Shown: positions 1 through 60,667, counted from the whole stretch's first letter. The stretch is 60,667 nucleotides of DNA, filler included, from 7 parts of 7 records of this genome joined end to end with filler, not necessarily neighbours in it; one strand, 5' to 3'. Notes: generated from the sequence alone by a model not told the origin. Made by a program: numbers and translations.

Positions 1-225
1 AACATCGCCTGCGGCCAGATCGATATCGGCAACGCCGTCACCCCCTTGACCGAGCGCATGGCGGCGGGCGTGCCGCAGGCCAACGGCACGATGGCAACGG
101 AACCGCGCATGGATGTCGAGCACGTCGCCCGGGCCATCGTCCAGATGGCGACCCTGCCGTTGGAAACCAACGTTCAGTTCATGACCATCATGGCCACCAA
201 GATGCCCTTCCTGGGACGCGGGTAA
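1..225 (+). CDS. SDR family oxidoreductase, 3' part (truncated by window start)
   Basis: Frame 1 reads NIACGQIDIGNA...VARAIVQMATLPLETNVQFMTIMATKMPFLGRG*, a typical SDR C-terminus; TAA at 223-225. Confidence 0.8.
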   Translation, partial: NIACGQIDIGNAVTPLTERMAAGVPQANGTMATEPRMDVEHVARAIVQMATLPLETNVQFMTIMATKMPFLGRG

Positions 226-233
226 GTGTCTGT

Positions 234-848
234 CTAGGCCAGCTGCAATAGCTGCGGGGCCCGGTCGATCACCTCGTGCAGGATGCGTTCGGCGCGGTTG
301 CGGCGCTGGAGCACCTTGTCGGTGACCAGATGGCTAAGCCTGGGTTCGTGCAGTACCTTTTCGGCATCGTAAAGGGTACGAAGCTCGTGCATGAAAATAT
401 GCTTGGTGCCCATCGGCAGGAAATCCCGCTTCGACAGGATTTTGAGGAAACCGAGAGATCCTTCCAGCAGGATCGACCAGACGGCAACCGTCAGTTCGTC
501 GAATTTCTCGGCCAGTTTCAGGCGCCGGCTTTCGATCGTTTTGCTCAAGTGCCGTTCGATGATGATCAGAAACGAGATGCACTCGCTCATCTCGTCGCGG
601 AATTGGGTGTAGTCTTCGAAATTGATCGTGTCCGGTTCCTCGCCCGGGGTGTTTGTGACCTCATGGATATGCGTCACCTTGCCAAGTAGGATTTCGAGGA
701 AATGTTCGACTTCTTTGCCCGAAGTTCTGTCCTCGATGAATTTTTTCTTTTTCTTTTCCGAGTTGTTTTCTGTCAATTTATTTCCCGGTAAGTTGTTGCT
801 CCGCAAGGAGTTGTTGGGTATTTCGGAACCGGTCAAATTTTGCCACAA
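234..848 (-). CDS. Hypothetical helical protein (true start probably downstream of 848)
   Basis: 204-aa ORF with protein-like composition filling the gap between the SDR and the kinase; low-complexity N-terminus. Confidence 0.6.
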   Translation of the reverse strand: MWQNLTGSEIPNNSLRSNNLPGNKLTENNSEKKKKKFIEDRTSGKEVEHFLEILLGKVTHIHEVTNTPGEEPDTINFEDYTQFRDEMSECISFLIIIERHLSKTIESRRLKLAEKFDELTVAVWSILLEGSLGFLKILSKRDFLPMGTKHIFMHELRTLYDAEKVLHEPRLSHLVTDKVLQRRNRAERILHEVIDRAPQLLQLA

Positions 849-1003
849 GACCGGTCAATTTGTTAGCGCAAAAGGATGCCGCGGCCGAATTGTTTGCCAT
901 CGGTTATACCGGTCTGCAACCGATTTTGTAAATTCCGGCATTGATGTTAACCTTAAAATAGAAACCTGGGGCGCCGGTGAAATCGTCGGCGGACAAAGGG
1001 ACA

Positions 1004-2944
1004 ATGAAGAACCTGGGCGTCGTCTGGAAACAGGTCATTATTCTTCTGCTTGGTGCGTTCGGCGTCATTGCCGTCGTCGTGTTCAGCCTGTTCACCCTGC
1101 GTGACAGCCTGCTCGACGAACGGCGAAGCATGGCCCGCCAACAGGTCGAACTCGGCCATCGCGTCCTGATCCTTTTCAATCAATCCGAAACCGCCGGGGA
1201 TTTGAGCCGCGAACGGGCAAAAACGCAGGCCGCCGAAACGCTGCGCGCGCTCGGCATCGGCAAGCCGGAATATTTCTGGATCATCAACCGGCAATCGCAC
1301 CTGATCATGCACCCCTATCTGCCGCGGCTTGAAAATGTCCCGTTCGAAGACATCGACCATCCGGTTCTCAGTGCGGCGATTTCGGCCATTCTCGAAACGG
1401 TAAACCGTAGCGGTGACGGTTTCGTCGACTATTTCTTCGACAAACCGGGTACGGACGAGGTCGAATACAAGGTCTCCTACGTCGTGCATTTTGAGCCCTG
1501 GGATTGGATTCTCGGTGCCGGCGTCTATGTCGACGATGTCCAGGCCTCGTTCCTGCGGACGGCTTGGATCACGGGCGGCGTCTCGGTCGTCGTGCTGGCA
1601 CTGGTTCTCGTCGGCTCCATTTTTCTTAGCCGGTCGGTAACCGGACCGCTGACGCAGGTGGCCACCGGCCTGCGGCGCCTGTCCGAAGGCGACAGCGCTG
1701 TTGAAATTCCGGCCACCGACCGGCATGACGAACTGGGCGACCTGGTTCGCGCCATGGGTGCTTTCCATGAAAGCCTGAAGGAGCGACAGCGTCTGGTCCG
1801 GGAACTGGAAGATCGTAATCAGGTTCTCGCCGAAAGCGAGGCCCGCTTCCGCGATCTGGCCGAGCTTTTGCCCGAAACCATCATGGAAGTCGACGACAAG
1901 GGCAGGGTCATCTATGCCAACCGGGCCGCCTTTTCGGCTTTCGGCCGGCCGGAGAGCGACCTAATGGAAGGCATCTCGGTATTCGATCTGTTCGATCCGC
2001 GCGACCACCAGCGGATCGTACGGAACGTCGGCCGGATCATGGCCGGTGAGGTTCTCGGCGCCAACGAATACCTGGCCCGCCGGCCCGACGGCGAGACCTT
2101 CTCGGTTCTTATCCGTTCGGTGGCGATCATCCGCGATGGACGGCCCGCGGGTTTGCGGGGGATCGTGTTCGACATTACGGAACGGATCGCCGCCGAAAAA
2201 CGTGAACTCGGCCTGCGCAACGAAATCGCTCACATTTCCCGCCTCAGCACCATGGGCGAAATGGCGGCCGGTTTCGCCCACGAACTCAACCAGCCGCTGG
2301 CGGCCATTCGCAATTACGCGCGCGGTTGCCTTCGCCGGCTTGAATCCGGCGAAACCGACGCTGCGGCTTTCGAAACGGCGATGGCGAGGATCAGCGACGA
2401 ATCGTCCCGGGCCGGCAAGATCATCCGACGGATCCGCGACTTCGTCCGCAAACGCAAACCCGAAAACGTGCTTTTCGACATGAAGGAACTGATCCTCGAC
2501 GTTATCGAATTGCAGGCCAGCGAAATGCGCCACGCCTCGGTCGATATCGATGTTGCGGTCGAGGACGGGTTGCCCAACGTGCTTGGCGATCCGATCACCA
2601 TTCGCCAGATCCTGCTCAATCTCGTGCGCAATGCGGTCGAGGTTCTCGGCAACTGGGACGGCGATATCCGCCGTATCCGGGTCAGTGCCAATCGCTCGGC
2701 CGACCGTTGGATCAAGGTGGCGGTTGCCGATACCGGGCCGGGCATTCCGGATGATCTGCTCGGCCGGGTGTTCGATCCCTTCTTTTCGACCAAGGAGAAC
2801 GGAACCGGCATGGGTCTTTCGATCTGTCGGACCATCGTCGAGGCCCATGGCGGGCGGTTGGAAGTCGAAGCCTCGGCCGAAGGCGGCGCCTGTTTCTGGT
2901 TCCGTCTTCCGATCGAGGCTGGGTCCGAAAAACCCGCGACTTGA
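1004..2944 (+). CDS. Sensor histidine kinase (TM-Cache-TM-HAMP-PAS-HisKA-HATPase)
   Basis: YFWI...MHP Cache motif, DELGDL HAMP, H-box AHELNQPL, NLVRNA, DTGPG, FFSTK, GTGMGLSI; ATG at 1004 follows AAGGGA. Confidence 0.93.
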   Translation: MKNLGVVWKQVIILLLGAFGVIAVVVFSLFTLRDSLLDERRSMARQQVELGHRVLILFNQSETAGDLSRERAKTQAAETLRALGIGKPEYFWIINRQSHLIMHPYLPRLENVPFEDIDHPVLSAAISAILETVNRSGDGFVDYFFDKPGTDEVEYKVSYVVHFEPWDWILGAGVYVDDVQASFLRTAWITGGVSVVVLALVLVGSIFLSRSVTGPLTQVATGLRRLSEGDSAVEIPATDRHDELGDLVRAMGAFHESLKERQRLVRELEDRNQVLAESEARFRDLAELLPETIMEVDDKGRVIYANRAAFSAFGRPESDLMEGISVFDLFDPRDHQRIVRNVGRIMAGEVLGANEYLARRPDGETFSVLIRSVAIIRDGRPAGLRGIVFDITERIAAEKRELGLRNEIAHISRLSTMGEMAAGFAHELNQPLAAIRNYARGCLRRLESGETDAAAFETAMARISDESSRAGKIIRRIRDFVRKRKPENVLFDMKELILDVIELQASEMRHASVDIDVAVEDGLPNVLGDPITIRQILLNLVRNAVEVLGNWDGDIRRIRVSANRSADRWIKVAVADTGPGIPDDLLGRVFDPFFSTKENGTGMGLSICRTIVEAHGGRLEVEASAEGGACFWFRLPIEAGSEKPAT

Positions 2945-2971
2945 AAATCCAGACAAGGGAATATGCGTATC

Positions 2972-3454
2972 ATGGCTCAATGCCCCTGCGGTTCCGGCTC
3001 CGACTTCGAGGAATGCTGCGGCCCGATCATCGGCGGAACGCCGGCACCAACTCCGGAAGCGCTGATGCGTTCCCGCTTCACGGCGTTCGTCCGCGGCGAC
3101 CTCGACCACATTGAAAACACCCATGCCAGCGAGGTGCGGGAAAATTTCAACCGCTCGGCGGCCGAAAGCACCGCCAACTCGGTCGATTGGGTCAGCCTCG
3201 AGATCTGCGATGTCGCCGCCGGCGGCGAGGACGACGACACCGGCATCGTGGAATTCGCGGCGCGCTTCAAAAAGGATGGCGAGTTGCAGGTCCATCACGA
3301 ACGATCGAATTTCCGACGCGAAGACGGTCGCTGGGTCTATGTCGACGGCAAGATGAACCCGAAGGGCAAACCGCGCCAGGTCGACAAGGTCGGGCGCAAC
3401 GAGCCATGCCCGTGCGGGTCCGGCAAAAAGTTCAAGAAATGTTGCGGAGCCTGA
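2972..3454 (+). CDS. ychJ: YchJ-family SEC-C motif protein
   Basis: N-terminal [31 protein letters not shown]-terminal [18 protein letters not shown]. Confidence 0.92.
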
Positions 3455-3463
3455 GGCAAATCC

Positions 3464-4228
3464 ATGGAACAGCGTTTCTCTTGCACCGCGTGCGGTAAGT
3501 GCTGCCACGGTTTGCTGCCGCTGACCATCGACGACGCCCTGGCCCATGCCGACAAATTCCCGCTGGTCGTGATCTGGACGCCGGTGCGCCAGGGCGGGCG
3601 CTCGTTCGACATCACCGCCGAACTGGGGATCACAATCCAGCTCAAGAAACGCAAGCTGGCCGCCGTGCAAATCGCGCCGACGGCATACCTGCCGCCGGCT
3701 TTTCCCTGTCCCGAACTGACTGAAGAGGGACTTTGCGGCATTCATGCCGAGAAGCCTCAACGGTGCCGCACCATGCCGTTCTCGGCCTATCGGGACGAGA
3801 CGGATCAGGCCGATCTGCTGATTCCCCGAACCGGTTGGGTCTGCGACACCTCACCCGAGGCACCGCTCGTATATCGGGATAAAAAAATCCTCGATCGGGA
3901 AGACTTCGATGTCGAACGCCAACGGCTCGTCCGGGATGCGGCTATCTTGAAGCCATACGCCGAGTGGCTGCTCGATAGCGTGCCGTCGCTTGATCGGGAA
4001 CTTCGCAAGGTCGCCATGAATCCAAGCGGCGGTCGGGTTCTGGTCGCCTTCTCGACCCTTATTCCCCGGCTTCCAAAGGTCGACATTTACGCCTTTGCCG
4101 AACAACAGCTTCCGGTCATGGAGGCTTTCGCCGCAAAAACCGCGGGCGATCCGGGTCTGGCGGATTTCCATAGACGCTATGCCGATGGCGCGGCGGAATG
4201 GGCAAAGGTCAGGTGCAGCAGGTCATAG
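3464..4228 (+). CDS. YkgJ-family cysteine cluster (CxxCxxCC) protein
   Basis: FSCTACGKCC, CPEL....LCGIHAEKPQRCRTMPF. Confidence 0.85.
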   Translation: MEQRFSCTACGKCCHGLLPLTIDDALAHADKFPLVVIWTPVRQGGRSFDITAELGITIQLKKRKLAAVQIAPTAYLPPAFPCPELTEEGLCGIHAEKPQRCRTMPFSAYRDETDQADLLIPRTGWVCDTSPEAPLVYRDKKILDREDFDVERQRLVRDAAILKPYAEWLLDSVPSLDRELRKVAMNPSGGRVLVAFSTLIPRLPKVDIYAFAEQQLPVMEAFAAKTAGDPGLADFHRRYADGAAEWAKVRCSRS

Positions 4229-4321
4229 GGGCGGGCCGCTTCCAATGCTTGTAGGTTTTCGTTAACATTAGAAACCGTTTTCACACTATTCGCGAAATAT
4301 CAGTGAACGAGGGGTCGGAAC

Positions 4322-4414
4322 ATGGCAGGCAAAAAAGCGAAGAAAATTATCGAGAAGCAAAAAAAAGTCATTAAGAAGGCAAAAAAGACGATCAAAAAGG
4401 CTAAGAAATCCTAA
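4322..4414 (+). CDS. Unannotated 30-aa lysine-rich peptide
   Basis: ATG..TAA reads MAGKKAKKIIEKQKKVIKKAKKTIKKAKKS; GAGGGG Shine-Dalgarno just upstream. Confidence 0.6.
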   Translation: MAGKKAKKIIEKQKKVIKKAKKTIKKAKKS

Positions 4415-4551
4415 TTTTTAATTTCCGGTTTTTTGGAAGCGCACAATTCGAAGGCCGCCTGTTTCAGGCAGCCTTTTGCCTTGCATTGAATATCGCCGGA
4501 GGTTGAATTCCTGACGTGCAGTCCCACCTGCCAAGGGTGGGGAACGACGTC

Positions 4552-5004
4552 ATGCTGTGTGCGATCTGCCAAACCGAAAACCGCGAAGGCCGGCGCTTCT
4601 GTGGCGAGTGCGGAGCGCCGCTTGCTCTGGCCTGCGCGCAATGCGATTTTGCCAACGAACCCGGCGAGAAGTTCTGCGGCGGCTGCGGATCGTTGCTGGC
4701 GTCGGGACCCGGACCGGCACCGAGAGCGCAAACGGCGAAACCGCCGTCGGCCGAGCGCCGTCAGCTTACCGTCATGTTCTGCGATCTGGTCGGTTCGACG
4801 GCGCTGTCCCAGCTCTACGATCCCGAAGAACTGCGCGAAGTCATCGGTGACTTCCAGTCGGTCTGTGCCGCCGCCATCGCGCGTGGCGGCCGCGATCCCG
4901 ATCTGTTGAACGAACTGAAGGATTTGCGCGATCGCGCCGCCGGTATCGGATTGATGGCGGCGGTGCCGACCCTCGACGCGGCGCTTTCCGAGGCCAAGGA
5001 ATAG
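4552..5004 (+). pseudogene. Internally deleted double-zinc-ribbon / class III adenylate cyclase gene
   Basis: Four CxxC motifs, then [16 protein letters not shown] (start of cyclase domain); the domain breaks off before the GD motif and ends in a short helical tail. Confidence 0.7.
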
Positions 5005-5082
5005 GAACCGGCACCGACAGCGCGGCCCCGGCATGGTCCCTCGACTTGGTTTTTTCCATCCGCCATCCTATCTTTCGCAGTC

Positions 5083-5526
5083 ATGGACATACATGTCGAC
5101 AAGACCGATCCGAAACCGCCATCGGAAATTTCCGAAACCGTCCCGGAAAGACCACGCGGCTGGCGGATCGGCTTTTTCCTGTTGGGCTGGCTGTTTTTCG
5201 GCATCGGCGCGATCGGCGCCGTTTTGCCGGTGCTGCCGACGACGCCGTTCATGATCCTGGCGCTGTGGGCCTTCGCCCGCAGCTCACGGCGTTTTCACAC
5301 CTGGCTCTATACCCACCGGATTTTCGGTCCGCCGTTGCAGCGATGGACCGAACATCGGGTGGTGCCGACGCACGCCAAGATCGTCGCCGTCACCGCCATG
5401 ACGGCCAGCCTGGTTTACCTGATCTGGTTTTCCGACGTGCCCGGCTACGCGATTGCCCTGACCGCCATCGTCATGGCCGGCGCCGCCGCCTACGTGCTGA
5501 CCCGACCGGGCCGGGCGCCGGGCTGA
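5083..5526 (+). CDS. YbaN/DUF454 family inner membrane protein
   Basis: GAVLPVLPTTPF.ILA.W.F.RSS.RFH.WL..H..FGP signature. Confidence 0.9.
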   Translation: MDIHVDKTDPKPPSEISETVPERPRGWRIGFFLLGWLFFGIGAIGAVLPVLPTTPFMILALWAFARSSRRFHTWLYTHRIFGPPLQRWTEHRVVPTHAKIVAVTAMTASLVYLIWFSDVPGYAIALTAIVMAGAAAYVLTRPGRAPG

Positions 5527-5775
5527 ACGCCCACCTGTCGGCGGAGTTTTCCGTATCACGGATAACCCGCAAAGGCAGTTTTTTCGGCCTTCCGCATAAA
5601 CTAACGATATCTTTTTTTTCTGCGATCTCCGCTTTTAACGTAGATAAAGTGCTCAATCACAAACATTTTATCCGGCGGGGGTATGCAACACATGCGGGCG
5701 TTTTGCGCGCGTCGTTGCCTTGGCCGGAGCGGTACGGGCCGACCGACGATAGCCGGCCCGCTGCCATTCGGGCGA

Positions 5776-7098
5776 CTATTTCGAAACCACTGCCGGGTCG
5801 GCCGTCACCGCGCCCTTGACGATGAGCACGGCATTGGCGGCGCCGGTGATGCCGAAGTCGTTATCGTTGATGATCGCCAAGCTGCCGTCGCCGAGCACGG
5901 CGACGCCCTCCAGCTTGGTCGGCGCCTGCTTGGCGTCGCGGAAGGTATCGAAGCGCAACGTCTTGGCGACCGGCACGATGCCGGTGCCCGACAGGTCGTT
6001 GCTCTGTTCCAGGCTCGGCGCCGTCGCCACGTCGTCCCAGCGGCTGCCCAGGATGTTGGTAGCGCCGTCAAGCGCGATCTCGTGCAGCTTGGTGGTCTTG
6101 TTGGTGCGCTCCAGCACCAAAAGGCGGTCCATGCCGATGGCGGTCAGTTCGGAAATGCGCGGCGCGTTCTGGGCCTTGGTGTCGTCGAAGCCGAAGGTAT
6201 CCGGCGTATCCAACTGGTAAACGTATTCGCCGATAAGTTTGCCCTTGGCCCGGTCCATCTTGAAGACCCGGGTGTTGCGGGCCGCCTTGTAGGCGGCGGC
6301 GTCGGGATTGGCGAGCGGGTTCTGGACCATGAAATAGAGAAACTTCTCGTCCGGCGAGACGGCCATCGATTCGATGCCGCGGTTGCCCTGTCGCTTCGAC
6401 AGGATGGCCGGCAGCGAAGCGGTGATGCGGGTGTCGGCATCCTTGTAATCGCCCGCCGCATCGGCCGGGACGAAGCGTTCGACGATGCGGCCGTCGGCGG
6501 CGACGCGCAGGATCGACGGGCCCATTTCCTCGCCGATCCAGAAGCTGCCGTCGGTGATCTTGACGATCCCTTCGGCGTCGACGGTGTCGGCGTCATAGGC
6601 CAGCCGTTTTCCCGCGGCATCGATGGCGGTGTCGGTGGCGGCCGCCGTCTGCGGATTGAGCAGCCCGGTGATCGGCATGCCGGAGGCGGTTTTCAGGGCG
6701 ATCACGTCCTTGATCGCGAAGGTGCCGCTTTCGCGGTCCAGGACCAAGCGGTAGATCGACGGCGTATAATCCGGGGTCGGATAGAAACGCGCCTTCTTGA
6801 TGTCCTTGCACAACGCCTGGCTTTCCTCGCCGATGATCTTTTTGGCGGCGGCGCAGGTGAAATTCGGCCCGCGGTCGGAAACCGTGTAGATGACATCGGA
6901 CGGATCGGCCGGATGGCGGTAGGCGCCCGATCCCAGCCCGACGGTGAAACTTGCCGACTTGCCGCTCGGATAGGTGACGGTGCGCCAGGCGTTCAGCGGA
7001 TCGTCGGTGGTCAAGGTCGTTACGTCCATGGCGCTGGCCGCGCCGGCGGCAAGCGCAACCAGGGCGCCGGCCAGTATCGATGCCGTATTGCGCATCAT
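5776..7098 (-). CDS. Secreted phytase-like esterase (beta-propeller)
   Basis: Signal peptide, SDRGPN, DAEG, NRGIES, LVLER, KLEG, NDNDFG motifs. Confidence 0.85.
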   Translation of the reverse strand: MMRNTASILAGALVALAAGAASAMDVTTLTTDDPLNAWRTVTYPSGKSASFTVGLGSGAYRHPADPSDVIYTVSDRGPNFTCAAAKKIIGEESQALCKDIKKARFYPTPDYTPSIYRLVLDRESGTFAIKDVIALKTASGMPITGLLNPQTAAATDTAIDAAGKRLAYDADTVDAEGIVKITDGSFWIGEEMGPSILRVAADGRIVERFVPADAAGDYKDADTRITASLPAILSKRQGNRGIESMAVSPDEKFLYFMVQNPLANPDAAAYKAARNTRVFKMDRAKGKLIGEYVYQLDTPDTFGFDDTKAQNAPRISELTAIGMDRLLVLERTNKTTKLHEIALDGATNILGSRWDDVATAPSLEQSNDLSGTGIVPVAKTLRFDTFRDAKQAPTKLEGVAVLGDGSLAIINDNDFGITGAANAVLIVKGAVTADPAVVSK

Positions 7099-7154
7099 CG
7101 AAATCCCCTCCAATTCGGAATGATAGTCAAGATCCCGAATCTTGCGCGGCTTGT

Positions 7155-7194
7155 GTTACCGCCGCATGTGCAAACGATGACACGTCCGTGACAG
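7155..7194 (-). promoter_or_regulatory. Tandem Pho boxes (PhoB sites)
   Basis: Minus strand CTGTCAC-N4-GTGTCAT-N4-TGCACAT-N4-CGGTAAC, exact 11-bp period, about 57 nt upstream of the phytase-like ATG. Confidence 0.75.
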
Positions 7195-7384
7195 GGGCGG
7201 AGCCCCCCCCGGGGGGCACTCCGGGATCAGTGAAATTGCGGCCGGAGGAACCGTCACGGCGATTGAGGTTGCCGCCGTCATGGCGCTATGTTGCTCCGGG
7301 CTGTCCATTGACGACCCGGGCTTTTGCCGTGTCGCAAAACAGGCGTCTTTCCGGACAGCTAACAAAAACAAGGAGGAACAATCC

Positions 7385-8095
7385 ATGACCGAACGCACAC
7401 CCCTGGTCCTGCTTCCCGGACTGATCTGTGATCACGCGCAATGGCGCCACCAGGTCGAAACCCTGAGCGATATCGCCGAACCGATCGTCGCCGATTTGAC
7501 CGGTTTCGACGATCCGAAGATTGCGGTGCAGACGCTTCTGAAAGATCTGCCGGATCGGTTCGCGCTGGCCGGGCTTTCGCTCGGCGGCTACCTGGCCTTC
7601 GAATTCATGCGCCAGGCCCCAGAACGTGTCATCCGCCTGGCCGTGCTCGACACCACGGCCCAGGAGGATTCTCCCGAAAAGAAGGAACAGCGCCAGGGTT
7701 TCGCCGACCAGGCCTTCAAGGACGATTTCGACATCCGGGCGGTCACACAGCACATGATGACGCTGTTCATCCATGAGGACCGCCAGTCCGACACGGCACT
7801 GGTCGACGACATTCTCGCCATGGCCGAGCGGTTCGGGCGCGAGGCCTTCGCACGCAACCAGTTGCTGATGATGAAGCGGCCCGACAGCCGCCCCGATCTT
7901 GGCGCCATCACCTGCCCGACCCTGGTGCTGTGCGGCCGTCAGGACGCGCTGACGCCGCTCGATCAGAACGTCGAGATCGCGGCCGGGATTCCAAATTCCA
8001 CCCTGGTCGTCATCGAGGACTGCGGCCATCTCTCGACGATGGAACAGCCGCACGCCGTCAGCGCCGTGTTTCGCTACTGGCTGGGTGCGAAATAG
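7385..8095 (+). CDS. Alpha/beta fold hydrolase
   Basis: LLPGL, GLSLGG nucleophile elbow, D in RQDALT, H in CGHLS; AAGGAGG RBS before ATG 7385. Confidence 0.9.
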   Translation: MTERTPLVLLPGLICDHAQWRHQVETLSDIAEPIVADLTGFDDPKIAVQTLLKDLPDRFALAGLSLGGYLAFEFMRQAPERVIRLAVLDTTAQEDSPEKKEQRQGFADQAFKDDFDIRAVTQHMMTLFIHEDRQSDTALVDDILAMAERFGREAFARNQLLMMKRPDSRPDLGAITCPTLVLCGRQDALTPLDQNVEIAAGIPNSTLVVIEDCGHLSTMEQPHAVSAVFRYWLGAK

Positions 8096-8192
8096 GGGAT
8101 TTCGACGGGATCGGCCTGGCGCCGCAGACTTGGCGAGCCGGGCCGGTTCCCCGTATCATTGCAGCAAGATATCCGATGAAGGACCGAATCCC

Positions 8193-8852
8193 ATGACCAG
8201 GACCGCATTGGTAACCGGCGGCAACCGCGGCATCGGTGCCGCCGTCGCTGCCGGGCTGGCGAAAGACGGCCACCGCGTGATCATTGGGGCCCGCAACGAA
8301 GAAGCCGGCAAGAAGGCAGCCGCCAATATCGGCGCCGAATCGATCGGGCTCGACGTCGCCGATCCGGCTTCCATCGATGCCGCCATGGAAACCATCGGTC
8401 CCATCGACATCCTTATCAACAACGCCGGCGTGCTCCATAAACGGCCGATGATCGACCATCCGGCCGATTTCGACGAAAGCCTCGCCGTCATGCTGCACGG
8501 ACCCTACCGCCTGATCCGCGCCTGCGTGCCGGCGATGGAAAAGAACGGCTTCGGGCGCATCGTCAATGTCTCGTCCGGCTGGGGATCGTTTGAGTCCGGC
8601 CTTGAAGGACCGGGCGCCTACGGTGTCGCCAAGGCGGCGCTGAATGCGCTCACCCTGGCGTTGTCGCGCGAGGTGCCGAAAACGATCAAGATCAATGCCG
8701 TTTGTCCGGGCTGGGTACGCACCCGCATGGGCGGCATGATCGCGACCCGGTCCGTCAGCAAGGGGGCCGAGGGCATCCTCTGGCTGGCCGCCCTGCCGGA
8801 CGACGGCCCGACCGGCGGTTTCTTCCGGGACGGAAAACGGATCGCCTGGTAG
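8193..8852 (+). CDS. SDR family oxidoreductase (carbonyl reductase-like)
   Basis: TGGNRGIG, NNAG, VNVSS, YGVAK, CPGWVRTRMGG. Confidence 0.93.
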   Translation: MTRTALVTGGNRGIGAAVAAGLAKDGHRVIIGARNEEAGKKAAANIGAESIGLDVADPASIDAAMETIGPIDILINNAGVLHKRPMIDHPADFDESLAVMLHGPYRLIRACVPAMEKNGFGRIVNVSSGWGSFESGLEGPGAYGVAKAALNALTLALSREVPKTIKINAVCPGWVRTRMGGMIATRSVSKGAEGILWLAALPDDGPTGGFFRDGKRIAW

Positions 8853-8862
8853 GAGGCGTGAT

Positions 8863-9462
8863 TTATTCGGGCGATGCGTCCTTGGCCAGGGCTGCAGCGT
8901 GGGCCGGGCGGGCGGTGCAGCGCGCCAGATAGTCGTCGACCGTTCGGCCTTCCGGCAGCATGCCGCGCATGAACAGCCCCAGGCTGGCAAGCAGGATATC
9001 GGCGCCGGAGAAATTTTCGCCGGCGATGAAGGCATGCGCGGCCAGGGCGTCCGCGATGCGTTTGTCCATTTCAGCCCGGCCGCGGAAGGTGCGCCACAGG
9101 CCTTCGTTGTCGGCCAGGCCGAGCATCTCGAAATGCACCACCGGTTCGATGACGCCGGCGTAATAGGCCAGCCACGAAAGGTACGGCCCGCGGTCCGGAT
9201 GGCCGACCGGTGCGCCGATGCCGGCATCGGGAAACAGGTCGGTCAGATACAGCGCGATGGCCGCCGATTCGAAAATCAGCACCCCGTCGTGGTCCAGCGT
9301 CGGCACCTTTTTTTCCGGGTGCGGGTTGGCGGCGTCGGGCGCGCCGCTGCCGTCCTGGCGCGGCACGTTGACATAGGCGATCTCATAGGTCGCGCCGAGT
9401 TCTTCCAACAGCCAGACAATGCGCGACGAACGCGAACTGGGCGCGTGATAAAGCGTCAGCAT
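8863..9462 (-). CDS. Glutathione S-transferase family protein
   Basis: LYHAPSSRS.RI.WLLEELG, KVPTL, ESAAI..YL, FSGADI. Confidence 0.93.
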   Translation of the reverse strand: MLTLYHAPSSRSSRIVWLLEELGATYEIAYVNVPRQDGSGAPDAANPHPEKKVPTLDHDGVLIFESAAIALYLTDLFPDAGIGAPVGHPDRGPYLSWLAYYAGVIEPVVHFEMLGLADNEGLWRTFRGRAEMDKRIADALAAHAFIAGENFSGADILLASLGLFMRGMLPEGRTVDDYLARCTARPAHAAALAKDASPE

Positions 9463-9518
9463 GGCGGTACCCCTCCCTGAGCAACCGGCCGACTGTAACA
9501 CGGGTTGCCGCGCGTGGG

Positions 9519-10325
9519 CTATCCGTCTACGGCTCCGGCCCGGTCTTCCGGGCGCGGTTGCAGCCCCTCGCGCGTCGAAGCGCGCCGGACATTGGCGTAA
9601 TAGACGGTCTGGGCCGGCGACGTTCCGGCGCCGCGCGACATGAAGGACCGGTAGATGCCGTACTTGAAGTACTGGCGGTTCTTCCAGGATGTCCGTCCCT
9701 CATAAGCGACGACCGGCTCGCCGTTGACGAAGGCGTTGATATAGCCGTCGTCCCCTTTCGACCATTTGATCTCGAATTCGAACCGCGTCCAGTTGCCGCG
9801 CGCCTGATCCATGGTGACCAGCGGGTGGTATTTGCGCGTCGATCCGAAAACCTGGTCGTCGAGATAGATGCCGAGCTGCTGTTGCTGGATCATCCAGACG
9901 GGATGGGAGGATTCCTGGTGCCACTGCCCCAGCGCCAGCTTGACCGGATAGATGCTGGGGAAATCGGCGGGCAGGTAAAGCGACCATCCGTACCAATAGG
10001 TCTTGCCGATGGGATCGCGGCCGCCCTTGTGGCTCAGTTCCGACCGTTCGCGGTCTTTCTTGCAGTCGCTCCAGTTCTCGTCGGCGAAGCAGTCGCCGGG
10101 CCTGACCTCGAACTTCTCGACCAGCCGGGTCGGCGCCGTGCCGGTCGGGTCCGGGATGACCTCGTAGCCGTAGGCGCGTTTGTTGAGGGAGCGATCGAAC
10201 CGATCGAACGAGCCCTTGTCCAGATAGTTCGGATTGCGGCTGACGGCATCCGGGCTGCCCGTGCCGGTCGTCTGGCAGGCGGCGACCGCCAACAGCAGAA
10301 CGAGAATGATCGGAACCTTGCGCAT
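9519..10325 (-). CDS. Lipoprotein, polysaccharide/heparin lyase-like beta-sandwich
   Basis: Lipobox VAAC, ERSEL, WYGWSLYLP, GQWH, YFKYGIYR motifs. Confidence 0.75.
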   Translation of the reverse strand: MRKVPIILVLLLAVAACQTTGTGSPDAVSRNPNYLDKGSFDRFDRSLNKRAYGYEVIPDPTGTAPTRLVEKFEVRPGDCFADENWSDCKKDRERSELSHKGGRDPIGKTYWYGWSLYLPADFPSIYPVKLALGQWHQESSHPVWMIQQQQLGIYLDDQVFGSTRKYHPLVTMDQARGNWTRFEFEIKWSKGDDGYINAFVNGEPVVAYEGRTSWKNRQYFKYGIYRSFMSRGAGTSPAQTVYYANVRRASTREGLQPRPEDRAGAVDG

Positions 10326-10645
10326 AAACCGATTCTCCTTGCACCAAATGGAATGATCGAAACGTAGGTAATTCCCTACCAGGGGTTGTTTGGAAAATAG
10401 TGGAAGGAGTCAGCGAAGAAATCGCGGCATTCGATATGACATCCGTCTTGTGCGGAAAAAAGTGGCGATTCGAAAGGGACGAATATTCGATCCCCATTCG
10501 AAAGAACCGCCGGCCGGCAAGGGTGCCGCGATTAACCTATGATTGCAGATAAATGCTCCTCCCGGGCTATCCCGATCGAGATATGCTTACGGGAATTCGC
10601 GATTTCAAGAATGGCTGAGGCCGGCGCGCGGGGGCGCGGCGTCGC

Positions 10646-11812
10646 TCAGTTCGCCGGGATCAGCTTCAGCAGCCGGCCGCCCGCCCGATCCTCCAGCAGC
10701 CACAGCGCCCCGTCGGGCCCCTGCTCGATCTCGCGCACCCGTTTTCCCCATTCGAAGCGCTCGGCCTCCGTCGCCGTCTCGCCGTCCAGCACAATACGCA
10801 CCAGGGCGCGCGACGAAAGCCCGCCGACGAGCGCGTTGCCCCGCCAGTCGGCGAACAGCGCGCCGTCATAAATAATCAATCCGGCCGGCGAGATCGCCGG
10901 CACCCAGAACGCCTTCGGGGCGGCGAAATCCGGCCGCGTGTGATGGTCGGGAATTTTCTTGCCGGAATAATGGTTGCCGTTGGAAACCACCGGCCAGCCG
11001 TAGTTGGCGCCGGCCACGATCAGGTTCAACTCGTCGCCGTGCCTGGGGCCCATCTCGTGCGCCCACAGGCGCCCGGCGGCGTCAAACGCGATGCCCAGCA
11101 TGTTGCGATGCCCCATCGACCAGAAGCTTTTCGCCAGCTCGCCACGATCCTGCCAGGGATTGTCCGGCGGCACCCGCCCGTCGTCGGTCAGGCGGATGAT
11201 CTTGCCGAGAGCGACGCCGAAATCCTGCGCCGGGTCGAGCTTCTGCCGCTCGCCCGACGTGATGAACAGCATGCCGTCGGGCGCAAACGCGATGCGGTGG
11301 CTGTAATGCCCGCGCCCGGACACCTTCGGTTCCTGGGTCCAGATCCGCTCGACATCGACCAGCTTCGGCGTGGCCCCCGAGCGATCCAGCCGGGCGCGGT
11401 TGACGATGGCGCCGCGCGCAGAGCCGCGCTCCGCCGCTTCGACGCTGGAGATATAGACGAGACCTGTCTCGGCGAACGACGGATGCAGGACGACGTCGCC
11501 CAAACCGCCCTGGCCGCCGTAATCGACCTCCCACATCTCGCCGACCTCGGTCGCCGCGCCGTCGGCCGTCACATGGAACAGCCGGCCCGGCTTTGTCGTC
11601 ACCAGCAGCGTGCCGTCCGGCAAAAAGGTCATTGCCCACGGCTCGTCAAAGCGGGCGATCTCGGCGGCCCGGACGACGGAGCCCTTATCACTCTCGATGT
11701 CGAAGGCCGCCGCCGAGGGCCGCGGCGCCACCCCGACCGACAGGGCCAATGAAAATGCGAGAACGCCGATAGCGTGGGTCACGCCACCGCGAATGAGCCG
11801 GCTGAAGCGCAT
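10646..11812 (-). CDS. PQQ-dependent soluble aldose sugar dehydrogenase (YliI/GSDH family)
   Basis: [40 protein letters not shown]. Confidence 0.92.
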
Positions 11813-11898
11813 GGGTTCGTCCTCCGGAAAAACGGATTGCCTGACGCCTATATGGGACTCAGGCGCCGGTGGGTCCACCTCCCGGGGCGTCGTCTTCG

Positions 11899-11938
11899 GA
11901 ATTACGGTGACAGAATTACGGTGACAGTGCACTTATTC
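11899..11938. repeat. Tandem GAATTACGGTGACA x2 followed by GTGCACTTATT; REP/RAYT-associated-like motif
   Basis: Exact 14-bp direct duplication at the GC-to-AT compositional boundary. Confidence 0.6.
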
Positions 11939-11987
11939 CGCGAAATCGGAAGCCACAGATTGAATCGTACATATTGATATTCTGGTA

Positions 11988-12764
11988 TTATTGGCAAGAC
12001 CTTCGAGTCAGTGAGTTTTGTTGCCAAGGGTGTCCTGGATATTTCTTTGCTTGCTTTGACTCATTAGTTGTTTTTCCTGTTATACAGGCAAGACAATTAC
12101 CAGATGTTTTCTTTTCAGAACATTTTATCCGTGCTGCTGCAACAGCTGCAGCTCGACTTTTATGGCCACAGCTAAATCCAATTCCGTCACCCCACCCATT
12201 ACTTGACGCCATAGCAAAATAACCACCTTCACATGTGATATTTTTCTCACATCCATAAGGCATCATTATATCTCTATTTCTTTCAGCTTGATCTCTATCT
12301 TTCCCGAGCGCAATCGTCCATTCACTTTGATCAAAATCAGTTGAACTATTATAGCATATTGCCACGGCGCCTTCGTTCGATTGCCTTTTGCTTGGTTTGA
12401 CAGATGAATTGTTGGAAGCGGTATTTGATGAATTAAATTTATTAAGGATCTCGATATAATTCAGTAAATCCTGTTTCCCTGATATGCAACTCGAGGTGCT
12501 TGGATTACTACTACATTTCCTTTGATACCAACCTTTTAAACCGGCTATTTCTCCGCGAATATCACTGGGTCGGCACTTTCTGATTTTATTAATTCCCTGA
12601 TAAGTGTTTTTTATTCTATTGAGATCTTGTTGGTTGAAGTAAGGAAGTCCATGAGTCGGCATTACCGTAGTTTCAGCGCAACCCATGGGCATTGTAGTAG
12701 CCGAAACTTTCGACGTTACGACTAAAGAGAATGCGAGCATAAGAATAGAAAGTTGCATTTTCAT
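11988..12764 (-). CDS. Secreted cysteine-rich protein with DUF4189-like C-terminal region
   Basis: Signal peptide, 12 Cys, S/N-rich linker, FAMA....G.G.SCG..SR.AA..AA...C......C pattern; AT-rich codon use. Confidence 0.7.
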   Translation of the reverse strand: MKMQLSILMLAFSLVVTSKVSATTMPMGCAETTVMPTHGLPYFNQQDLNRIKNTYQGINKIRKCRPSDIRGEIAGLKGWYQRKCSSNPSTSSCISGKQDLLNYIEILNKFNSSNTASNNSSVKPSKRQSNEGAVAICYNSSTDFDQSEWTIALGKDRDQAERNRDIMMPYGCEKNITCEGGYFAMASSNGWGDGIGFSCGHKSRAAAVAAARIKCSEKKTSGNCLACITGKTTNESKQAKKYPGHPWQQNSLTRRSCQ

Positions 12765-12903
12765 TTGTTCTATTCCTTTTAATGTATTGGAAAGGGCTAT
12801 GTCGCCGAGGCGTTTTTATTGGCTAAAACGTTGTTTCAGGGAATGCGGTCGCTCGCTGCATTCCGCCGACGGTATCACCATGCAATAACCCGTGGTTCGC
12901 CAC

Positions 12904-12921
12904 ATCCCCCGTTTGGGGGAT
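12904..12921. promoter_or_regulatory. Palindromic operator candidate ATCCCCC-N4-GGGGGAT
   Basis: Perfect 7-bp inverted repeat between the divergent secreted-protein and LuxR genes. Confidence 0.55.
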
Positions 12922-13025
12922 AAGGTTTGTGTTTCTTGCTGACAGAACCAACATGTGGTTGCGGATCACAGATCGCCTGAAAAGGTGCGATCCATAAAGT
13001 CCAGCAAAAAAAATCGGCGGGGGCA

Positions 13026-14219
13026 ATGGAGATATCGAAGCGGCAGCTAGACTTGATGGCCTCAATTTATGACGCCATCCTGGACCCAAAGGTCTGGCCG
13101 GAAGTTCTTGGCCGCCTTACGGATGACTTGGGTGCGCGGGCGGTTAATTTTCTAATTGCCGATTACAATCTGCCGGAAGTCCAGGTTTCCGCAGCGAGTT
13201 CGGTATTTGATGAAGCCCTGCTTGAAGAATATCATCGCGACTACGCGGAGTCTGAAAGACCTCTTATTTTAAAGATGGCAAACTACCCTGCCGGACAATT
13301 CGTGACGATCAGGGATCTCTCCACCGGAATCGGGGTTTATGAAGAGCTTCCTTCCGTCTGCTGGTTGCGGGAAAAACACGGAATTTCGGGTCGGTCCTCG
13401 TTACGCCTCAATGATAGCGTTTCGTGGCTCGATCTGATTACCTTCAACTACGCGGAAAATCATGGCGAAATGACCGCAGAGGAACGAGCGATCGCGTCAC
13501 TGTATCTGCCGCATTTGGCGAAAGCCGTGCAAGTGATTCGGCCCTTTCAACTTTTGAGAGTCCGGTTCCAGGCGGTCCTCTCGGCGCTTGACCGGTTTCA
13601 TATCGGTGTCTTTGTTATTTCCAAGACCGGTAGCGTAATATTAAGCAATTTGGAAGCTGACCGTATACTTGACGTGAGTGCTGAATTTTACGTGGATCCC
13701 GCTGGATACCTCCGTTTATCGCGAAATTCGGACCAGGCCAAATTGACGAAGGCTGTGAAATCGGCCTCGGCAACGGCGGAGGCGCGAAATGTTGAAACCG
13801 GGGCAGTTTTCAGCATTGAACGCGATGGTGCACAGGAACCTTTTCTTGTCGAAGTTTCCCCATTCCACGACAACAGCATTGCTGATTCTGGGGTTGGTTA
13901 TGCTTTGCTTTTTGTCATAGATCCCAACAATAGAAACGACGTCTCGATCCTAGGGATGGAACAATTATTCGGATTAACGAAGGCGGAATCCGAAACGTTT
14001 CAGCTATTGGTTGTCGGTCATAACATCGCCTCGATCGCCGAACAGCGTAACGTCAAACCCTCAACGATTCGCTCTCATATCAAGAGCCTGTTCACCAAGA
14101 CAAATACCAACCGCCAAGCCGATCTTGTTCGCCTCGCCCTATGCATTAATTTGCCAATTGATCCAATCCCCGATGGACAATTGCATTCCAACAACGGCGC
14201 CATATCGAAATTACCCTGA
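13026..14219 (+). CDS. LuxR-family HTH regulator with N-terminal GAF/PAS-like region
   Basis: IYDA.LDP..WP..L N-terminus; FGLTKAE...IAEQR.VK.STIRSHIKSLF.KT...RQADLV HTH. Confidence 0.88.
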   Translation: MEISKRQLDLMASIYDAILDPKVWPEVLGRLTDDLGARAVNFLIADYNLPEVQVSAASSVFDEALLEEYHRDYAESERPLILKMANYPAGQFVTIRDLSTGIGVYEELPSVCWLREKHGISGRSSLRLNDSVSWLDLITFNYAENHGEMTAEERAIASLYLPHLAKAVQVIRPFQLLRVRFQAVLSALDRFHIGVFVISKTGSVILSNLEADRILDVSAEFYVDPAGYLRLSRNSDQAKLTKAVKSASATAEARNVETGAVFSIERDGAQEPFLVEVSPFHDNSIADSGVGYALLFVIDPNNRNDVSILGMEQLFGLTKAESETFQLLVVGHNIASIAEQRNVKPSTIRSHIKSLFTKTNTNRQADLVRLALCINLPIDPIPDGQLHSNNGAISKLP

Positions 14220-14399
14220 ATGAGAATGCTGCTCAAATAACAAGAAAGCCTGGGAACAACGCCCTCATCACTTCCGCTTTCGGTGCGGTTTCCGGTCATG
14301 GGCCACCATGTCTTGGTGAGAGTGTCGCAAAGCCGGAGAGGAATGATCGCAATGCTTGAACAAGACCAATGCGCCGTGAACGCCGAAATCGGCCGCACA

Positions 14400-14428
14400 T
14401 TGACATTTCGCTTAAAATAGGTTATAAT
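14400..14428 (+). promoter_or_regulatory. Consensus sigma70 promoter
   Basis: TTGACA-17 nt-TATAAT, perfect match. Confidence 0.6.
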
Positions 14429-14738
14429 TCCTTGAATTTTGATCTTTGAAATGGTTCATTCGTTCAAACCCGTGGCGGGTCAAGCCCTTGGAAACATTGG
14501 CCGATTCGCAAAAATGACGATTAATGACGATAAAACCCCATGGAAACGATGGGGCGGCAGGCTGAATGCCGCGGAATGCCTCGGATTATCGATATATTAG
14601 AATAGCAGAATATAATGCATTTCCGCGATCCGGCTCGGAGCGGCCGGCGGGGGTGGAGCGGCGCTAAACCCATCGTCGGACAAAAACCGAAGGCCCGAAA
14701 TCGTCCACGCGGTTCCGGCAAAAAAAGGGGCGGCCCTT

Positions 14739-14779
14739 TAGAGCACGTTCCGGTTAGATGGAATCAATTCTGATGGCCT
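14739..14779. repeat. Probable start of an alphaproteobacterial intergenic repeat/MITE at the contig end
   Basis: TAGAGCACGTTCCGGTTAGATGGAATCA resembles TAGAGC-terminated repeats; the contig breaks here. Confidence 0.35.
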
Positions 14780-14879
14780 NNNNNNNNNNNNNNNNNNNNN
14801 NNNNNNNNNNNNNNNNNNNNNNNTTAATTAATTAANNNNNNNNNNNNNNNNNNNNNNNNNNNNNNNNNNNNNNNNNNNN
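14780..14879. other. Artificial contig spacer
   Basis: N run with central TTAATTAATTAA (stop codons in all six frames). Confidence 0.99.
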
Positions 14880-14905
14880 TACGCTAAAATGATTTTCTTG
14901 CCCAT
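14880..14905 (-). CDS. argG: 5' end of probable argininosuccinate synthase
   Basis: Reads MGKKIILA(Y) after an AAGGAG RBS; only about 9 codons visible. Confidence 0.45.
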
Positions 14906-15081
14906 TTTTTGCTCCTTTTTTGTTTAGGGACGGAATTTATAATATAAAATATTAAAAATCAAACGAATTGCAGTAAATAATTGTTAATTATTTGTTAATA
15001 ATTTAAATGACTTGTGAATGTTTGGCGTATCGTAGAATATATTTTATAATGATAATTGTTTTATGACAATATTACATCATG

Positions 15082-16446
15082 CTAATGTACACGATTTGAT
15101 CTACCAAAGATGTAAACAATGATGCTGAACAGTAATCCGGGATAGAAAGGTTCAATATTTAGAGGATAATATCCTAAAAGTTTTCCTGTAAGAAACCATA
15201 GTAGATTTAAAGTAAACGAGCCTACCATAAGGATAATGATCTTATTGGATGAAATAGTGCGATCGAATAGAACAGATAATGTAGGGATAAGCAAAGAGGG
15301 GATAACCAAGGTACCTATTAAATACCAGATCGAGATCACTGAAGGAATGCTGATCAAAATGATCATGGCCACAAGTCCGGTAACAAGATACCCGATCCTG
15401 ACATTTCGTTTAATATTATCAGGATAGTAATGTGATAATATATCATAGCCTACAGTTTGCGCAGAAATGAAAATATAGGAATCCAAAGTGGACATGACAG
15501 TTGCCAGCAATCCGGTAAAGAATAATCCCAAAAGTCCTATCGGGAGAATATGGTCAGCTATGAGAGGATATGCATAAAGTGCTTGAATATCAGGAAGTAA
15601 CGCACGTGCATATAAGCCTGTAATAACAGTCAAAGCATCAAATATCATCCAGAAAATAATACTAAATAGTATACCGTTTCGTGCTGTTTTAGCTGATTTT
15701 GCGGCAGCACAACGCTGATGAAATCCGGGATCAACAAGCGTCCAAAGCGCTATGAAAAACCAGGAGATGATATAGGTTGACGGTAAGCCACCTGTGAGGG
15801 TTAAATGATCTTTTGGGAGATGTTGTTGACTGATAAATTCATTAATGGGATATTGCTTTATTAAGAAAATAACCAGAATAATAAAGCCAATAAACATGAG
15901 TAAAAATTGCAGTATATCAGATTGCACAACGGATTTGAATCCTTTTTTGTACAAGTAAGTAGCCGATACCACAAAAACGATCAATGCAGAAATGATGGAA
16001 GGGATACCGGTAACTAAAGAGACCATGATACCGGCAATTAAGAGATATGGTGCGGGAGACGTCATAAGAAATACGAAAAAACCGCTGATAAATGAGGTTT
16101 TTTCCCCATATCCCTTTGATATTAGCTCAGGAATGCTGACAGCTTGGCTTTTTCTGATCCTGCTTGCAATAAAAAATGCATAGATCAGTGCGAAAATGTA
16201 GTACGGGAAACCCATAACGAACCAGTTAGATAGTCCATAGGTATAGGTAAATTCACCAACACCCAGTATACCGCCGTACCAGGTGGAAACAAGGGTCATA
16301 ACGAACATCGGTAGCGTCAGGGTCCTACCTGATAATAGAAAATCCTCATTACCACGTTTATTTTTTCTTAGAAATCCAATAAGGAACAGAGCGGCAAAAT
16401 AGACTCCAACGATAATAATGTCGATAAAATGAAAATTGATTCTCAT
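15082..16446 (-). CDS. Sodium:solute symporter family protein (possible thiamine uptake)
   Basis: DFLLSGR, TLVSTWYGG, DPGFHQR..AAKS, LLATVMSTLDS; ATGA-coupled to the thiamine pyrophosphokinase gene. Confidence 0.9.
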   Translation of the reverse strand: MRINFHFIDIIIVGVYFAALFLIGFLRKNKRGNEDFLLSGRTLTLPMFVMTLVSTWYGGILGVGEFTYTYGLSNWFVMGFPYYIFALIYAFFIASRIRKSQAVSIPELISKGYGEKTSFISGFFVFLMTSPAPYLLIAGIMVSLVTGIPSIISALIVFVVSATYLYKKGFKSVVQSDILQFLLMFIGFIILVIFLIKQYPINEFISQQHLPKDHLTLTGGLPSTYIISWFFIALWTLVDPGFHQRCAAAKSAKTARNGILFSIIFWMIFDALTVITGLYARALLPDIQALYAYPLIADHILPIGLLGLFFTGLLATVMSTLDSYIFISAQTVGYDILSHYYPDNIKRNVRIGYLVTGLVAMIILISIPSVISIWYLIGTLVIPSLLIPTLSVLFDRTISSNKIIILMVGSFTLNLLWFLTGKLLGYYPLNIEPFYPGLLFSIIVYIFGRSNRVH

Positions 16447-17072
16447 ATTTTAAGCGGGGTCATAAAAAGTATGGAACCGGTCTTGAAGCAGATATGAAGA
16501 TCATTTGTTTTAAAGGCATTGCTTAAGCCTCTTGAACCTTTATGCAGGGTATCTTTTGTCATGGGATAACGTGCGCCGATCATCGTGATCTCATCAGCTG
16601 AGTGTATGGCCAAAAGTGAGAACCGTTGTCCTCTTTTCCCTTTAAAACCATACTCTCCCGGTTTAAGGTAACTAAGATACTCTTCATTTGTAAAGATCTC
16701 AATATTCAAAAGGTTTGCATATGAAGATAGTGTTGCCAGATTAATTATTGAATGATCAAGTCTTTTCCCGTCTGCGCCAAAAATGCGAATATCCCTTAGA
16801 TCATTTGTATTGCAATAATTCAATGTTTTTTCAAGATCATTGAGACCTTGATCGCGAATTTGCAATACTTCTGTTTTCTCGTCTTCAGGGATCTCTGATA
16901 CTGAATCCATATCACCGATCAGAAGATCGGGGATAATATGATACTTTTTAAGATAATCATAAGCTCCATCTGCAGCGATGATCATATCACCATCATTTAC
17001 GAAATGCCTGATCACCTTTTTTGTAGGTGGAACACCATTTAGAAAAATACAAGTTTTAGTTGATCTGTCCAT
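16443..17072 (-). CDS. thiN: Thiamine pyrophosphokinase
   Basis: IAADGA, PDLLIGDMDS, DQ...DLEK, G.RLDH...N, GLSN. Confidence 0.9.
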   Translation of the reverse strand: MDRSTKTCIFLNGVPPTKKVIRHFVNDGDMIIAADGAYDYLKKYHIIPDLLIGDMDSVSEIPEDEKTEVLQIRDQGLNDLEKTLNYCNTNDLRDIRIFGADGKRLDHSIINLATLSSYANLLNIEIFTNEEYLSYLKPGEYGFKGKRGQRFSLLAIHSADEITMIGARYPMTKDTLHKGSRGLSNAFKTNDLHICFKTGSILFMTPLKI

Positions 17073-17958
17073 TTTCTTTCAACTTCTTTGTTAATTTTTT
17101 CATATTAACGGTTATTTTAAGCTTTTGACGGGTCTTTCTGACCTGTTTTCGATAATCTCTGGAATAAAAATAGCGCTTAGCTTCAGGACTGATGGGCGCT
17201 ATCATGGTAGAGGGTCGCCAATTTACGGAACGATGGTTTTTCTTATGTTGCAATGCACCGTACTCATCGGCCCAGGAAAGCGTATAATGGCTATAGTGAG
17301 GTAATGTCTGGTATTTTATGACCTGCATAAAACCTTCTACTTTTGGATCTAAAAAGTGGAATGCCCGTGAAAAGAAAATTGCAGTATGCAAATAGTTTGG
17401 TGAATTGATCAATCCATGAGTATTAGCACGTTTGGCAAGATGAAAAAGTATCTGCAACATATGTAAACCAATTCCCAAACTAGGTGCTTTTTGACCTGGA
17501 AGGGGAGGCCTGTCACGTCTGAATGGCTTATATGGATTTTGCATCATCAGCCACTCAACATGCAGAAATTCCAAATTCATATATTTCTTTTTATCCAGAG
17601 GTAATTGCAGATTTTTTCTTTGCAGGACCAGCTCGATCATTTTATGTTTGATCCCGTCGCGTTCTGACAAGAGTACAAAACGATGAACATAGGGATCGTT
17701 CATATTAATATGCCAGCTTACATTAGGTACACCTTTTTTTTCAAAATAATCTCTGATACCGTAACGTTCGAACATCCCTTCAATAACAGATGTGGAATAA
17801 ACACCAAGAAAAAGATGTTTTTTATGATTAAAAACACCATTACTGACAATATCTGATTCGCTAAGTGTGAAATCATGCTGACTATTGAACTGATGAGTCG
17901 CCATACGCCTAAAGGCTTGATCATATTTTTTTTGGTAGCGTCTAACCATGTTACACAA
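17056..17958 (-). CDS. Hypothetical protein (EWL.MQNP...RPPLPGQ.APSLG family)
   Basis: 300-aa ORF packed between miaB and thiN with abutting/overlapping ends. Confidence 0.75.
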   Translation of the reverse strand: MCNMVRRYQKKYDQAFRRMATHQFNSQHDFTLSESDIVSNGVFNHKKHLFLGVYSTSVIEGMFERYGIRDYFEKKGVPNVSWHINMNDPYVHRFVLLSERDGIKHKMIELVLQRKNLQLPLDKKKYMNLEFLHVEWLMMQNPYKPFRRDRPPLPGQKAPSLGIGLHMLQILFHLAKRANTHGLINSPNYLHTAIFFSRAFHFLDPKVEGFMQVIKYQTLPHYSHYTLSWADEYGALQHKKNHRSVNWRPSTMIAPISPEAKRYFYSRDYRKQVRKTRQKLKITVNMKKLTKKLKENGQIN

Positions 17959-19254
17959 TTAAGGTCTTGAAAACAGGGTTACGCCCTGCGCGTCTGTGAT
18001 CTTTCTGGAGATCAGGTCTTTTGGTTTATGATTTTCTTTCGGGAAAATAACGATCTTATTGCAGGCCGTTCTTCCTCGCATTTCATCCGGGCTTTTTTTA
18101 CTTCTCGATTCGACAAGAACTTCAACATTATCACCTATCAGTTGTCTATATCTTTCAAGAGTATGAGTTTTTTGCAAAGCGATAAGTTCCGTTAAACGAG
18201 CTGATTTTTCGGCTTCACTAACACTATCACCCATTTTCCAGGCTTTGGTATATGGCCTGGGTGAATATTTAAACGTATAGGCTGAATCGTATTTGACATT
18301 TTCCATGACCTTGAGAGTTTCTCTGTAGTCTTTTTCTGTCTCACCCGGGAAACCTACAATAATATCGGTTGTTATGCCCATATCCGGAACATACTTGCGG
18401 ATCATGTCGACTAACTTGAGGTAGTGTTCTTGTGTATAAGTTCTATTCATAGCCTTCAGAACAGGATCAGCACCTGCTTGCAAAGGCAAGTGAATATGGT
18501 TTGCGATCAATGGTTTATATTCGGCATGTACTCGCATGAGGTCTTCATCAACATCCTGAGGGTGGGGCGAGGTATATCTCAATCGTTTCAAGCCCTTTAC
18601 TTTTGTCATAGCTTCAAGCAATTCAGGGAATTTCCTTCCCTCATAATCAAAAGAATTTACATTTTGTCCTAAAAGGGTGATCTCTACAAAACCTTGATCT
18701 ACACTGCGTTGTGCTTCTTGAACAATGCCTTCAATACTTCGGGAGCGTTCGCGTCCTCTTGTATAGGGTACAATACAGTATGAACAGAATTTATTGCATC
18801 CCCGCATAATGGATATCCAGGCATTGATCCCTTCCTGTCTTGCAGGAAACAAGCCATCGTAGACCTCAAATTTTGATAACTTGGTATCAATTATATGTTC
18901 TTCGCCGGTACCCAGGTACTCGAAAATATTCCTGTAGGAATCCGGGCCAAGAATGATATTAACATATGGCTTTGACTTTATGATATCATTTTTAAGATTT
19001 TGCGCCATACAACCTACGACCCCAAGTTTGAGATCCGGATTTTTATCTTTCAGATTCTTCAGTTCACCCAAACGTGAATGAATTTTTTGTTCGGCATGTT
19101 CTCGAACTGAACAGGTATTCAGAAGTATCAGATCGGCATTTTCAGGCTTTTCGCATAGGATATAATTATGGGCCTGAAGGATACCGGCTAGCAGCTCCGA
19201 ATCGTATTCGTTCATTTGACAACCGTATGTCTCAATATAAAAGCGTTTTTCCAT
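17959..19254 (-). CDS. miaB: tRNA-i6A37 methylthiotransferase
   Basis: TYGCQMNEYDSE, NTCSVRE, GCMAQ, radical SAM CNKFCSYC, DIIVGFPGET, C-terminal TRAM domain. Confidence 0.96.
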   Translation of the reverse strand: MEKRFYIETYGCQMNEYDSELLAGILQAHNYILCEKPENADLILLNTCSVREHAEQKIHSRLGELKNLKDKNPDLKLGVVGCMAQNLKNDIIKSKPYVNIILGPDSYRNIFEYLGTGEEHIIDTKLSKFEVYDGLFPARQEGINAWISIMRGCNKFCSYCIVPYTRGRERSRSIEGIVQEAQRSVDQGFVEITLLGQNVNSFDYEGRKFPELLEAMTKVKGLKRLRYTSPHPQDVDEDLMRVHAEYKPLIANHIHLPLQAGADPVLKAMNRTYTQEHYLKLVDMIRKYVPDMGITTDIIVGFPGETEKDYRETLKVMENVKYDSAYTFKYSPRPYTKAWKMGDSVSEAEKSARLTELIALQKTHTLERYRQLIGDNVEVLVESRSKKSPDEMRGRTACNKIVIFPKENHKPKDLISRKITDAQGVTLFSRP

Positions 19255-19321
19255 AGAATATAGTATACGAAAAATTGCCTAAAATTGAAAAGGAATAAAG
19301 ACATAGGGCTGTATAAATAAC

Positions 19322-20410
19322 TTATTTTAAAATACTGACTGTCTTGCTATCGCTCATGCCATTAAATCTGCTTCTAATCACATACTGTCCGCTCGTAATA
19401 CCGGAAGTTTCGACATTAAAAAGATGATTTCCCGAATTCACACATAAATTTGCAATATCTCTGATCTTTTGTCCCTTTAAGTTGTAGAGTGCTATAGATA
19501 ATTGTCCGGCCTCTACAGTATTAATTGATATGTTAAATTCTGGATTTGTAGGATTTGGAAAGGGCGCTTTCACTGAAAGGGCTTTTCTATGAGGTATTGT
19601 CAATTTGACCGTATCAAGCATATTTTCAGCCATATTTCTACTGGTTTCGCTAATGATATATGTCAGCTTATCTTTAAATCCAATATTTCTGTCAATATAA
19701 TCATAATCATTGGGTTCGCTGCTGCTTCCTGAAGCATTTTGCCATGTAAGCAGTATCCCATTCTTATAGATGTTATACCTTATTACTTCTGTCTCGCTCT
19801 CGGTTTGCCAGTTGATATGGACAGAATTGTTATGATATACGGCATTAAAATCAATTAATTCGACCGGAGTGGGGCTTTCAGATAGTTCTTGATTATTATT
19901 CAAACTTCCCGGTGTTGATGGCCCGTCTTCCCAGTTTGAACCTGGCATTCCCAAGAGGTATATTGAGCAAGTATCGGGACCACTGCCGCTTTCATGAATA
20001 CCAATATCCGGAAATTCCTCGCCTTCAGCCGGTTCATTCATACCCGTAAAACTGCCTTCATAGGCTATGATATCAACGAGTGTATCACAGTAAACCAAGA
20101 TCATCCCTTCCATATCGTTCTGAATTCCTTTTTGGTACCAGGTATAGAATTGAAAGTTGCCCTCCCGGTCTCCGACCTCGAACTCATCAATGGTATCCAG
20201 GCAATACTGCACACCATCATAGCCGTTGTACATATACAGGCATAGATCTCCAAGATAGTAATTCTCCGGATTTTCAACTACCACCTCGACAAATTCATTC
20301 TTGTCTGCTCCGGCATTGTCGTAATGGATTTCATTGATCCATGCATGGGGCAATGCGAAAAGCACTCCAAAGATGAAAAAAGTGATGAATAATACGTGCT
20401 TCTTTTTCAT
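19322..20410 (-). CDS. Secreted protein with LTD-like N-terminus and T9SS/FlgD-Ig-like C-terminal domain
   Basis: Signal peptide, WINEIHYDN.G.D..EFVEV, TPVEL..F.A, PFPNPTNP...YNLKGQ...SGQY. Confidence 0.8.
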   Translation of the reverse strand: MKKKHVLFITFFIFGVLFALPHAWINEIHYDNAGADKNEFVEVVVENPENYYLGDLCLYMYNGYDGVQYCLDTIDEFEVGDREGNFQFYTWYQKGIQNDMEGMILVYCDTLVDIIAYEGSFTGMNEPAEGEEFPDIGIHESGSGPDTCSIYLLGMPGSNWEDGPSTPGSLNNNQELSESPTPVELIDFNAVYHNNSVHINWQTESETEVIRYNIYKNGILLTWQNASGSSSEPNDYDYIDRNIGFKDKLTYIISETSRNMAENMLDTVKLTIPHRKALSVKAPFPNPTNPEFNISINTVEAGQLSIALYNLKGQKIRDIANLCVNSGNHLFNVETSGITSGQYVIRSRFNGMSDSKTVSILK

Positions 20411-20479
20411 TTCGTCCTCCTCGATTTTCTAAAGAAAAATAAGGAGAATAATATGCTTTGTCTATGAGGAAATTTGGAG

Positions 20480-20495
20480 TGTGATGTTCATCACA
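20480..20495. promoter_or_regulatory. CRP-family binding site
   Basis: Perfect TGTGA-N6-TCACA, 70-85 nt upstream of the secreted-protein ATG. Confidence 0.55.
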
Positions 20496-20509
20496 TTTAT
20501 TTATAATGA

Positions 20510-20576
20510 AAATGTAGGGGCGACTCGAGAGTCGCCCGATAAGAAAATGGGAGGTTCTCGAACCTCCCGTACATTT
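20510..20576. repeat. GTAG-type REP doublet (REPIN-like)
   Basis: GTAGGGGCGACTCGAGAGTCGCCC and inverted GTACGGGAGGTTCGAGAACCTCCC hairpins, flanked by AAATGTA/TACATTT. Confidence 0.75.
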
Positions 20577-20605
20577 AATTCATATCAATGAGGAGTTTAA
20601 GAATT

Positions 20606-22040
20606 TTACACCAAAAAGATCTTCAAGAAATTCAACCTTCTTATAACGATCTTATTTCCTAATATCTCACAGATCTCGAATACTCCGGGGCTTACACCAA
20701 AACCGGTCACGGCGATCCTTAAAGGATGTATCAGTGTTGCAGCTTTGATATCCAGTTTTTCCGCTGTTTCCCGAAGGATAGATTCAAGTTCTTCCTTATT
20801 TGGATTGTCGCAAGAACTGTAAGCTTTGCTCAATTCATCTAGGTAATATTTGATCTTTGGCAATTGCAGGTGTTTTTCGATCGCTTCATTGTCATAACTT
20901 AGTGGATCTTTGAAAAGATATTTGCCGAATGTCACAAATTCGTTTAGTAAGCGTATCCTTGATTTGAGCAGATCGGTATACTTTATTCCTGTTCCATCTA
21001 AAAAGTTTTCATCGATCCAGCCTTCATTTATCCAAAGGGGCTTTACAAAAGGCCAAATTTCCTCCGCTTTACTTTTGGATAAATGCTGTCCGTTGATCCA
21101 ACCAAGCTTATCAAGATCAAAAATTGCACCTTTTTTATTCACTTTGCTTATATCATAACGTTGAATAAGCTCTTCTAAGCTAAAGATCGGTTTGGGCACA
21201 TTATCGCCCCATCCAAGCAGGGCAAGACCATTCAGCAGGCCCTCAGGCAGGAATCCGAGCTCTTTGAATTCATCTACCGAACTTGCTCCGTGACGTTTGG
21301 ATAATCTTTTACCGTCTGAAGCCAAAATGAGAGGTAAATGTCCAAATTTTGGTACTTTCTTACCTAGGGCGAGGTAAAGTAGGATCTGTTTTGGTGTGTT
21401 GGATAGGTGATCTTCTCCGCGAATAACGTGGGTAATGTTCATGTTCGCATCGTCAACCACAACAGAAAGCTGATAAATAGGCGTACCATCTGAACGTATG
21501 ATGATAAAATCATCAATTTCCTCATTATTGACCGCAATATCGCGGTAGACCATATCTTTGAAACGGGTAATACCTTCAGGTACCTTGAATCGCACGGTGT
21601 AAGGGATATCGGCATCAAGTTTAGCCTGAATTTCCTCATTATTTAGCTTCCTGCAGCGTCCGGAGTAACGATAAGGGCGTTTTTCGGCTTCAGCTTTTGC
21701 TTTATCAGCCTCCAGCTCTTCTTTTGAACAGAAACAGCGATAGGCCTTATCCTCTTTGAGAAGCTTATTAGCTGCATCCAGATGATCTTGTGCATAATCG
21801 CTTTGGATTACGGGTTCTTCATCTGCGGAAAGTCCCAACCAAGCGAGAGCATCCAATATTTCATGCATATTTTCATCTGTAGAACGTTCTTTATCGGTAT
21901 CTTCGATTCGCAGGCAGTAAACACCGCCTTTCTGACGGGCATAGAGATAATTAAATAGAGCTGTTCTCACTCCGCCGATATGCAGATGGCCGGTAGGAGA
22001 GGGAGCAAAACGGACGCGGATTTGTTTTTCTGTGTTATTC
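20606..22040 (-). CDS. gltX: Glutamate--tRNA ligase (start just beyond contig edge)
   Basis: RVRFAPSPTGHLHIGG, LRIEDTD, RGEDHLSNT, KRLSKRHGA. Confidence 0.96.
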
Positions 22041-22140
22041 NNNNNNNNNNNNNNNNNNNNNNNNNNNNNNNNNNNNNNNNNNNNTTAATTAATTAANNNN
22101 NNNNNNNNNNNNNNNNNNNNNNNNNNNNNNNNNNNNNNNN
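22041..22140. other. Artificial contig spacer
   Basis: N run with TTAATTAATTAA. Confidence 0.99.
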
Positions 22141-22170
22141 GTGTCTTGCTAGTCTAATTTTTACTGGCAT
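22141..22170 (-). CDS. rpsP: 5' end of 30S ribosomal protein S16
   Basis: Reads MPVKIRLARH, the Bacteroidota-type S16 N-terminus. Confidence 0.8.
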
Positions 22171-22256
22171 GTGTTTAAAATTTTATTTGTTTAACAAATG
22201 TTGCAAAAAACTCTGTTTTGCGGGCGCAAAGATAAGTAATAAATTTAATAATTGAA

Positions 22257-23333
22257 TTATTTGCGCTTAAAAATTAGAAAGTTACCATGGTTATTCTGAG
22301 AATAATCGATAATCAAAGCAACAATTTCATTATAATCTTTTATGCCTTTATTTACGTTGTTACTTTTTAAATAGGTGTCGTTTACTTTTGATGCTACTCT
22401 ATCAATGTTCTTATTTTGCCATTGTCTCCAATGTTTGTTTTTACTAACCAGGTCATTTACAATTTCAGGTTTAATGGATTTTAAATATTCAGGGTAGTTT
22501 ACAAGAGGTTTAGCTTCGCGAAGAAAGTAGTTAAGTACAAACAGCCAGGCTGAATATCTTGTAAACTGATCTTTGCTGTAGATACATGCCATCCAGCCAT
22601 AAAAACTTGCTTCTGCTTCGCTTGTTATACCAAGTTGATGCGCTTTTTCATGTCCAATAACGCATGGTTCATCCCATGGAGTTAGATATTTGTTTATTTG
22701 AATCTCGTTAAAGAACGGACCATAATAGCCAAGGATAGTTGCTTTAGCAAAGAAACTACTAAAAGTTATGTGTTTTGGTTTAATACTTAAAGGCAAGTTA
22801 TCAATTTTTAGTTGACTCGCTAAACTCTGATAAGAAGTTTCTATGGCACTAATTGACTTTTCTTTGTCGTAATCTTCAATGCTGCAGTAATTGGAATTTG
22901 CATTGTCTATTACTGCCTGTAATATACTTTCAAAAAGTTCATCCTTATTATTTGTTCTCTCCATATTTAAGCGGCTATACGCATCTTGCCTGAAGTAATT
23001 AAAGCCCCATAACCAGTAAAATAATATGTAACATATTGAAATTGTTTGGATAACTCTTACAAAAAAGAACTTCAGTGTCATCTTTTTAAAGACGACAAGA
23101 AGAATACAAATGAAAAATAGTAATACGAGGGTGATGTAGAATACATCATCTATTGAAAACGGAACTATTTTGGATAGAGAAGTAAGTACTTTTGAAATAT
23201 ATGGATAAATACCTTGTGCATATAATTTTTCAGTATAGATTGGAAAGGAAGCTGCTAACTTAACTAAAATTGCAGTTGTAATTGCTGCAAGCAAAGTGAC
23301 CAGGAGCTTATTCTTATAAAAGGTAAGTTTCAT
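22257..23333 (-). CDS. DUF3810-like membrane zinc metalloprotease
   Basis: TM helices, WGFNY.R, GYYGPFFNE, HEKAHQLG..SEAEA. Confidence 0.85.
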   Translation of the reverse strand: MKLTFYKNKLLVTLLAAITTAILVKLAASFPIYTEKLYAQGIYPYISKVLTSLSKIVPFSIDDVFYITLVLLFFICILLVVFKKMTLKFFFVRVIQTISICYILFYWLWGFNYFRQDAYSRLNMERTNNKDELFESILQAVIDNANSNYCSIEDYDKEKSISAIETSYQSLASQLKIDNLPLSIKPKHITFSSFFAKATILGYYGPFFNEIQINKYLTPWDEPCVIGHEKAHQLGITSEAEASFYGWMACIYSKDQFTRYSAWLFVLNYFLREAKPLVNYPEYLKSIKPEIVNDLVSKNKHWRQWQNKNIDRVASKVNDTYLKSNNVNKGIKDYNEIVALIIDYSQNNHGNFLIFKRK

Positions 23334-23396
23334 TTATTATTATAATTGTTACTTTCGCTATTTAGCAAATATAATTGTAATCAAATTAGGAAAATC

Positions 23397-24755
23397 ATGC
23401 GCATTCATTTTATTGCAATCGGAGGAGCTGCAATGCATAATTTAGCCATTGCACTAAAAAATAAAGGATATAAAGTTAGCGGTTCAGATGATGAAATATT
23501 TGATCCGTCAAAAAGTCGGTTAAAAAAGCATGGTTTGTTGCCTGAAAAGTTTGGTTGGTTTCCAGATAAAATATCCAGTGAATTAGATGTGATTATACTT
23601 GGAATGCATGCCCGTAAAGATAATCCTGAGCTTCTAAAAGCCTTGGAGATGAATCTGAAGGTTTATTCCTACCCTGAATATTTGTATGAACAGTGCAAAG
23701 ATAAAAAGAGAGTTGTCATTGGAGGAAGCCATGGAAAAACGACAATTACTTCAATGATTATGCATGTTTTAAAAGACCAGAATGTGCAGTTTGATTATAT
23801 GGTTGGAGCTCAAATTGAAGGTTTTGAAACAATGGTTAGTTTGAGCCATGATGCTCCTGTTGCTATTTTTGAAGGGGATGAGTATTTATCTTCGCCAATA
23901 GATCTAAGGCCAAAGTTTCATTGGTATAAACCTGATATTGCACTTTTAAGTGGTGTTGCCTGGGATCATATTAATGTTTTTCCAACCTGGGAAAACTATA
24001 CAAGTCAATTTAAAATATTTGCGGATTCCATAGAAAAGGATGGTACATTAATTTGGTGTATTTACGATGAGGTGCTGCAAGATATTGCAGATAACTTAAG
24101 GACTGATATCAAATCTTTAGCTTATGATGAATTACAAACAAAGAATAGTCAAGATACACCTGTAGTTAGTTTTAATGGAGTAGATTACGAACTTTCTGTA
24201 TTTGGAAGTCATAATCTGCAGAATATAAATGGAGCCAGATTAGTTTGTGGGGAATTGGGCATTACTGATGAACAGTTTTTAGAAAGTATATCGACATTTA
24301 AGGGAGCTCAGAAAAGATTGCAATGCTTAAAAGAAGGTAGTGATTTTTGTGCTTTTCTTGATTTTGCGCATTCTCCATCAAAATTAAAGGCAACTGTTAA
24401 TGCTGTAAAAAACAAGTATAGTCAGAACAAGCTAGTCGCATGTATGGAGCTACATACATTCAGCAGTTTGAGCAAAGAATTCTTACCACAATATAAAAAT
24501 ACAATGCAGGATGCTGATGAAGCATTGGTCTATTTTAATCCAGAGGTTGTACAACATAAAAAATTACCGGAGATTTCTGAAGAGGAAGTTTATGATGCTT
24601 TCGGAACGAGTAATGTAAAAGTATTTTCAGATTCTACCGTATTACAGACATACCTAAAAAACAAAACTTGGAAGAATTCAACGTTACTATTTATGAGCTC
24701 AGGTAATTTTTCAGGTATTGATTTTACTTCATTTGTCAATAATCTTGTTGTCTAA
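23397..24755 (+). CDS. Mur ligase, Mpl/MurC family
   Basis: IHFIAIGGAAMHNLA, GSHGKTT, EGDEY, DHIN, DFAHSP. Confidence 0.9.
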   Translation: MRIHFIAIGGAAMHNLAIALKNKGYKVSGSDDEIFDPSKSRLKKHGLLPEKFGWFPDKISSELDVIILGMHARKDNPELLKALEMNLKVYSYPEYLYEQCKDKKRVVIGGSHGKTTITSMIMHVLKDQNVQFDYMVGAQIEGFETMVSLSHDAPVAIFEGDEYLSSPIDLRPKFHWYKPDIALLSGVAWDHINVFPTWENYTSQFKIFADSIEKDGTLIWCIYDEVLQDIADNLRTDIKSLAYDELQTKNSQDTPVVSFNGVDYELSVFGSHNLQNINGARLVCGELGITDEQFLESISTFKGAQKRLQCLKEGSDFCAFLDFAHSPSKLKATVNAVKNKYSQNKLVACMELHTFSSLSKEFLPQYKNTMQDADEALVYFNPEVVQHKKLPEISEEEVYDAFGTSNVKVFSDSTVLQTYLKNKTWKNSTLLFMSSGNFSGIDFTSFVNNLVV

Positions 24756-24999
24756 TGATACTTTTCTATTAAACAATAATATTTGACTAGTTTATGCTTA
24801 TCACGGAAGTGGTTAGTTTAAGATCATGTCTTATTGAAGCATTATTTGTCACAATTTTCAAATAAGAGTTGACTATTTAGCGTAATTTCTAATCATTTTT
24901 ACATGTTCGTAATCGGACGATATGCTTAGAGGCTGATTTTCTATTTGGCATTTCTATTTGATTTGGCATTTTTAATATGCAATATATCAAGCAGATGTA

Positions 25000-25020
25000 T
25001 TTGTCACGCTTTTGTCACGC
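25000..25020 (+). promoter_or_regulatory. 11-bp-period direct repeat (OmpR/PhoB-type site candidate)
   Basis: TTTGTCACGC-T-TTTGTCACGC; a further TTTGTCAC at 24845. Confidence 0.45.
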
Positions 25021-25124
25021 CTGTTCTTAGGTAATTATTATTGCTTCTTTGTACTTTAGATGTGGAGGATTAAGAAAAGGAGAATACCATTTTTTATCAT
25101 TTAATACCTAAACCACATTTTGAC

Positions 25125-27266
25125 ATGGATAACAAAATGAATTTAACCAATGGACTGTCGAAGTCTGATATGAGAAAATATTCTTATGAAAACTTCAGGG
25201 CATTTTATAAGGACTCATCACAAAGTGGAGATACATTAAGTAGTGCATCTCCAATTAAGCTTCGTGCAACTAGAAGTTTAATTACGCGACGAACAACTTT
25301 GTTGCGTGAATCTTTTAAGCCTGATACCCGTGTAATGGCTACCTCACTACTTGTCCCTTCTGAGTTTGCCTGGGCATTGGATTGCATCCCGCTAAACCTG
25401 GAGATGTTTAGTAGCCTATTAGCTTCCCATTCTCAGATTATTGATCTCAATAATAAAGGAAGTTTGACAGCTCCCAGGTGTAGCTTTATAAATTCCATGA
25501 AAGGAGCTTTAGTCGAAGGCTTAATTCCAATTCCTGATGTTTTGGTTAGTTCGAGTGCGTATTGTGAAGGTATTGGATTGTCTTTTGAAGACGTTCGTAA
25601 AGAATTTAATATCAATCATTATCATATTGAGTTGCCAGTCTATGCCTTGGATAGTTCCGTAACTCATCTTGCAGAACAATTAAAAAGTAATTTTCTCGAA
25701 ATAGCTAAAGATCTTAATGTAGATAAGGATGAAGCATTAAATAATTTTAAAAAGGTAATGTATTATTCGTCCATAGCGAGAAAAGAGTTTCTGGAATTAT
25801 GGAATTATAGAAAATCAAAAGGTCCTGTAAATTTAGGTCTGGAGCCATTACACTGGCATATGCAGTTTTTACCAATGTGGGGAGATGAGAAGGCGGTAGA
25901 TATGTGTGCCAGATTAAAAAATGAGTTTATTGATTATGCGGATAATCTAACTGATGATCAGAAAGAAGGTGTGCCTGTTGCTATGTATGGATTAATTCCA
26001 TATGGTAGAACAGATGTTTGGAGTATTTTAAATGAGGTAAATGCGTATATGTCTTTTGAAGGGGTAAATTACCTGGGAGAGTATGTTATGCCTGATTTAG
26101 ATAATTATGATGCTTTAAGTGTTGATGATCTGTTTGAGAACTTAGCACAAAACCTGATTAATGTACCAATGCGTGGTGGAGACATAATTGAGAAATCAGA
26201 CCGCTTTATGAAAGAGGCTAAGCAAATGGGCAGTAAGGGAATTATGATTGTTTCTCACGAGCATTGTCAATTGTTAGCACCTCGTTTACATGAGCTTGAG
26301 AATGAAGCAACTAAAAATAGTTTAAAAGTAGTTTCACTGGGAGGTGATTGTATCTTAGGAATGCCTAAAGGACCAACTTCTTTTAGGTTGCGTACATTTT
26401 TAACTTCACTTCAGGGTATAAGTCTTAAAAAAGAAATAAAACCAGCTATTAAAAACGAAACTAATATTACTGAAAGTGGGTATAAGTTGGGAGTTGATTT
26501 TGGAAGTGGATTTAGTAAATATATTTTGCTGGATGAAAATCAAGAAGTTGTTGAGCAAGGACTTTTTTCATCAGGTATTGACTATCCAGGATTATTGTCC
26601 GAAATTAGAAAGAAAATTAATGTAACCAAACCGGTATTACTAGGCGTTGCCGGAGTAGGTAGTGATAACCCAATATTCAGAGATATGGTAAACCGCCAAA
26701 CCACAGAGATGAATGCCCTAATTAATTCATGTAAGAAACTCTTTCGTAACAGAAGTGAGTGTTTGGTTGTAGATATAGGTACGCAGGATGTTAAAATCCT
26801 ACACTTTGAGGACATGAATTCTTCTCCTTGGATAAATACAAATAAAAGTTGCGGTGCAGGTACGGGAATGGTATTGGCTCAAATTCTTGAAAGATGGAAA
26901 CAAACAAATCCGAATTTTACTTTTGAAACACTTGATCAATTAGCCTTTGAAGCAGAAGAAAGTGAAGTGATAAATACTACTTGTGGAATTTTTGCAGTTA
27001 CGAATGTTGTTTCTGCGTTGATACAATCTTCTGACGAAAAGCGAAAAGCAATACTTAGGGGCTTATATGAATATGTAGCTACGCAGGCGATTAAACTTCT
27101 TCCCAGAGAATTACAAAAAGGAGGAGAGGTTTTTTTAACTGGAGGAGTTGCTAATCATAAAACGCTTCAAAAAGTTTTTAGGGAAAAAGGTTTTACACTT
27201 ATATCACCGGATCTTGATATTCATCCGCAGTATCTGGTGGCATTTGGTTCTGCCTTGTCAGTTTGA
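25125..27266 (+). CDS. Fusion of 2-hydroxyacyl-CoA dehydratase-like domain and ASKHA ATPase activator (HgdC/BcrAD family)
   Basis: N-part: VPSEFAWALD, RCSF, AYCEG, HEHCQ; C-part: GVDFGSGFSK, VDIGTQDVK, NKSCGAGTG, TTCGIFA, TGGVA. Confidence 0.85.
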   Translation: MDNKMNLTNGLSKSDMRKYSYENFRAFYKDSSQSGDTLSSASPIKLRATRSLITRRTTLLRESFKPDTRVMATSLLVPSEFAWALDCIPLNLEMFSSLLASHSQIIDLNNKGSLTAPRCSFINSMKGALVEGLIPIPDVLVSSSAYCEGIGLSFEDVRKEFNINHYHIELPVYALDSSVTHLAEQLKSNFLEIAKDLNVDKDEALNNFKKVMYYSSIARKEFLELWNYRKSKGPVNLGLEPLHWHMQFLPMWGDEKAVDMCARLKNEFIDYADNLTDDQKEGVPVAMYGLIPYGRTDVWSILNEVNAYMSFEGVNYLGEYVMPDLDNYDALSVDDLFENLAQNLINVPMRGGDIIEKSDRFMKEAKQMGSKGIMIVSHEHCQLLAPRLHELENEATKNSLKVVSLGGDCILGMPKGPTSFRLRTFLTSLQGISLKKEIKPAIKNETNITESGYKLGVDFGSGFSKYILLDENQEVVEQGLFSSGIDYPGLLSEIRKKINVTKPVLLGVAGVGSDNPIFRDMVNRQTTEMNALINSCKKLFRNRSECLVVDIGTQDVKILHFEDMNSSPWINTNKSCGAGTGMVLAQILERWKQTNPNFTFETLDQLAFEAEESEVINTTCGIFAVTNVVSALIQSSDEKRKAILRGLYEYVATQAIKLLPRELQKGGEVFLTGGVANHKTLQKVFREKGFTLISPDLDIHPQYLVAFGSALSV

Positions 27267-27287
27267 TACAATTTAAAGATTATAGCT

Positions 27288-28460
27288 ATGGACATTTTTT
27301 TGTTAGGTAATTTGTTGATTATTGCTGCTGCAATGCTGTGTTGGTCACTGTTGTATGTTGCTTTTAAGAAGACATTCGTTTTAATTATAGGGTCGGTTTT
27401 TTTAGGCGTTATTGCCTCAGTTGCCTGTTTTGCATTTACGGTAGGACACAAAGGACTGATTCATCTTGCTTGGGCAGTGCCTATAGCTATAATCTTGATT
27501 TTAAGCAGCTATTATTTATTGTCAAAAAAGGTAAAAGAACCTGTTCAACATATCACAAATGTGTTAAAGAGTATGAGTGAGAAAGATCTCACAGTAAGTG
27601 TAGATCAGAAATATAGAAAAGAGAAATATGAGATTAAGGCTTTAGTTGAGTCCGTTATAGAGTTGTTAAACTCTAACAGATCACTCATGTCAAATCTGGA
27701 TGTTAGTTCTACTAATCTGTTAAATTCTAGTTCTCATATTAATTCCAGTTCTTCTACCATCAGTAATGGTGCTACAGAACAAGCCAGCGGAATAGAAGAA
27801 ATTTCTTCATCGATTGAAGAAATGACAGCAAATATCCAGAATAATGCAGACAATGCACAAGAATCGAAAGAACTGAGTTTGACAGCAAGCAAAAAGCTTG
27901 CGGATTCATATAAAGTTATTGAGGAAGCAACTCAATTGATGAACAAAATTAATTCTGAAGTGAGTGTTGTTACACAGATTGCAGGTCAAACTAATATCTT
28001 GGCATTAAATGCTTCTATTGAAGCTTCAAAGGCTGGAGGAGCCGGTAAAGGATTTGCTGTAGTCGCAAATGAAGTAAGGAAGTTGGCGGAATTAAGTAAT
28101 GATTCTGCTGCTTTTATTACTAAACTGGCTAAAAATGGAGTAGAAAAAGTAACAGAGGTTTTAGAGGAGATTGGAGGTTTAGTGGAAGGTACATCAAAAT
28201 CTTCGGAATTGGTTGCGGAAGTCGCTGCAGCTAGTCAGGAGATGAATATTGGTGCGAATCAGATTAATTCATCTATACAGGAATTAAGTAAAGTTGTACA
28301 AGAGAACGCCGCCTCAAGTGAAGAGCTTAGTGCAACTTCACAAGGTTTATATGATACGGCGCAGAAGCTTGCAGATATAGTTAAATCTTATGAATATCGT
28401 GAAACGCAAGTTATTCAGATAGATAAAAAAAGTAGTAAAGAGAAAACAAGAACGGCTTAG
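27288..28460 (+). CDS. Methyl-accepting chemotaxis protein (3 TM-HAMP-signalling domain)
   Basis: IAGQTNILALNASIEASKAG.AGKGFAVVANEVRKLAE hairpin; no periplasmic domain. Confidence 0.93.
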   Translation: MDIFLLGNLLIIAAAMLCWSLLYVAFKKTFVLIIGSVFLGVIASVACFAFTVGHKGLIHLAWAVPIAIILILSSYYLLSKKVKEPVQHITNVLKSMSEKDLTVSVDQKYRKEKYEIKALVESVIELLNSNRSLMSNLDVSSTNLLNSSSHINSSSSTISNGATEQASGIEEISSSIEEMTANIQNNADNAQESKELSLTASKKLADSYKVIEEATQLMNKINSEVSVVTQIAGQTNILALNASIEASKAGGAGKGFAVVANEVRKLAELSNDSAAFITKLAKNGVEKVTEVLEEIGGLVEGTSKSSELVAEVAAASQEMNIGANQINSSIQELSKVVQENAASSEELSATSQGLYDTAQKLADIVKSYEYRETQVIQIDKKSSKEKTRTA

Positions 28461-28551
28461 AATTATAGTGTTTTAAATTAAGAGTTCCGTTTTAGGCTTG
28501 TAGTTTATTTTATGATGTATTGAGTTTGGTTTTTGGTAAAAATTAGAAGCT

Positions 28552-28983
28552 ATGGTTACATTTAATTATAATGAGGAGAAGGGGTATGTTGAAACAATGT
28601 TTATAGATGTTGTTAATCAGGGAGAAATAGTTAATTATTTGCACGCTTTAAGACAGAGTGAGATATATCCTAAAAATTTAAAAATTCTAATTGATGATAC
28701 GCAAGGGATTCTTTCCTTAAAGCCTCATCAGTTAAACGAAATTCTTAATGAGAATATTAGATTATTTGAAAGGTATGAGAGTTTAAATGTGGCTATTGTT
28801 ACTGATAGACCTGTGGATACTGCACTTGCAGTTATATATACTAGATTAATACAACTTGAACGTTATAAGTTTCAGGTTTTTAATACCAAAATGGCAGCTG
28901 ATTTATGGCTGAATAAAGGTATGGGTAAGAATCCTCACCATATTGTATCTAATGATGGATATAAAAATAACCTGGTGAATTGA
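28552..28983 (+). CDS. Small STAS/SpoIIAA-like hypothetical protein
   Basis: KILID, VAIV...P..TALA..Y, FQVFNT..AA..WL pattern. Confidence 0.6.
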   Translation: MVTFNYNEEKGYVETMFIDVVNQGEIVNYLHALRQSEIYPKNLKILIDDTQGILSLKPHQLNEILNENIRLFERYESLNVAIVTDRPVDTALAVIYTRLIQLERYKFQVFNTKMAADLWLNKGMGKNPHHIVSNDGYKNNLVN

Positions 28984-29029
28984 TTAGACTTACCTGTTTA
29001 AATTGTTTCTGTTTTTCCAAATCACAATA

Positions 29030-29062
29030 AAAAGGGGCTATGCAAACGTGCAAGCCCCTTTT
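29030..29062. terminator. Bidirectional intrinsic terminator
   Basis: AAAAGGGGCT...AGCCCCTTTT between convergent genes. Confidence 0.75.
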
Positions 29063-29088
29063 GAATTATAATCGTATCTGGTAATTTA

Positions 29089-30189
29089 CTAGTATCTGTA
29101 ATGCTCCGGTTTATAAGGACCTTCAACAGCAACACCAATATAGTCAGCTTGCTCTTTAGATAATTGCGTAAGCTTTACTCCTAATTTAGCTAAGTGAAGT
29201 CTGGCTACTTCTTCGTCTAGTCTTTTAGGTAATGTGTAAACTCCTATTTCATATTTGTTCTGCCATAATTCCAACTGAGCCAAAGTTTGATTAGTAAATG
29301 AGTTACTCATTACAAAACTAGGGTGGCCTGTAGCGTTACCTAGATTAACTAATCTACCTCTTGATAGTAAAATAATAGCATGTCCATCAGGGAATTCAAA
29401 ATAATCAACTTGTGGTTTAATATTAGTTTCTTTAATTCCCGGATATTTTTCAAGTTTTTCTACCTGAATTTCATTATCGAAGTGACCAATATTACAAACA
29501 ATAGCCTGGTCCTTCATTTTTGCCATATGTTCTATGGTAATGATATCTTTGTTACCAGTAGTAGTAACGTAAATATCAGCTTCTGCTAAAGCATCTTCAG
29601 TTGTAGTAACTTCAAATCCTTCCATAGCCGCTTGTAATGCGCAAATCGGGTCAATTTCAGTAACTAACACTCTGGCACCAAACCCACGCATACTTTGAGC
29701 ACAGCCCTTACCAACATCTCCGTAACCACAAACAAGCACAGTTTTACCTGCTACCATTACATCTGTACCTCTTTTAATACCATCTGCTAAACTTTCGCGA
29801 CAACCGTACAAATTATCAAATTTTGACTTGGTAACAGAATCATTCACATTGATAGCTGGGAAAAGTAATTCTCCTTTTTCCATCATTTGGTATAAGCGGT
29901 GTACTCCGGTAGTTGTTTCTTCACTAACACCCTGGCATTTTCCCGCCACTTTAGTCCAACGAGTAGCATTTTTATCTAACTCAATCTTTAAACGACTGAT
30001 AAGTTCACGGTAATCTTCACCTTCGTTGCTGTAATCTTTTTCAAGTATAGAAGCATCTTTTTCAATATCGCGTCCCAGATGAATCATCATGGTAGCATCA
30101 CCACCATCATCAACAATAAGATCAGGACCTTCACCATTTCCAAAGTCTAATGCACGTTCAGTACACCACCAGTATTCTTCAAGGGTTTC
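29089..30189 (-). CDS. ahcY: Adenosylhomocysteinase (5' truncated)
   Basis: [56 protein letters not shown]. Confidence 0.97.
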
Positions 30190-30190
30190 A

Positions 30191-30290
30191 NNNNNNNNNN
30201 NNNNNNNNNNNNNNNNNNNNNNNNNNNNNNNNNNTTAATTAATTAANNNNNNNNNNNNNNNNNNNNNNNNNNNNNNNNNNNNNNNNNNNN
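30191..30290. other. Artificial contig spacer
   Basis: N run with TTAATTAATTAA. Confidence 0.99.
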
Positions 30291-30481
30291 CCAAGGGCAC
30301 TTCCTTCGGGGCGCCTGCGGTAAAATTTTTCCAAGCCTTGATCTCGACCAAAATCCCTCACTTCTGGATGGGCACTTAAATAAAATAAGGAGGAACAAAA
30401 TGACGTAAGAACGAGGATGTGCAGGCAAGTAGAGGTGAACCAAACAATGGCGTATGCCAATTATAAACATTCACTATGTTA

Positions 30482-30641
30482 AGGGCTCGCGTAAAATAGC
30501 TACATCTTTTCAGTGCCCATCCATTCCGCTCACCTTCGTTACGAAAACAAAGGAATATGCCGGATATTCCATTTTTTTCGTGCCTTGTCGAGCGGTCTCC
30601 TGAACACTGACAATCTGCGAATTTATTATTGTGCGAACCCT
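30482..30641. mobile_element. 160-bp MITE-like element
   Basis: Imperfect terminal inverted repeats AGGGCTCGCGTAAAATA / TATTATTGTGCGAACCCT; no convincing coding content. Confidence 0.55.
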
Positions 30642-30658
30642 GAGGAGAAAAGGACAAC

Positions 30659-31474
30659 ATGAAACTTAGAGCAAGAGGAATAATGTTGGTTGTAGCGATG
30701 ATTATCTGTTCCATGAATGGAGAGGCATTGAGTCAGGAAACCACTACAAAGGAGGGGGTGAGAATCGTTCAGGTTGGTATGGACGGTAGTACGAAACCAT
30801 TTAATTATACGGATGAGAATAATAACCTTATTGGTTTCGAAATCGAAATCTTAAAAGAAATTGACTCACGACTGGATGATATTTCTTTTAAGTTCAATAT
30901 TACAGAATGGGATGCGTTGTTTGCTAGCCTTGATGCAAGAAGATACAATATGCTCTGTAATAACATCACATGGAAGAAAGAAAGAGAAGAAAAATACCTG
31001 TTTTCTTCTGAATACTATTTTAAGAATCACACCGTCTTGATAACACGGAAAGGTAAATCTGGCATCGAAACGATAGATGATTTACGAGGTAAATCAATAG
31101 AAGTCGAGTCTGGAGTTGCCACAACGTTGTTTCTGGAAAAATATAATACCATTCATAAAGATAATCCGATTAAACTCGTATATACAGATGCAAGTACTGC
31201 AGCGGTTATTAGTAATGTGCAAACAGGCAGATATCCTGCGGCGATATTTGCATCAACTTATATTGATGTTGTAGAGAGAGATTTGGGTATTGAAGTGGAT
31301 AGACATAGCATTCCAAATGAAAACGAAATTCAAAGTTCCGAAGCTTATTTCCTATTTGGAAAAGATGATGTTGAAATAGAAAAAAAGATTAGTTCAACCC
31401 TCAAACAAATGAAAGAAGATGGAACTATGGCAAAAGTTAGTATTAAATATTTTGGTGAGGATTATACAGAGTAA
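30659..31474 (+). CDS. Polar amino acid ABC substrate-binding protein (cystine/S-cysteine-like)
   Basis: Signal peptide, KPFNY.DE....GFEIE, W..LF.SLD, REEKYLFS, MKEDGT....S.KYFGED. Confidence 0.92.
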   Translation: MKLRARGIMLVVAMIICSMNGEALSQETTTKEGVRIVQVGMDGSTKPFNYTDENNNLIGFEIEILKEIDSRLDDISFKFNITEWDALFASLDARRYNMLCNNITWKKEREEKYLFSSEYYFKNHTVLITRKGKSGIETIDDLRGKSIEVESGVATTLFLEKYNTIHKDNPIKLVYTDASTAAVISNVQTGRYPAAIFASTYIDVVERDLGIEVDRHSIPNENEIQSSEAYFLFGKDDVEIEKKISSTLKQMKEDGTMAKVSIKYFGEDYTE

Positions 31475-31571
31475 TAATATTGTCCGGATAGGAGAATTGC
31501 CTCAGGGTTGATAGTTTGTGTGATTGATAACAAATTGTAATTACCAATTCACAAAAAAGCACTGATGCCTA

Positions 31572-31664
31572 AGCGGAGCGTTTCATATTTTAGAGGAGAT
31601 TGTTGTGAATCACATTGCCAATTCAACGAAAATTTATCGAAACTGAAATTTGAAATGCTCCGCT
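31572..31664. repeat. 93-bp element bounded by 19-bp inverted repeats
   Basis: AGCGGAGCGTTTCATATTT / AAATTTGAAATGCTCCGCT, 17 of 19 complementary. Confidence 0.65.
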
Positions 31665-31698
31665 CAAACAATGTTATCTGGATGAAGGATATAAGGAA

Positions 31699-32343
31699 AT
31701 GAATTTGGAAAAGATGAAATTGAGTTGTATTGATTGTGGTGTGATAAATTGCGAGGATGAAAGCAAAGCATATCCAGATTTTTGTTTAACAAATGAATTA
31801 GATACGGTAATACTTGAAAAAGTCTTAGAACGATATAAAGAAACTGAAAACAGTGCAATCGCAATAGCCTCCGCTAAAGTTGAAAATGATTATTATTGCG
31901 AAATTCCGCGTGTTGAAGAAATAGTAAAATTTGCAGAAAAGATGCATTTCAAAAAATTGGGGATAGCAACTTGTGTAGGCCTTATTCGGGAGAGTAGAGT
32001 GTTGGCGAAAATACTCCGAAACCGAGGGTTTGAGGTGTATGGTGTTGCCTGCAAGGTTGGCGTAATTCCGAAAACAAAAATTGAAATACCCGAAAGATGT
32101 CAAAAGATCGGTGCCAATATTTGCAATCCGATATTACAAGCGGAATTGCTAAATAAAGAACTTACTGATTTGAATATAGTCATGGGATTGTGTGTCGGCC
32201 ATGACAGCCTCTTTTATAAATATTCAGAAGCTATAGTGACTACGTTAGTGTGTAAAGATAGGGTGCTGGGTCATAATCCGGTCGCAGCGTTATATACAGC
32301 GAAGACTTATTATAGCAAGATACTGAAAAACGATAATAGCTAA
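31699..32343 (+). CDS. DUF1847-like metal-binding protein
   Basis: CxxCxxxxC, RVEEI..FA, GIATCVGL, CKVG, CNPI.QA, GLCVGHDSLF, KDRVLGHNP. Confidence 0.9.
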   Translation: MNLEKMKLSCIDCGVINCEDESKAYPDFCLTNELDTVILEKVLERYKETENSAIAIASAKVENDYYCEIPRVEEIVKFAEKMHFKKLGIATCVGLIRESRVLAKILRNRGFEVYGVACKVGVIPKTKIEIPERCQKIGANICNPILQAELLNKELTDLNIVMGLCVGHDSLFYKYSEAIVTTLVCKDRVLGHNPVAALYTAKTYYSKILKNDNS

Positions 32344-32407
32344 ACGATTTTAATGATATGTGCTTTGATAGAATAACTGCTGCTATAAGATATCCGGGAT
32401 TTATACT

Positions 32408-33130
32408 ATGTTAAACATTTTCAACCCAATATATATTTTCAAATCATTACCATACATTGTAGAAGCATTGCCGGTAACATTGGAGATGGCGGTGCTAGCA
32501 GCAATGATAGGATGGGGAGTAGGCTTTTTTATAGCTATTGTAAACATTAGAAAGGTCAAGTTCTTAACAAAGGTATGTACACTTTATGTCTCCTTTATGA
32601 GGGGGACACCAATGTTGGTTCAGCTATATTTATCTTACTATGGCATACCGATTACTTTAAAAATTATTGGTGATTTTTATGGGCAAGATTGGAATATAAA
32701 TTACATTTCTCCAATAGTGTTTGCGTTCGTGGCTTTTGGATTGAATGCAGCGGCATATAATTCCGAAACCATTCGTTCCGCTATTTTATCGGTAGATAGA
32801 AATGAAATTGATGCAGCAAAGTCAATGGGCATGACAGGGTTTCAAATTATGCGCCGTGTAATTTTACCCGAAGCAATGGTTGTAGCGATACCCAATCTTG
32901 GGAATAGCCTGATCAGCTTGCTAAAAGATACATCCATCGCCTTTACTATATCTGTCATGGATATAATGGGTGCCGCTAAAATGGTTGGCGGACGCAATTT
33001 GAGATACTTTGAGGTTTTTATTGCTGCGGCAATTGTATATTGGGTGGTATGCATTGTTATAGAATTCACGATAAAAAAAATAGAGAACAAGTTAGATGTG
33101 AAACAAAGAAAAATAGTAAAAGACAACTAA
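32408..33130 (+). CDS. Amino acid ABC transporter permease
   Basis: RGTPMLVQL, AAYNSE.IR, DAAKSMGMT, LLKDTS. Confidence 0.95.
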   Translation: MLNIFNPIYIFKSLPYIVEALPVTLEMAVLAAMIGWGVGFFIAIVNIRKVKFLTKVCTLYVSFMRGTPMLVQLYLSYYGIPITLKIIGDFYGQDWNINYISPIVFAFVAFGLNAAAYNSETIRSAILSVDRNEIDAAKSMGMTGFQIMRRVILPEAMVVAIPNLGNSLISLLKDTSIAFTISVMDIMGAAKMVGGRNLRYFEVFIAAAIVYWVVCIVIEFTIKKIENKLDVKQRKIVKDN

Positions 33131-33133
33131 ATT

Positions 33134-34270
33134 ATGGCAAAATACAACTTCGATGAAGAGACCGACAGGAAAAATACCTATTGTGAAAAATGGGATGATC
33201 AGGGGGGAGACTTTATTCCGTTATGGGTTGCTGATATGGATTTCAAAGCGCCTGAGCCTATTTTAGACGCTGTTAATGAAAGACTGAAGCATGGTGTTTT
33301 TGGTTACACCGATCAAAGTTGGGAGTTGTTGGATGTAGTCATAGATTTCTATAAAAAAAATTACCAAGCGACTATTGAGCCGGAATGGATAGTATGGATT
33401 CCAAGTGTTATGCCCGGTGCTAATATCGCTTGTCGAATCTGTGAAGGTGCAATAGTCTATAATACGCCGATGTACCCGCACATCCGAAGACTCAATGAAG
33501 AAGCAAATTGTGATTGTTATGAAATCCCATTAATTCATAAGAATAGACGGTATACTTTTGATTTTGAATCCATGGAAAGAATGTATACAGAAAATATAAA
33601 AGGGTTTTTATTGTGCAATCCCCATAATCCGGTAGCAAGAATATTCACAAGAACGGAGCTTCAAGGTGTAGTTGATTTTTGTGAAAGACACGATTTGTTT
33701 CTTGTTGCTGATGAAATACATTCTCAGCTTACTTTTGATGCAAAACATATCCCCATATTTACGCTCAATGAAAAAGCCAAGCAAAGAAGTATCACATTAA
33801 CAAGTGCCGCTAAAGCGTATAATATACCGTCAATGCCATTTGCTTTCGCAATTATTCCGAATGGAAAAATTAGAAAACGCTTTAAAGATGCATCAAAAGG
33901 GCTATTTCCAACAGCTAACTCTTTGACAATAAAAGCCATTAAAGCAGCCTATACTCAATGTGACGACTGGATGGATGAATTACTTACGTATCTGAAAAAG
34001 AACAGAGATTATGTGGAAAATAGAGTTTCTGAAATACCGGGATTGAAAATCAATCACAGTGAAGCAACATACCTGTCATGGATCGATGCAAGAGGGTGCC
34101 AGATGGATAACCCTTGGAGATTTTTCAGAGACGAGGCCGGAGTAAATTTCTCAAGAGGTGAAGAATTCGGCTGCCCAGGTTTTTTAAGATTAAATTTTGG
34201 ATGTACTTTAAAGCTTTTGGAAGAAGCATTTGATCGTGTTGAAAATGCAATCAGAAGAAATATGGGATAA
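33134..34270 (+). CDS. MalY/PatB-family PLP-dependent C-S lyase
   Basis: KWD, PLWVADMDF, HGVFGY, LCNPHNP, DEIH, SAAKAYN, EATYLSWID. Confidence 0.93.
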   Translation: MAKYNFDEETDRKNTYCEKWDDQGGDFIPLWVADMDFKAPEPILDAVNERLKHGVFGYTDQSWELLDVVIDFYKKNYQATIEPEWIVWIPSVMPGANIACRICEGAIVYNTPMYPHIRRLNEEANCDCYEIPLIHKNRRYTFDFESMERMYTENIKGFLLCNPHNPVARIFTRTELQGVVDFCERHDLFLVADEIHSQLTFDAKHIPIFTLNEKAKQRSITLTSAAKAYNIPSMPFAFAIIPNGKIRKRFKDASKGLFPTANSLTIKAIKAAYTQCDDWMDELLTYLKKNRDYVENRVSEIPGLKINHSEATYLSWIDARGCQMDNPWRFFRDEAGVNFSRGEEFGCPGFLRLNFGCTLKLLEEAFDRVENAIRRNMG

Positions 34271-34290
34271 GTCGGGGAGGAAAAGGGAAA

Positions 34291-35055
34291 ATGGATGAGC
34301 TAAACGGTGTGGCAGTTGTATGTATCGAAAAACTGTGGAAATCATTTGACGAACTAGAAGTGATAAAAGGTATCGATTTGGTTGTAAACAAAGGCGAGGT
34401 CGTTGCAATATTAGGTCCTAGTGGTTCCGGAAAAACAACATTCTTGAGATGTATAAATTTTCTCGAACATGCAGAGAAGGGCAAAGTATCTGTGAATGGT
34501 TATACCGTGCATTGTAGCGACAATAAAGCTATTAATAAAAAACGAATTCTTGAATTAAGAAAAAAAACCTCAATGGTATTTCAGAATTTCTGTTTAATAA
34601 GTCACAAAACTTTACTTGAAAATGTCATGGAAGGTTTGATTATTGTACAGAAGATGGATAAAAAGGAAGCTCGTACCAAAAGCAAAGCCATTCTTAAAAA
34701 AGTAGGGTTGGATGATAGATTAAATTATTATCCGCATATGCTTTCAGGCGGCCAACAACAACGAGCCGGTATTGCAAGAGCTTTAGTCCTAAACCCAAGT
34801 GTTATTTTGTTTGATGAACCGACATCCGCATTGGATCCAGAACTTAAAGGTGAGGTGCTGGATACGATGAAAGCAATTGCCGCAGAAGGCATCACAATGA
34901 TTGTCGTTACACATGAAATTTCGTTTGCTAAAGATGTCGCCTCCAGAATTATTTTTATGGACAATGGCGTAATTGTTGAGGAAGGACCTCCTGAGCAATT
35001 AATTTGCAATCCACAAAATGAAAGAACGAGAAGGTTTTTGCAAATGATCGATTAA
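34291..35055 (+). CDS. Amino acid ABC transporter ATP-binding protein
   Basis: [31 protein letters not shown]. Confidence 0.95.
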   Translation: MDELNGVAVVCIEKLWKSFDELEVIKGIDLVVNKGEVVAILGPSGSGKTTFLRCINFLEHAEKGKVSVNGYTVHCSDNKAINKKRILELRKKTSMVFQNFCLISHKTLLENVMEGLIIVQKMDKKEARTKSKAILKKVGLDDRLNYYPHMLSGGQQQRAGIARALVLNPSVILFDEPTSALDPELKGEVLDTMKAIAAEGITMIVVTHEISFAKDVASRIIFMDNGVIVEEGPPEQLICNPQNERTRRFLQMID

Positions 35056-35508
35056 AACAATATTAAGTGGGAGAAATAGCGTAAAATCATGACAATCCGC
35101 TGAAAAAGAGTAATTGTGACAGGTACTTAACACTTGGCACATATAAATACGTAGCTAATTCTCTTTTTAGGCGTTGTCGTCAGTGCATTACTAATCCTCA
35201 AAACACTGTTTTTTCCCAGACGAATCCGCAATCTGAAATATTTGCCTTCTTTTGGGATCGTTTATCAATGTTGAATCAAGTCTCAACATTTGTTCCATTG
35301 TATTGAAATCACCAAGTCTTGCTTTTCTTAGAAGGAATCCAGGGACTCATCCGTAAAAAAGCCAACACGAAGCAAACACTAAATAAAATCTCAGGTTTCT
35401 TTAAAAATTGCTTAAATATTTGATAAGCGTTCACGGGGTGTAACCCGAACTCATTATATCCAGGATAGATCAGGTAGAGTGTTTTGGAAATAGGATTTCA
35501 CGCAGTTT

Positions 35509-35608
35509 NNNNNNNNNNNNNNNNNNNNNNNNNNNNNNNNNNNNNNNNNNNNTTAATTAATTAANNNNNNNNNNNNNNNNNNNNNNNNNNNNNNNNNNNN
35601 NNNNNNNN
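35509..35608. other. Artificial contig spacer
   Basis: N run with TTAATTAATTAA. Confidence 0.99.
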
Positions 35609-35609
35609 G

Positions 35610-36950
35610 TTTTGTGTAGGGGATTATGATCAAAGTATCTATGCTTTTAATGGAAGTGATATTGGAATCATCTCCTCTTTTGATGAAAGATACACAGGAG
35701 CTTCAGTCCATACCTTAAATAAAAACTATCGATCTACTGCTCCCATTTTAAATCTTGCAAATAAAGTGATCCAAAACAATCCAAGAATTTATGAAAAATC
35801 ATTACAAGTGGTGAGACGTGAGGAAAATCACATCCCAAAACTTTTAAAATTTGATGAGCTCTATGACCAATATGAATTTATTGCTAAAAAGATCTCACAA
35901 AGCTTTACTGAGAGAAATGAGATAGCGATCATCTATAGAAATAATTCAAGTGCCGATGGAATCGAAGCAAACTTACGGGAGATGGGGATCGATTGTAAAA
36001 GAAAAGGTGGGCATAGCTTTTTTGACTCACGGGAGATAAAAGTAGTCCTTGATCTTATAGTCATGATGGTAAAACATAATGACATGATGGCCTTTATCCA
36101 CGTAGTAGAATATGGAAAAAACATAGGAAAAGCAATAGCAAAAGATATTTTTGAAGCACTTTTAAGAGTGGGTCATGGGAATATTATACATGGGCTTTTT
36201 AATCCTGATAATACTATCATCAAACCTTACAAAAGCAATAAAACTACCAATGTTCAACTTGGGCTTTTTGATGACTTTATAGAGATGGGAAGTACTGCAA
36301 AATTTAAAGACCTAGGGTGGGAGACAAAGTTTTTAAATAACTCTATCTTAAAACATCCAAAGCTTACCCTTGATGGAGGAATCTTTTTATATGATCTCTA
36401 TCTTTTACTCAAAGAGCTAAAACGGATAAAAAACCCTGCAAGTATGATCAAACATATTAGTGAGCATAAATTTTTCCAAACTATTTTAGATACTCTTTCT
36501 AACAACCGTGCAAAACAAAAAGATGGAACTATCAATCCAACTTTAAAACAAACAGCATTAGAAAAATCAAGAAGAAGAGTAGAGACTCTAAGACAACTCT
36601 CCCTAAGACATACAAATATGCATAACTTTATCAATGCTATGATCTTAGGTGGTGGAGAGATGAGTGAGGGTGGTGGAGTCAATCTTCTCTCAGTTCATGC
36701 TAGTAAAGGATTAGAGTTTAAAGAGGTATATGTGGTTGATCTTATGGATGGAAGATTTCCAAATCGAACTTTGATGAGTAAAGGTGGAAGTTTAGATGAA
36801 GAAAGACGCCTTTTTTATGTGGCAGTAACACGCGCAAAAGATATTTTATATCTTAGTTATGCAACTTACGATAGAATAAAAAAATTAGATTTTATCCATA
36901 GTCCATTTTTAAAAGAAGCTGGACTTATTGGGGATGAAGAAGGAAAATAG
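35610..36950 (+). CDS. UvrD/Rep-family helicase (5' truncated)
   Basis: FCVGDYDQSIY, NYRS, SVHASKGLEF, EERRLFYVAVTRAK. Confidence 0.93.
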   Translation, partial: FCVGDYDQSIYAFNGSDIGIISSFDERYTGASVHTLNKNYRSTAPILNLANKVIQNNPRIYEKSLQVVRREENHIPKLLKFDELYDQYEFIAKKISQSFTERNEIAIIYRNNSSADGIEANLREMGIDCKRKGGHSFFDSREIKVVLDLIVMMVKHNDMMAFIHVVEYGKNIGKAIAKDIFEALLRVGHGNIIHGLFNPDNTIIKPYKSNKTTNVQLGLFDDFIEMGSTAKFKDLGWETKFLNNSILKHPKLTLDGGIFLYDLYLLLKELKRIKNPASMIKHISEHKFFQTILDTLSNNRAKQKDGTINPTLKQTALEKSRRRVETLRQLSLRHTNMHNFINAMILGGGEMSEGGGVNLLSVHASKGLEFKEVYVVDLMDGRFPNRTLMSKGGSLDEERRLFYVAVTRAKDILYLSYATYDRIKKLDFIHSPFLKEAGLIGDEEGK

Positions 36951-37442
36951 ATGTTAGATACATTGCGGTTAAAGATCATATCATATATTTATAATATCTC
37001 AAAACAACCTGTAAAACTAGATAAACTGTTAGAAGCAAACTACCTTTATAATGAAGGGATGAAACTAGATGGTACAAAACTTGGATTTAGACTAAAGCTT
37101 GGAAAAGCCTACATAGTATTTTTACTTTTAGCTCATGTTGTCATTATCCCTGTAGCCTTTATCTCTCACGAGATATTTATCCATTTAGATTGTCATGCTT
37201 CAATTGTACTCGCTGTATTTTTTACAGCTTTACTTTTTGGTATCTTTAGCTTTTTTAAAGAGTGGACACGAGACTGTGTAACCAAACAAAGAATCAAACA
37301 TATGTGGAGTCTTCACTTTCCACACTTTCCCTTTGATGAGTTTAGTAAAGATGTAGCTGAAATATATGATGAAGCGATGAAAGAGGATATCAAACATGCC
37401 GATATGGAGATGTATATCCTAGATAAGCTTTCGGAGAAATAG
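36951..37442 (+). CDS. Hypothetical 2-TM membrane protein
   Basis: Abuts the helicase stop; two hydrophobic segments. Confidence 0.75.
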   Translation: MLDTLRLKIISYIYNISKQPVKLDKLLEANYLYNEGMKLDGTKLGFRLKLGKAYIVFLLLAHVVIIPVAFISHEIFIHLDCHASIVLAVFFTALLFGIFSFFKEWTRDCVTKQRIKHMWSLHFPHFPFDEFSKDVAEIYDEAMKEDIKHADMEMYILDKLSEK

Positions 37443-37443
37443 T

Positions 37444-37674
37444 ATGGAAGCAGTAATATATAGCTATAACGCCATGACATGGATCACATGGCTAGCACTT
37501 TTTATTCTTGGGTTTCGAGCAGTGATATCTTTTAATAATGCTTTTAAAGATTATAAAAGCTATGAAGAACTTAAAAATAGCAAAGATAAAAAAGCGATCG
37601 CTCAGTTTTACACCGCGATCATCGTCTCAGTTTTTTGTGTAGTGATATTTTTCCTACCCTATTTTATGAGCTAA
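37444..37674 (+). CDS. Small 2-TM membrane protein
   Basis: 76 aa, 1-nt gap, GGAG RBS. Confidence 0.7.
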   Translation: MEAVIYSYNAMTWITWLALFILGFRAVISFNNAFKDYKSYEELKNSKDKKAIAQFYTAIIVSVFCVVIFFLPYFMS

Positions 37675-37759
37675 AACTTCCTACTTTTTATACAATAAAC
37701 CTCTTTTAAAAACTCCAAATTTATACTAAACTTCTTTCAAATAAATTTGGAGTAAACCC

Positions 37760-38467
37760 TTGAAATATCTTTATATTCTAAAAACTGGTGACACCTTTGA
37801 AAGTACAAAAAAAGAACTTGGAGATTTTGAAGATTGGATCATCAAAGTCTTAAAAACCCCTAACAGACAAATCAAAACAATCGATATAGCCAAACATCAA
37901 ACACTCCCAAATCTGCAAAGTAGCAAAGGCTTTATCATAACTGGATCACACTCTATGGTAAGTGAAGAGTTAGAATGGAGTCTAAAACTAGAAACCTATA
38001 TCAAAAAAATCAAACAAAAAAATATCCCACTACTAGGTATCTGCTACGGACACCAACTAATAGCAAAAGCCTTAGGTGGAAAAAGTGATTTTAATAAAAA
38101 AGGGAAAGAGATAGGAAGTGTCAAAATAAAAAGACTTTTCAAAGCAAAAAATGACCCTATCCTAAAAAATATCCCAGTGAAATTTTACGCCCATGAAACC
38201 CACTACCAAAGTGCTATTAAACTCCCATGTGGTGCAATAGTCTTAGCCCAAAATACTCATGAAAGACACCAAGCAGTAAGATATAGCAAAACTATCTGGG
38301 GAGTACAGTTTCATCCTGAATTTGATAGTGATATTATGAAAGAATATATTGTAAAACAAAAAGAGAGTTTAGATAGGCTTGGGTTTGATATGAAGAGATT
38401 ACTTGATGGTGTGAAAGATTGTAGTATCAGTAGTCATGTGCTTAATAATTTTGAAGATATTTTATAA
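37760..38467 (+). CDS. Class I glutamine amidotransferase-like protein
   Basis: IITGS, LGICYGHQ, GVQFHPE catalytic triad. Confidence 0.92.
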   Translation: MKYLYILKTGDTFESTKKELGDFEDWIIKVLKTPNRQIKTIDIAKHQTLPNLQSSKGFIITGSHSMVSEELEWSLKLETYIKKIKQKNIPLLGICYGHQLIAKALGGKSDFNKKGKEIGSVKIKRLFKAKNDPILKNIPVKFYAHETHYQSAIKLPCGAIVLAQNTHERHQAVRYSKTIWGVQFHPEFDSDIMKEYIVKQKESLDRLGFDMKRLLDGVKDCSISSHVLNNFEDIL

Positions 38468-38473
38468 GATACT

Positions 38474-38722
38474 CTAAAACTTTCCTTCATAGAGGTCATA
38501 AATAGGAAAAGCTAGTTCATAATCATTCCACTCAATATCACCATACTCTAAAGTAAAGTTTTTAAAAAGCTCAATATTTTCGTATTTTTTTATATCAGGA
38601 TGTTGAGACTTTGAGATAAAATCTTTAAAATCTAAAGTGTTCTCTTTTCCATCATTAAACTTTAAATAAATTTTATATCCATCGATATATTTTGCTTCTT
38701 CAATTGATAAAAGCTTTGACAT
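38474..38722 (-). CDS. DUF2442-like protein (putative antitoxin)
   Basis: A.Y...YKI.LKFNDG....DF, F..F......W...LA....LY. Confidence 0.8.
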   Translation of the reverse strand: MSKLLSIEEAKYIDGYKIYLKFNDGKENTLDFKDFISKSQHPDIKKYENIELFKNFTLEYGDIEWNDYELAFPIYDLYEGKF

Positions 38723-39031
38723 CTATTTTACCCTTCCCTCAATTTTAATACATTGAACTGACTTGTGGTATACAAAATAATCAATCCATTTTTGTACAAT
38801 ATCCTCTTTAAACTTTTCTACAAAGTTTTTAAAATCTTTCAACTCTTTATTTGGAAGAGGACGTTTTCCTTTTACATCATGAATCTTTATTTCGATTATC
38901 TTACCATCAACAATTATAAACTCAGCCTTTGATTCAAATCCTTGATACTTTCCATGTACATGAATAGGTTCATGTTCATTACTATAAAACATGATTATTA
39001 TACCAAGGTATTCAAATATTTTTGGCATCAT
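38723..39031 (-). CDS. DUF4160-like protein (putative toxin)
   Basis: MPKIF...GI...FYSNEHEPIHVH, I.QKW..YF. Confidence 0.85.
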   Translation of the reverse strand: MMPKIFEYLGIIIMFYSNEHEPIHVHGKYQGFESKAEFIIVDGKIIEIKIHDVKGKRPLPNKELKDFKNFVEKFKEDIVQKWIDYFVYHKSVQCIKIEGRVK

Positions 39032-39093
39032 TTCCCTTTTTAAATTTTGTAGATTATATCAAAAAACAAGAATTAAAATCAATCAAATTCTAT

Positions 39094-39129
39094 TTGACAA
39101 TAAAATCCTAAAATTATATAATATATAAT
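39094..39129 (+). promoter_or_regulatory. Consensus sigma70 promoter with overlapping palindromic operator
   Basis: TTGACA-17-TATAAT; ATTATATA-A-TATATAAT palindrome over the -10. Confidence 0.7.
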
Positions 39130-39154
39130 AACTATTTTATATAAGGATTTATAT

Positions 39155-39436
39155 ATGTATACAATAGAACAACTAGAAAAACAACAAGTGGGTCTTCGAC
39201 TTCCAAAGTATCTTATAGAAGAGATAGATGCTTTTACAAAAGAGTATTCAATTAATAGAAGTGAGATCATCACAGAATCTATCAAAGCATTTATAAGTGA
39301 ACAAAAAAGTAGACAACTCTACGATAGCTTTGATAATGCTTCAAAAGAGTTAAAACAAATTGTAGAGAGTGGAGATGATTCTCACCTAGATACACTTGGA
39401 GAGTTTATAAATGAACTTGACAATCAAGCCTCTTGA
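39155..39436 (+). CDS. Ribbon-helix-helix antitoxin
   Basis: VGLRLP..L.EEID......NRSEII..SI; acidic C-terminus; overlaps the toxin gene. Confidence 0.8.
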   Translation: MYTIEQLEKQQVGLRLPKYLIEEIDAFTKEYSINRSEIITESIKAFISEQKSRQLYDSFDNASKELKQIVESGDDSHLDTLGEFINELDNQAS

Positions 39437-39743
39437 ATCTTTTAAAAAAGATGTGAAGAAACTTCTAAAAAAGTATAAAAATATTTCATCTGATCTTAAA
39501 CTACTTCAAAAAGAACTAGAAGCAAACCCTAAAGCAGGAATAGATCTAGGAAATAACTGTTATAAAATAAGAGTAGCCAATAGCTCAGTACCTACTGGAA
39601 AAAGTGGTGGCTTTCGAGTAGTGTATTATTATATAGATCAAAAAGGGGTAATCTATCTTATAAGTATCTTTTCAAAAAATGATATGGAGAATATTAGTGA
39701 TGAGAAGATATTGGAGATATTAGAGAAAAATATATTAGGTTAA
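39411..39743 (+). CDS. RelE/ParE-superfamily toxin
   Basis: FKKDVKKL.KKY, CYKIRVA..S...GKSGGFRVVYY, YL.SIFSK. Confidence 0.9.
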   Translation: MNLTIKPLESFKKDVKKLLKKYKNISSDLKLLQKELEANPKAGIDLGNNCYKIRVANSSVPTGKSGGFRVVYYYIDQKGVIYLISIFSKNDMENISDEKILEILEKNILG

Positions 39744-39746
39744 AAG

Positions 39747-40196
39747 CTACTTTTGTTTTTCTAATGTATATTTATGAGCTTCAATTTTATTACTATCTTC
39801 ATCAAATAATGTACAATAACCTTCTAGTTTTGAGTTATTACCATTACTTAATAAAGTAATACTACCACTATCAATATGATTATTATCCTTTTCAATATAA
39901 TAGTTTAATAATATGATATTAGCATCAATACGACCATTGAAATCATATTCTTGTCCTGATTCAGATTGTATCTTTCCATATATTATATTAGATTTTTGTT
40001 TTATTTCAACTATTTCATCATCATATATATCATCAGAATACCTACCAATCCATCTTCCATCAATCTTATCTTTTGAATAATAAAAGTTTTCTATAAATGG
40101 TTTAATTCTCATTAACCAACTTGATTTGAAAAATGCAACGAGAATAGTTGCTGTAATACTTGCAATAATTCCTAATATAAAATTTATGAAATCCAT
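39747..40196 (-). CDS. 1-TM beta-strand-rich hypothetical protein (Cap15/S-2TMbeta-barrel-like)
   Basis: N-terminal TM, IDGRWIG, IVEIKQ, GSITL.....LEGY; very AT-rich. Confidence 0.6.
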   Translation of the reverse strand: MDFINFILGIIASITATILVAFFKSSWLMRIKPFIENFYYSKDKIDGRWIGRYSDDIYDDEIVEIKQKSNIIYGKIQSESGQEYDFNGRIDANIILLNYYIEKDNNHIDSGSITLLSNGNNSKLEGYCTLFDEDSNKIEAHKYTLEKQK

Positions 40197-40220
40197 TTTA
40201 TCTCCAAAGCAAAGTATATT

Positions 40221-40249
40221 AAAAAGAGGCTGTTATAAACCTCTTTTTT

Positions 40250-40250
<1 letters not shown>
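40221..40250 (-). terminator. Intrinsic terminator after guaB
   Basis: AAAAAGAGG...CCTCTTTTT hairpin. Confidence 0.65.
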
Positions 40251-41490
<1,240 letters not shown>

Positions 41491-41590
41491 NNNNNNNNNN
41501 NNNNNNNNNNNNNNNNNNNNNNNNNNNNNNNNNNTTAATTAATTAANNNNNNNNNNNNNNNNNNNNNNNNNNNNNNNNNNNNNNNNNNNN
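41491..41590. other. Artificial contig spacer
   Basis: N run with TTAATTAATTAA. Confidence 0.99.
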
Positions 41591-41665
41591 GGAGAGTCCA
41601 GAGAACCTTTTTCAAAAGGTCTCTGGTCCCGCTGAAAGCGACCGCCGGCAGGCCCACCGGAGGCT
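41591..41665. repeat. Intergenic palindromic repeat at the contig start
   Basis: CCAGAGAACCTTTTT/AAAAGGTCTCTGG hairpin; the first 11 nt GGAGAGTCCAG recur as the last 11 nt of the contig (52552-52562). Confidence 0.6.
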
Positions 41666-41672
41666 CCCACTC

Positions 41673-42383
41673 CTAAACTCGTACATCCTCGACAATGCAC
41701 CCATCGTGTAACCGGATAACTCGTCCGGCTTCCTTGGCGACCTCTTCGTCGTGCGTTACCAGCACAATGGTTTGTCCGGCTTCATGTACAGAATGAAAAA
41801 GCTTCATGATCTCAGACGAAGTGGCGGAATCTAACTGCCCGGTCGGTTCGTCTGCGAGAATAATCTGCGGCTCGTTAAGTAACGCACGGGCCATAGCCAC
41901 TCGCTGCTGCTGCCCACCTGAAAGCCGTGACGGTTTGAAGTCCATTCGATCAGCCAACCCGACTTGCTCCATGAGCACTTCGGCCCGGGCAAGCAACTCG
42001 GCACGCGGCTTGCCAGAATACAATCCGGGCAGAATGACGTTCTCCAAGGCCGTGGCATAGGGAATGAGATAAAAGGATTGGAACACGAATCCAAGGGACA
42101 GGTTGCGCAGATCGGACTGGGCATCGTCATCAAGAGAGGCGGCGTCCCTGCCGAGAAGTCGATAAACGCCAGATGTCGGGCGGTCGAGCAACCCGATTAT
42201 ATGCAAAAGCGTGGACTTGCCGGAGCCGGACGTACCTTGCAGGGCAATGAATTCACCGGGGTCAACATCAAGCGTGATGGATTTGAGCACCTCAATCCCC
42301 GGCTCGACATCGCCGTTCTTTTTTTCTCCCTGCGTAAAAAAGGTCTTGTTGATGGCGTCAAGACTGATGGCCGAATGGGACAT
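41673..42383 (-). CDS. MacB/LolD-type ABC ATP-binding protein
   Basis: [30 protein letters not shown]. Confidence 0.93.
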
Positions 42384-42385
42384 GC

Positions 42386-43474
42386 TTAAATCCCCTTTTT
42401 GCCGACCTTGGCACCGGGCAGGACAAGCTGGGTGGCAACGGTATCGCCTTCGGAAAGCCCGTCGAGCACTTCACTCGTTTTCAAACCGACCAGACCGAGC
42501 TTGGGAGAAACTTCTACAGGCTCGGACTTGGGATCATCCACACGAAAGCAGACCTGACGGTTCTTGACCCACTTGAGCGCGGTGTTGGGAACCGTCAAAA
42601 CATCTTTTTTTGTTTCCACGATGATTTTACACTGCGTGGTCATTTCCGGGCGCAACCACTTTGACTGCTCAGGGGAAACCTTCACGAGAGTCCTATAATA
42701 TACGATGTTATCCCGAACTTCCGGCTCGGGATAAATGCGGTCCACAGTTCCTTTGAAAACTTCGTTGCGAAAGGCGTCCACCGTGTAACGAACGGGTAAA
42801 CCGTCGGCCACGCGACCAACGTCGGTTTCATCTACATAAATCCACATTTCCAATTTGGTAGGATCAAGAACAGTAATCAAGTTGGACACGGACAGGCCGG
42901 ACACGATGGTCTCACCTTCCTGAGCCGCCACCTGACTGACAACGCCGTCGATAGGCGAATGAATCTTGGTGTAGGAAAGCTGAACTTCAAGAGTTCTGAG
43001 CTTGGCACGAGAAGAGGCCACACTGTGCCGAGCCATCTCTGCGTCCTGATAGGCGATATCCAGAGAGTCCTGCGCTTCAAGCTTCTGCTTCACCAAAGAA
43101 CGCTTTCTGGGCAGATTCTTCTGCATATATTCGAATTTGGCCTGTGACAAATTGAGATTGGCACGGGCTTCGGCAATACGGGAACGCAATTCGCGGGAAT
43201 CGATCTCAGCGATAAGATCACCTTTTTTGACATGATCACCGACTTTGACAGGGACAGAATCAAGCACACCGGTCGCCTGTGCACCAATCTTGACCTGTGC
43301 ACCCACCTGCGCCTTAACGATGCCGGTGGCTTCGAGAACCTTCGAGACATCGCCCCGTTGCACGGTGGATGTCTTGATGACCTTGATCTTGCCTTTGGAT
43401 TGACCTGCGTTGAAATACCAGACGCCCCCACCGGTCAAAAGGACGGCAATGAGAATGAATATGAACTTTTTCAT
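42386..43474 (-). CDS. MacA-like periplasmic adaptor (membrane fusion protein)
   Basis: N-terminal TM, VKVGD.VKKGDLIA, IHSPIDGVV, VDETDVG, LRPEMT. Confidence 0.92.
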   Translation of the reverse strand: MKKFIFILIAVLLTGGGVWYFNAGQSKGKIKVIKTSTVQRGDVSKVLEATGIVKAQVGAQVKIGAQATGVLDSVPVKVGDHVKKGDLIAEIDSRELRSRIAEARANLNLSQAKFEYMQKNLPRKRSLVKQKLEAQDSLDIAYQDAEMARHSVASSRAKLRTLEVQLSYTKIHSPIDGVVSQVAAQEGETIVSGLSVSNLITVLDPTKLEMWIYVDETDVGRVADGLPVRYTVDAFRNEVFKGTVDRIYPEPEVRDNIVYYRTLVKVSPEQSKWLRPEMTTQCKIIVETKKDVLTVPNTALKWVKNRQVCFRVDDPKSEPVEVSPKLGLVGLKTSEVLDGLSEGDTVATQLVLPGAKVGKKGI

Positions 43475-43956
43475 AATGTCCGCTTGTCTTTTTCCTGTTC
43501 TATCTGTTCGTGCAGCACATCGGCAAACCGAGACTCTCCCCATGACTTGCGCCGCATGAAAACATCACGAAACGTCACTTCCTTGAAAGAGTATCCACAG
43601 TCATCGCGCAACTGACCGCCGTGGTAATATAACGACTTGGTCGGGTAATTACTACATAAAGGAGGACGAGATTCATAATCAGTGCAAATATTGTCGGCGC
43701 CAAGCTTTAAACAATCAAAGACAAGGATACCAAATTCATCTTTTCTGACAATACGAAAACACTCATGCAACGGATCGGACTGACAGAGTGCACGAAACTG
43801 TTTCTTCGTTTTCAAAAACCGACCAGCGTCTCTGAGCAAAATACCCCGACAACACCGACCGCACATTTGGCACTGGCCCACGACTTCGACCTCACGCCTC
43901 AAAATAAAAGTTCTAAACCTTCGAAAAAAACCTATCATATATTTCGCTATCGCCAT
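43471..43956 (-). CDS. YkgJ-family CxxCxxCC protein
   Basis: CQMCGRCC, C..L...NIC.DYE.RP.LC..YP; ATGA-coupled to the adaptor gene. Confidence 0.85.
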   Translation of the reverse strand: MAIAKYMIGFFRRFRTFILRREVEVVGQCQMCGRCCRGILLRDAGRFLKTKKQFRALCQSDPLHECFRIVRKDEFGILVFDCLKLGADNICTDYESRPPLCSNYPTKSLYYHGGQLRDDCGYSFKEVTFRDVFMRRKSWGESRFADVLHEQIEQEKDKRTL

Positions 43957-44087
43957 CTGTAAACATCCAGTTCTTTCGTATGGAGAGACTCACCTCGCCG
44001 AAGCAAAGATATATTCGCCTTAAAATACGTCGATTTTTGCATGACTACCTTGACCTGTCCCCGCAATGTGCCTACTTGTGAAGCATT

Positions 44088-45161
44088 ATGAATTGGGATT
44101 GGGAAAAATTACAAAAGCAGCAACAGGGGCGCCCTGGCGGCAAGCCGCCGAACTTTGATGATTTTCAGGATCAACTTGATAAATTCAAAAAATTCAAGTT
44201 GCCCAGTTGGAAATTCATCATACCAATTTTTATCGTTCTCTGGATCGCCAGCGGTTTCTATATCGTAGAACCCGATGAAGTGGGCGTGGTAAAACAGTTT
44301 GGACAATTTAACCGCATCACAACTGCGGGTCCGAATTACCACATTCCATTTCCTGTGGAAAGCGTACTGACGCCCAAGGTGACCCAGATCCGACGCATTG
44401 AATTTGGTTTCCGCTCCGTGGGCACGGCGCGCAGCAACAACTTCCAACAAGGAGTCAGCCGCGAGGTCAAGGAAGAATCCCTGATGCTCACCGGTGACGA
44501 GAATATCGTATCCGTTCAGTTCATTGTTCAGTATATGATCAAGGACGCCGAGGAATACCTATTCAACGTCAACGACCCCGAAAAGACCCTGGCCCACGCA
44601 AGCGAAGCCGCCATGCGTGAGATTATCGGCAAAGGCAAAATCGATGATGCCCTGACCACGGGTAAACAGGAAATTCAAGCTGAAACACGCGTGTTGATGC
44701 AAAACATTCTGGACACGTACCAGACCGGTCTGTCCATCGTTGCCGTACAGATGCAGAACGTTCATCCGCCTGCAGAAGTTGTGGACGCATTCAAAGACGT
44801 AGCCAGTGCACGTGAGGATAAAAGCCGCTTCATCAACGAAGCCGAGGCATATCAGCGTGATATCCTGCCTAAAGCTCGAGGCGAAGCCGCGCATATAGTC
44901 AACGCTGCCCAAGCTTACAAGGAAGCCAAGATTCGCCAGTCTCAAGGTGACGCAGCTCGATTCATGTCAGTGCTGACCGAATACAATAAGGCCAAGGATA
45001 TTACCCGCAAACGTATGTATCTCGAAGCCGTGGAGTCTATCCTGGCCAACCCGGAAGTGGAAAAGTTGATCATGTCCAGCGAGGCACTCAAGCAATCCGT
45101 TCCCTACCTGCCCCTGGAGAAGCTGCCTAAAAAACAGGCCGCTCCCAAGGCACAGCAATAA
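44088..45161 (+). CDS. hflK: FtsH modulator HflK
   Basis: SPFH domain, MLTGDENIV, PP.EV.DAF.DV..A.ED, RKRMYLE. Confidence 0.95.
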   Translation: MNWDWEKLQKQQQGRPGGKPPNFDDFQDQLDKFKKFKLPSWKFIIPIFIVLWIASGFYIVEPDEVGVVKQFGQFNRITTAGPNYHIPFPVESVLTPKVTQIRRIEFGFRSVGTARSNNFQQGVSREVKEESLMLTGDENIVSVQFIVQYMIKDAEEYLFNVNDPEKTLAHASEAAMREIIGKGKIDDALTTGKQEIQAETRVLMQNILDTYQTGLSIVAVQMQNVHPPAEVVDAFKDVASAREDKSRFINEAEAYQRDILPKARGEAAHIVNAAQAYKEAKIRQSQGDAARFMSVLTEYNKAKDITRKRMYLEAVESILANPEVEKLIMSSEALKQSVPYLPLEKLPKKQAAPKAQQ

Positions 45162-45173
45162 GGCAGGTCCACC

Positions 45174-46025
45174 ATGAAAAAAACTACCATACTCTTTAGC
45201 ATATTGATTATTGTCGGCGCATTCGTGGTCACGTCAGCCGCTTTTACTGTTGACCAGACCCAATCCGCCATTGTTATTCAGCTCGGTCGCCCGGTTGGCG
45301 ATCAAGCGCTTGGCCCTGGGCTGCACTTCAAACTGCCCGTCGTCCAAAATGTGGTCTTCTTTGATGCCCGCATTCTGGACTTTGACGCCAGACCCGAAGA
45401 GATCACCACCACTGACAAGAAGTACATGAACGTGGACTCTTACACCAAGTGGCGCATCATCGACCCGTTGACCTTCTACACCAAGGTGCGCACCATTCAG
45501 GGCGCTCGGGCCAGATTGGACGACATCGTTCGTTCTCAGTTGCGCGTGGCTCTTGGTCGATACACTCTCATTGAGGTCGTATCCCACAAACGTCAGGAGA
45601 TCATGGCTGCCGTCACCAAGCGGTCCAAGGAATTACTTCTTCCCTACGGTATTGACGTGGTTGACGTACGCATCAAACGTACCGACCTTCCAGCGGAAAA
45701 CGCCCGTTCCATCTTCGGAAGGATGAAGGCTGAACGGGAGCGTCAAGCCAAACAATACAGATCGGAAGGTCGAGAGGCATCTGCCAGAATCAAGGCCACT
45801 GCCGACAAGGAAAGAACCATCATTCTGGCTGACGCGAACAAGCAGGCTGAAATTATTCGAGGCAAGGGCGAAGCACAGGCAACGAAGATTTACGCCGATG
45901 CTTTAAGCCAGTCTCCAGACTTTTATGAGTTCACCAGAAGCTTGGAAGCGTACCGAAAAGGATTTAATAAAAATTCTCGTTTTATAATGACACCGGAAAG
46001 TCCCTTCCTGAAGTACATGCAATAA
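45174..46025 (+). CDS. hflC: FtsH modulator HflC
   Basis: PGLHFKLP, DVRIKRTDLP, RMKAERER.A..YRSEG, FYEFTRSLEAY. Confidence 0.95.
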   Translation: MKKTTILFSILIIVGAFVVTSAAFTVDQTQSAIVIQLGRPVGDQALGPGLHFKLPVVQNVVFFDARILDFDARPEEITTTDKKYMNVDSYTKWRIIDPLTFYTKVRTIQGARARLDDIVRSQLRVALGRYTLIEVVSHKRQEIMAAVTKRSKELLLPYGIDVVDVRIKRTDLPAENARSIFGRMKAERERQAKQYRSEGREASARIKATADKERTIILADANKQAEIIRGKGEAQATKIYADALSQSPDFYEFTRSLEAYRKGFNKNSRFIMTPESPFLKYMQ

Positions 46026-46305
46026 CATACTGTTTTAGTCCACATTTTTGGGGAAATGATCATTCAAAAGTGATCGTTTCCCCTCTTTTTTGGCGCAAAA
46101 TCACCAAAATTCAAGACTTGACAAAACCGGGACTTTCTCCCAATCTCTGCACGTATTTTTTGATCAAAACAGCTAACATGCTGATTTAAATAAAAAATAT
46201 TTTTTTATGTCACCAGTAAGAATAATAGCACATTCTATTTCGTTGCGTATTGTAAACTAAACTGGTAGAAAAAACATCACTTAAACTTCACGAGAAGGAG
46301 CCTTT

Positions 46306-47028
46306 ATGCCGAAGAAGAAAAGGAGATGCGATGAGGCGCAGCTCAAATGGTTTGAAGAAGCGCTTGAAAGGATAAAAAAAGCCACTGGAGCTCGCACACA
46401 GGTGCAGCTGGCAGAAGTGCTTGACGTTCGTCAATCCAGCATCTCTGATGCCAAGCGCCGGTGTTCCATTCCGGCCGACTGGTTCCTCAAACTCTACCGC
46501 AGCCATGGGCTTGACCCGGACTGGTTGTCCGAAGGAGTAGAGCCTGTCTACATCAATGCAGACAAGGCCAAGGTCCCAGCTGACACCCTGCTTCGCGAAG
46601 CTCCAACGCCATATGGTCGCATGAACTCCAGAGGCCGTGTGGTTCCCGTATCCACCATGGCTGGCGCAGACAAAGAAGCCCCCGAGTGGGAACCGAAGTC
46701 CATCGAAGAATTGTCCGTACCTGAGTCTTACTGTCGCCCCAAACTCCTGGTGGTCAAGGTTGACTCGGCCAGCATGGAACCGGTCATTGCTCGCGGTGGC
46801 TTTGCCGGCATTGACCGTGATCAAAAAGAACATCCTGACGGCGACCTGTGTGCGGTCTACTTCCCTCATCAGGGATTGACCATCCGTCGCGTCTTCCATC
46901 AGGGAGATTCCTTCCTGCTCAAAGCAGATAATGAAAAATATTCCGATCTGACCATTCCGGCTTCCGAAATGAATGATCGCACTGTGGGCCGCGTCATATG
47001 GGTCCTTCAGAATCTCGCTCCCATGTAA
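46306..47028 (+). CDS. CI/LexA-like repressor (HTH + S24 peptidase-like domain)
   Basis: TQVQLAEVLDVRQSSISDAKRR HTH; MAG, DSASMEP, TIRRV. Confidence 0.88.
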   Translation: MPKKKRRCDEAQLKWFEEALERIKKATGARTQVQLAEVLDVRQSSISDAKRRCSIPADWFLKLYRSHGLDPDWLSEGVEPVYINADKAKVPADTLLREAPTPYGRMNSRGRVVPVSTMAGADKEAPEWEPKSIEELSVPESYCRPKLLVVKVDSASMEPVIARGGFAGIDRDQKEHPDGDLCAVYFPHQGLTIRRVFHQGDSFLLKADNEKYSDLTIPASEMNDRTVGRVIWVLQNLAPM

Positions 47029-47048
47029 GCGACGAGAAAATGTACTTC

Positions 47049-47082
47049 AAAGCCGACCAGGTTCTTCTGGTCGGCTTTTTTT
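47049..47082 (+). terminator. Intrinsic terminator
   Basis: AAAGCCGACCAG/CTGGTCGGCTTT stem plus T run. Confidence 0.85.
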
Positions 47083-47135
47083 ATTTTCGTTAAATAATCA
47101 TGGCTCCAAAAATCCGTTCATGTATACTGTAGGGT

Positions 47136-48443
47136 ATGCAAAGGAATCTTGATAAATCACCTTCTCACTTGGATACTCCAAAAGTCCTCTTGGTGGAAGA
47201 CAGTAAGTTCTTCGCTTCTATTGTGAGCAGAAGAATTAAAAACGAACTCGGCTTTCAGGTGGACTGGATGGAAACCTATGCCGAAGCCGCTGCCGCCATA
47301 GATTGTTGCAAAGATTCTTATATTGTAGCCCTTCTCGACCTCCATTTGCCAGATGCACCCAACGGTGAAATCATCCAGTACGCCACCAAGCAAGGCATAC
47401 CCGGCATTATCTTTACAGCCGGAATAGACAGTAATTTTCGTTCCAATCTGCTCACCTGGAATGTTGTGGATTATATCCTCAAGGATTCTGAATCCTGCGT
47501 GGACAATCTGATCGACGTCATCCGCCGTATCCACAAAAACAGTGACATCAAGGTCATGGTTGTGGATGACTCCCTGCCCATGCGCAATGCCATAATCCGC
47601 TTGCTCGAAACACAACGTTTTCAAGTGCTCGCGGCGGCCAATGGTGTCGAAGCATTGGATGTTCTGGCCGAGAATCCAGACATAAAACTCATGGTAACGG
47701 ATTACGACATGCCGGAAATGGATGGCTTTGAACTCATAGCGAAAGTACGAAAAAATCATTCCAAAAACGATCTAGCCATCATCGGCATGTCCGCCAGCGG
47801 CGATCCCCTGCTCTCTGCAAAACTTATCAAAAGCGGTGCGAATGACTTTGTTCCCAAACCTTTTCAGGTTGAAGAATTCCATTGCCGCGTTGGGCATTCC
47901 ATTGAGATGCTCGAGAACATCGCCCTTATCCAAGATCTTTCCTACAAGGACCCACTCACTCGACTACACAATCGACGCTATTTCTTTGAAAATGCCGACC
48001 AATTCGTTGAAAATGCACGGACTCAGGGGCAGACGATATCAATAGCCATGCTCGACATCGATTTCTTCAAAAAAGTCAACGACACATACGGGCATGACGG
48101 CGGCGATATCGTACTGAAAGACATATCAGCATTGATCCGATCTACGTTCTCGGGAAATGCCATTACCTGCCGTTTTGGGGGAGAAGAATTCTGCGTCCTG
48201 TTAGCCCATGAAGCAGGGACAAATGCCCTTGTCCAATTTGAAGAACTCAGGCAATCCATTGAGAGCACAGTTATTCAGATAGACGCACAGACTACTAAAA
48301 TCACCATTTCCACAGGCGTCTGCTCCGAATCCGAAACCGTGGAAGCCATGCTCAAAATCGCAGACAGTCGTTTGTACACAGCCAAAGAAACCGGACGCAA
48401 CCGAGTTATCGGCAAACCCCCGACTTCCAACGTACGCGATTAA
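47136..48443 (+). CDS. REC-REC-GGDEF diguanylate cyclase response regulator
   Basis: Two receiver domains (LDLHLPD, TDYDMPEMDG), DIDFFK.VND.YGH, RFGGEEF. Confidence 0.93.
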   Translation: MQRNLDKSPSHLDTPKVLLVEDSKFFASIVSRRIKNELGFQVDWMETYAEAAAAIDCCKDSYIVALLDLHLPDAPNGEIIQYATKQGIPGIIFTAGIDSNFRSNLLTWNVVDYILKDSESCVDNLIDVIRRIHKNSDIKVMVVDDSLPMRNAIIRLLETQRFQVLAAANGVEALDVLAENPDIKLMVTDYDMPEMDGFELIAKVRKNHSKNDLAIIGMSASGDPLLSAKLIKSGANDFVPKPFQVEEFHCRVGHSIEMLENIALIQDLSYKDPLTRLHNRRYFFENADQFVENARTQGQTISIAMLDIDFFKKVNDTYGHDGGDIVLKDISALIRSTFSGNAITCRFGGEEFCVLLAHEAGTNALVQFEELRQSIESTVIQIDAQTTKITISTGVCSESETVEAMLKIADSRLYTAKETGRNRVIGKPPTSNVRD

Positions 48444-48501
48444 CAATTCTTTAACAGACATCCACTTGACTCATCGGTTCGGCAACCATACTGTCCAGAC
48501 C

Positions 48502-49395
48502 ATGAGCTATACCAAAAAGAAAACCACCACGAATAAGGCCGCTCCCGTCTCGGCCCCTGTCATTCAGGGCATGAAGGGAGACAACAAAATATGCTGCATG
48601 ACCGCTTATGACTATTCATCCGGCATGATCGCGGACGCTGCAGGCATGGACCTTGTGCTCGTCGGAGACTCTTTGGCCATGGTCGTCCTTGGGCATGAAG
48701 ATACTCTCTCAGTGACCGTGGACGAAATGATTCATCATATCCGGGCCACCAGCCGTGGCGTAAAACACGCTCTGGTTGTTGGAGACATGCCGTTCATGTC
48801 TTACTGCACCGTAGAACGAGCCCTTGAAACCGGTGGTCGATTCATTGGTGAAGGACACGCCAAAGCCGTAAAGCTCGAAGGTGGAGCAAACGTATGCCCA
48901 CAAATCAAGGCGCTGACGGATGCAGGTATTCCAGTCATGGCCCATGTAGGGTTGACCCCGCAACACGTTGCCAAATTCGGTGGATTCAAGGCGCAAGGTA
49001 AATCGGCTGACGCCACCCGAACGCTCATTGAAGATGCACAGGCTGTGGAAGCTGCCGGAGCCTTCTGCGTGGTACTGGAAGCTATCCCTGTAGAAGCCGC
49101 CGAACTCATCACCGCAGCTGTTGATATCCCGACCATCGGTATCGGCGCAGGCAACGTCACTGACGGCCAGATTCTGGTATATCATGACACCCTCGGCCTC
49201 TTTGATCGGTTCACCCCTAAATTCGTTCGCCGTTTCGCAGAATTGGGTGAAGAATCTCGCACCGCCCTTGCTCGCTACTGCGATGATGTCCGCCGGGGCA
49301 CTTTCCCCGGTGACAAAAACACTTTCTACATGCCTGAAGACCAGCTGGCTCAGGTGCGCAAGATCAAGATCAAAAGTAAGCACAAGAAGAAATAG
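48502..49395 (+). CDS. panB: 3-methyl-2-oxobutanoate hydroxymethyltransferase
   Basis: TAYD, LVGDSL, DMPF, AVKLEGG, HVGLTPQ, IGIGAG..TDGQILV. Confidence 0.96.
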   Translation: MSYTKKKTTTNKAAPVSAPVIQGMKGDNKICCMTAYDYSSGMIADAAGMDLVLVGDSLAMVVLGHEDTLSVTVDEMIHHIRATSRGVKHALVVGDMPFMSYCTVERALETGGRFIGEGHAKAVKLEGGANVCPQIKALTDAGIPVMAHVGLTPQHVAKFGGFKAQGKSADATRTLIEDAQAVEAAGAFCVVLEAIPVEAAELITAAVDIPTIGIGAGNVTDGQILVYHDTLGLFDRFTPKFVRRFAELGEESRTALARYCDDVRRGTFPGDKNTFYMPEDQLAQVRKIKIKSKHKKK

Positions 49396-50367
49396 ATGGA
49401 ACTCGATCTCTCTTGGCCCGTTCTCTGGAACGGGCTTTTCTGGCCACTCATACGGTTGACCTTCTTCATCTCCGTAGGTTTACTCGTGGGCAATCTCATT
49501 GAGTCCCTCCAATGGACAAGATATGCAGCCAAACTCGCGGATCCACTCGCTCGACGGGCAAGACTGGGAGACATCTCCGCAGCCAGTTTTACCATGGCTT
49601 TTTTCTCCGGCATCACAGCCAACACCATGCTTTCAGAAGCCCATGAAAAAGGAAACATATCTGATAGGGAACTCATCCTTTCCAACCTTTTCAACTCACT
49701 GCCGACTTACTTCCTTCATCTGCCGACCATCTTCTTTATTGCCGCCCCATTTATTGGCTCAGCTGCTGCCGTATATGTGGGATTAACTGCATTTGCCGCT
49801 GTCCTGCGAACCATGGCAATTGTCTACTCCGGCAAATTCCTGCTCCCTCCTATTGATGAAGGATGCCTGCCATGCAGGCTGGACGAGATGGAGAAAAAAA
49901 GGGACACCAAATCCGCCCTGCAAAAGACCTGGGCGAGATTCAAGAAAAGACTGCCTAAAGTCCTGTATCTAACCTGCCCCATTTACACGCTGTTCTTTGT
50001 CTTCAAACAAATCGGCATGTTCGCATGGCTTCAGGATTTCATGTCGGGAAGCGCTTCATTCTTCACTTTTCTGCCGCCGGAAGCTCTCGGTATAGTGGTC
50101 TTTCACATGGCTGCCGAATTCACAGCCGGACTGGCTGCGGCCGGAGCCATGATCTCTGATACCAGCCTGACGCAGACACAAGTCATACTTGCCCTCATGC
50201 TCGGCAACGTACTTTCCTCGCCCATGAGGGCCTTCCGTCACCAGCTTCCTTACTATGCTGGCATCTTCAAACCACGCATGGCAGTCAAACTCATCCTCTA
50301 CAATCAGGTGACACGAGGCCTGACCATAGCCCTCGTCGGCACGGCTTACGCTCTGTTGATGACATAA
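49396..50367 (+). CDS. Nucleoside-recognition (Gate) domain membrane protein
   Basis: Multiple TMs, AFFSG.TANTML, two-repeat layout with a soluble linker. Confidence 0.75.
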   Translation: MELDLSWPVLWNGLFWPLIRLTFFISVGLLVGNLIESLQWTRYAAKLADPLARRARLGDISAASFTMAFFSGITANTMLSEAHEKGNISDRELILSNLFNSLPTYFLHLPTIFFIAAPFIGSAAAVYVGLTAFAAVLRTMAIVYSGKFLLPPIDEGCLPCRLDEMEKKRDTKSALQKTWARFKKRLPKVLYLTCPIYTLFFVFKQIGMFAWLQDFMSGSASFFTFLPPEALGIVVFHMAAEFTAGLAAAGAMISDTSLTQTQVILALMLGNVLSSPMRAFRHQLPYYAGIFKPRMAVKLILYNQVTRGLTIALVGTAYALLMT

Positions 50368-50392
50368 TTTTCCTCTTCCACGCCCTTCACAG

Positions 50393-50420
50393 CCCGACAG
50401 CATGACCCTGTCGGGTTTTT
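50393..50420 (+). terminator. Intrinsic terminator
   Basis: CCCGACAG/CTGTCGGG stem plus T run. Confidence 0.8.
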
Positions 50421-50455
50421 CTTTGTCTTATATTCTCAAACACAGCCCAATTTAA

Positions 50456-50589
50456 TGCACTGTGTGCACAATGTGCAAATGTGCACACTTGTTTTGTGCA
50501 ATCCACATCACTTTGCACAAGTGTTGCGCATGCAACTTTTTTTAACTTACTGATTTTTCAGCTATAATTGTTTTGGCACGACACATGCT
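50456..50589 (+). promoter_or_regulatory. Sigma54 promoter with enhancer palindromes and IHF site
   Basis: TGGCACG-N4-ATGCT at 50574-50589; IHF-like AATCAGTAAGTTA (minus strand, 50543-50555); inverted repeats GTGTGCACA-N9-TGTGCACAC and TTGTGCAA-N11-TTGCACAA. Confidence 0.8.
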
Positions 50590-50601
50590 TTAAGAGATCC
50601 C

Positions 50602-50793
50602 ATGATTGATGCAATCACTGTCACTCTCATCATCCTGACTGTCGCGTTGTTGCGGCGGTCCCTCCTCACCGACCCGGACGCCGACGCGGGCGTCCGGGAA
50701 GAGGAAGGAGACAAATACGGCATAAAGGCTCTTGTCCCGGTTCCTGTCAAGGCGAAAAGCCCCCATCCCGCCAGACGGATACGAACCAGATAG
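50602..50793 (+). CDS. Putative leaderless 63-aa single-TM protein
   Basis: ATG about 2 nt after the predicted sigma54 TSS; hydrophobic N-terminus. Confidence 0.45.
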   Translation: MIDAITVTLIILTVALLRRSLLTDPDADAGVREEEGDKYGIKALVPVPVKAKSPHPARRIRTR

Positions 50794-50877
50794 TAGGCCA
50801 TTAAGCATATACCATACCTCCTTGAAACTCTGTTTCAAACCTCAGCCCTCCTCAAAAAAAAGACCTCTAACCCCCCG

Positions 50878-50905
50878 GAAAGGGCCGCGAAAGCGGCCCT
50901 TTCTC
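50878..50905 (+). terminator. Hairpin/terminator with GAAA tetraloop
   Basis: GAAAGGGCCGC-GAAA-GCGGCCCTTTC. Confidence 0.75.
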
Positions 50906-51004
50906 GTTACAGGATATTGTTAATCTAAGCTCACCTTGTCATGAAGGCATCAGGCAGGTATGGTGAAACCAGTATTCACTTTCCTCTCGCCGCAAGGAGT
51001 GAGC

Positions 51005-52405
51005 ATGACCGATCCTGACTGGATACAGCCAGATGTGGAGCCCGACTTCAGCGATCAAGACGATACTGAACGCATAGGATATATGGTGAAACGTATTGAA
51101 GCAAAACTTCATGACTACGAAGTTTACGATTTCCCCATGCATCAAGTGCGCGCCCTGAACATCTTTTTCGACCTTTCTCAAGAAGTCCGACGGCGAGAAA
51201 TGTTCTATGCAATCTGCATGGCCATTCCACGCATTCTGCTCGGACTTGAGTCGAACATATATATCCTTGAGGACGAAGACACCTTTGTCTTGGCGGGGTG
51301 CTCAACTGGACGATGTGGCAAAACAACTACAAGGACATGGGATCATGAATTTTCCGACAGTCCCGTACTTTCTGGCGAACATCTCTTCATTCCCATCCTG
51401 AGCAACCCTGAATACAACGACATGCTTCCCTTTGTGCCGCCGCACAACATGCTGGGAGTCTTTGAAGTACACCCTTGTGGTTCACTCCCGAAGCACAAAC
51501 GTCTTTTTCTGGAAAAATTCATCAACAGAATCGGATTCCAGCTTCATCACCGAATCATTCGCGCCCGAAACCGTGAACATATCAGCTTCATCAAATCACT
51601 TGTTCAGGACATCGGACACAATGTCATCGTACCCAACATGTACTTCAAACTTTATTTCAACAGGCTCAAACGCCAGATTGAACAGCTCCATCTCACGACG
51701 TCTGACATACTCACCCTCATGGCAGAATGTGGCACGCAGGAATGCGCGGCAGACGGCAATCGGCTTGCACGAATCACAGCGGGTATTGAAGCTCAATATC
51801 AGGAAATTTACAGCCACTACGAAACAACATCCATGTTCCTTGAAACACTGCTTCGCCGGCGACATTTTGAAGAAGGCCGTTATGTATTGGACAAACGGGA
51901 AGTAAACCTCTCCCAAACCGTCATGACTCCACTGATTGAACGATTCCGGCAACGATTCGAAGAACGCGGCATTGAAATCAACTACTCTCTTGGCGGAGCG
52001 CCTGATCAAATTATCAGGCTGATAATGGACCGGGGACTTATCTCACAAGTTTTTGACAATCTTTTTTCCAATGCCCTCAAATACACGGAGACCGCAACGC
52101 TTCAGGATGGACGCAGAGGCAAATTCATTTCCTATGGCTGGCAGATTCTCAAGGATTACTTCGCACCAGACATGCCTGGAATTCGCATGTGGGTCTCTTC
52201 TACCGGGAGTCCATTGGAACTCAAAAATTCCATGGAAGTCTTCAAGCCCGGATTCCGTGCCGATAACGTGGCCCACAAAAGCGGAACAGGCCGAGGTCTA
52301 TATTTTGTGCGTCAGGTTGTAGAGCTTCACGGAGGTCAGGTCGGATATTCACACACCGACAGTAGTAACGAATTCTATTTCATCCTGCCTTTTGAGCAGG
52401 CATAA
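51005..52405 (+). CDS. Cytoplasmic sensor histidine kinase (GAF-like + HATPase)
   Basis: DIGHN H-box, NLFSNALKY, F.PGFR, GTGRGLY; AAGGAG RBS before ATG 51005. Confidence 0.85.
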   Translation: MTDPDWIQPDVEPDFSDQDDTERIGYMVKRIEAKLHDYEVYDFPMHQVRALNIFFDLSQEVRRREMFYAICMAIPRILLGLESNIYILEDEDTFVLAGCSTGRCGKTTTRTWDHEFSDSPVLSGEHLFIPILSNPEYNDMLPFVPPHNMLGVFEVHPCGSLPKHKRLFLEKFINRIGFQLHHRIIRARNREHISFIKSLVQDIGHNVIVPNMYFKLYFNRLKRQIEQLHLTTSDILTLMAECGTQECAADGNRLARITAGIEAQYQEIYSHYETTSMFLETLLRRRHFEEGRYVLDKREVNLSQTVMTPLIERFRQRFEERGIEINYSLGGAPDQIIRLIMDRGLISQVFDNLFSNALKYTETATLQDGRRGKFISYGWQILKDYFAPDMPGIRMWVSSTGSPLELKNSMEVFKPGFRADNVAHKSGTGRGLYFVRQVVELHGGQVGYSHTDSSNEFYFILPFEQA

Positions 52406-52562
52406 AAGGCCCCCAGCCCCCAGCCTCTTCTTTCCCTCAAATTTTTGGAGCCGCTTTGCGGTGAAAATAAACGCAATTAAACCGTTGATATATAATGCAT
52501 ATCGACAGCTTGGCTTGTGTCCTCTTCGCCAAAGGCGACCCAAAAAGTTTTGGAGAGTCCAG

Positions 52563-52662
52563 NNNNNNNNNNNNNNNNNNNNNNNNNNNNNNNNNNNNNN
52601 NNNNNNTTAATTAATTAANNNNNNNNNNNNNNNNNNNNNNNNNNNNNNNNNNNNNNNNNNNN
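52563..52662. other. Artificial contig spacer
   Basis: N run with TTAATTAATTAA. Confidence 0.99.
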
Positions 52663-52727
52663 AGCTAATAAGCTAGGCCTGACCCCCTAATAAAAAGGGC
52701 CTTTTTTTTATTCGCGTAAATGCGGTG

Positions 52728-54542
52728 CTAGGCGGTGATGATCTTCTTGTCTCCGGTATAGGCCTCGTCGATGAGGTGCTTGAACCGCTTGGTCACACTG
52801 GCCCGCTTGATCTTCATGGTCTGGGTCAAAAGCCCGTTCTCCGAGGTGAAGCCCTGCAGGAGAAAGATGAACCGCTTGGGGATCTCGTAGGAGCCGTAGT
52901 TGGGCCGCAAATGTTGCTTGATCTCCGAGCAGATGAGCTCCAGGGTGGCATGGTGGGCCAGGACTTCTTCAGGGGAGGCTTTGAGGTGGACCGCCTTTGC
53001 ATAGGTGTGGATGGTGTCCATGTCCAGGACCACAAAGCAGATGTTGTAGGGCTTTCCGTCTCCGTAGATCATGGATGATTCCACATAGGGAAGGAAGTTG
53101 ATCTCCTCCTCCAGGGCGGCGGGAAATACGAATTTCCCGTTTTCAAGCTTGTACTGTTCCTTGATTCTGCCGGTGATGTAGAGATAGCCGTCCCGGTCGA
53201 GGCGGCCCCTGTCACCCGTGCGCATGCCCCCGTCCGGGGTGAGGGCCTCGGCGGTTTGTTCGGGGTTGTTCCGGTAGCCTTGCATGACCCCCGGGCCGTA
53301 GACGATGAGCTCGCCGTCCTCCGCGTCGGCCTCCATGCCGGATTTGTCGATTTCGATCCTCACATGCTCCAGGGGGCGTCCCACACTGCCGAACCGGTTC
53401 TGGCCGGGCCCGTTCATGGCAATGGCCGGTGAGCATTCGGTCATGCCGTAGGCGTCAAAGGTGGGGATGCCGATGTCCTCAAAGAACTGGGCGATTTCCG
53501 GGTTGGAGGTGGCGCTTGCCGTGAGGGCCCCTTCAAGCCTTCCGCCGAACCTGGCCCGGATCTTTTTGAGGACGAGCTGATCAAGGATGGCGAACTTGAG
53601 GTCTGTCGCACTTGAGCGTTTGTTTTGCTCTCCAAGCTCCCGTTTCTCCCTGGCCGCCGCAAGGGCCTGGTCAAACAGCAATTTGGTGATCCCGCCTTTT
53701 TCATTGACCCGTGAGAGGATGCCGTCATAGATTTTGTTGAAGATCCGGGGCACCCCGATCAGGAAGTGGGGCTGAAGGCTTGCCATGTCCTCGGCCAGGG
53801 TGGCGACCTTTTCCATGAAACCGATGCTGCCGCCGAACTGGATGAAGTTGACAAGCTCGGCCGTGAATCCGTAGGAGTGGGCCCAGGGAAGGATGGAGAT
53901 GCTCCTGACCTTTGGCACGAGATTGGGAAACCGCCGGTATCCCGCCCTGGCATTGGAGGTGAAGTTCCCGTGGGTCAGCATCACCCCCTTGGGGTTGCCC
54001 GTGGTGCCGGAGGTGTAGATGCAGCAGGCCGCATCGTTACAGCCGGGGGAGACGGAGGGCACGGGGGAGGCCTTGCCCTTCTCTTCGAGGCCTGCCATGG
54101 TGTCCTTGCCGTTGGCGTCGATGCAGAGCACCTTTTCCAGGGTGTCTATCTCGTCCATCAGGGGAGCCACCGCGTCAAAAATCTCCGGGGTGGAGACAAA
54201 GAGCACCTTGACGGCGCTGTCCCGGATGATGTGTCTCCAGATCCGGGGAAGCTCTTTTTCATACATGGGAGAGAACACCGCGCCAAGGCCAAAGCCCGCA
54301 AAGGCGGCCACGGCCCATTCCGTGCGGTTGTTGGCGATGATTCCCACGGTATCCCCTTTGCCGACACCGAGCAGGGCAAGGCCGGCCCTGAGGTTGTCCA
54401 CCCGGCTTCCGAATTCCCTGTAGGTGATCCAGCCGTAGCGGTTGTTGCTGTCCTTTGTCCCGAACAGGGGATTGTCCGGAAAAAGGCGAATGCTTTGTTC
54501 CAAGGTATCCACTAAATTATCGGGCTTTTCATACTCAAACAT
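52728..54542 (-). CDS. Long-chain fatty acid--CoA ligase (AMP-binding)
   Basis: YTSGTTGNPKG, YGMTE, TGDRG, GRIKE...LENGK. Confidence 0.93.
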   Translation of the reverse strand: MFEYEKPDNLVDTLEQSIRLFPDNPLFGTKDSNNRYGWITYREFGSRVDNLRAGLALLGVGKGDTVGIIANNRTEWAVAAFAGFGLGAVFSPMYEKELPRIWRHIIRDSAVKVLFVSTPEIFDAVAPLMDEIDTLEKVLCIDANGKDTMAGLEEKGKASPVPSVSPGCNDAACCIYTSGTTGNPKGVMLTHGNFTSNARAGYRRFPNLVPKVRSISILPWAHSYGFTAELVNFIQFGGSIGFMEKVATLAEDMASLQPHFLIGVPRIFNKIYDGILSRVNEKGGITKLLFDQALAAAREKRELGEQNKRSSATDLKFAILDQLVLKKIRARFGGRLEGALTASATSNPEIAQFFEDIGIPTFDAYGMTECSPAIAMNGPGQNRFGSVGRPLEHVRIEIDKSGMEADAEDGELIVYGPGVMQGYRNNPEQTAEALTPDGGMRTGDRGRLDRDGYLYITGRIKEQYKLENGKFVFPAALEEEINFLPYVESSMIYGDGKPYNICFVVLDMDTIHTYAKAVHLKASPEEVLAHHATLELICSEIKQHLRPNYGSYEIPKRFIFLLQGFTSENGLLTQTMKIKRASVTKRFKHLIDEAYTGDKKIITA

Positions 54543-54763
54543 CGTCTCTCCCTGCTATCTGATGATTAATGGTCATGGGGTGTGTTTACGCCATCCGGGC
54601 GTGAAGATCAAACCCTTTTAACGGGCTCCTTTTTAGGTGTTACTTATGGTTGTTTATGGTTGTTGTTGTCTCTATAATAGCTGTTTTGAAAAATATATTG
54701 ACTTTGATGATGGGTTCAAATAAGCGATAGCTTAAATCTGAACCTATTTAAAAAGGAGTTAGT

Positions 54764-55744
54764 ATGAAATTGATAAAACCATTACGTTCCATTGCACTTG
54801 CGTCCGCAGTGCTGTTCATGTCCACGGCCCTGGCCTTTGCCGCCCCAAAGGGCAAGGTGATCGTTTTCCATGCCGGAAGCCTCAGTGTGCCCTTTGCCAA
54901 GATTGAAAAGGATTTCGAGGCCAGCCATCCCGAAATCGACATCCTGCGGGAAGCCGGCGGCAGCACCAAGATGGCGCGGCTGATCTCCGAGGTGGGCAAA
55001 CGGGCCGACATCATGGCCTCTGCCGACTACAAGGTGATCGACAACAACCTTGTCCCCAACTTTGCCGACTGGAACATCCGGTTCGCCACCAACCAGCTCG
55101 TGCTCTGCTACACGGACCAGAGCCGGTTCAGCGACACCGTCACCAGTGACAACTGGCACGAGATCCTCACCAAAAAAGGGGTTGTCTGGGGCCATTCCGA
55201 TCCCAATCTCGATCCCTGTGGCTACCGAAGTATTATGGTACTCCAGCTTGCCGAGAAATTCTACAACATTGATGGGCTCTACCAGAAACTGATCGACAAC
55301 CGGCCCATGAAGAATGTCCGTCCCAAATCCGTGGAGCTCGTCAATCTCCTCAAGACCGGCAACATGGACTATGCCTGGGAGTACCTCTCGGTTGCGGTTC
55401 AGCACGGTCTCAAGTACGTCACCCTCAACGACCATATCAACCTTGGCAACTACAAGTACGACGCGTTTTACAAGCAGGCCAAGGTAGAGGTCACGGGAAA
55501 GAAACCCGGCACCTTCAAGACCAAAAGCGGCAAGTCCTGCACCTACGGCATCACCATGATTAAAAACAGCCCCAACCCAGAGGCGGCCGAGCTCTTCATG
55601 GACTACCTGCTCTCGGCTGACGGTGGTCTCAAGACCCTTCAGTCCATGGGCCAGCCCCCCTTTGTTCCCTGCCGGGTTTCCTCCGACGAAATGAAGGCGT
55701 CCCTGCCCGCAAGCCTTGGAAAGCGGGTGGAGGTGAAAAACTAA
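54764..55744 (+). CDS. wtpA: Tungstate/molybdate ABC substrate-binding protein, WtpA type
   Basis: [38 protein letters not shown] (Asp/Glu ligands typical of WtpA). Confidence 0.9.
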
Positions 55745-55859
55745 AATCCTCATTTGCCTTGATTCCCCCATGGGATGGTGGTAGTTTTTTGGATACCTGT
55801 CCACACCATCATGACCGCGTCGTTTCTTTTTTGTCAACATCGCAACCCAAGGGGGAACC

Positions 55860-56708
55860 ATGGTTAAATTGATCAAAGAGGAAGATGAAAAGGGGAGACT
55901 CCATATTGACACCCCGATGATGGGAGAGTCCCTTGTCAGTAAGGAGTTTCTCAAACAGACCGAGGCGGGCGAGTATTTTCACATGCACCCGGATGTGAAC
56001 GTCCTGAAGATCGGCGGCCAGAGTCTCATGGACCGTGGGGCCAAGGCCGTGCTTCCCATCCTTGACGAATTGATCAAGCTCAAGGAGGAGTACAAGATCC
56101 TGATCATGACCGGCGGGGGCACCCGGGCCCGGCACGTCTACAACATCGGCGTGGATCTGGGCATGCCCACGGGCATTCTTTCCAAACTCGGGGACAAGGT
56201 CTCCTGGCAGAACGCGGAGATGCTTTCCGCCCTCCTGGCCAAGCACGGCGGGGTGAAGATCGGCCACGGAGATAACCTTGAGCAGCTCACCATGTTTTGC
56301 CAGCTGGGGTATCTGCCCATCACCTACGGTATTCCGCCCTACGGTTTCTTCGAGCATCCGGCCGAGTTCGGCTCCATTCCGCCCCACCGCACCGACTGCG
56401 GCGCGTTCCTGCTGGCCGAGAACATCGGCGCCCGGTCCCTGATCTATCTCAAGGATGAAAAGGGGCTGTACGATAAGGATCCCAAAAAGGCGAAAAAGGG
56501 GGACAATCTCAAGTTTTACGACAGGATTTCCGTTGACGAACTCCTGGAGATCGACCTTGACGATCTGGTGATCGAGCGTCCCATATTGACTTTGATGAAA
56601 CGGTCAAAATGCCTCAAGGAGCTTCAGATCATCGATGCACTCAATCATCCCGAGTACATCGCGGCCGCCCTCGAAGGGGAGCAGGTGGGTACTGTCATCT
56701 ATAAATAA
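55860..56708 (+). CDS. Molybdenum storage protein (MosA/MosB)-like amino acid kinase-fold protein
   Basis: KIGGQS.MDRG..AV.P, TGGGTRARH.Y, QNA.ML..LLAKHG, PPY..., IPPHRTD.GAFLLAE, KDE.GLY..DP. Confidence 0.85.
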   Translation: MVKLIKEEDEKGRLHIDTPMMGESLVSKEFLKQTEAGEYFHMHPDVNVLKIGGQSLMDRGAKAVLPILDELIKLKEEYKILIMTGGGTRARHVYNIGVDLGMPTGILSKLGDKVSWQNAEMLSALLAKHGGVKIGHGDNLEQLTMFCQLGYLPITYGIPPYGFFEHPAEFGSIPPHRTDCGAFLLAENIGARSLIYLKDEKGLYDKDPKKAKKGDNLKFYDRISVDELLEIDLDDLVIERPILTLMKRSKCLKELQIIDALNHPEYIAAALEGEQVGTVIYK

Positions 56709-56722
56709 CGGGATGTTTCGAT

Positions 56723-56753
56723 CCCCCGGCTGCCCGATCAGCCGGGGGCGTTT
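56723..56753. terminator. Hairpin between convergent genes
   Basis: CCCCCGGCTG/CAGCCGGGGG stem. Confidence 0.7.
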
Positions 56754-56755
56754 CT

Positions 56756-56971
56756 CTATTTCTTTCCTGAACCGTCCCTGCTGCCTGAAACCTTGGCCGG
56801 GAGATAGACAACGTTAGCGCCGGTATCGGCTTCGATCTGTTTCAGTTCATTCTTGCGGATGTGCTTTACATAGAGTTTGATATCGCCTCCGCTGACGCCC
56901 ACGACACGGAATCTGGGCTTTTTCTCACCATCTTCGATTTTTCTTCTTTCCCTGACAAAAATCTTTGACAT
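56756..56971 (-). CDS. Small basic hypothetical protein (71 aa)
   Basis: MSKIFVRERRK...; GGGAGG RBS upstream of ATG 56971. Confidence 0.75.
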   Translation of the reverse strand: MSKIFVRERRKIEDGEKKPRFRVVGVSGGDIKLYVKHIRKNELKQIEADTGANVVYLPAKVSGSRDGSGKK

Positions 56972-57005
56972 GACCGGCCTCCCTTTGTTGCGGTTTTTGG
57001 GGGGG

Positions 57006-57061
57006 CATACTACTATAGGGTAGTATGTGTTAACACCAAGATATATCCTTAAAGGATATAT
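57006..57061. promoter_or_regulatory. Two perfect palindromes in the divergent promoter (PadR operator candidates)
   Basis: CATACTAC-N6-GTAGTATG (57006-57027) and ATATATCCTT-A-AAGGATATAT (57041-57061). Confidence 0.65.
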
Positions 57062-57077
57062 GTCAAGGAGGAGATCT

Positions 57078-57440
57078 ATGAAGAAGAACAAAAACAAGGG
57101 CCGGATTTCGGGCCGGCAGGAGCGATATATCCAGCCCTCCATCCTCATGGGGCTGCTCTCCAAGCCCTGTTACGGGTATGAGGTGATCAATACCATCCAC
57201 CATTACGGATTCATCCAGGGCCAGGCCCCGCCGGGAATGATCTACCGCCACCTCCGGGGCCTGGAGGAGGACGGCCTGGTGACCTCGGAATGGGACACCA
57301 CCGAGGCCGGGGCGGCCAAGCGCATGTACACCATCACCGGGGAGGGCCGGGAGGTGCTGGCCATCTGGATCGATTATATGGATGACCAGGCGGAAAAGCT
57401 CCGGCGGTTTGTGGCCATGTATCAGGAAAACCAGGGATGA
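57078..57440 (+). CDS. PadR-family transcriptional regulator
   Basis: YGYEV, PGMIYRHLR.LEEDGLV.SEW, KRMYTITGEG; AAGGAGG RBS. Confidence 0.92.
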   Translation: MKKNKNKGRISGRQERYIQPSILMGLLSKPCYGYEVINTIHHYGFIQGQAPPGMIYRHLRGLEEDGLVTSEWDTTEAGAAKRMYTITGEGREVLAIWIDYMDDQAEKLRRFVAMYQENQG

Positions 57441-57503
57441 CCTCCTCGCTTTGTGTCGATTTTCGTTGTTTTTTGTCTGTTTTCGGTCTTATGAAAGATA
57501 AGA

Positions 57504-57532
57504 TTGACACCTCGTAAATAAGGATCTATAAA
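57504..57532 (+). promoter_or_regulatory. Sigma70 promoter
   Basis: TTGACA-17 nt-TATAAA upstream of the 57596 operon. Confidence 0.65.
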
Positions 57533-57595
57533 ACCCTATTTGTTTCAAAACCGGCCATGAAAAGGCCGGGCGTTTAATTGTAGATCGGAGGAAGT

Positions 57596-58345
57596 GTGAA
57601 GGTACTGGTTTGTGTTGATGATACCGATAATCTTGAGACCATGGGAACGGGAAAACTCTCCCAGATCATGGCTGGAATAATAGAGGAGAAACATTGGGGA
57701 AGCTGCACCGCCGTTTCCAGGCATCAGCTTTTTGTGCACGACGATATCCCCTACACCTCCCATAACAGCTCCATGTGCTTTGGGATCGACTTTACCGGCG
57801 ACCTGGACGGATTGATCGATTTCGGCGCCGGGTTCCTGGAGGAGCGGTCGGCGGATGGCTCCGACCCCGGGTTCTGTGTGGTTCCCCTGGACGACGGCCT
57901 TGACAGGGCGGCGTTGATGGACTTTGGCCGCAGGGCAAAATGTGAGGTGCTTTCAAAGACCCTTGCCTATAATCTTGCCAAGGATCTCGGGGTGCATCTT
58001 TCCGAGCATGGCGGCACCGGCGACGGTGTGGTGGGGGCCCTTGCCGGCATCGGCCTCAGGCTTTCCGGCAATGACGGACGGTTCAGGGGCTGGGCCCGTT
58101 TCGGCGCTCCGGGCACCCTGACAACGGTTGCGACCCTCTGCTCCGAGGGGTATATCGACGGGGTAAAGACCGTTGACGGCGAACTGCTTGCCCCCGACAC
58201 CGGGATCTGGCTTGCCGCGGAAAAGGTCAAGACCATGTTCTCAAACAGCCGGCGGGTGGTCATGGTCACCCGGACCGATGCGGATCAGGGCGGGGACAAG
58301 GCCCAGTGGCGCACCCTGACCAAACCGGAGATAAGGCAATACTGA
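57596..58345 (+). CDS. TiaS N-terminal-like (DDTD motif) protein of unknown function
   Basis: VCVDDTD, GTG, RHQL, IPYTSHNSSMC, SDPG, GGTG.GVVGALAG, GNDGRF; GGAGG RBS. Confidence 0.75.
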   Translation: MKVLVCVDDTDNLETMGTGKLSQIMAGIIEEKHWGSCTAVSRHQLFVHDDIPYTSHNSSMCFGIDFTGDLDGLIDFGAGFLEERSADGSDPGFCVVPLDDGLDRAALMDFGRRAKCEVLSKTLAYNLAKDLGVHLSEHGGTGDGVVGALAGIGLRLSGNDGRFRGWARFGAPGTLTTVATLCSEGYIDGVKTVDGELLAPDTGIWLAAEKVKTMFSNSRRVVMVTRTDADQGGDKAQWRTLTKPEIRQY

Positions 58346-59142
58346 TTCCCTTCCCAAAAGCCAAAAGGCCCGATCTCTTCTGGCACTGCTTCGCGCTGTT
58401 GAGCCTTCCCCTGATCTGTCTCATCATCTTTCCGTTGGGAAAGATGATGCTCATGCCGGAGTTTTCGGACCTCATTTCCGCCCTGAAGGAGCGGGTGGTT
58501 CTGGAGGCCCTGGGCCGCTCCCTGTTCACCGCCCTGGGGGCCACCCTTGTCGCCATGGTGTTCGGCACCCCCCTTGCCTATATCATGGCACGGAAAGACT
58601 TTACCGGGAAAAAGGTGATCGAGGGCCTCATCGACCTTCCCATCATGATTCCCCACCCGGTGATCGGCATCGCCATCCTGAGCCTCTTCGGCAGGAACTC
58701 CATCCTGGGCAAAATCCTCGCCCAGGCGGGCATCGAGATCATGGGCACCCTCACCGGCATTATCATCGTCCTTGTGTTTGTGGGTGCGCCCTTTTACGTG
58801 AACACGGTCAAGGCGGGATTTGAAAGTGTTCCCGTCCGCCTTGAAAAGGCCTCCCGGACCCTTGGGGCCGGCATGACCTCCACCTTTTTCAGGGTCACCT
58901 TTCCCATTGTATGGCGCAACATGGTCCTGGGGGCAGTGATGTGCACCGCCCGGGCCATCAGCGAGTTCGGCGCCGTGATCATCGTGGCCTACCATCCCAT
59001 GACAGCCCCGGTGCTGATCTACGAGCGGTTCACCGCCTACGGCCTAAAATATTCCCAGTGCGTCGCCTTCTGGCTCATCGCCATCTCGCTTATCCTGTTT
59101 GTCATGATGCGGCTTTTTTCCAGGCAAAGGAGGGTTCAATGA
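58306..59142 (+). CDS. wtpB: Tungstate/molybdate ABC permease (start may be CTG 58342)
   Basis: GTPLAY..AR..F.GK, DLP..IPH.V.GIA, LEKASRTLGA, ARAISEFGA...AYHP. Confidence 0.9.
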   Translation: MAHPDQTGDKAILIPFPKAKRPDLFWHCFALLSLPLICLIIFPLGKMMLMPEFSDLISALKERVVLEALGRSLFTALGATLVAMVFGTPLAYIMARKDFTGKKVIEGLIDLPIMIPHPVIGIAILSLFGRNSILGKILAQAGIEIMGTLTGIIIVLVFVGAPFYVNTVKAGFESVPVRLEKASRTLGAGMTSTFFRVTFPIVWRNMVLGAVMCTARAISEFGAVIIVAYHPMTAPVLIYERFTAYGLKYSQCVAFWLIAISLILFVMMRLFSRQRRVQ

Positions 59143-60173
59143 TCGAGGTAAAGGATCTCACCATCCATCTGCCGGGGTTCACCCTGAACTCCGTGGATCT
59201 CAAGGTGGAAGACCACGATTTCTTCGCCCTGATCGGTCCCACGGGATCGGGAAAATCCCTGCTCCTCGAGGCGATCATGGGCCTGCTTCCCGTGGACGGG
59301 GGCACCATCCTCCTGAACGGCCGGGACATCACGGCCACGCCCCCGGAAGAGCGGGGCCTCGGCATCGTTTACCAGGACTATGCCCTGTTTCCCCACCTGG
59401 ATGTGAAGGCGAACATCCTCTTCGGGGTGCGCTACCACGACATCCCGGAAAAGGAGAGCCGGGAGCGGTTCCAATTCCTGGTGGACACCATGAACCTCGG
59501 CCATCTGTTGACCCGGCATCCGGGTACCCTGAGCGGCGGGGAAAAGCAGCGGGTGGCCCTGTCCCGGGCCCTGATCCTCAATCCCGGGGTAATTCTCCTG
59601 GACGAGCCCCTTTCCGCCCTCGACCCAATGCTCCAGGACGATCTCAAGAACCTTTTGAAATCCCTGCACCAGGAGTTGGGCACCACTTTTGTCATGGTGT
59701 CCCACGATTTTTCCGACGTGCTTTTCCTGGCCAACCGGGGCGCCATCATCCACAAGGGCGAAATCAAGCAGGCCGGCACGATCCGGCAGCTGTTCGAACA
59801 GCCCGCCTCACCCTTTGCGGCCAGGTTCGTGGGCATGAAGAACGTTTTTTCCATCACCCCCTGCAATGGTTCCGCCGTCACCCTCAAGGGCCTGGATCTC
59901 CAGCTCGGGCATCCGGTCACGGACCACGGCCACCTTGCCCTGCGGCCGGAAGAGATCGTCTGCGACCCCAATGGCCGCGCCGACAGTGCCAACCGCTTTC
60001 CCGGAACCATCAAAAAACTTGTGAACCGGGGGTTCTACTACGATGTTTTTATCCGGGTCCGGGAGGTGGAGTTCATGGCCCAGTGGACCCGCCGGGAGGT
60101 CCTCAAAAACAGGCTCGAGCCCGGCACCGAGACCCGGATCGCCATCCCCATCCACAGCCTGCACACCTTTTAA
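59139..60173 (+). CDS. wtpC: Tungstate/molybdate ABC ATPase with C-terminal TOBE domain
   Basis: GPTGSGKS, QDYALFPHL, LSGGEKQR, LDEPLSALD; ATGA overlap with the permease. Confidence 0.9.
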   Translation: MIEVKDLTIHLPGFTLNSVDLKVEDHDFFALIGPTGSGKSLLLEAIMGLLPVDGGTILLNGRDITATPPEERGLGIVYQDYALFPHLDVKANILFGVRYHDIPEKESRERFQFLVDTMNLGHLLTRHPGTLSGGEKQRVALSRALILNPGVILLDEPLSALDPMLQDDLKNLLKSLHQELGTTFVMVSHDFSDVLFLANRGAIIHKGEIKQAGTIRQLFEQPASPFAARFVGMKNVFSITPCNGSAVTLKGLDLQLGHPVTDHGHLALRPEEIVCDPNGRADSANRFPGTIKKLVNRGFYYDVFIRVREVEFMAQWTRREVLKNRLEPGTETRIAIPIHSLHTF

Positions 60174-60438
60174 GGGCCAAGCCGGCCCGATAAATCAAGC
60201 CCCATTCTTTCGCAAACGCTGTTTTTTCTTGACGAATCCATGGTAATTTGCAATTCATTTAAGAACCTTATCCATGAAAGACAAGCCAGAAAATATCAAC
60301 ATTCTGAATATTGTGCTGCCCGGTTTCCCAAATTTTTAATGCAGGATCAATTGGGGCGTATCCCCCATGTCCCAGGACGCCAAATGGGGGCGCCGTCACG
60401 GTTCAACATAATTAACTTTCAAATAAGGAGAAAGCATT

Positions 60439-60543
60439 ATGGGTGAAAAGGGGAAAAGAGACAAAGCCAAAAAAGATCAGCTGAAAAAGCCCCAGATGGA
60501 TATAAAGGAAAAACGCAAACTGAAAAAAGAAAAGAAGAAATAA
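60439..60543 (+). CDS. Unannotated 34-aa basic peptide
   Basis: MGEKGKRDKAKKDQLKKPQMDIKEKRKLKKEKKK*; TAAGGAG RBS. Confidence 0.65.
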   Translation: MGEKGKRDKAKKDQLKKPQMDIKEKRKLKKEKKK

Positions 60544-60667
60544 ACACCCGTGCCGTCCGGGGGCTGTTTTCTCCAGCCCCCACCCTTTCAAGCCATGTAC
60601 CCCCCCCCCATCTTGTTCTATGGCTTGACCTGCCCAGACTATTTGGTATAGGCTCCTTGAAAAACAT

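Follow-up and report, generated by a model that had tools for sequence, protein, structure and literature searches.

A candidate tungstate/molybdate acquisition-and-storage cluster with two uncharacterised accessory proteins in a Desulfobacterium-like bacterium

In a Desulfobacterium-like bacterium, four genes, among them one for a homologue of the molybdenum storage protein, part wtpA from wtpB-wtpC. We consider it probable that the whole locus is a tungstate/molybdate acquisition-and-storage cluster in which two proteins, s71 and TiaSL, are uncharacterised accessory components. The analysed stretch of DNA (60,667 nucleotides; below, the window) was made of seven contigs joined by N spacers, and the whole finding was located within its last segment (52663-60667, GC 0.56). 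ORF calls placed all seven genes on this one 8-kb contig, with the gene set, strands and order given by the original prediction, whose homology calls (WtpA, a MoSto-like protein, PadR and a TiaS-like DDTD protein) also proved correct:

54764..55744, plus strand: wtpA, periplasmic tungstate/molybdate-binding protein
55860..56708, plus strand: mosL, single-subunit molybdenum storage protein homologue of amino-acid-kinase fold (Pfam AA_kinase)
56723..56748, no strand assigned: GC-rich hairpin, 10-pair stem with 9 GC pairs, then CGTTTCTCTA, between the convergent mosL and s71
56756..56971, minus strand: s71, 71-aa basic protein, constant neighbour of single-subunit MosL
57078..57440, plus strand: padR, PadR-family transcription regulator (Pfam PF03551, 55.5 bits, cutoff 27)
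57596..58345, plus strand: tiaSL, 249 aa, starting MKVLVCVDDTDN, TiaS TCKD-type kinase domain and beta-rich C-terminal domain
58306..59142, plus strand: wtpB, ABC permease (Pfam BPD_transp_1)
59139..60173, plus strand: wtpC, ABC ATPase with C-terminal TOBE_2 (Pfam ABC_tran and TOBE_2)

Since an independent contig of 154,642 bases from a Desulfobacterium sp. MAG (L001) had the identical gene order, with protein identity of 88-95%, a misassembly is argued against.

The transporter genes were assigned to the WtpABC type as follows. WtpA scored over the cutoffs of the NCBIfam equivalog model NF003196 (447 bits, cutoff 355) and of TIGR03730 (369 bits, cutoff 243), it also matched Pfam SBP_bac_11, and its N-terminus had a signal-like hydrophobic stretch. 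For WtpB and WtpC, the respective Wtp families were the top NCBIfam matches, though with scores (290 and 295 bits) under the cutoffs (340 and 440 bits). The start of wtpB was GTG 58306, the sole canonical start leaving room for the WtpB N-terminus. This start is 40 nt inside tiaSL, with the tiaSL stop at 58343-58345; the predicted coupling of the two genes was thus seen as an overlap read directly from the sequence. As is the case for WtpABC, wtpB and wtpC are translationally coupled, here through an ATGA overlap. Unlike in WtpABC, wtpA is four genes away from wtpBC and in a different transcription unit. The hairpin that follows mosL, between the wtpA-side genes and wtpBC, is terminator-like, and its sequence makes it a likely terminator.

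The AF2 model of TiaSL (pLDDT 94.2) had a kinase domain made of about the first 155-160 residues and a beta-rich C-terminal domain of ~90 aa, for which we found no match. The closest fold was that of TiaS, the archaeal tRNA(Ile2) agmatidine synthetase (PDB 3AMT, 4RVZ, 3U02): the comparison with 3amt_A gave Z 21.8 and rmsd 1.8 Å over 155 aligned residues with 23% identity, vs Z of about 6.6 for the next unrelated chain, while Foldseek matched 4rvz with E 7e-10. Profile matches to the TiaS chains in PDB (E 5e-13 to 5e-11) ended at about residue 151-171. TiaSL residues D8-D9-T10-D11 (DDTD) and T18 align with identical residues in A. fulgidus TiaS. The two proteins share the N-terminal TCKD fold along with these residues; RHQL, PYTSHNS, GSDPGxC and HLSEHGG are invariant motifs of TiaSL's own. 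In TiaS, the kinase domain is followed by RNA-binding domains (ferredoxin-like, OB and zinc ribbon). Conversely, TiaSL has 249 rather than about 420 residues, and past its kinase domain nothing matched TiaS. Neither the profile search against PDB nor the NCBIfam TiaS model gave a match to the tRNA-binding part; of the 422 positions of that model, only 1-154 were covered, with 24.8 bits (cutoff 600). The TiaS-like enzyme of the original prediction therefore held for the kinase domain alone. A role as tRNA agmatidine synthetase was rejected, since TiaSL is bacterial, is encoded among metal importers and shows no match to the rest of TiaS.

MolABC of H. influenzae (HI1470-72) is a type II ABC importer whose MolA binds molybdate/tungstate. 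Of 80 TiaSL-centred loci, 43 had a MolA-like substrate-binding protein encoded immediately before TiaSL, and 53 had the partner ABC ATPase. The binding protein matched HI_1472 MolA in PDB with E 4e-28 and was, as in MolABC, accompanied by an ATPase and a permease of FecCD type. The difference is that the MolA-like system does not occur in the window itself. Other markers were found less often (MosL in 21 loci, s71 in 21, TupA-like in 7, MoeA in 7, MOT1 in 6). MosL was absent within the available DNA in 59 of the 80 loci, and the loci without it had FecCD-type or ECF-type (CbiQ-like plus ABC_cobalt) transporters and TonB receptors. Seventeen of the 80, some of them short contigs, had no Mo/W marker and no MolA-like system. 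With most TiaSL genes found without MosL, beside FecCD/ECF transporters of unassigned substrate, the role of TiaSL cannot be storage-specific.

These neighbourhoods fit an explanation in which TiaSL is a transporter-side factor, outside storage, that hands over, de-chelates or chemically modifies the imported substrate and meets MosL and s71 only via shared metal-uptake operons. The overlap of tiaSL with wtpB points the same way, as does the score of the window copy, which places it in the transporter-linked subfamily (E 2e-118, compared to about 1e-40 for the copies adjoining s71). On the other hand, a second TiaSL subfamily directly precedes s71-MosL in 11 further sampled genomes, and in the five genomes where two MosL genes adjoin (G007, G019, G053, G081, G098), searches for s71 and TiaSL found neither. 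We regard the transporter-side explanation as possible but rather unlikely; it is, besides, compatible with the storage reading.

In PDB, MosL matched A. vinelandii MosB with E 2.5e-62 (214 bits, residues 17-280) and MosA with E 6e-47 (164 bits), and the nucleotide-site motifs KIGGQS, TGGGTR, RTD and KDxxGLY were invariant in 21 aligned sequences. MosL has the amino-acid-kinase fold family of MoSto (MosA/MosB; PDB 2OGX, 4F6T and others), with the nucleotide-site motifs kept. MoSto is described as an (alpha-beta)3 cage in which Mo (over 100 atoms) or W is stored in polyoxometalate form, with ATP hydrolysis needed for loading (PMC6448029). Unlike the adjacent alpha/beta pair mosA and mosB, MosL is one gene per genome, always beside s71 and usually also TiaSL, and it is found in anaerobes that have tungstate transporters of the Tup/Wtp type.

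Could MosL, as a member of the amino-acid-kinase family, instead phosphorylate a small molecule, with no metal store involved and the trio serving a W/Mo cofactor synthesis step or other metabolism? The NCBI names for the family are 'uridine kinase' or 'amino acid kinase family protein', and the sole NCBIfam matches of MosL were UMP kinase models, each below its cutoff. Some loci have MoeA and HTH+PBP-like genes nearby, and TiaSL weakly resembles the pterin pyrophosphokinase fold, at a Z of 6.4-6.5 that is the background level. However, the best UMP kinase in PDB scored 40 bits (E 2e-9), far weaker than the 214 bits of the MoSto subunits, and importers were far commoner as neighbours than cofactor-synthesis genes. 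A kinase role of this kind appears improbable to us.

The link of single-gene MosL with s71 was uniform across the genomes sampled. Among 301 genomes of the phylum, MosL was found in 25, s71 in 20 and TiaSL in 20 (17 of the latter also had s71), where the members of the sample are related and such co-occurrence counts are not independent events. By the same search, MosL was co-present in 19 of the 20 genomes with s71, and tblastn located a contig-cut MosL in the 20th, G304. MosL was a single gene in all 20, including G304 and G157, where it is split by a frameshift; G007, G019, G053, G081 and G098 had the paired genes, and the remaining MosL genome of the 25, G129, gave only a partial match. 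The closely related genome G001 carries one copy. The gap between s71 and MosL was 18-226 nt, always below 230 nt in the 20 s71-positive genomes, and TiaSL was less than 700 nt from s71 in 12 of them. Of the 18 TiaSL-centred loci that have both s71 and MosL, 15 carry s71 upstream of MosL in the same orientation, 45-88 nt away.

At least 930 homologues of s71, of about 70 aa, were found. Searches of s71 against Pfam and NCBIfam (E up to 0.01) showed no family and no TOBE domain, and a comparison with PDB folds gave no match. With ~70 residues and encoded together with W/Mo transporters, s71 is similar to the Mop/Tub TOBE-domain hexamers, tungstate/molybdate storage proteins of about 7 kDa, of which Tub is described as the tungstate store of Eubacterium limosum (PMC11980592). 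Unlike these, s71 is strongly basic, has another predicted topology and is tied to MosL; the Pfam/NCBIfam search, with no TOBE domain found, also sets it apart from the Mop/Tub type.

The survey of other genomes that was proposed along with the original prediction turned out in its favour: it found MosL, s71 and TiaSL recurring beside tupABC, wtpABC or MolA-like ABC transporters, in Thermodesulfobacteriota and Bacillota as judged by record titles. For example, locus L105 has the order tupA-tupA-tupB-tupC-TiaSL-s71-MosL, all on one strand; L106, L107, L108, L111 and L117 have the same gene content, and L110 carries wtpCBA, TiaSL, PadR, s71 and MosL. Tup, Wtp or MolA-like transporter genes were within about 7 kb in 9 of the 16 s71-type loci fetched, while 6-7 of these 16 s71-MosL loci had no W/Mo transporter within that distance. 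The arrangement of MosL, convergent s71 and divergent PadR was also seen in G002, G005 and G269. A chance rearrangement that put unrelated genes into a wtp operon would agree with the unrelated flanking genes (acyl-CoA ligase; LysE in L001) and with the exact split of wtpA, four genes and wtpBC being found only in the window and L001/G001, but is already disfavoured and highly improbable, given that two phyla have the same genes in different orders and orientations and beside other W/Mo transporter families. A literature search found no published description of the MosL/s71/TiaSL module beside W/Mo transporters, in agreement with what had been claimed at the outset; the trio, recurrent by such transporters in many anaerobes, has apparently never been studied.

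As an acquisition-and-storage cluster, the locus could operate as follows. WtpA in the periplasm, with WtpB and the ATPase WtpC at the membrane, would import the oxyanion. MosL would assemble into a homo-oligomer related to the MoSto cage of Azotobacter, taking up and retaining the oxyanion in an ATP-dependent manner, most likely as polyoxometalate. Since MosL occurs in anaerobes and in a Tup/Wtp setting, its cargo is no less likely to be tungsten than molybdenum. TiaSL may spend ATP between import and deposition or release, either on oxyanion activation or on phosphorylation of s71 or MosL, and s71, as a small partner, could adapt a cage built of one kind of subunit. Carried further, and offered as a speculation that we think unlikely, the homo-oligomeric MoSto-type cage, the 70-residue basic partner and the TiaS-type kinase would form an undescribed three-protein W/Mo storage machine of anaerobes. 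Its kinase would spend ATP either as an 'oxyanion kinase', activating the oxyanion, or on phosphorylation of the cage or the partner, through which loading and release would be gated. The same family of kinases would act in the cytoplasm as the general receiver for W/Mo importers of four or more classes.

Regulation was considered with respect to three further elements:

57006..57027, no strand assigned: inverted repeat CATACTAC-N6-GTAGTATG, s71-padR intergenic, arms 100% complementary
57041..57061, no strand assigned: palindrome ATATATCCTT-A-AAGGATATAT, candidate PadR operator, arms 100% complementary
57506..57569, plus strand: promoter-like site TTGACA-17-TATAAA, then a hairpin (57551-57569), in front of tiaSL, read by eye

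The palindrome overlaps the spacer of the predicted s71 promoter, a promoter-like site on the minus strand at 57066-57038, and is positioned just upstream of the padR start (ATG 57078, after GGAGGAG; ATG 57060 is in frame in the window and not in L001). PadR may control s71 and its own gene through this site, which is conserved in L001 and L049, with one half-site in L110. It was the sole 0-mismatch site across the window, and the palindrome was not found upstream of wtpA and tiaSL when sought there; the transporter genes may therefore be regulated otherwise. A single Desulfobacteraceae-like subgroup has PadR along with the module; in other lineages, the place of PadR is taken by an HTH+PBP-like regulator. 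With the palindrome confined to the padR-s71 intergenic region and PadR limited to that subgroup, the regulation module of the original prediction was not upheld. The TTGACA-17-TATAAA site in front of tiaSL was missed by the promoter scan because its second hexamer ends in A. The inverted repeat at 57006-57027 is partly kept in L001.

The cluster lay on the last contig of the window (52663-60667), which had a GC content of 0.56, compared to a range of 0.32 to 0.59 over the seven contigs. The features found there were as follows.

Features of the cluster in gene order (coordinates, strand, description)
Before wtpA, minus strand: acyl-CoA ligase gene, first in the gene order, from ORF calls
54764-55744, plus strand: wtpA, scoring above the curated NCBIfam cutoff
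55860-56708, plus strand: mosL, coding for a 282-aa amino-acid-kinase protein (MosL) with MoSto homology
56723-56748, no strand given: strong hairpin between the convergent mosL and s71, from a hairpin scan
56756-56971, minus strand: s71, coding for a basic protein of 71 aa
57078-57440, plus strand: padR, an ordinary PadR-family gene by Pfam
57596-58345, plus strand: tiaSL, coding for a 249-aa protein (TiaSL) with likeness to the TiaS kinase domain
58306-59142, plus strand: wtpB, with WtpB as the best NCBIfam hit, under the family cutoff
59139-60173, plus strand: wtpC, with WtpC as the best NCBIfam hit, under the family cutoff

The end of tiaSL runs 40 nt into wtpB, provided that wtpB begins at GTG 58306, the sole canonical start upstream of the region aligning to the WtpB model. 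The wtpB/wtpC junction is an ATGA overlap. The original prediction had wtpA split from wtpB and wtpC by four genes; this was confirmed by the ORFs and by L001, a contig of 154,642 bases from a Desulfobacterium sp. MAG, where the gene order was identical and the proteins were 88-95% identical to those of the window. The shared order argues against an assembly artefact, and the synteny with this MAG supports the earlier label 'deltaproteobacterium'.

Elsewhere in the window, the spacers between contigs (14780-14879, 22041-22140, 30191-30290, 35509-35608, 41491-41590 and 52563-52662) are each a paired 44-N. Genes for IMPDH, AdoHcyase and GltX were truncated at segment ends, consistent with joined contigs, and some segments carried Bacteroidota-like genes (Por_Secre_tail, DUF3810). 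Given these genes and the spread in GC, more than one organism may be mixed in the window.

Over residues 17-280, MosL matched MosB of Azotobacter vinelandii with E 2.5e-62; the match to MosA had E 6e-47, while the top UMP kinase reached only E 2e-9. The nucleotide-site motifs of the fold were invariant across 21 aligned family members. Judging from sequence comparison, MosL is a true relative of the A. vinelandii molybdenum storage protein, MoSto. Many family members are annotated as 'molybdenum storage protein' at JGI, and as 'uridine kinase' at NCBI. We observed that the family is mostly single-subunit, with s71 as a constant companion and TiaSL as a usual one.

The small s71 protein is genuine and conserved, with at least 930 homologues, for example HRM2_46190 of Desulforapulum autotrophicum; no Pfam or NCBIfam family was found for it. 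A moderately confident model predicted the topology beta-beta-beta-alpha-beta. With this fold, Foldseek returned zero PDB matches at E up to 0.001, a wide structure search (VIA) gave a best Z of 4.1, and the ESM Atlas yielded just its own unnamed clusters. A prediction of a 1:1 complex of MosL and s71, run without alignments and without controls, scored 0.00, a value that speaks neither for nor against such a complex.

No Pfam family was above threshold for TiaSL, and the NCBIfam TiaS model gave weak hits, in the first 154 positions only. The AF2 model of TiaSL (pLDDT 94.2) was superimposed on the TiaS kinase domain 3amt_A with Z 21.8 and rmsd 1.8 Å over 155 aligned residues, compared to Z of about 6.6 or lower for unrelated chains; Foldseek concurred. 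A profile of 60 TiaSL sequences matched TiaS chains with E from 5e-13 to 5e-11, and the profile alignment placed D8-D9-T10-D11 and T18 of TiaSL opposite identical residues in TiaS from A. fulgidus. What DDTD and Thr18 do in TiaS was reportedly described by Terasaka and by Osawa in 2011. TiaSL has no counterpart of the TiaS part behind the kinase domain, and therefore we rejected tRNA agmatidine synthetase as its function. Its C-terminal ~90 residues are predicted by the AF2 model to form a small beta-rich domain; named Atlas clusters gave no usable match to this domain, a part that the fold searches barely probed. The family comprises 782 representative clusters at 50% identity and has its own invariant motifs (RHQL, PYTSHNS, GSDPGxC and HLSEHGG). 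Sixteen longer TiaSL-containing proteins, some of which may be gene-calling artefacts, gave no Mo/W lead when scanned: one had DAO+BFD, one had T_hemolysin, and the other 14 had at most a sub-threshold TiaS_TCKD match.

The original prediction depended on the inserted genes occurring with W/Mo transport genes elsewhere, and this co-occurrence was found in both of two independent surveys, in which the genomes were akin, the flanks uneven and the ORF caller crude, and the counts are of non-independent events. The first survey covered 80 TiaSL-centred genome loci with flanks of up to 8 kb, many of them shorter. Neighbours were called with a simple ORF caller, clustered, and named via Pfam, NCBIfam and PDB matches of representatives.

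Neighbours at the 80 TiaSL loci (number of loci; non-independent events)
Partner ABC ATPase: 53
Peripla_BP_2 binding protein (H. influenzae MolA, HI_1472, E 4e-28): 43
FecCD permease: 34
Big_5 protein: 22
MosL: 21
s71: 21
TonB receptor: 19
MosL and s71 both: 18
TupA-like: 7
MoeA: 7
MOT1: 6
PadR: 4
WtpA: 1 (L001)

A Mo/W marker or a MolA-like system was present at 63 of the 80 loci and neither at 17; at several of these 17, an ECF-type module (ATPase, CbiQ-like, ABC_cobalt) stood in their place. A third transporter type was seen upstream of TiaSL at L034:3155-7970, L041:3158-7943, L042 and L021. It combines a TonB receptor, or else Big_5 proteins, with an ABC ATPase that is fused or double, a T component resembling CbiQ and a membrane protein resembling ABC_cobalt, and is by these predicted parts an ECF-type importer. 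We also observed a conserved acidic protein of ~70 aa with the motif CYNC(R/K)(Y/F)RRW...C, matching no Pfam or NCBIfam family, directly 3' of TiaSL at 21 of the 80 loci (L017:8778-8990, L034:8758-8967 and 19 others); just two of these loci also contained s71.

The second survey was an even sample of 301 genomes from the phylum of G001, the genome of L001, which served as a stand-in for the window's own genome. MosL was detected in 25 of these genomes, s71 in 20 and TiaSL in 20. In all 20 genomes with s71, MosL was located 18-226 nt from it (19 by search, and one contig-cut copy by tblastn). The distance from s71 to TiaSL was below 700 nt in 12 of the 20, and 17 of the 20 TiaSL genomes had s71. 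Five genomes had a pair of neighbouring MosL genes, a MosA/MosB-like layout; none of them gave a match to s71 or TiaSL.

Tup, Wtp or MolA-like genes were found within ~7 kb at 9 of 16 s71-type loci, and two of four two-subunit MosL loci were downstream of wtpABC. For example, the order tupA-tupA-tupB-tupC-TiaSL-s71-MosL was seen on a single strand in L105, a gene content repeated in L106, L107, L108, L111 and L117, while L110 combined wtpCBA, TiaSL, PadR, s71 and MosL with a porin and a molybdopterin oxidoreductase. The linkage of MosL, s71 and TiaSL with transporters extended over Thermodesulfobacteriota and Bacillota (Syntrophomonas, Desulfotomaculaceae, Heliobacteriaceae, Sporomusa). Sporomusa ovata DSM 2662 carries TiaSL at one locus and s71-MosL at another.

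With the protein identities, the TiaSL fold, the gene order and the co-occurrence established, we propose that WtpABC would bring in tungstate or molybdate and that MosL, as a homo-oligomeric MoSto-type protein, would store the metal using ATP. The s71 protein would be an obligatory small partner of the one-subunit MosL. TiaSL would be an enzyme that uses ATP through its TiaS-type kinase site, for a step after import and before deposition or release; this step might target the oxyanion, s71 or MosL. The majority of TiaSL genes adjoin importers in the absence of MosL, and therefore the role of TiaSL has to extend beyond storage. The same distribution favours a reading of TiaSL as a transporter-side factor, which we consider rather improbable compared to the proposed step between import and storage. 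To our knowledge, the TiaS kinase fold was so far known from a single archaeal tRNA enzyme only; the gene context suggests a second role for it, in metal handling. TiaSL, a large family without published function, thereby gains a testable setting.

W and Mo enzymes have a central place in the carbon, sulfur and aromatic metabolism of anaerobes, and we know of buffering of imported W/Mo in anaerobes only by small TOBE proteins. MoSto is held to be rare, yet the family described here numbers over 6,700 proteins at an E cutoff of 1e-10. MoSto is described as an ATP-dependent (alpha-beta)3 cage that can hold W and is termed 'rather unique ... having no known homologs' (PMC6448029), MosAB is counted among the rarest Mo-related genes (PMC13144720), and among possible tungsten stores of anaerobes only the TOBE protein Tub has been documented (PMC11980592). 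Unlike MoSto, the cluster appears to be a one-subunit, three-gene form set within W/Mo importer operons, and this form of MoSto-type storage would be what is new here. A full-text search of the main texts of freely accessible papers found no paper tying a TiaS-like or s71-like protein to MoSto or W/Mo transport, nor any description of the combination, in agreement with what had been supposed.

As for the import-storage-regulation module originally envisaged, the link of import with storage gained support from comparative genomics, while the regulatory part did not: nothing linked PadR to the metals. The s71-padR intergenic region contains two perfect inverted repeats. The second (ATATATCCTT-A-AAGGATATAT, 57041-57061) falls within the spacer of the promoter predicted for s71, just upstream of the padR start, and was not found upstream of wtpA or tiaSL. 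It was kept in L001 and L049, with one half in L110, and the arrangement of MosL convergent with s71 and followed by PadR recurred in three further genomes (G002, G005, G269). Probably, PadR controls s71 and padR itself. An Rfam scan of the entire window had no family reaching its gathering score, and no Moco riboswitch was detected.

Regulators with an HTH and a PBP-like part were found beside tup in other lineages. At L108:2208-3152 and L117:1691-2563, such proteins of ~300 aa stood beside tupABC-TiaSL-s71-MosL in PadR's stead, with the HTH at the N-terminus and a C-terminal part matching the PBP-like end of PRK14498. We take them to be TunR-like; TunR was reportedly described by Kazakov in 2013.

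Metatranscriptome contigs X4-X7 from one marine sediment study, 90-99% like the window, covered mosL and s71 in addition to portions of wtpA, tiaSL, wtpB and wtpC. Because they derive from relatives represented in RNA libraries, they show neither transcription in this organism nor relative levels. In two runs of this single study, such contigs had adapter-tailed (Illumina) ends at 57013-57017, within the first of the two inverted repeats, which is at most a faint hint of the 5' end of an s71 transcript.

Several further genes were seen around MosL in other genomes. Outer-membrane porins (Porin_O_P, Porin_5) adjoined it at L110:9765-11057 and L117:8052-9398, and in L105 and L111 the same place was taken by like-sized ORFs without a Pfam match. 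A DUF364 gene ('putative heavy-metal chelation') was located at L115:9734-10486 beside ModB-like and WtpC-like genes and s71-MosL. At L121:5347-7058 and L122:3626-5337, conserved proteins with lengths of 194 aa and 374 aa, neither with a Pfam family, came after wtpABC and immediately ahead of two adjacent MosL genes. Two modules looked decayed: at G208:C53:28625-30327, MosL had four in-frame stops and the TiaSL and s71 matches were truncated, and at G157:C21:52239-53064, MosL was broken into two overlapping pieces.
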